Source: Eledone cirrhosa (taxonomy: Eukaryota). From it: 39,207 nt of DNA. Positions within the stretch are counted from its first letter, which is position 1, and every line of letters begins with the position of its first letter. This document shows, piece by piece, positions 1 through 39,207 of the stretch. Location of the stretch: the NCBI GenBank assembly GCA_964016885.1, contig CAXHJY010001680.1:1-39207 (forward strand). Direction: 5' to 3'. The notes under the pieces are model-generated. The model ran no database searches, was not told where the DNA came from, and saw nothing but the letters and a program-made list of their open reading frames with translations. The translations under genes were made by a program, and so were the position numbers.

Positions 1-212
1 TGAAATTAATGCATGCAAGATTTCACAGCTCTAGCATCAGTTCTTCATAGTCAACGTATGAACTTTTCAGGTGATTCACAGCTCAGATATTTTATAGAGA
101 TATTAACTCGACCGTAGTATATGACTGGTATTTTATATCATTTAGCATTGGCGGTTTTAAACAGGGAAAAGGCTGAAACTAAATAACGCCGCCATAATGT
201 GATGCATATAAT

Positions 213-265
213 TGTTTCTACTTTTTGGCACAAGGCCAGCAATTATCTCAGTGCATTACTGGTAC
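213..265 (-). mobile_element. 5'-truncated SINE (family S1, 3' end only) with 17-bp TSD
   Basis: Matches the S1 3' end (GGCCTTGTGCCAAAAAGTAGAAACA on minus); flanked by exact AATGTGATGCATATAAT at 196-212 and 266-282. Confidence 0.85.
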
Positions 266-404
266 AATGTGATGCATATAATGTGTGCGTATTTTTATTT
301 ATATAATTTATATATGTATACACATATGTGTGGATGGGTGTGCGCGTGATGATACACACACTCATACACACACATATATATATGTGCATGTATATATATA
401 TATA

Positions 405-442
<38 letters not shown>

Positions 443-462
443 CATATATATACATATATATA

Positions 463-939
463 TGGTGGCTGCCAACTCGTTTTCGAGTACGGCCACTACT
501 TTGTATCCATGTAGGAGAACCCCCACCGATGCGCTGAACGAGTGTGACTTTTTAGTCCAGCCAGCGACTTGAAAACTCTGGTACAAACACTACACTTGTG
601 ACAATTACTGACACATAGTGCTGGGCCCATGGTACCATGTGAAGACAAGTGCAGAGAGATCTCCAGATATAAAGCAATGCCTGTGCCGTGAAGCTTTTAT
701 AGTGAGCAAAGGCACTGCACAAAGCCAGTCCCACTCTCTTAACTAAGATGATATTTACCAAAAAGAAGAACAAGTCAACATCATTGGATACCATCAGGGT
801 TGCAGGTGTTATATCAGAGTTTTCCTTCTCCTAGAATTCTGCCTTGACAAAGGCTAAGGGGTCATCTCTCCCGGTCATTTTGGATGGCCATTGACTCTTA
901 AGAGCTCCTTTGCCCTTTGACAGGTTTTGTTTTTATTCC
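463..939 (-). mobile_element. Non-autonomous RTE-related element, copy 1
   Basis: 463-874 is near-identical to 18475-18883. Minus strand carries CTAGGAGAAGGAAAACTCTG (815-834; recalled RTE 5' motif) and ends in GGCCGTACTCGAAAACGAGTTGGCAGCCACCA(TA)n. Confidence 0.7.
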
Positions 940-2180
<1,241 letters not shown>

Positions 2181-2242
2181 CGTATCGGTTTACCGAACAT
2201 TTATTATAATGCTCGGTTTGTTTGTTTGTAAACTATATATAT

Positions 2243-2713
2243 AAGCAGAAGGGATATTCAATTTGTTGGTAATTCAACAAATATAAATGTTTATAACTGA
2301 TTCAGAGCACTCGACAGATTTTCTGGAGTATAATATTCAATGATATTAAATAAATGGAAACTATATTTATAAAACCATATTTATTCTATTATATATATTT
2401 CAAGGGTACCAAAACCTTGGTACGCTTTCATCAGATAAAATACAAAGTTTGTTTTATAAATTTTGACATAATCAAGAAAAGATACCTTAACGGTTCAAGT
2501 TTTTCTTGAATAGTGAAGGAAAAGAGAAGAAAAGTCAGATATTTCAAATTATTAAGATGAGTATGCAAATGAGGTTGAGGTATGGGGCTGAAAAAACGTT
2601 ATTTTTAGACGCTATGCAGAATTTAAATAATTAGGATATATGTATGTATGAGCAGGAAGAAGAAAAAAAGAAAGAAGAGCTTGTATTTACGTTAATTTAA
2701 AAGGAATTAACAA
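2243..2713 (-). mobile_element. Hammerhead-bearing non-coding element, family C, copy 1
   Basis: Reverse-complement homologue of 35819-36300; contains a hammerhead; ends in a TA run. Confidence 0.8.
2382..2442 (-). ncRNA. Type I minimal hammerhead ribozyme
   Basis: Minus strand: TATTTTAT-CTGATGA-AAGCGTACCAA ggtt TTGGTACCCTT-GAAA-TATATA-TA-ATAGAATA; helix I 8 bp, helix II ~10 bp, palindromic helix III. Confidence 0.85.
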
Positions 2714-3049
2714 TTTCGGCTGTGATCGAAAACAAACATATATATATATGTATGTATATTTATTTTTTGTAAGTTTTGGGGTTTTTTTTATTGTTTTTTA
2801 TTGTTTTTTTTTATTGTTTTTGATCATGCTGAGTAACACCTTCACTCATTCCTTGCTGCCCTCTCCCAACCTCCTTATCATCTATTGCACCATTTATGTG
2901 ATAAATTTTTGATGTAATATTTCATGTAATTTTTTATGACATTTTATGACATTTTATGACATTATGTGCTTCATGTGTTGTGTCTTTTTCTATATAGCGC
3001 TGGCCTGGTGACGCAGCTTGATGGAGTATGCAACTTTTGATATACTCTT

Positions 3050-3111
3050 GTTTATAGGCTCTGATGATTCCTGCCATAGGGTATGGATGAAACACTTTTA
3101 GCTAATAAAAC
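3050..3111 (+). ncRNA. Degenerate type I hammerhead ribozyme
   Basis: GGCT-CTGATGA(3061-3067)-tTCC TGCC atag GGTA t GGAt-GAAA(3089-3092)-CACTTTT-AGCT then AATAAA; helix II closing pair and helix III imperfect. Confidence 0.5.
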
Positions 3112-3258
3112 AATGTATTTCTAAGCACTCTTTGGTTGTTCCTAAAATTATAACGGCTCTGTAGTATACTAGTTATCCTACATTGAGCTAAAACCACACT
3201 GTCATACCAAGGGCAATATATCTGCGTGTCTGGGCACTTGATATATTTGTCAACGAAA

Positions 3259-4800
<1,542 letters not shown>

Positions 4801-4808
4801 ATAAACAT

Positions 4809-4887
4809 AAATTATCGAGATTCGCATTTCGGCCCACGAAATAACGAAAAACAACCCCCGAGATGTGAGGCAAGTGCTCAATGATTC
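4809..4887 (+). repeat. TA-adjacent repeat terminus shared with 35088-35167
   Basis: TAACGAAAAACAAC..CCGAGATGTG.GGCAAG.GCTC.ATGATTCA present in both copies. Confidence 0.7.
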
Positions 4888-4945
4888 AGATGAACCAGAG
4901 CTATAACAAACGTTAAAGGCCAAACACACTGAGACGTCTCAACTC

Positions 4946-4985
4946 TACTTTTGAAAAGCAGAAGAACTCCGAAACCGGTAAAGGA
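4946..4985 (+). ncRNA. Decayed minimal hammerhead
   Basis: TACTT-TTGAAAA-GCAG aagaa CTCC-GAAA-CCGG-TA-AAGGA: correct spacing; four substitutions from TCCTT-CTGAAGA-GGAG..CTCC-GAAA-CCGG-TA-AAGGA. Confidence 0.45.
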
Positions 4986-5821
4986 ACCAAATAAATATAT
5001 ATATATTTTTTTTAAATAAGACTCCAGTTGCATTTTCGATTTCATCTTTTTTTCTTTATACTTTCACTTGTGTAGGACACCTCGGTTATTTTTCATTTTG
5101 TAAAAAAAAAGTCACTTTCTAATATATATATATATATATATGCGCATGTGAATATATATGCGCATGGTGAACATGTATGCTGAAAAGAGTATTCCCTTTT
5201 CTATTGTTACCATTAAAAGATAATAGTGTCCAGATAAGAAACTATAATGTTATTTTGGGATTAAACAATAAGGTAATAATAGTTGATGTAAATATGTGAG
5301 ATATATAGAGGAGTTGCGACTAGCAGACAGTAACAGTATGATTCCTTGCTTCTATCTCACGATCGGCTGCATTATATATACATACACACACACATACATA
5401 TAGATAGACAGTCAGATAGATAGATAGATAGATAAAGATTCATTTATGTAGAACATATAAACAAATTCATATGATGAAACCAATATATATATGTATATAT
5501 CCGTCTTTGTGCGAGCGTGCGTGTTCGACTCCATGTACATATACATAGAAGTGTGTGTGTGTAAAATATGTATTTATCTACTCTATCTATGTGTCCATAA
5601 ATCCACACACTAACTCACATATACAAGCAGTGAGTGTGTGTACATAAATAAATTTGTGAAGAAGTATCTCAAGCGAACGATAAATGTTATAACAATAATG
5701 GCCAGCAGACAAGATAATTGCGCGCGCGCGTGTGTGTGTGCGTGTGCGTGTGTGTGTGTGCGTGTGCGCGCGTTTAAATATAGAAATTTATATGTGAATG
5801 TGTTTGTATAGGCTTGTGCAA

Positions 5822-5859
<38 letters not shown>

Positions 5860-5938
5860 AAACAAAATGTGAGGAAACATCTCAAGCAATGTTTCAACAA
5901 TAATGGCTCATACATACATACATACATACATACATACA

Positions 5939-5969
<31 letters not shown>

Positions 5970-7009
5970 GTGCATAAACAAAATAATAAAATGGTGGGCA
6001 AAGATTTTGAACAGACGATAAATATTTTAACGATAATGGCCTCCAGACAATTTTGTTTTGTTTTTTAAGTAACGTAAATTGGCGGGTTGGTGTGTTTCGT
6101 TCCACACATAGCGTAAAGTAGTTTATATACTTGATCGTCTGCACTCGCTAGACACTAGGTCACATGGAGGTGGAAATTTGAATTACTATTGTTTACTCTG
6201 AAATTAGAGAGAGCGTATGTGTGTGAGAGATGGGGAGGGGGGGAAGAGGTACGTAGTGGAGCGCAGCAATTGTTTGCTCGCCATGTCTTTGACACAAATT
6301 CCCGCTGTCACTTCTCGTCGGTTCTCATCGCCTACTTCACATTGATTTATTCGTTTTCTAAAATGGCCACGATATTTCACTAAAGCGTTTATGCGCTAGG
6401 CTCCATCATTTTATCACACACATAGATTTATATATATACAGATAGTTTAATATTCGTGAGAATCACCAATATTTGGGACTTTCATATATATATATATAAT
6501 GTATTCCCATTGCTTAATTTGACTTCTTCAAATATTCCAGTAAATTCCGTTTCTAAAGATTAACCGACTCATCACTGTTCCATGAAATTTAAACGAACTT
6601 ATTTCACGTCTTTACTATATCCTCTCTCAATGACCCACTTGTTCTCTCTGCTGCTTGCTCTCTTCATAATTTTAGTTTTATTGATGTTTATCTTTAGGCT
6701 AACACTTTTGACGATTTTTTTTTTTTTTTTTTATCAAACTTGTGTTCATTATTTCTCTGTATTTTTGCCGTTTCTTTACTAAGCAAAACAATGGCATCAG
6801 CATAATCCACGTCCACCCTATATTTCCCATAAATTCTATCAATTCTTTTTCTTCCATCTTTGATTGTTTCTTTCATTGCGTAGCTTATTAGAACACCAAC
6901 AAAAGAAGTGATAGGACATCTCCTTGCAATACTTACTGACTTCATTTTTTACTGTCAACGCTTACTGACATTTAACTCTATGTACTGAACTTATTCGTTA
7001 GAACTACAT

Positions 7010-7120
7010 TCCGGCTCTCTGCACTATGATTTCAAATCCTGTCGTGTTCAACTTTGCCTTTTATCCTTTCGAGGTCGATAAGAAAAGTACCAGACAAGTA
7101 CTGTGGTTGATTCTTCGATT
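7010..7120 (+). mobile_element. Old SINE S1 fragment
   Basis: TTCAAATCC..ACTTTGCCTTTTATCCTTTCGAGGTCGATAAGAAAAGTACCAG. Confidence 0.75.
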
Positions 7121-7182
7121 TTTTTTTTCTATAGAAGGTGAGAGAGTGATTGAGAGGAAGTGAGAAAGAGATATAAAGGAAG

Positions 7183-7335
7183 AATCGACTCCAGTACTGG
7201 GCTCGTACTTTTTTTTGTCGACATCGAAAGGATGACAAGTAAAGTTAATATCGGCAATATTTGAACTCAGATCGCAGAGAGCCAGAAAGCAAAGTAGTCT
7301 ATCCAACATTTTAATGACTCTACTAATTCACCGCC
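7183..7335 (-). mobile_element. Old SINE S1 copy, inverted relative to its neighbour
   Basis: GTCGAC..AAAGGATGACAAGTAAAGTT..TTTGAACTCAG on plus. Confidence 0.7.
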
Positions 7336-7344
7336 TGTTTGTAT

Positions 7345-7783
7345 AATACGTCAATAGCATGATGTGCTTTGATATATGGAAGAATGTTACGCCATAGCAA
7401 TCACTAAAGCTAATCGTTTAAAAGTCTTTAAAAACAAAGCATTACAAAGACTCTTGGACATAAAATGGCGTGATTGTTTTCGAAAGAAAGTGTTACGAGA
7501 CATAACGAAAATACCATGTATTGATTAAGAAAAGAAACTAGAAAGTAGATGATGATATTTGAGCTACATATGTCACTTCGATTCTGAAGATCGATTAATA
7601 TATGAGGCAGTAAAATGGACAGTCCTTGATATCAATAGAAGAGAAAGACCAAGATCCATTTGGCTGAATAGAATGCAAAGAGAAATGGACCACGACTGGA
7701 TAGAGACTGGAAGAGAAGCACGGGGTACAGCGAGAGTATGTGAAGATCTTTTGAGGCAGTTGGTGTTGAGAGTATTAGAGTAA
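7345..7783 (+). pseudogene. Decayed non-LTR retrotransposon (RTE-like) post-RT region
   Basis: Translates with stops to LIYG..RLKVFKNKALQRLLDIKWRD..YLSYICH..AVKW..RRERPRSIWLNRMQRE. Confidence 0.7.
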
Positions 7784-8155
7784 CATACATATAGAGATAT
7801 ATGTGTGAGAGTGTGTGTAGTGTGTGTGTGTGTGTCGGTTTCTGCCTATCTATATGTATGTATGTATGTGCCTAACTGAAAATGTTTTCCCAAGTTCTCT
7901 ATTAAATAAATATTGATATTATCAACGTCTGCTTGCGGCGGACATATTGAATTTTTTCCATTTTCTTTCTTTCTTCTTTTCCTCTTCTATTTATTATCAT
8001 TATTTTTAATGCAATAATAATTATTATTGTTGTTGTGGGGATTGTTGTTGTTGTGGGGATTATTGTTGTGGTGGTGGTGATTGTTGTTGTTGTGATTGTT
8101 GTTGTTTAACCCTAGGTCTGTTCAAATCAACCATCTTGCCATTCTTTTTAGTATT

Positions 8156-8357
<202 letters not shown>

Positions 8358-8673
8358 GAAATGGTTTATGCTTGACCGTAAGGCCTAATTTATCTACACT
8401 CTGCTTTCATTAAAGTTGAATAGTAGTCTTACTAATCGAGATAAGTAACATCTTATGAATATGTGTGAGAGAGAGAGGGGGTGGGGCAGACAGACGTTGT
8501 GAGATCCTGAAGCTGTTCATAGATGGTTGTAAGACGTGGGAAAAATATTAGCAAAGCTGTCGGCTACAGTCGACCACTCTTATCTTATAATCACTTCAGT
8601 AGCTTACAAGATGATATCTTGTGACCAAAGGCACGACCACATATGACACAGCCCAGACACACACACACACACA

Positions 8674-8717
<44 letters not shown>

Positions 8718-9109
8718 TTGTATAATATATCATATAGTTTGTACGGTACCTTACGTTTCATAAAATGAAATCGTATGAAATTTTATTGACACGAAATTGC
8801 TTGAACCAAGCCGTGGTTCACTGCGGTTTAATGATCTTTAAAGATACGAATATGATGAATACATCCTATATTTATCTATTTTATATCGAAGTTTTTTAAC
8901 AATACCGTCGTAGGATAATGATGTGCAGTGGGTTAATCTCGTTTATTGATATTAACAATGGCGTGACTGACAGGAAAATATTTGTACACTTCAGGCGATA
9001 CATATATCACGAGGGGCTTCGCTGGAAGACAAATGCTTATCAATTTCCTCACCGATGTTTAATTCTTTGGTCGATATACATTACCGAAAGATACACACAC
9101 ACACGTATG

Positions 9110-9480
9110 TATGTGTCGGACCTTCGTCAATTGCGAAGATGATTGTTCTGGTTGTCTGATCAAGGGAGTAACCTGTTCATGAAATTAACTCGCAAATGGC
9201 TGATCATTTCACAGCCACGTGTACCAATAACGTAGTTTTCTGGCAGATTAAACATGACAGTGTGTGACTTGGCTGGGTTTTTTAATTATAGGTACAGTCA
9301 ACCTCGTATTATAGTGAAATTGACTGAGTATTTCACAGACACGTGGATCCGTTAACTTAATTTTGGGGACATTAAGCAAGTCACTGTGAATAACCTTTTG
9401 AATTAAGCTGTAACTCATTTTTGCCAGCTAAATGGATGGGTGTAACATGAAATAAAGTGTCTTGCTGAAGGACACAATGT
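9110..9480 (-). mobile_element. Old SINE (S2-related) with internal ~130 bp duplication
   Basis: CTCATTTTTGCCAGCT..GAAATAAAGTGTCTTGCTGAAGGACACAA; body motif TTTCACAG.CACGTG occurs twice; related body at 26270-26440. Confidence 0.65.
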
Positions 9481-9591
9481 ACATACATTTATGCTTACAT
9501 ACGTACATATGTACACAGGTGCGCGCTAATAGCAGGGGGAGACAAAAGTTAGTTTTGACTTAAATATTAGGTAAAAATTAAACTAAAATAT

Positions 9592-9751
9592 TTGTTTCTA
9601 TTTTTTTGGCACAAGGCCAGCAATTACCCAGTACATTACTGGTACTTTATTTTATCGACCCTGTAAGGATGAAAGGCAAAGTTAACCTCGGCGGGATTTG
9701 AACTCAGATCATAAAGTGACATAACTATGCTAGAAAGCATGGTGTCTGACC
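9592..9751 (-). mobile_element. SINE S1 (short subfamily)
   Basis: High similarity to 10365, 22905, 24845, 25305 and 28197 copies; B-box-like GAGTTCAAATCC on minus. Confidence 0.9.
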
Positions 9752-10364
9752 AAAATAATATAAATTAGAAACTCTATCTTCTTCCTCCTCCTCTTCCTCC
9801 TCCTCTTGGAGACGGATGTTTTGGAGTTCCAAAGTCATTTACGACGGTTTTGAAGGCCAGATTCGTTCAAAACACATAAAAAATCATAGGAGAAGCATAA
9901 ATTTCGCCTTCAAAGTTCTATCAACTTTGAGATGAAAATAAAATGCTTACTGTTATGCCAAATGACAATATACAAGCTAGGAAACAATAATTCTGAATAT
10001 ATAAAATTTCTTTTTGTTTTTTCTTTGTTAGTGAATATAACATTAATTACAATTTCTTATTTATATGAACTGGATATTTTAACCACTAAAATGGTTCCGT
10101 TAATCATCTGTTACTCAATAAAATTCAACTGAACGTATGAATAATAGTGACTGAAGGTTTAGCAGACGACCAAACTTAAAACCACCAGTTCAGACTCTCT
10201 GGAAGAAACGAATTTATAAAATTTGTTTCGAGATAAATTGCCAAAAAGTTAGTGTGTGAAAGATTCTCTAAACAAAAAGTTTGGCGTATATGTGTCTGTA
10301 TTTTATCGAAAAACAAACGAACGCCATTTCAGTTTAAACCTTGTCACTCTGTGAAGGAAATAAT

Positions 10365-10506
10365 TGTTTATACTTTTGGCACAAGGCCAGCAATTATCCC
10401 AGTGCATGACTGGTACTTTATTTTATCGACCCCATAAGGATGAAAGGCAAAGTTAACCTCGGCGGGATTTGAACTCAGAATGGCAAGGGCTGTAACTCTA
10501 TGCGTC
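10365..10506 (-). mobile_element. SINE S1, 5'-truncated, 11-bp TSD
   Basis: AAGGAAATAAT at 10354-10364 and 10507-10517. Confidence 0.9.
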
Positions 10507-10753
10507 AAGGAAATAATAAGCCATTTTCTTTCACATTGTTGTAGGTTGAAATAGTTTCTTTCTTGGTCATTCCATGAGGGTATCTTAGGCTGACTATGAA
10601 GGAGTAATGCTAGAGTTGTGAAATCTTATTATTATAACTGTTTTGTTTCTTTCTAGGGACTGTGTTGAAAAATAAACCTCATTTGGTCGTTCCATGAGAA
10701 TATATTGGTCGGTCTATGGACCTTTCGGCCGATCCTCGTATGTTTATATAATA

Positions 10754-10796
<43 letters not shown>

Positions 10797-10939
10797 AAGC
10801 CGCTTCTCGACCTCTCTCTTCCTTTCTCCTCACCCTCACTATTTTGTCTTTCTTTTCACTTATTCTTTTGTCATGTGTCTACCTTGGTTCACCCTTACAC
10901 AAAGAACCACTTAACCCTTTAGCATTTATCTTCATTGCT

Positions 10940-11580
10940 ACCATCAATCAACCATCACGATCCACGGAATCAACATCACAATCATCACCATTAACACCAT
11001 TACCACCATTACCATCAACACCACCACCGTCAACGTCACCCTCACCACCACCACCGCCTCCACTATAACCACCAGCTCCATTACCACAACCACCACAACT
11101 GTTATCATCACCACTACCACCAGCACAACCTCCAACACTATCATCATCACCACCCTAACAACCACCACCACCAGCACAACCACCATAACTGTTATCATCA
11201 CCACTATCACCAGCATAACTGTTATCATCACCACAACCACCACCACACAACCATCACCACCACCACCATACAACCATCACCACCACCACCACAACAACCC
11301 CCACCATACAACCATCACCACAACCACCACCACAACCACCACCATACAATCATCACCACAACAACCACAACCATCACCACCACAACCACTACAACCATCA
11401 CCAAAACATCCATCACCACAACCACCACAACCACCATCTCCACAACAACGATCACCACCACCACCATCACCACCATCACCACAACAACCACCACCATCAC
11501 CACCATCACCACAACCACCATCACCACAACCACCACAACCACCACCATCACCACAACCACCACCACCACTACCACTACTA
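10940..11580. repeat. Cryptic (ACC/ATC/ACA)n trinucleotide repeat
   Basis: Visible directly. Confidence 0.9.
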
Positions 11581-11844
11581 TACTTTCTATCTTGCAGTAT
11601 TACAATCTTTATTAATTAGACCACAACACGCGTCTCTCTCTTCATTATATACATTATTCTCCTTTAGGGTGGGGGAGGAGAGGTCCCTATTTCTCAGCCC
11701 CTCGGGACTTCTGCTTTATTATCTCCCATACATTTCACAAGATTATCCCCCCCCCCCCACCTCTTCTCACTGTTCATATATTCACCACCCACTACGTTAC
11801 ACCTCACACAAACCATCACCATTTAACAATACACCACTGCTAAA

Positions 11845-13320
11845 CATTGTGTGTGTGTGTGTCTATATATATGTATGTGTCTATATATATGTATGTGTCT
11901 ATATATATATATGTATGTGTGTATATATATATACATATGTGTGTGTATATATGTATGTGTGTATCTATGTATTTATGTTCTAGTTACATTTTTGTTGCTT
12001 CATTTTTCACCAATAAAGAGAAAGTTGGTTCCTACAAGACTTTAATTTAGATGACGTCAACTAGATATGTGTATTGTGTGTGTGTGTATGCATGCCATGT
12101 GTGTATGCATGTGTGTCTTTTGTGTGAGAGAGTGTGTGTGTGTCTGTGTAGGTATATATGTCTGCATGTGTGTGTGAAGTTATATTTGTCAGCATGTTAG
12201 TAAGTGTACATGTGTGTGTATGAATGGATGCTATTGTGTGTGTGTGTTTGTGTACATGTGTGTGTGTGTGTGTGTCTGTGATTGTTTGTATAAGAATGGA
12301 TGCCATTGCATGAATGTGTTTTGAATGTAGGTACGGACCCCAATACGTGTGTGTGTGTAAGTATGGATTCCATTACATGTGTGTGTGTGTAGGAATCAAT
12401 TCCATGTGCGACTTCATCAATATAAATATATATTTAGGACACGATTAAATGCAATAATAACCAAATTCATTAAGGAACACTTAAGCCAGAAACCTTACGG
12501 TATCAAGGAATGACATATATATACGTAAATAAATCCGTCAAGATGGCATTTAAAAAATAATAATATAAACTTTCCAGTGAGTTGGGTTTGTTAGCTAAAT
12601 CGTACACACCACATACACAAACACATGCGTGCAAAAATATAATAACACATACACATACACACGCATACACACGTATATAAAAACATGCGTACAACCAAAT
12701 ATACTAACACACACATAAACCCTACGTACAAACGTATACACATGCGTGCGCGCACTCGCACGTAATGAGAAATCAACACACGCATACAAAACCATACGTA
12801 AGACTATATGGACAAAAACAAAAGCATATATACAACCGCATACACACATCTGTATACGTAAACACATACATAGAACCATAATTAGGTATAATATAAACAT
12901 AAATAAACTCACACACATAAATATATACATACAAACACACGTATATAATTATATACACACACACACATACAAAAATATACACACGCATTTATATATATAC
13001 ATATATATATATACATATATATACATATATATATATATACACACATACATACACACACACATACATACGTACACATACATATATACATACACACATATAT
13101 TTGTACGTCACTACTCATCTTGTTCCATTTATCTGAGGGTTCTAAACCCCATTATCAGACTAAAATTTCTTTAGTCAAAAAATACGGTGAAAGCTATCCT
13201 ATTTTCTAGTTCAAACCTGCTCACTGTTTCAAAACAAATTTACATATATATATATATATACATACATGCACACATACACACATACGCACAGACGTACAAA
13301 TAAATAATCAAAATACTATA
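11845..13320. repeat. Degenerate (TG)n/(CA)n/(TA)n low-complexity region
   Basis: Visible directly. Confidence 0.85.
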
Positions 13321-13858
13321 AATGTATTTACACATGAGTCTGTCTTCAATGCGCCTGCGTACAGCCCTATGTGAGAACATAAAAACCTAGTGGGTAAGTA
13401 GGGACAAAAGGGGAGTAAAATTGAAATAATAAACACAGTTATTAAGAATAGGTGAGGGAAAAGTGTTGTACAAGGTTTGCGATGAGATCTAGATAAGAGT
13501 ATCTAGTTAAAGAGTGAACTGAGTAAAGGATAAAGGTGGTGGGTGTGTATGTGTAAAGGGTAAGGTAGAAAGTAGGGGGGGGGGGGGGTTATAAGTCAAC
13601 TGTAGCCTAGATAGAGCACTCTTTTTTCCTGTACCTTTCCGACGGAATTACTTCATTTATATATATATATAATATATATATATATAGAGAGAGAGAGAGA
13701 ATATTTTAGTATCGTGAGAGAGTAGAGGTTTAAAGGGATAAGCGATACATATAGTTAGTGGCCAAAAGCTGGTGCATTTGTGCTCAATACTTGTGCCTAC
13801 AGGGTTAAATATCGGAAGAGTTTAATATTTAGTGGGCGAGAAATATAAGCAGAGCGGT

Positions 13859-13959
13859 TACAAATGAAAGAATTACGAAAGAGAATACAGACTGTTAGAA
13901 CATGTTTTATAAACATATTCTAACAGTCTGTATTCTCTTTCGTAATTCTTTCATTTGTA
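13859..13959. repeat. Near-perfect 49-bp-arm palindrome abutting (TA)n
   Basis: TACAAATGAAAG..AGAACATGTTT tat AAACATATTCT..CTTTCATTTGTA, one mismatch. Confidence 0.9.
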
Positions 13960-14035
13960 TATATATATATATATATATACATACATGCATACACACACAT
14001 ATATATATATAAACACACACACACGCACACACGCA

Positions 14036-14106
<71 letters not shown>

Positions 14107-15099
14107 GCATACATACGCATACATACATATATATATATATGCATACATACATTGTAGGTCGCTTTAACCCGTCTTTTATTATTCAAAAAACTTCTTGCCA
14201 ATAAGCATTAACCCTTTGTGCGCCATTCATCTAACTGTAGACCAACAAATACCAAGTAAACGGAGCGTTGACAAGAAGGATGGCGAATGAATCTTCGAGG
14301 TAAGCAGTTTCCTCCCGAGGTGTTAGTTCACGCGGGATTCTCTACTACACCTTTTCGTAATAATACCGAACAACGTACTGTTGGTCACTCCTTCCTCCAA
14401 AAGTCGTACAAAGCGGACATGTGCATCGGGTAGATGGATCGGGTGCAAATAAACACCAGGCCTACGCGAGAAATTCGCAAGGGACTGCACCGAGAGAGAT
14501 AGAGAGTAAGAGTAACTTAGTGGAAAGAGTGCGAATTAACTTTTGAGGTAAGTAGCCTCCGCCTTACTGCTATGGCACTGGAACCTTCTGCCAACTTAAC
14601 CTGTGACTTTCTCTTTCACATTTACTCCAAAAGGCCAAAACAGAGGCGTATGAAAAGAAGGGGCTCAACAATATTTCTATGAACAAAGCATGTAGACAGC
14701 TAAACTGTACTTTCAACTTCTTAATTTTCTCTAAATAAAACAAGTTTCCTGTCTGTATATTTTCGTGAGGCACTCACAAATAAACGTTTCTCATTGGAGG
14801 TGCTATTACCAATGTTCTTACCCGTGCAACACCGGGATACACTGCTAGTAGTATATAATATGCATTCTATACACACACACATAAATATATGTGTATGTAT
14901 ATATGTATATACATGTATTTATATATGTATATATGTATATACATGTATTTATATATGTATATATGTATATACATGTATTTATATATGTGTGTATGTGAGT
15001 GTACAGATATACACAAGTATATAATTTCCTTCTTTCCTTCATCTACCCGCTCCACTGTCTAAGAATTCCGTATTTTCTGGCCAATTGGACGCCTCTTCG

Positions 15100-15490
15100 T
15101 ATCAGAGATCAGAGGCAATAACAAAAATCAATTATTAATCTCTGTCCCTGATTCCCTTTATACTATGTATATTTATGGACGTCTCTGTGCTGGAAGAAGG
15201 TGTTCATAATAGAGTCCATTGCTAGAACAGAAGTCTAGTTAGGCCTCTACATTCGTATTTAGATTGGGTTCGCTGTTCCTTCCAATCACTCCTTTCCATG
15301 TCAGGTGGTCAGTGCCAATATGTGCATTGAAGTCTCTAATCTGTATATATGACTCATTTTTAGCTACATCTAACGTTGCTGTGACTTCATCAAGGAAGTA
15401 TCTGTATTCGGACTACTTGCTGGTGCATAATTTAACACTACCCACAAACACCTATTTTTCGTCCTAAGCTTCAAGAGGCAAATCCTCCCT
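15100..15490 (-). pseudogene. Decayed APE-type endonuclease of an RTE LINE
   Basis: Translates (stops and frameshifts) to VVLNYAP..RDFNAHIGTDHLTWKGVIGRN..LDFCSSNGL..IMNTFFQHRDVHKYT..IIDF. Confidence 0.85.
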
Positions 15491-16135
15491 CTGTTTCCCA
15501 TCTACTTTGCTATGCTACTGACATATGTCTTCCAAGACTTCGAAATCAGTGTATACTTATGATTTAGAACCTCTAGCAATGTCTTTAATCTACGACTCTA
15601 ATACAGATTTTGTGGCTCACACAGCATATCACATGCATTTAATAATGAACACCTTATCCAATGCTTTTAGCATAAATATTAGCATTAAAAAAAAGACAAA
15701 TGACATGTACACTTTCCCAGTGGTGGAAGTGTATGTGGAGCCAGATATTTCTGTGGGAAGAAAAAGACATTGCCTTCAAAAATCCAGCAGGAATTGAGGT
15801 GCAATATTATTAGACGATTTTTTTTCAATCAAGAGCTGGATTTCTAAAATCACACGAGCTTTGGAAAAATCGAGCTACTTGTGGGTCACTTCTACCACCA
15901 CACCCTCCACAGTACATCTTCAATGAATGTGGCTTAATTTGCAAGTTAGCTAGTGGACTAACAAGACACGGTAGAATGCACACCCAGTTAGTAATGCAAG
16001 GAGACAGAAAGTTCAAGTGTCACATCTGTGAACGTGATTGCAAAACAAAAGATGGTCTGAAAAGTCACCTACGAGCACATGATCGGAATGGCTTAATGAA
16101 GTGATGGCACTCTTCTGACAATAAGTAGCAACCAA
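15484..16135 (+). pseudogene. Internally deleted RTE LINE: RT pieces, C2H2 fingers and 3' tail
   Basis: LFPIYFAMLL..FRTSSNVFNLR..DFVAHT..EPDISV aligns with the RT at 20160-20480; then ECGLICKLASGLTRHGRMH and CHICERDCKTKDGLKSHLRAH; stop at 16102-16104. Confidence 0.85.
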
Positions 16136-16854
16136 CATATATATAATCATACGTATGTACGTACGTACGTACGTTTGTGTCTGAGTGTGCATGTACTGCC
16201 AAGCTCAGTAAAATCTCTATGTAAGTATGTATTCTATTGTCTTCATATCTATAGGTGTGTTTCAGTATATCCATGTATGTGTGTTTGTGACAGAGAGAAA
16301 ACTGTAGGAGACAGAGCTTGCCTCTGTGTATGTATGTGTGTGTGTGAATGTATATACATGTGTTTGGGTGTGTGCGTTCTTTTATGTATACATGTGGATG
16401 TGTGTGTGTGCATGGCTACTTTGTATATGTATGCTTATATATGCGTGTTTTTCTCTGTGTATGTATATGTATGTTCATGTGTTTGTGGGCATGCTTGTAT
16501 ATGTCCATGTGTGTGTGTTTTGACGCGGCGCCTAGGGTTAAATATCCAATTAATTTAGAAAGATTCTATGAACTAGAAAATAAGCTTCCAATGTCTGTCT
16601 GTCTAGGATATCTTGTAAATTTCTTCTTTTCTAATGTCACACACACTTTGTAGAATATCATCTATGATGCATTGTTGAATGTTACGAGATAATATCTCAT
16701 ATAAGCTATCATGTAATGCTATATAAGATATTATTCTACTATTGATGAAGATATAATTAACTATTGTATGATATATTGTAAGTTATTATATTGTCTACTG
16801 TTGACTTTAGAGATTATTATGGAATATTATATGATATGATATGAACTATTGTAG

Positions 16855-16970
16855 TTAGTTGAGTTGTTAGAGCGTTGGATATTCGTTTTTGGTGTCTGCC
16901 TTTTGATTCAAATCACGACGAGTCAGCTTTACATTTCATCATTTTGATGTCGATAAATAAAGTATCAATC
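16855..16970 (+). mobile_element. Old SINE S1
   Basis: GATTCAAATC..CAGCTTTACATTTCATC..GTCGATAAATAAAGTA. Confidence 0.55.
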
Positions 16971-17926
16971 CTGATGCTGATGTAATTTCTTTCCTTCTAG
17001 CTGTCAGACCATGGATGTTCCGCTGGATCAAGCGATGGAAGGATCCAGAGGGTGTCTGTAGTTGCTAGCGGCTACATGGATATCTAAAACCCTTAGCGAA
17101 AGTATGGTACATAAAGATCTTAGCGACTACATGGTACATACAACCAAGTCATATCTGACTGTGATTGAGGACTGTAGTTTTAGTTTTATGACTAGGGTAT
17201 AAGAAATTGACTTTATTATAAGATACTAAAGACTGGTATAAAATATATTAAGGGCTTTTATATAAGATGTAGTATATAAGAGGCGGTAAACTAACACAGT
17301 CGTTAGGAGGTTGGATTAAATGCATCTGTGTCTGATCCAGCTCACTACGCTGGATAAGTTATTCCTGTCCCAACTTTTGCTCACACCAACAAGATGTCAC
17401 AAGTGTTTAGTAACCACACAAATACCATCCACCTGCAGTGGAAAAATCCCTCCTTTCAGACCATGACATGGTTGTCCAGCTGCTAAAACATAATTACCTC
17501 TCTCCAACCGACCCATTTGATAAGATAAATGTTTATATTGCAAACTGGGTGCAATCATTCACGATCTTTCACACACACCTCCACCAACATTAAAACATCT
17601 TGGCAGATATTTGCAGACACCGTTACAAATATATGTTCAAGACATACCCCAAAACGATATGTACACATATTTTAATGTACACAAAGGGATCACATAACTT
17701 CTTTAGAATGTGTTTTGTGACAATGAACGCATATGTAATGAGATTCGAGACCCGAATATTATGATCGAATATTGAGCTGATCGATATCGAAACAATTGTT
17801 ATTTGCAATGAAGTTCATTTGTGGTTCAAATTTGACTTTGTTCCTGCTTACTTTAATATAATATTATATATATATATATATATAAAATATAATATAAGAT
17901 CAAAAGATGGTTAAAAGAGTTCCAAG

Positions 17927-17997
17927 TATTTTATTATGGGCATTTCAAAAACAAATATCATCATGGGATGATATCTGCGTTCTCATCAGATAAAATA
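17927..17997 (-). ncRNA. Type I minimal hammerhead ribozyme
   Basis: Minus: TATTTTAT-CTGATGA-GAACGCAGATATCATC ccat GATGATATTTGTTTTT-GAAA-TGCCCA-TA-ATAAAATA. Confidence 0.85.
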
Positions 17998-18105
17998 GGG
18001 ATACATGATATGAAGCTTAAAAAACACTTAAAAAACACTTATCAATATGGTGATTTAAAACTTCACTATTCACAAGTGTTTTTTAAGCTTCATATCATGT
18101 ATCCT

Positions 18106-18176
18106 TATTTTATCTGATGAGAACGCAGATATCATCCCATGATGATATTTGTTTTTGAAATGCGCATAATATAATA
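18106..18176 (+). ncRNA. Type I minimal hammerhead ribozyme
   Basis: TATTTTAT-CTGATGA(18114-18120)-long helix II-GAAA(18157-18160)-TGCGCA-TA-ATATAATA; predicted cleavage after 18168. Confidence 0.88.
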
Positions 18177-18439
18177 CCATATATTAACCATCTTTTGATG
18201 TTATATTATTTATAGTCCAGTCCTACAAACTGTAGAGTGCTACTTATCCGATATTTGCATTGCTTTATTGTGCTACAATAAAACTCACCTCCTATATTTA
18301 TATATATATATATATGTGTGTGTGTGTTCGGAGTCCCGAATTTTTCATATATATATATATATATATGAAATATTCGTATTACCCACTCTACTACCCCTGG
18401 TGAGTAATGTTCTAATAGGTTTTTACTGCATCTATTCTG

Positions 18440-18474
<35 letters not shown>

Positions 18475-18477
<3 letters not shown>

Positions 18478-18883
18478 TGGCTGCCAACTCGTTTTCGAGT
18501 ACGGCCACTACTTTATATCCATGTAGGAGAACCCCTACCGATACGCTGAACGAGTGTGACTTTTTAGTCCAGCCAGCGACTTGAAAACTCTGGTACAAAC
18601 ACTACACCTGTGACAATTACTGACACATAGTGCTGGGCCCATGGTACCATGTGACAAGTGCAGAGAGATCTCCAGATACAAATCAATGCCTGTGCCGTGA
18701 AGCTTTTATAGTGAGCAAAGGCACTGCACAAAGCCAGTCCCACTGTCTTAACCAAGATGATATTTACCAAAAAGAAGAACAAGTCAACATCATTGGATAC
18801 CATCAGAGCTGCAGGTGTTATATCAGAGTTTCCCTTCTCCTAGAATTCTGCCTTGACAAAGGCTAAGGGGTAATCTCTCCCGG
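18475..18883 (-). mobile_element. Non-autonomous RTE-related element, copy 2
   Basis: Near-identical to 463-874, same (TA)n-joined 3' end. Confidence 0.75.
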
Positions 18884-18938
18884 ATGTGTGTGTGTGTGTG
18901 TGTACACACACACACACAGACAGACAGACAGACAGACA

Positions 18939-19035
<97 letters not shown>

Positions 19036-19135
19036 TAATAATAACAATAACAATAACGACAACAACAATAATAATAATATACATATACATATATATATAT
19101 ATACACACATAAGCATATCTACACACACACACGAT
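18884..19135. repeat. Compound microsatellite (TG, CAGA, CA, AAT/AAC, TA)
   Basis: Visible directly. Confidence 0.95.
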
Positions 19136-19140
19136 AGCAA

Positions 19141-20674
19141 CTAACAGTGCTGCGATCGAATGTGGCTTTTTAGCCCAGCCAATGATCTAAAATGTCTTGC
19201 ACAGAGTCGGCAACCAAAACATTTACTGGGAATAGTCGGCTGTGGTTGGAGTTCGTGTACTTTTGCATGTCGCTTGAGCCCTCCTGCTGATGTACATTCT
19301 CTACCACATGTTTGGCAAGCATGATGAGTAGCATCTCCAACAGCAGCCTGGTAGTCAATCACTGGTCTTACTTTATGACTGCGAAGATGACTTTCGAGTC
19401 CAGCTTTGCTTAGGCAGAGTCTCGCACATACGCTGCATGTCAGCACCATAGGAGGACCCTCGCCGTCTGGAAGTGCAACAGCAATGCCCTTCCTCACATC
19501 CCACTTTACTTTCTCGTATGCGATTCGAGATGCCTCAAAGGCAACTTTTCCCTCAGATACAGTCTTTCTCCATTTATTACGATCAGCAGCAATATTCTCC
19601 CATGTATCAGCAGAGATGTTAGCGTCTTTCAGAGAGGCTTTCAAGGAATCCTTATACCTCTTTTTGGTTTATGTGGCGGTCGTATTCCTTTAACCAACTC
19701 TCCATAAAAGTTGTTTTGGTATTCTAGAATCCTTCATCCTGGCAAGGTGACCACTCCAACGGAGTCGTTGCTTAAGCACAAGAGCTTCTATACTGTCACG
19801 CATAGAGCCTTCCAAAATCTCGACATCACTGATGTGGTCCCTCCAGTGAACGCCATGGATCCGTCTGAGACACATCTGATGGAAACGCTCCAATTGCTTA
19901 AGGTGGTGTCGATATGTGACCCAGGTCTCGCAGGCATAAAGAAGACAAGAGAGCACACATGCCCTGTACACCTTTACCTTTGTCCTCCTGCATATATCTC
20001 GCCGACCCCAGAATCACCTTTCTAGCTTTCCGAAAGCATCACTTGCTTTCCTAATCCTAAGTGAGATTTCACTGTCAAGGTTGCTGTATCGATTGACAGT
20101 GCTTCCCAGGTAGACAAACTGATCAACCACTCCAAGTCGTCTGCCATACACAGATGTTTGGTTCAGTGTACTGCTTACCAGGGGCAGGTTGGTACATGAC
20201 GACGATTTTCTTGAGACTTACAGTCAGACCTAGGGCAGTGCAAGCGTCAGAAAATGTATTCAAAATGTGCTGCATATCACTCTCTGTGTGCGCTACAAGA
20301 TCGCAATCATCTGCATACAAGAGGTCTCTTATGATTGATGTAAATACTTTTGTCTTCGCAGCAAAGCGCCTGATGTTAAATATGCTGCCTGAGGTTCGAT
20401 ATCGGATGTAAACACCATGCTCGCAATTCCTGAATGCAATACAGAAAACCATTGCAAAGTATATGGCAAACAGGGTCGGTGCTGGAATATCCCCCTGTTT
20501 CACTCCATTTTTTACTGAGATAGGCTCCGACATGTTACCCCCGACATTAACCCAAGCCTTCATGTCGTCATGGAAAGACCTAACTAAAGCAAGGAACTTA
20601 TCAGGGCAACCAAGTTTCTGGAGAACCTTCCATAATGCATCTCTGTTAACAGTATCGAAAGCTTTTGTCAGGCC
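19141..20674 (-). pseudogene. RTE/BovB-clade LINE, 5'-truncated: RT through three C-terminal C2H2 zinc fingers
   Basis: LTKAFDTV, GVKQG, LLYADD, FVYLGS, LLYACETW and RLRWSGH motifs; frameshifts near 20148, 19706 and 19663; in-frame TGA near 20015. Confidence 0.95.
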
Positions 20675-20708
<34 letters not shown>

Positions 20709-20713
<5 letters not shown>

Positions 20714-20897
20714 AGTAAGTAAGACCCCGACGGCTGAGCTCAAGCCGTTTCGACGGCTAATTCACAGAATTAGCCGTCGAAACGGCTTGAGCTCAGCCGT
20801 CGGGGTCTTACTTACTCCTATTACCCACTCTACTACCCTAAGTATTGAGTACTTTGGTGCGTTATGGTCCACCTGGTTCCTTACCACTTTTCCTTCG

Positions 20898-20899
<2 letters not shown>
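20709..20899 (+). mobile_element. Fold-back element, family D, copy 1: perfect 55-bp-arm palindrome plus tail
   Basis: Arms 20709-20763 and 20767-20821, loop ACA; tail homologous to 32725-32801; embedded in (TA)n. Confidence 0.9.
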
Positions 20900-20945
<46 letters not shown>

Positions 20946-21007
20946 CAGTGTGTATCTGGTTGATGGCTGAGAGAAAGGAGTATTCAATATCGAAATAGAG
21001 TTTTACA

Positions 21008-21053
21008 CTTCATTTTTTTATTTGTATTGCAAGATACAAATAAAAAAATGAAG
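21008..21053. repeat. 20-bp-arm hairpin inside a dispersed repeat (20970-21270)
   Basis: CTTCATTTTTTTATTTGTAT tgcaag ATACAAATAAAAAAATGAAG; flanks similar to 27785-27935 and 28450-28493. Confidence 0.75.
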
Positions 21054-22419
21054 CGTGTGTTGAAACAAATATTGTTATACTTTGGGAGGGTCATGCTGCC
21101 AATAAAAACACACGCATCTGTTGGTTTTCACTTCAATTTATAATACATTTTTGGTTGATTGGTTGGTTCGATAACTGGATGGTTGTTTATATATTGTCAA
21201 AGCTCTTTCGTCACACATTCTGTGACCTCGTCACTGACTAGGTTTTTATTTCGTGTCTCTCCTTTGTTGTCCTACACCATCTTGTTTTTGTTTTTGATTA
21301 TATAATCTTCGCTGTCACAATTTATTTATGTATTTATCTATCTATCAATAAGCCTATTGATCTGTCTTGTTGTCTATCGAATCATGTATCTATCAATCTA
21401 TCAGTTTTCCTGACAACATATCTTTGACGCTTTCATTCATTCATTCTCTCTCACTGTTCTCGCTGTCACTGTTCCCACATCTACTCCTACCCCACCACCT
21501 ACCACACACACAAATACCCTCCTGTCCCACCCACCCCCAACACATTCATACATAAACTGACTCCCAACCCTTCAAGACATTAACCCCACACTAAATATGT
21601 AGTTTCCCTTACCCTTTCTTTCTGGTGGGTGTCCTCGCTAGGGAGGTAATAGAAAACCTACATTCTAGTTCCCCCGCCACATACAACACCTACTTCCTCT
21701 TTCAACATTCGCTCAACTCCCTCACCCCACCCCCACATACACACACGTGTGTAACACACTAATACTTCCTCCAGTTTGTCTATCTGACCGACTAACCTCA
21801 CTTTCTTTTCCTTTACACAAGGAACTTCCCACTCCTACCACCACCACCACTGCTACCACCACCACTGCCACCACCACCAACACCATTACCATTCACTACT
21901 ACAAATAGTTTCTTATTAATAGACTAGTGCATTTCCGTTTCTCTCTCTCTCTCCCCTCATCTTTCACACACATTCTCGCTTTGTTTATATATATATATTT
22001 ATGTGTTTGTGTGTGTGTTTGTGTGTGTGAGGCATGCAAGAACTGCTACTGCGTCCCATTAGGCCCTAGCGATAGAACGAGAAGGATCGCTACCCACTGA
22101 CGAAATTCTGTGTTGATCTTGGCCGCGTCCATTCATTCCAGACAATTCTGGATTTAATGCGTGGCTTTTGTGTACTGGTTGCAATTATTGCACCGTAGTG
22201 CACAGGTCAGGGAGTAGAAACCAACGATTTCGTTTGGTCCGGGCTAAACTGTGTACACCCACACATAATCCCGAACTTACCACTAATAACTGAATGTGTT
22301 CGCTCTGAATCACGGTCTGGCGCTTCGGAAGTCCCGTGAATTCATTGAGCTAGTGAGAAAGTTCAACGTACTAGTACAAACTCAGTTTGTCCAGTTCGAT
22401 ACACTTACATATATATATA

Positions 22420-22570
22420 TATTACAGGCACAACTTATTTTTGCCAGTTGAATGGACTGGAGCAACGTGAAATAAAATGTCTTGCTCAACGACACAACGC
22501 GCCGCCAGGAAACGAACTCACGACCTTACGATTGTGAACCGAATACCCTAACCACAAATCCACGCGTCTC
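22420..22570 (-). mobile_element. tRNA-derived SINE S2 (CORE-like), 5' part
   Basis: Minus: GTGGTTAGGGTATTCGG..GTGAGTTCGTTTCC..GTGTCGTTGAGCAAGACATTTTATTTCACGTTGCTCCAGTCC. Confidence 0.85.
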
Positions 22571-22583
22571 CAAATTATTTCAG

Positions 22584-23098
22584 CCTGGGGTTGATTTAAT
22601 CGACTTTCTCCTTGCCTTCAAATTGATGGCCTTGTGCCAAAACTAGAAACGATTATTATTACAGAGCGGGGAATTGGTAGAATCGGCAGAGCGACGGACA
22701 ACATGTTTTGCGACATATAGTTACGGCTCTTTACTTTCTAATCTTAAATCCTGTCGAGGTTAGCTTTGCCTGTCATACTTTACGGAGTCGATAAAATAAA
22801 GTACCAGTCACGCACTGGAGAAGATTTAATCGACTTTTCCCTATTCCAAAATGGTTGACGTTGAGCGTAAATCAGAAATCATTATTATTGCACGGGATTA
22901 TATAACGGTGGATTAGCAGTATCGGTAGAGAGTCGGATGCTATGCTTTGACGCATAGAGTTACGGCCCTTGCCATTCTGAGTTCAAATCCAGCCGAGATT
23001 AACTTTGCCTTTCATCCTTACGGGGTCGATAAAATAAAGTACCAGTAATGCACTGGGTAATTGCTGGCCTTGTGCCAAAAGTAGAAACAATTATTATT
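22584..23098 (+). mobile_element. Three head-to-tail S1 SINEs (22584-22660, 22665-22889, 22905-23098)
   Basis: Each ends in AGAAA..(ATT)n; the last is flanked by ATTATTATTGCACG at 22881-22894 and 23090-23103. Confidence 0.85.
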
Positions 23099-23099
23099 G

Positions 23100-23750
23100 C
23101 ACGAGAATATGTATGCCATAGAGCCTGACTATGCTTCTTCTCCACTCTTCCCAGTTTAAAAGCGAGTGTTCTGAGTTTATTAACCTTTTTTGTTCGCAAC
23201 GTTCTCTATATGCTTGATGTAGCTTTTTCTTGTGCAGCCTCGCTTGTCCTTGACGTTCTCAAGATTGTGGAAAGCAAATTGTGATGCTGGACTGTTGTTT
23301 GCTCTTAGCTGTCGTGTGTGATAATTTTGTTAACTATTTGTTGAATATCTTCATTTTTGATGTCGTTAGTTTAACACCGAGAATGTGTCTGTAGCAGGTG
23401 GAACCTAAAGAGTTCAGCATATTTGCTATGCGTTTGGTAACTGACTATGACATAAAACAATACAGGATGAGAAAGTCAAAGACTTGTAGTTTTAAATTTA
23501 GTGTAATGCTGGGTGACCTACATATGTTTTGAAGTCATCAAACCAAGAGCTGATTCTGGAATCAAGATATCAAATGGCTTCAATGATCTGGCTTTTAGAC
23601 ATTTCAATGAGACTTATGTTGATGTTAAGGCTTAGGAGATTTGTTTCGGTAAAGTTGATATTAAGTCCAACCCGTTAGGCCTTCTGTTCTGTTCTATGAA
23701 CGTGTTGGGTATCTTCTACAGAGGAGTCCAACTGAGCAATATCATCTGCC
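23100..23750 (-). pseudogene. Heavily decayed RTE-like LINE RT/C-terminal fragment
   Basis: ADDIAQL..RVGLNIN..CYRHILGVK..KRGCTRKSYIKHIEN..EEWRRSIV with stops and shifts. Confidence 0.7.
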
Positions 23751-24122
23751 TTTAGTCCGTACTCTGTATTTGCCAAAACATATCATGTACAACTTCTAAA
23801 ATCCATCGCCCCGTATAACATCATCACCTGATATTTAGTGCTTTTGGCAGACCCAAATTATGTTGTAAACATTCGGACCTGGATTCCGGTCTAAAGATAA
23901 TTCCTTCCATTCCTTCCACCAGTATGTGTGTATTTTAAGCTAGCTCACGTGCAGATATATGCATTCTTTGACTTTTATCGATTGGCTCTTTCTCTTTAAT
24001 AGATTAGTATTTTATTTAATTGTAATTGTAATAACATTCGAGTATATATTACATTTATTTGTAAGCTGGGCTTCACGATATTCGACATCACATCATCTTG
24101 TGGAAAAGCTTGAGGTTTTAGG

Positions 24123-24275
24123 TTAAGGGTGCACGGGAGAGGATGGAGCAAAATCTATAACGTAATGGGGTTTTAAGGGTGCACGGGAGAGGATGGAGCA
24201 ACATCTATAACGTAATGGGGTTTTAAGGGTACACGGGAGAGGATGGAGCAAAATCTATAACGTAATGGGGTTTTA
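24123..24275. repeat. Minisatellite, 3 x 50 bp
   Basis: Unit TTAAGGGTGCACGGGAGAGGATGGAGCAAAATCTATAACGTAATGGGGTT starting at 24123, 24173 and 24223. Confidence 0.95.
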
Positions 24276-24844
24276 GTTGCTGCAGGTAATAATGCATATT
24301 TAATGTTTATTCTTATAGAGAAACTGTATCAGAATAGACTTGCATGTACCTGTATGTACCTGTATAGAAGTGCCCCAGTATGTCAGTACGTGTATGAATG
24401 TGAGCAATTGTATATATATATTCATTTGTTTACTTATGTATGCGTCTTTGTATGTGGGTGTGTGTGTGTGTGGTGTTTGTTCTAGTACGTGAGTGTGCTT
24501 ATGGTTATGTGTATGTATTATAATTGGTAAAATCTCCTCTTCCCCTTCTCTCTGTGCGTCACTGGTTCCTCTCTTTTCCAGTCTCACCTTTCCTCTCCTG
24601 TTACTTCTACCACTCCTACTACAACTCCTCCCTTCCCCTTGTCTCACGCCTGATTGATGGATGAAAATGATCCAATACCTGCTGCTAGGAGACTGGACTG
24701 TTGTCATTAGCAACAGACAAAATCTTGTCACACATGATGGGAGATGTAATTTACACATACTTGCACTCCGTTGCTCTCTGTATTTTCATGACCACAATGT
24801 GCTGTATACACAACATAAACACATTTCATATATATATCATTGTC

Positions 24845-25030
24845 ATCCGGTAGAGCGTCGGACGCCATGCTTTCCAGCATAGTTACGTCCCTTTACGATG
24901 TGAGTTCAAATCCCGCCGAGATTGACTTTGCCTTTCATCCTTACGGGGTCGATAAAATAAAGTACCAGTAATGCACTGGTTAATTGCTGGCCTTGTGCCT
25001 AAAGTAGAAACAATTATCATCATCATCATA
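24845..25030 (+). mobile_element. SINE S1 (short subfamily)
   Basis: GGTAGAGCGTCGGAC..GAGTTCAAATCCCGCCGAG..GCCTTTCATCC..tail (ATC)n. Confidence 0.9.
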
Positions 25031-25304
25031 TTATACACATATGTATATAATAAATACATATATACACATGCGCACATATACATATACACACATACATATA
25101 AATATTATAAAGTGAAGTGACAGGAAGCCAAATATGTTGAATTTCCTTGATTTTTATTTCTGCAAACACTATACGCATTTCAGTGACCGGGTTGCGTAAG
25201 AACTTTTTACTTTTTCCTCTCTAAGACCCCAATACATCATACTTTCCATTAATTAAACACCCCTTCACTTATTTACCCTTGGGATACATTCCCTATATAA
25301 TATA

Positions 25305-25408
25305 TAATTGTTCCTACTATTGGCACAAGGCCAGCAATTACCCAGTACATTACTGGTACTTTATTTTATCGACCCCGTAAGGATGAAAGGCAAAGTGAAC
25401 CTCGGCGA
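25305..25408 (-). mobile_element. SINE S1, 5'-truncated
   Basis: Matches the 3' half of the other S1 copies. Confidence 0.88.
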
Positions 25409-27390
25409 TATGATAGTATATTGTAGTGAGAGCCTGGTTTGAATGTATGTACCTTGCCTATGTGGATTACACCCAGTCTGATTTGGGGACTGACTTGCGC
25501 GTGGAACCTAGGCACAGCTGGGAGGGGGGGTATAGTTGACTAGCTACGAATATATGGAATATCTTATGACACCGGCTGGCTATAGATGCCCTCCTAGCTG
25601 TAACATCATGTTATTAGAAAACGGCTAATGCCCATTTGTTCCTGTTTTGGCGGTTTATACGCCCTGTTTTATTAGATTATCTTCTGTAGTAAAAAAAAAT
25701 ACTGTGAAAGTTACTAATACAATTCAATTATAAACTTGCTTTGCTCCTATCTCCTCTCACCAGTCAAACTAGTACACGACGCTGAAATATGGCTAATTTT
25801 TTTTTAAATCCTTAACTCTATTTTCCAAAAGTAATTATAATAAATTATCTTAATTAATTATAATAAATTACGTTAATTAATGAGATTGCTATTTTATTTC
25901 TTTGTTTCCAAAATTTATTTATTTCGTTTATAGATTCCATAAATAGATATTATTGTCAATATAGTATGTGTGTGTGTGTGTGTGTGTAGTTATGTATTTA
26001 TTTGTACATGTATTTGGTTATAGGTGTGTATGGGTAAATATTTGTAAGCATATAAATATAGAAGAGCATTCTGAAAAGTTATAGGCTGTCTGTGTATGTA
26101 TGTGCATGATGGCTGTGCAAGTGTCTGTATGCAAATGCGTATGGCACAGCATGTAATTATGTGTATTTCACTGCTCTAGCATCAATTCTTCAGCCTATGA
26201 ACTTTTCAGCCGAACTTCGTACATTCTTCAGTCATCCAACAACAGATGTTCTGACTGAATGGGCCTTGGTCGTGTTTGACGATGAGTGTTCCACTTGTTC
26301 AATCAATGCTCGTGAAATTAACGGGTAAATGGATGAGCATTCCACAGACACGTGTACTTTTAACATAATTCTCGGTGAAATTGAGCGTAACACCGTATGA
26401 GACAAGACTGACCTTTTCAATTAAAGGTACAGTCCATCCGATGGGATTTGAAAAAATATCCAATTTCTCTCACAAGGTATGAGGTCAATCAAGGATTATG
26501 GTGAAGGACACTTGTCTAAGATTCCAGGCAATAGGATCTGACAGAGAGCTTAATCATTGCGAACCTCTAACATGCTACATCCACACAACCTGAATATTAA
26601 CCACATCACTGTCAACATTACGAGGTCTGACACAGCCTTACAAAACGATTCTCTCTCTCTCTCTATTCCTCCTCCTTCCAATTTTTCCTAGTATTGCGCC
26701 CCACACACTACACTCATGCCCACAAAAAACCTACACATATACACATTCAACCACTCACTTATACATATATATATACAAACACACATATGCAATCACAAAC
26801 ATACACTTACAAAAATACAATCACACATACACACATGGACACACAGATATAATGCATATATTTATGTGAGCTTATGTGCGTGTGTGTGTAAATTTATGTA
26901 ATTGAATTTATGTGTGAATGAGATTGCATGCCTGTGCTTGTGTATGTATGATATATATATTTGTGTGTGTGTGAGAGAGAGAGAAGAAAAAAGGAAGAAA
27001 AATATATTGAATTTACGTGAATGTTTGTGATTGCAACGATTGTGTAAGTCTGTATACATATATGTGTGTGTGTGTGTTTGTGTATATGCATCTGTGTGTG
27101 TTTGTGTGTGTGTATATATGTATGTGCTTTATATGTATATACATTAAATTCATAACTCTTTCCCTCTTTTCTACCCACATATAGTCACCCACCGCCACCT
27201 CCACCCAAGACCATTAACTCCATCTGTCTAGCCATTAATTACTAGGTTATAATTACTATTTCAGTAATTATAGAATAATTACTTCTATATCTTCGAAGCA
27301 AATTAATCTATTAAGTGTTTTCTGTCACCAACTCATGTTTGAGCCAATACGAAGTTTAAGAGTTGGTGAAGGAATCTGATGAGGTATTGT

Positions 27391-27454
27391 GGTGAATTGC
27401 TGCATGAATTTGATAGAAAGAGGGTGAATTGCTGCATGAGTTTGATAGAAAGAG
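27391..27454. repeat. Tandem duplication, 2 x 32 bp
   Basis: GGTGAATTGCTGCATGA(A/G)TTTGATAGAAAGAG twice. Confidence 0.9.
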
Positions 27455-27964
27455 GGGCTTTAGAAATAAAACAATCAGGATGCTCTTAATACAATAACAC
27501 ACCTTTTTTTAAAAAATGAAATATTAATTTATTTCTAGTATTGCATGTAAAGGTGCCATATTGTTTTTAGCGGCCTAAATCTGACATGCACCAAGAAACC
27601 TATTTTGAAATATACCCAAATTCCATTCTTTTTGTATTTGGTGATGAGGTGGGGTAGCAATAAACTAGGTACATGGGAGGGGGAAATTGATTATATCGAC
27701 TCCAGTATTTCACTGGTACTCTATTTTATTTTACAAGATTCTTGATGGGAAATCGTGAGCTGAACCAGGTATGTGTACACATTGTGGCATGCTGCCAATA
27801 AACACACACACACAGCAGTTAAGATTTAAAATCAAAACAAGGAGACACGGAGTAGTAAGAATAATGATTGAGAAGGTCGCAGAATGTGTGACGAAAGAGT
27901 TTGACAATTGAACAACCATCCTGTCACTAAACTAACCGAGGAATGAATGAGTTACCTAGCTGAT

Positions 27965-28448
27965 GATAGTTTCTGATTTTGGCACAAAGCCAGCAATTTG
28001 AGGGGAGGGGGAAATCGATTATGTCGACCCCTGTATTTGACTGGTACTATATTTTATCGACCCCAGAAGGATGAAAGACAAATATGTCCTCGGATGGACT
28101 TGAACTTGAGCACGAACAACGACAACGAATACTGCGAAGCATTCTATCCGACGACCTACCGATTCTTTCAATCCACCACCATTTACCTAACAATAATTAA
28201 TTGTTTCTACTTTTGGCAGAAGGCCAGCAATTACCCAGAACATTACTGGTACTTTATTTTATCGACCCCGTCAGGATGAAAGGCAAAGTTAACCTTGGCG
28301 GGATTTGAACTCAGTCTGTAAAGGGACGTAACTCTATGCTGGAAATCATGGCGTCCGGATCTCTAACGATACAGCCAATCCATGGTTTCTGATTTAGGCC
28401 CAATGCCAACAAATTTGCGAGGAGAGCAAAGTCGATTAAATCGACCCT
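27965..28448 (-). mobile_element. Tandem S1 SINE cluster (27965-28180, 28197-28380, 28381-28448)
   Basis: Repeated TTTCT..TTTGGCAC/GAAGGCCAGCAATT ends and ATCGACCCC..AGGATGAAAG cores. Confidence 0.8.
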
Positions 28449-28710
28449 CGTGCGTATGTTTTTATTAGCAGCATGACCCTCCCAAAGTATAACTTCATAC
28501 ATTAGTGTTTATACACATTACATTGTCGATTGATTATTTTCTGTTCCCAAATCATAAATTTACTCAATACACCACTTATGTTCGAAGTGTATCTAATCTG
28601 ATATATGAGAGGAGATTGGCACTGGCAAACATTTCTAAAGCCCATTGAAATGTTTTGAGTGATACCTCATCGACTGGCTCCCTCAATTACGGAAATGTGA
28701 TTAATTAATT

Positions 28711-29077
28711 CACCTTGATCACCTTGACCGACCAGTCTGTCGGGCGCCACTCGGCGCCGCTGGTCACAGCTTTTGCTGTTTTAGCCATACGATGACGCCA
28801 TCCCACTGGCTGGGCGGGCAGGCCGTAAGTCTGTCTTAAGCCAGAAGGCTCATTTGGCCGGTGCTTATCCCGGCTTCATGGCGTGAAGCGACTGAGAGGA
28901 CGCCAGTCCATCGCAGGGTTAAACCTCCAGTTATTGCTGGTACTCATTTTCAGCTGAGTAAACTGGAGCAACGTGAAATAAAGTGCCTTGCTCAAGGAAA
29001 CAACACATCACTCGGTCCGAGAATTGAACTCACAACCTTTCGATTGCAAGCCCAATGCTCTAACCACTAAGCCATGC
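28711..29077 (-). mobile_element. Full-length tRNA-derived SINE S2 with 12-bp TSD
   Basis: Minus: A box TGGCTTAGTGG, B box GAGTTCAATTC, CORE-like CCTTGAGCAAGGCACTT, tail TCAAGGTGATCAAGGTG; TSD GATTAATTAATT at 28699-28710 and 29078-29089. Confidence 0.9.
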
Positions 29078-29621
29078 GATTAATTAATTAATATGTCCTA
29101 ATACATTAAATTATACCACTATATCAATATATGGTATGTTATGGGGTGGGGTTGCTGAGGTTTCGACCGGAACATTCCACAAGTACTCTTTCATAATATC
29201 TGTGCAGATGCCCTCCGCATCATTGTAACCTTTTATATTTTTATCCTCAAGACTACCCTTTCTCTGTATTGCATTATATAATGGTTTGACCATTACATCA
29301 TGCTTCATAGGTAGAGAACATAGTGATGACATCTTTGGACAACTGCCTAACATATGTGTGATATCTTCAATGTTTATTCCGCAGAGTCTGCATCTGTTGT
29401 CACATCTGTTGTCACATCTATGTATTTTGCTTCCATATCTGTCTTTTGGGTATCAGGTATTTTGTTGTTATTTCATCGCGAGAGCTAATATACAGGTAGG
29501 TAGGCATGTGTGTATGTATGGATGTGTATGGATGGATGTATGTATGTACGTATGTATCACTGTATATATGTATCTGATTGCAATTTGTATTTATGTACAT
29601 ACATGTATGTGCGTGTGCCAG

Positions 29622-29680
<59 letters not shown>

Positions 29681-29787
29681 GGTTCCACATATTACTGGTA
29701 GATATACTGTGATGATGTATGCATGGGTTTATGAGTGGAAGTCATAGTGTACATGCCATAGTGTACATGTCATAGTGTATATATACA

Positions 29788-29824
<37 letters not shown>

Positions 29825-29851
29825 ATATATATATATACACCCACACACATA

Positions 29852-29903
<52 letters not shown>

Positions 29904-30107
29904 GTAATTGTTTTCACCGCTCCAAATATTGACGTATTATCTTCGTTTTTTTCACGAACCAAAGTGTTGTCCTCCTGTCTTCCTCCGGCTGCACGTTTTT
30001 TGAAATATTTACTTCTACGTTCACAGATTGACTTTTTAGTTTCAGAAGATCCCGTTAGGGTGAAAGCAGCAATTCTTTGCTTAAACTTTAATCTGTTATT
30101 TTAATAA

Positions 30108-30145
<38 letters not shown>

Positions 30146-30304
30146 TTATATATATATTTATATATATATATATTTATATATATATATATTTATATATATA
30201 TATATTTATATATATATATATATATAAATATATATATATATAAATATATATATAAATATATATATAAATATATATATAAATATATATATAAATATATATA
30301 TATA

Positions 30305-30388
<84 letters not shown>

Positions 30389-30436
30389 AATATATATAAA
30401 TATATATATAAATATATTTATATATATAAATATATT

Positions 30437-30491
<55 letters not shown>

Positions 30492-30492
30492 T

Positions 30493-30619
<127 letters not shown>

Positions 30620-30750
30620 TTATATATATATTTATATATTTATATATATATATATTTATTTATATATTTATATATATATTTATATATATATATATTTATA
30701 TATATATTTATATTTATATATATATATATTTATATATATATATTTATATT

Positions 30751-30867
<117 letters not shown>

Positions 30868-30868
30868 T

Positions 30869-30899
<31 letters not shown>

Positions 30900-30906
30900 T
30901 TATATT

Positions 30907-30959
<53 letters not shown>

Positions 30960-31062
30960 TTATATTTATATATATATATATATATTTATATATTTATATA
31001 TATATTTATATATATATTTATATATATATTTATATATTTATATATATATTTATATATATATT

Positions 31063-31113
<51 letters not shown>

Positions 31114-31120
31114 TTATATT

Positions 31121-31171
<51 letters not shown>

Positions 31172-31172
31172 T

Positions 31173-31223
<51 letters not shown>

Positions 31224-31252
31224 TTATATTTATATATATATATATTTATATT

Positions 31253-31307
<55 letters not shown>

Positions 31308-31308
31308 T

Positions 31309-31339
<31 letters not shown>

Positions 31340-31340
31340 T

Positions 31341-31371
<31 letters not shown>

Positions 31372-31372
31372 T

Positions 31373-31405
<33 letters not shown>

Positions 31406-31406
31406 G

Positions 31407-31533
<127 letters not shown>

Positions 31534-32105
31534 TTATATATATTTATATATATATTTATATATATATTTATATATTTATATATATATTTATATATATATT
31601 TATATATATATATTTATATATATATTTATTTATATATATATTTATTTATATATATATTTATTTATATATATATTTATATATATATATTTATATATATATA
31701 TTTATATATATATATTTATATATATATATTTATATATATATATTTATATATATGTAGATAAATCTACCAAGAGTTTACGGTAGTGTCCAATCCGTATGAA
31801 GAACTCAATGTAATCCGGATATCATGGAAAGAAGAGATGCAATGAAAAATCACTTTCGGTGAAAGATAAACGGAATACAGAGTCAAGATATAATATTAAA
31901 AAAATAAAAGCCAATTCTAACACATATATGTCCCAGAAACGATCGTTAAATAATGAACTTTTTTTGTTTAATACAAGGAACTGTTTCATTGTTTTATTCA
32001 TTATTTTTTTAATATTTTATATTTATATATATATATTTATATATATATTTATATATATATATTTATATATATATTTATATATATATATATATTTATATAT
32101 ATATT

Positions 32106-32142
<37 letters not shown>

Positions 32143-32227
32143 ATATATATATTTATATAGATATTTATATATATATTTATATAAATATTTATATATAGAT
32201 ATTTATATAGATATTTATATAGATATT

Positions 32228-32582
<355 letters not shown>

Positions 32583-32583
32583 T

Positions 32584-32614
<31 letters not shown>

Positions 32615-32620
32615 TTATAT

Positions 32621-32801
32621 ATAGGAACGAGTGGGACCCCGACGGCTGAGCTCAAGCCGTTTCGACGGCTAATTCTGGACAGAAACGGCTTGAGCTCAGC
32701 CGTCGGGGTCCCACTCGTTCTTATTACCTACTCTACTACTCTAAGTATTGAGTACTTTGGTGCGTTATGGTCTACCTGGTTCCTTACCACATTTCTTCCG
32801 T
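32621..32801 (+). mobile_element. Fold-back element, family D, copy 2
   Basis: 43-bp arms 32621-32663 and 32682-32724 (one mismatch); tail homologous to 20822-20899. Confidence 0.9.
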
Positions 32802-32807
32802 TATATT

Positions 32808-32844
<37 letters not shown>

Positions 32845-32913
32845 TTATATATATATATATATTTATATATATATTTATATATATATTTATATATATATTT
32901 ATATTTATATATA

Positions 32914-32956
<43 letters not shown>

Positions 32957-33127
32957 TTATATATTTATTTATATATATATTTATATATTTATTTATATAT
33001 TTATTTATATATATATTTATATATATTTATATATATATATTTATATATATATTTATATATTTATTTATATATATATTTATATATATATATATATTTATAT
33101 ATATTTATATATATTTATATATATATT

Positions 33128-33162
<35 letters not shown>

Positions 33163-33295
33163 TTATATATATATTTATATATTTATTTATATATATATTT
33201 ATATATTTATTTATATATTTATTTATATATATATTTATATATATTTATATATATATATTTATATATATATTTATATATTTATTTATATATATATT

Positions 33296-33326
<31 letters not shown>

Positions 33327-33361
33327 TTATATATATTTATATATATATTTATATATATATT

Positions 33362-33394
<33 letters not shown>

Positions 33395-33718
33395 TTATAT
33401 ATATATTTATATATTTATTTATATATATATTTATATATTTATTTATATATATATTTATATATATATATATATTTATATATATTATATATATTTATATATA
33501 TATTTATATTTATATATATTTATATTTATATATATTTATATATATATTTATATATATATATATTTATATATATATTTATATATATATATTTATATATATA
33601 TTTATATATATATATTTATATATTTATATTTATATATATATATATTTATATATTTATATTTATATATATATATATTTATATATATATATTTATATATATA
33701 TATTTATATATATATATT

Positions 33719-33751
<33 letters not shown>

Positions 33752-33762
33752 ATTTATATATA

Positions 33763-33812
<50 letters not shown>

Positions 33813-33813
33813 A

Positions 33814-33930
33814 AGGCGCGTGGCCGAGTTGTTAGAGAACTGGATTCGCAATGGTGAGGTTGTGAGTTCGATTCCCGAACCGGGCGATGCGGTGTGTTCT
33901 TGGGCAAGACACTTTATTTCACGTTGCTCC
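33814..33930 (+). mobile_element. tRNA-derived SINE S2, 5' part
   Basis: GGCGCGTGGCCGAGTTGTTAGAG..GAGTTCGATTCCC..TTCTTGGGCAAGACACTTTATTTCACGTTGCTCC. Confidence 0.85.
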
Positions 33931-34090
33931 TTCTACCTGGAGTTGCGACCGATAGATAGTATTAGCAATTGGAAAGACCAATGGAAACATTATTTCCTCG
34001 GTCCGATTTGACGAAAGTCGATCGACTGTCGATATATATATTTATATATATATTTATATTTATATATATATTTATATATATATTTATATT

Positions 34091-34123
<33 letters not shown>

Positions 34124-34232
34124 ATTTATATATATATTTATATATATATTTATATTTATATATTTATATTTATATATTTATATTTATATATATATATATT
34201 TATATATATTTATATTTATATATATATATATT

Positions 34233-34265
<33 letters not shown>

Positions 34266-34420
34266 ATTTATATTTATATATATATTTATATTTATATATA
34301 TATTTATATATATATTTATATATTTATATTTATATATATATTTATATATATATTTATATATTTATATTTATATATATTTATATTTATATATATATATTTA
34401 TATTTATATATATTTATATT

Positions 34421-34473
<53 letters not shown>

Positions 34474-34529
34474 TTATATATATATATATATATATATATT
34501 AATAAAATAGATGTTCTTTTGATCAATTA

Positions 34530-34584
34530 CATTTTATTATACATATTTCGGATGTACAACAGTACGTCCTCATCAGACAAAATA
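34530..34584 (-). ncRNA. Type I minimal hammerhead ribozyme
   Basis: Exact reverse complement of 34704-34758. Confidence 0.87.
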
Positions 34585-34703
34585 TAATGATACATGACAT
34601 ACCCTGAGATATTAAATGGTTAAGATTTAATCAGGGTATTAAATCTTAACCATTTGATTAAATCTTAACCATTTAACATCTCAGGGTATGTCATGTATCA
34701 TTA

Positions 34704-34758
34704 TATTTTGTCTGATGAGGACGTACTGTTGTACATCCGAAATATGTATAATAAAATG
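34704..34758 (+). ncRNA. Type I minimal hammerhead ribozyme
   Basis: TATTTTGT-CTGATGA(34712-34718)-GGACGTAC tgtt GTACATCC-GAAA(34739-34742)-TATGTA-TA-ATAAAATG; helix I extends to 11 bp. Confidence 0.88.
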
Positions 34759-34920
34759 TAATTAATCAAAAGAACATCTATTTTATTAATATTTGTATTT
34801 TAATATTAATAACTCTGAAAAAATATTTTTCGTAGAGTGCTTCCAATCTACTGTAAAACTCATTCTTTGATGTACTCATTGAATCTTGTTTAACTCTTTA
34901 ATATATATATATATATATAT

Positions 34921-35055
34921 ATAATATAAGATCAAAAGATGGTTAAAGGAGTGGTTTTGATCTTATATTATGCATACTCCAGTCCTACAAACTGTAGAGT
35001 GCTTCTTATCCGATATCTTCATTGCTTTATTGTACTACAATAAAACTCACCTCCT
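34921..35055 (+). mobile_element. Family A element with the palindrome centre (both hammerheads) deleted
   Basis: Same start ATAATATAAGATCAAAAGATGGTTAA and same tail as 17889-18293; only 17-bp arms remain. Confidence 0.85.
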
Positions 35056-35163
35056 ACATATATATATATATATATATATATAAATATAAATTAGCGAGAA
35101 TCGTATTTCACCTCAGGAATTAACGAAAAACAACTTCCGAGATGTGTGGCAAGCGCTCGATGA

Positions 35164-35210
<47 letters not shown>

Positions 35211-35818
35211 GTGATTACACAACAGTTAGTTCACCATACAGAGAACAATTGTTTCACCTTAGCGGATTCCCAGCTCGTAATGAACATGGTTATACGTCCC
35301 ATGGACTGAGAGCTCTACCACTACGGATATTACCTTCCAGTGTTCTACCACTATATATATATAGATAGATTGGAGTTATCTTTTCCTTTACAATCGAGCA
35401 AACACAATTGACAACCTATATGATAAACTATATAACTTCGCTAAATTAACAATACTCTGAAAACATTTTCAATGTTGGAACAAAATGTTTGAATCTACAA
35501 ATTGTTCTCCTCTTACAACTTGAACTATGTCTTTTTCTTAAATATTTATGTAAAATCAGAATCCTCCGTAACTCAAATGAGAAATGTAAACAATTAATAC
35601 GTGGTTTATTTCTATAAAATCACCAATAATACTTATACTTGCACAATTATTAATCTATTTATATACTTACAACCTGTTCTAATGTAATAAGATAAAATGT
35701 ACTTACAACGATAATTCTTCATATAATCTAATTGATTATATATACAATATTATAACTCATAATATAGCTAAATAATTTTTTTTAAATTCTGTAATCATTC
35801 TCTACCATTCCTACAAAC

Positions 35819-36300
35819 TGTTAATCCTTTTTTAATTAACGTAAATACAAGCTCTTCTTTCTTTCTTTTTTCTTCCTACACATACATACATATATCCTAA
35901 TAATTATTTAAATCTACATAGCGTCTAAAGATGACGTTTTTTTTTCAGCCCTATACCTCAACCTCATTTGCATACTCATCTTAATAATTTGAAATATTTG
36001 ACTTTTCTTCTCTTTCCCTTCTTTCCTTTACTATCCAGGAAAAACTTGAACCGTTAAGATCCTATTCCTGGGTATGTCAATATTTATAAAACAAACTTTG
36101 TATTTTATCTGAAGAGAGCGTACCAAAGTTTTGGTACCCTTGAAATATATATAATAGAATAAATATGGTTTTATAAATATAGTTTCCATTTATTTAATAT
36201 CATTGAATATTATACTCCAGAAAAACTGTTGAGTGCTTTGAATCAGTTATTAACATTTATATTTGTTGAATTACCAACAAATTAAATATCCCTTTTGCCT
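35819..36300 (+). mobile_element. Hammerhead-bearing element, family C, copy 2
   Basis: Reverse-complement homologue of 2243-2713. Confidence 0.8.
36101..36161 (+). ncRNA. Type I minimal hammerhead ribozyme (CUGAAGA core)
   Basis: TATTTTAT-CTGAAGA-GAGCGTACCAA agtt TTGGTACCCTT-GAAA-TATATA-TA-ATAGAATA. Confidence 0.85.
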
Positions 36301-37109
36301 TTCTATATTTGTGTGTGTGTGTGTGTGTGTGTGTGTATTGGTGCATGTATGACAGAATGTTATATAATTTTTGCTGCGCATGCTGTATATACGTACGTTT
36401 GGGTATTTTTTGCGACGCTGCTATAAACATACATGTGCATAATTACATTGAGCTATATCTTTACTGTCATTTCTATAATATGAAGAGGGTGTTTAACTCC
36501 AACACACTCTAGCATTTTAATTCTTGTACATATGTGTGTGTGTGTGTGTGTGTGTGTGTAGCCATGACAAAACAATATCAAGTATGTGTTTGTGTCTGTT
36601 TCAATTTTTGCTACGCATTCTGTTTTTTTTTCTTTTTTTGTCTTTTGTTTTTTTTTCTTTTTGGTTGCATCACTGATGTCTACACGCATGGATATACACA
36701 ACACACACACACACATGTATGTGTGTTGTATACACACACACACACATGTATGTGTGTTGTATATATGCGTGTATTTATTGACGTAAACAATATATATTTG
36801 TTGTATGTTCCTGCGTGTGCGTGTGTCTGTTTGCAGTGTGTGAATGTACGCAGCCTTTGTGTACGGATTCAAACACTAACGACCGTTGCTAACGGCGGTG
36901 TGTTTACCAACAGTAACCACCACCACCACCCTAACATGGCACCCACGTGACATTGTTATGTCTGCTGCGGATATGAGTCGTAACGGCTGCTGCTGTCTGT
37001 CTGTCTCCTCATACTACAACTATTCCACCCCTACTTATCATTATTACATTACTACTGCCGCCGCCATCACTACCTTCACTACTGCTGCCACCACACTCAC
37101 CATTACTAC

Positions 37110-37460
37110 TGCCACTACAGCCACCACCACCACCATCACTACAGCCACCACCAACACCACCACTACAGCCACCACCAACACCACCACTACAGCCACCACC
37201 AACACCACCACTACAGCCACCACCAACACCACCACTACAGCCACCACCAACACCACCACTACAGCCACCACCAACACCACCACTACAGCCACCACCAACA
37301 CCACCACTACAGCCACCACCAACACCACCACTACAGCCACCACCACCACCACCACCACTACAGCCACCACCACCACCACCACTACAGCCACCACCACCAC
37401 CACCACTACAGCCACCACCACCACCACCACTACAGCCACCACCACCACCATCACTACTAC
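37110..37460. repeat. Minisatellite, 21-bp unit ACTACAGCCACCACCAACACC, in an (ACC)n region
   Basis: About nine exact units, then (ACC)-homogenised variants. Confidence 0.92.
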
Positions 37461-37852
37461 AAGTGCACAGTCATGTCTACACATGCTGTGCAACGTGTCC
37501 GCCCTGTCCAATCCGTTGCAGCTGACTAACTACGACCATTGCCACCATCATTACTACCGCCACCACCACCACAACTACAACTATTACCACCATCACTATC
37601 ACCACACCGCCACCAACATAATCACTACCATTACGAGTCAGTAAGGGGGTGAGCCGCTATGCGGTTAATCAAACGACATACTAAAAATAGCAGTCAAATC
37701 ACACCCAACTGTCTCAAAAAGCATGCGTATATATATATATATATATATACATACATACTTTCTATATATATGTGTGCGTATTTACATGCGGTTGTGTGTC
37801 TGTGTGCGTGTTCGTGTATGTAAGGGTGTGATCTTGTGAGTGCGCGCGCGCA

Positions 37853-37952
<100 letters not shown>

Positions 37953-38183
37953 GATAACAAGTTATCGTTTTAGGTAATCCAGTTAGAGGTTGTGAGTACT
38001 CTGTGTTGGGGATAGTTTTAACGTGCGGCGTTATTTGGCTCAACAAGACGTTTCCTTAGTTAGGTGGCGAGTGTGCGAGAATTCCCATGTAGGTTATTCT
38101 TGGAGTAATAGTAGTGAAAGAATGAAGAGTAACATGGTCGGCTGTACAATTCTTCACTCTTACATTATATATATATATATAAT

Positions 38184-38435
38184 TTAAAGGTTAAACAAGG
38201 TTCAATGAATAAATCAAAGAATAAAGTTTTACAATAGATTGGAAGCACTCCACAGCTTTGGTTTTCCGGAGTTATTAATATTAATTCAAAATATTAACAG
38301 AAATAGATATTCGTGTGATCAAGTATATTTTATTATACATAGCTCAGTACCTCTGAAATATCTTCAACAGTACGTCCTCATCAGATAAAATAAAATGATG
38401 CATGACATACCCTGACTAAGTAGATGGTTAAGATT
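38184..38435 (-). mobile_element. Family B element, diverged single-arm copy with damaged hammerhead (38326-38392)
   Basis: Minus: TATTTTAT-CTGATGA-GGACGTACTGTTG..GAGC-TATGTA-TA-ATAAAATA; GAAA mutated and helix II disrupted. Confidence 0.75.
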
Positions 38436-38681
38436 CAGTCATGGCACTGAATAAGATATGACAAAACTCAATATTTATATACCTTAAGATTGAGACATGA
38501 AAGAATTACATATAATACAGAGGGTGCGTGTGAGAACGCTTATAAAAATACATAATAATAACCAACTACTAATATAATAGAAATTTACATAACTGTTAGA
38601 GATTCAAATAATTTAAATTATTGAAGAAAGAAGACAGACAGAGAGATAAACAGATGAGGAAAAAGATAGTTACTAGAAGTC

Positions 38682-38738
<57 letters not shown>

Positions 38739-39002
38739 TGTAATAAAGATCATAAGATAATTAGTTCATTTATCAAAGGTTTCACGACTACAGATGAGCC
38801 TGACACAGACGTCTGTCTTCGGTCGTCAGAAGAAAATTATTAAATGAAATAATTATCTTATGTTGTTTATTACATAACTAAAAAGCTCTGTATCCTACAT
38901 AGAGCACTCTCTTTTCCTTTACCTTTCCTATGGAAGCACTATATATATATACAGTATATATATATATATAATATATATATACAGTATATATATATATATA
39001 TA

Positions 39003-39090
39003 TCATCATCATCATTCGTCGACTACTGTCGAGATGATGGATCTCACTCTCATGCCCCAGAATTCGCTGTCCCCCATCGCTTCCCCCAGG
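39003..39090 (-). mobile_element. Very short 5'-truncated LINE 3' end with (TGA)n tail and TSD
   Basis: Minus encodes LGEAMGDSEFWGMRVRSIISTVVDE* then TGATGATGA; CAGTATATATATATATATA on both sides (38982, 39091). Confidence 0.65.
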
Positions 39091-39207
39091 CAGTATATAT
39101 ATATATATACAGTATATATATATACCTAAGAGAACATTAGTCTACGACTTCTTTTTACCATAAACGTGGTTCTGTCTTTGCGCGTAATTGTTTTTCACCG
39201 CTCCTAT

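Follow-up and report, generated by a model that had tools for sequence, protein, structure and literature searches.

The window is the whole stretch of 39,207 nucleotides that was analyzed, and near its middle lies a short head-to-head repeat copy, here called a stub. The stub is composed of two perfect arms, 20709–20763 and 20767–20821, that are exactly complementary over 55 bp around a 3-nt centre, ACA, and a one-sided tail of 80 bp is added to the second arm. The stub sits between (TA)n runs, consistent with a (TA)n microsatellite having served as target. An earlier note, made from the letters of the window, had described 20709–20899 as a perfect palindrome built on the 3' half of a hammerhead ribozyme. 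Its letters and coordinates are correct, and the GAAA, the 6-bp helix III, the GUC and the GGGGT are found downstream of the centre where it placed them. The palindrome itself holds for 20709–20821 and does not extend to 20819–20898, which is a non-palindromic tail. Element positions are numbered from +1, the A of the TCAGT motif in the parent element described below, such that a position in the right arm equals its coordinate minus 20760. The features are as follows.

20676–20711, no strand: left flank, (TA)n target; its last three bases lengthen the palindrome
20712–20763, minus strand: short arm, element +7 to +58, terminating at the short end
20764–20898, plus strand: tail arm, element +4 to +138/139
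20764–20766, plus strand: centre ACA, parent bases +4 to +6 and part of the true loop II; a flush joint with zero added bases
20768–20778, plus strand: 3' strand of the true helix II (C11.1 at 20778), whose partner strand and 5' core are missing from the stub
20779–20782, plus strand: core G12 A13 A14 A15.1
20782–20800, plus strand: helix III, 6 bp; its loop TGAGCTC contains the palindrome GAGCTC
20801–20806, plus strand: C17 and the 3' strand of helix I; predicted cut after 20801 (+41)
20819–20898, plus strand: one-sided tail, 80 bp, which continues into the 5' UTR and ORF in full-length copies
20899–20945, no strand: right flank, (TA)n then (TG)n
32623–32800, plus strand: second, older stub of a sister subfamily; short arm to +2, tail arm from about +19

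Inspection of both arms demonstrated that the stub is without the hammerhead 5' core and without the 5' strands of helices I and II. An Rfam scan of the stub gave zero hammerhead matches and only hairpin-type miRNA models below threshold, and hammerheads were absent among the 150 of 198 matches listed in a scan of the window. A repeat search over the whole window was dominated by microsatellites. Non-LTR retrozymes are defined, in the available part of bioRxiv 10.64898/2026.07.22.740005, as tandem non-coding units with a whole hammerhead in each; the window stub is a single head-to-head unit with half a ribozyme. Taken by itself, it is an ordinary dead repeat copy.

Several other features of the window may be mentioned. 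A 5'-truncated LINE fragment on the minus strand (19141–20675; RVT_1, E 1.6e-16; C-terminal C2H2 fingers) abuts the TA run left of the stub. A decayed stub of a diverged family is found at 18328–18440 and consists of a piece of the +42 to +58 part, a TA run, and then the tail. At 34576–34712, a head-to-head palindrome presents two complete CTGATGA hammerhead-like cores facing outward; paired cores of this kind are also located at 17989/18114, and one core by itself is present at each of 2434 and 36109. Other non-microsatellite palindromes occur at 13859–13959, 21008–21053 and 34921–34971 with arms of 42, 20 and 17 bp, respectively. On the minus strand, a frame at 29111–29452 has a CxxC...H...C motif and resembles the end of a restriction-like-endonuclease non-LTR element.

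The palindrome is far above chance yet common in the genome. An exact pattern identified 15,251 head-to-head centres genome-wide with none from the reversed-pattern control, and at least 40 genome copies are identical to the 133-nt right part. Two of 30 fetched copies of this unit run on upstream uninverted and lead to an ORF that carries RT and GIY-YIG-type motifs and is followed by a long 3' UTR, while in full-length copies the unit passes through the tail into a 5' UTR followed by the RT and GIY-YIG-type ORF. The stub is therefore the end of a Penelope-like insertion, as the earlier note had proposed. Units are spaced start to start by 3.5–3.8 kb in four of the six long loci fetched. [quoted passage not shown] There are 291 full-length relatives (top E 2e-173), nearly all without a name, and a Pfam scan of the ORF returned no families. 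A pattern search for read-through beyond the tail found only flank variants. In the parent 3' UTR (locus L053 and others), a 35-bp tandem repeat varies in copy number. In contigs of three runs from one study, loose ends occur at the joint as well as at the two outer ends, which shows presence only.

One ORF copy was examined for clade-specific motifs and displayed RWR117, DKT197, C652xCx5C, C749xxC and C777xH. Together with the (TA)n targets, these resemble the marks of Hydra-clade EN+ elements as given in section 11 of Craig et al. 2021 (PMC8557442), namely RWK, DKT, a CxCx5C linker, CxxC/CxH and (TA)n targets. On the basis of these motifs and the target, the parent is classified as a Hydra-clade Penelope-like element; a first assignment to the Neptune clade was dropped in favor of Hydra on the ORF motifs, and a short upstream peptide resembling the end of an endonuclease was set aside as it lies outside the ORF. 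Insertion into (TA)n, an inverted 5'-truncated copy and a one-sided tail are also common to the Hydra clade in the available text of the same source. Compared to that account, the parent is longer (3.5–3.8 kb versus generally less than 3 kb) and the tail is also longer (80 bp versus 30–40 bp).

The remainder of the ribozyme is found in the uninverted parents. About 40–45 nt upstream, they have (A/G)CCCC-TTGANAA-G-NT-CGGCTATT, a stretch that supplies the 5' strand of helix I, a U3-A8 core, and CGGCTATT as the 5' strand of the true helix II. The parent carries a full predicted type I hammerhead with the core UUGANAA (U3-A8) and a helix II over a loop of about 35 nt; three helices, a Watson-Crick 3-8 pair, GAAA and NUH are all present. 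The GAAA, helix III and GUC of the stub match this fold, and the stub does carry a hammerhead 3' half. Two further parts of the earlier note do not agree with the parent. The central 12-bp hairpin that it read as helix II is not helix II, since its 5' strand is the inverted arm and was produced by the inversion; and the missing core, anticipated as CUGANGA, is UUGANAA in the parent of the window subfamily. The note had also suggested looking for copies with the core just upstream. A search for CTGANGA within 30 nt upstream gave 42 genome-wide matches, 20 of which were inspected in sequence context, and none of the 42 had the predicted CTGANGA-GACGGCTAATTC layout. The real core is missed by this search because the spacing tested was too short. 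Two other arrangements had been considered: a permuted hammerhead with CTGANGA downstream of the tail in the element's own sequence, for which no example was found in five full-length 5' loci, and an intron splitting the ribozyme, which was dropped after the core was located 40 nt upstream.

A long-spacing hammerhead pattern, which leaves positions 3, 4, 7 and 8 free, identified 6,051 uninverted copies with none from the control; the 5' strand of helix II is not fixed by the search patterns. A diverged family with 36 matches carries changes on each strand of helix II, with CAGCTAGAT opposite ATCTAGCTG, and some of its branches have C3-G8. Covariation was assessed with 31 hand-picked, related rows from eight subfamily groups. 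The core pair is U-A in 18 rows, C-G in 8, U-G in 2 and unpaired in 3. Helix II is 91.8% paired with three doubly changed pairs, as opposed to 26–50% for slid controls, and its paired fraction was matched by none of 500 shuffles, a test that is inflated by the relatedness of the rows. Since the rows are hand-picked and related, the 38 doubly changed cells represent only a few events. Across families, the alignment shows covariation in the predicted core pair and in helix II. U3-A8 cores were found in 69 of 77 copies examined from subfamilies a–e, and C3-G8 in 8 of 29 copies from subfamilies f and g. A C3-A8 mismatch is present in one subfamily that spread (6 of the 77 copies examined; roughly 19 of the 100 copies at the head of the listing, as judged by eye). 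Subfamily d (e.g., L160:1485–1617) has the core CUGAGAA (C3-A8), nearly always with G at position 7, and this sequence could also be read as a core without N7 plus an extra A. The hammerhead fold was the predicted minimum, or no more than 1.5 kcal/mol above it, in 7 of 12 rows from subfamilies a–e; for most old f and g copies, it was 2–26 kcal/mol over the minimum. RNAalifold, applied to the alignment, gave a consensus without the hammerhead. In L024:1431–1562 and the sister subfamilies a–e, a possible outward lengthening of helix I (GGAA/TTCC) stops at the same position as the short end (+58).

The hammerheads of Hydra-clade elements listed in the available text of PMC8557442 all have C3-G8 and a loop 2 of 3–10 nt, in contrast to U3-A8 and about 35 nt here, and the one listed for Hydra-1_oBim differs in sequence from the one described here. 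A long loop alone is not new, since the plant element PLE-X1_sMoe is listed there with a loop 2 of 34 nt. Schistosoma Cercyon and other PLE hammerheads are described in the available part of Cervera and de la Pena 2014 (PMC4209133) as type I ribozymes within the pLTR with a long helix II, a palindromic loop III and, in a Schistosoma Cercyon variant, U3-A8 covariation, features that are shared here. The ribozyme here differs from these in a helix III of 5–6 bp that is able to close as a monomer.

Signs of cutting at the predicted site were sought in the distribution of arm ends. A set of 30 loci, selected through the tail end only, provided 27 downstream arm ends; six of these, belonging to four elements, fall at +41 to +43 (p 0.006 against a uniform null, the arms not being independent). 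When a joint of this kind was used as the query, both arms started exactly at +42 in 24 of the 30 loci fetched. The exact +42/+42 joint could also stem from a 2-bp CG microhomology; however, the +42 ends that lie beside filler or another partner (L094, L104, L107, L289) do not come from microhomology. This minor class of stubs, starting at the predicted cut, hints at cleavage in vivo. An alternative is that the hammerhead-like fold persists only as a relic or a protein-binding structure and that cutting has been lost. Such a loss is considered unlikely, given the compensatory change between U3-A8 and C3-G8, the invariant core bases (some of which were fixed by the search patterns), the occurrence of the +42 ends in the U3-A8 subfamilies a and b, and the reported activity of U3-A8 cores in vitro (PMC3088659). 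It does draw some strength from the amplification of the C3-A8 subfamily, from a competing hairpin that masks GAAA in the predicted minimum of subfamily a, and from ribozyme mutants of an anole element that still inserted in vitro according to the available text of PMC11167929.

The positions where the arms end upstream are confined to a narrow zone. In the initial 50 centres listed for contig 1, every one of the 100 arms terminates from -4 to +10, and peaks are seen at +1/+2, +5 and +7; the centre pattern would have admitted arm ends to about -16, and they are almost absent between -5 and -16. Among the 30 best matches to the unit, selected by identity to the unit only, 28 end at -4 to +7 and two read through, and the turn points are therefore non-random, which the earlier note had made a test of its model. 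Arms of the diverged family end at +1 to +11. This zone falls within loop II of the true ribozyme and coincides with a YYAGT motif. All 31 rows examined keep the A of this motif, at +1, whereas the remaining loop II diverges. YYAGT is taken to match the invertebrate initiator. Position +1 is likely a putative Pol II transcription start inside loop II, judging from motif and position. The RNA 5' end would then differ from those of the PLE hammerheads in PMC4209133, as far as the available text goes, by lying inside loop II; in D. virilis, the available parts of PMC2377424 and PMC4209133 taken together place the start upstream of the ribozyme. TATA and Inr-like motifs are a point of likeness with the pLTRs of Adineta vaga in the available text of PMC3846280. 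No PLE start site inside a hammerhead was found in the literature covered, chiefly freely readable papers.

As the main alternative, the same ends could be produced if two cDNAs are made and +1 is not a transcription start. Reverse transcriptase would pause at the loop II structure of a read-through RNA, or the RNA would be cut there in some other way, and YYAGT would be kept for tertiary contacts of the ribozyme. The stops do lie just beyond the top of helix II near small loop II hairpins that are possible in several subfamilies; however, these hairpins vary by family while the stop zone is constant at +1 to +11, and the stronger helices I, III and II would already have been traversed before the stop. 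The TATA-like box at -30 is not conserved and is limited to the young subfamilies, being present in a–c, weak in d and e and absent in f and g. The base preceding +1 in 35 spacer-flanked arms is G in 9, the parent-like T/C in 24 and A in 2, a weak cap-G signature. Set against these are the near absence of arm ends from -5 to -16 and the start site that Penelope pLTRs are known to contain (available text of PMC2377424 and PMC3846280). A pause or alternative cut is thus regarded as improbable, and a start at +1 is preferred.

The outer ends of the stubs are equally regular. One short arm (+58) and one tail arm (+139) were present in 48 of 50 stubs (p 2e-12 versus free choice) and in 28 of 30 stubs of the diverged family. 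According to the earlier note, nascent cDNA folded back at its own helix II and primed the second arm; self-priming has also been proposed in the available part of PMC3846280. For a snapped-back cDNA, the tail arm must always be the longer one because a copy of a tail-less cDNA gains no tail. Arm reach was counted in 45 stubs, after omitting 5 of the 50 with unassigned or like ends. In 19 of them it is the short arm that extends further 5', in 16 it is the tail arm, and 10 are tied; nine of the 45 have both arms extending to the RNA end, at +2 or beyond. In long head-to-head copies, the short arm is far longer in four of five (L082, L086, L090, L223; the exception is L085). Self-priming is thus not the general route, and the helix II on which the fold-back was supposed to occur is absent from the parent RNA. 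The window copy alone, with its tail arm reaching further (to +4, the short arm to +7), is compatible with a snap-back, and subfamily a often has the self-complementary GTAC at the centre of its joints. The less likely alternative in the earlier note, a substrate strand cleaved in trans, might apply at the RNA level. Both arms come from one subfamily in 76 of 78 assignable elements (18 of 96 were unassigned; fetched loci only), which is equally well explained by a single template; under two cDNAs, it would mean that they derive mostly from one RNA or one source locus. Element L190 has arms from two subfamilies that differ at three diagnostic bases. As an explanation of the stubs in general, fold-back priming has very little probability left, and it could apply to a minority only. 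The route that fits best is the joining of two cDNAs head to head. By eye, 40 of the 50 centres differ and hence every joint formed anew, and this, together with the presence of several subfamilies that each match a longer parent, makes it hardly credible that the palindrome itself is mobile, either MITE-like or as a half-ribozyme substrate gene copied as such, in spite of its high copy number and fixed outer ends.

Inverted pLTR insertions in Adineta vaga are similar in their head-to-head arrangement, the tail on one arm and the junction palindrome (available text of PMC3846280). There, palindromes were read as self-priming on an antisense template, whereas the arm-reach counts here favor two cDNAs, and only the initial 58 and 139 nt of the RNA remain in the arms here. 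The two-cDNA reading fits the behavior of the anole Poseidon protein PAc, which cuts and extends both strands in vitro at an AT-rich target and has two internal RT start sites bounding the tail, in an AC-rich start region (Frangieh et al. 2024, PMC11167929, available text). In that text, the start sites are not allotted per strand, the inversions are unexplained and no homology between primer and start site is reported; here, TAT follows both sites.

Building on the observed parent element, the fixed outer ends at +58 and +139 with one per arm, the clustered arm ends, and the parent fold with +1 in loop II, the stub is read as a short insertion, head to head, of a Hydra-clade Penelope-like retroelement into a TA microsatellite. 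It probably arose from two separate cDNAs that each extended as far as the RNA 5' end and were connected at that point. The RT/endonuclease would cut both target strands and start one cDNA at +58 and the other at +139. Since both start sites precede TAT, they are able to pair with a TA primer. With +1 as the presumed Pol II start, the RNA would begin with only the 3' half of a ribozyme because +1 is inside loop II; the read-through 3' copy would hold a complete ribozyme and could cut after +41. Most cDNAs would terminate at the RNA 5' end, with lengths of 58 or 139 nt, and would be joined flush, by 1–4 bp of microhomology, or with filler bases.

A wider scheme is put forward tentatively and may well prove incorrect. 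By starting inside loop II of its own hammerhead, the RNA would be cut in cis by the 3' copy only, leaving a terminal repeat of +1 to +41 comparable to retroviral R. A dimeric RT would make two 'strong-stop' cDNAs, each from its own start site, most of which would be joined head to head to give the 15,000 stubs, while some would jump to the RNA 3' end and give rise to pLTRs and full-length copies. Among 32 long copies, only two insertions of at least 2 nt were found between -200 and +58, duplications at +4 to +21 and +8 to +11, which offer a hint on strand transfer by way of the +1 to +41 repeat. Neither a strong-stop model for PLEs nor an arm-reach test was found in the literature covered as above.

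Inverted ends, tails, (TA)n targets, the Hydra clade, U3-A8 cores and, in one plant PLE, a long loop II are already published. What is new with respect to the literature searched is the arm-reach test, together with a putative start site that lies within the ribozyme. In thousands of stubs, a single insertion preserves the two points at which its cDNAs began and the two at which they ended. This evidence bears on the origin of the inverted ends, tails and pseudo-LTRs of Penelope-like elements, and on the role of the hammerhead. It disfavors self-priming and supports a separate cDNA for each cut strand. It also suggests a simple way in which the 5' ribozyme copy may be stopped from cutting, namely by an RNA start within the ribozyme.
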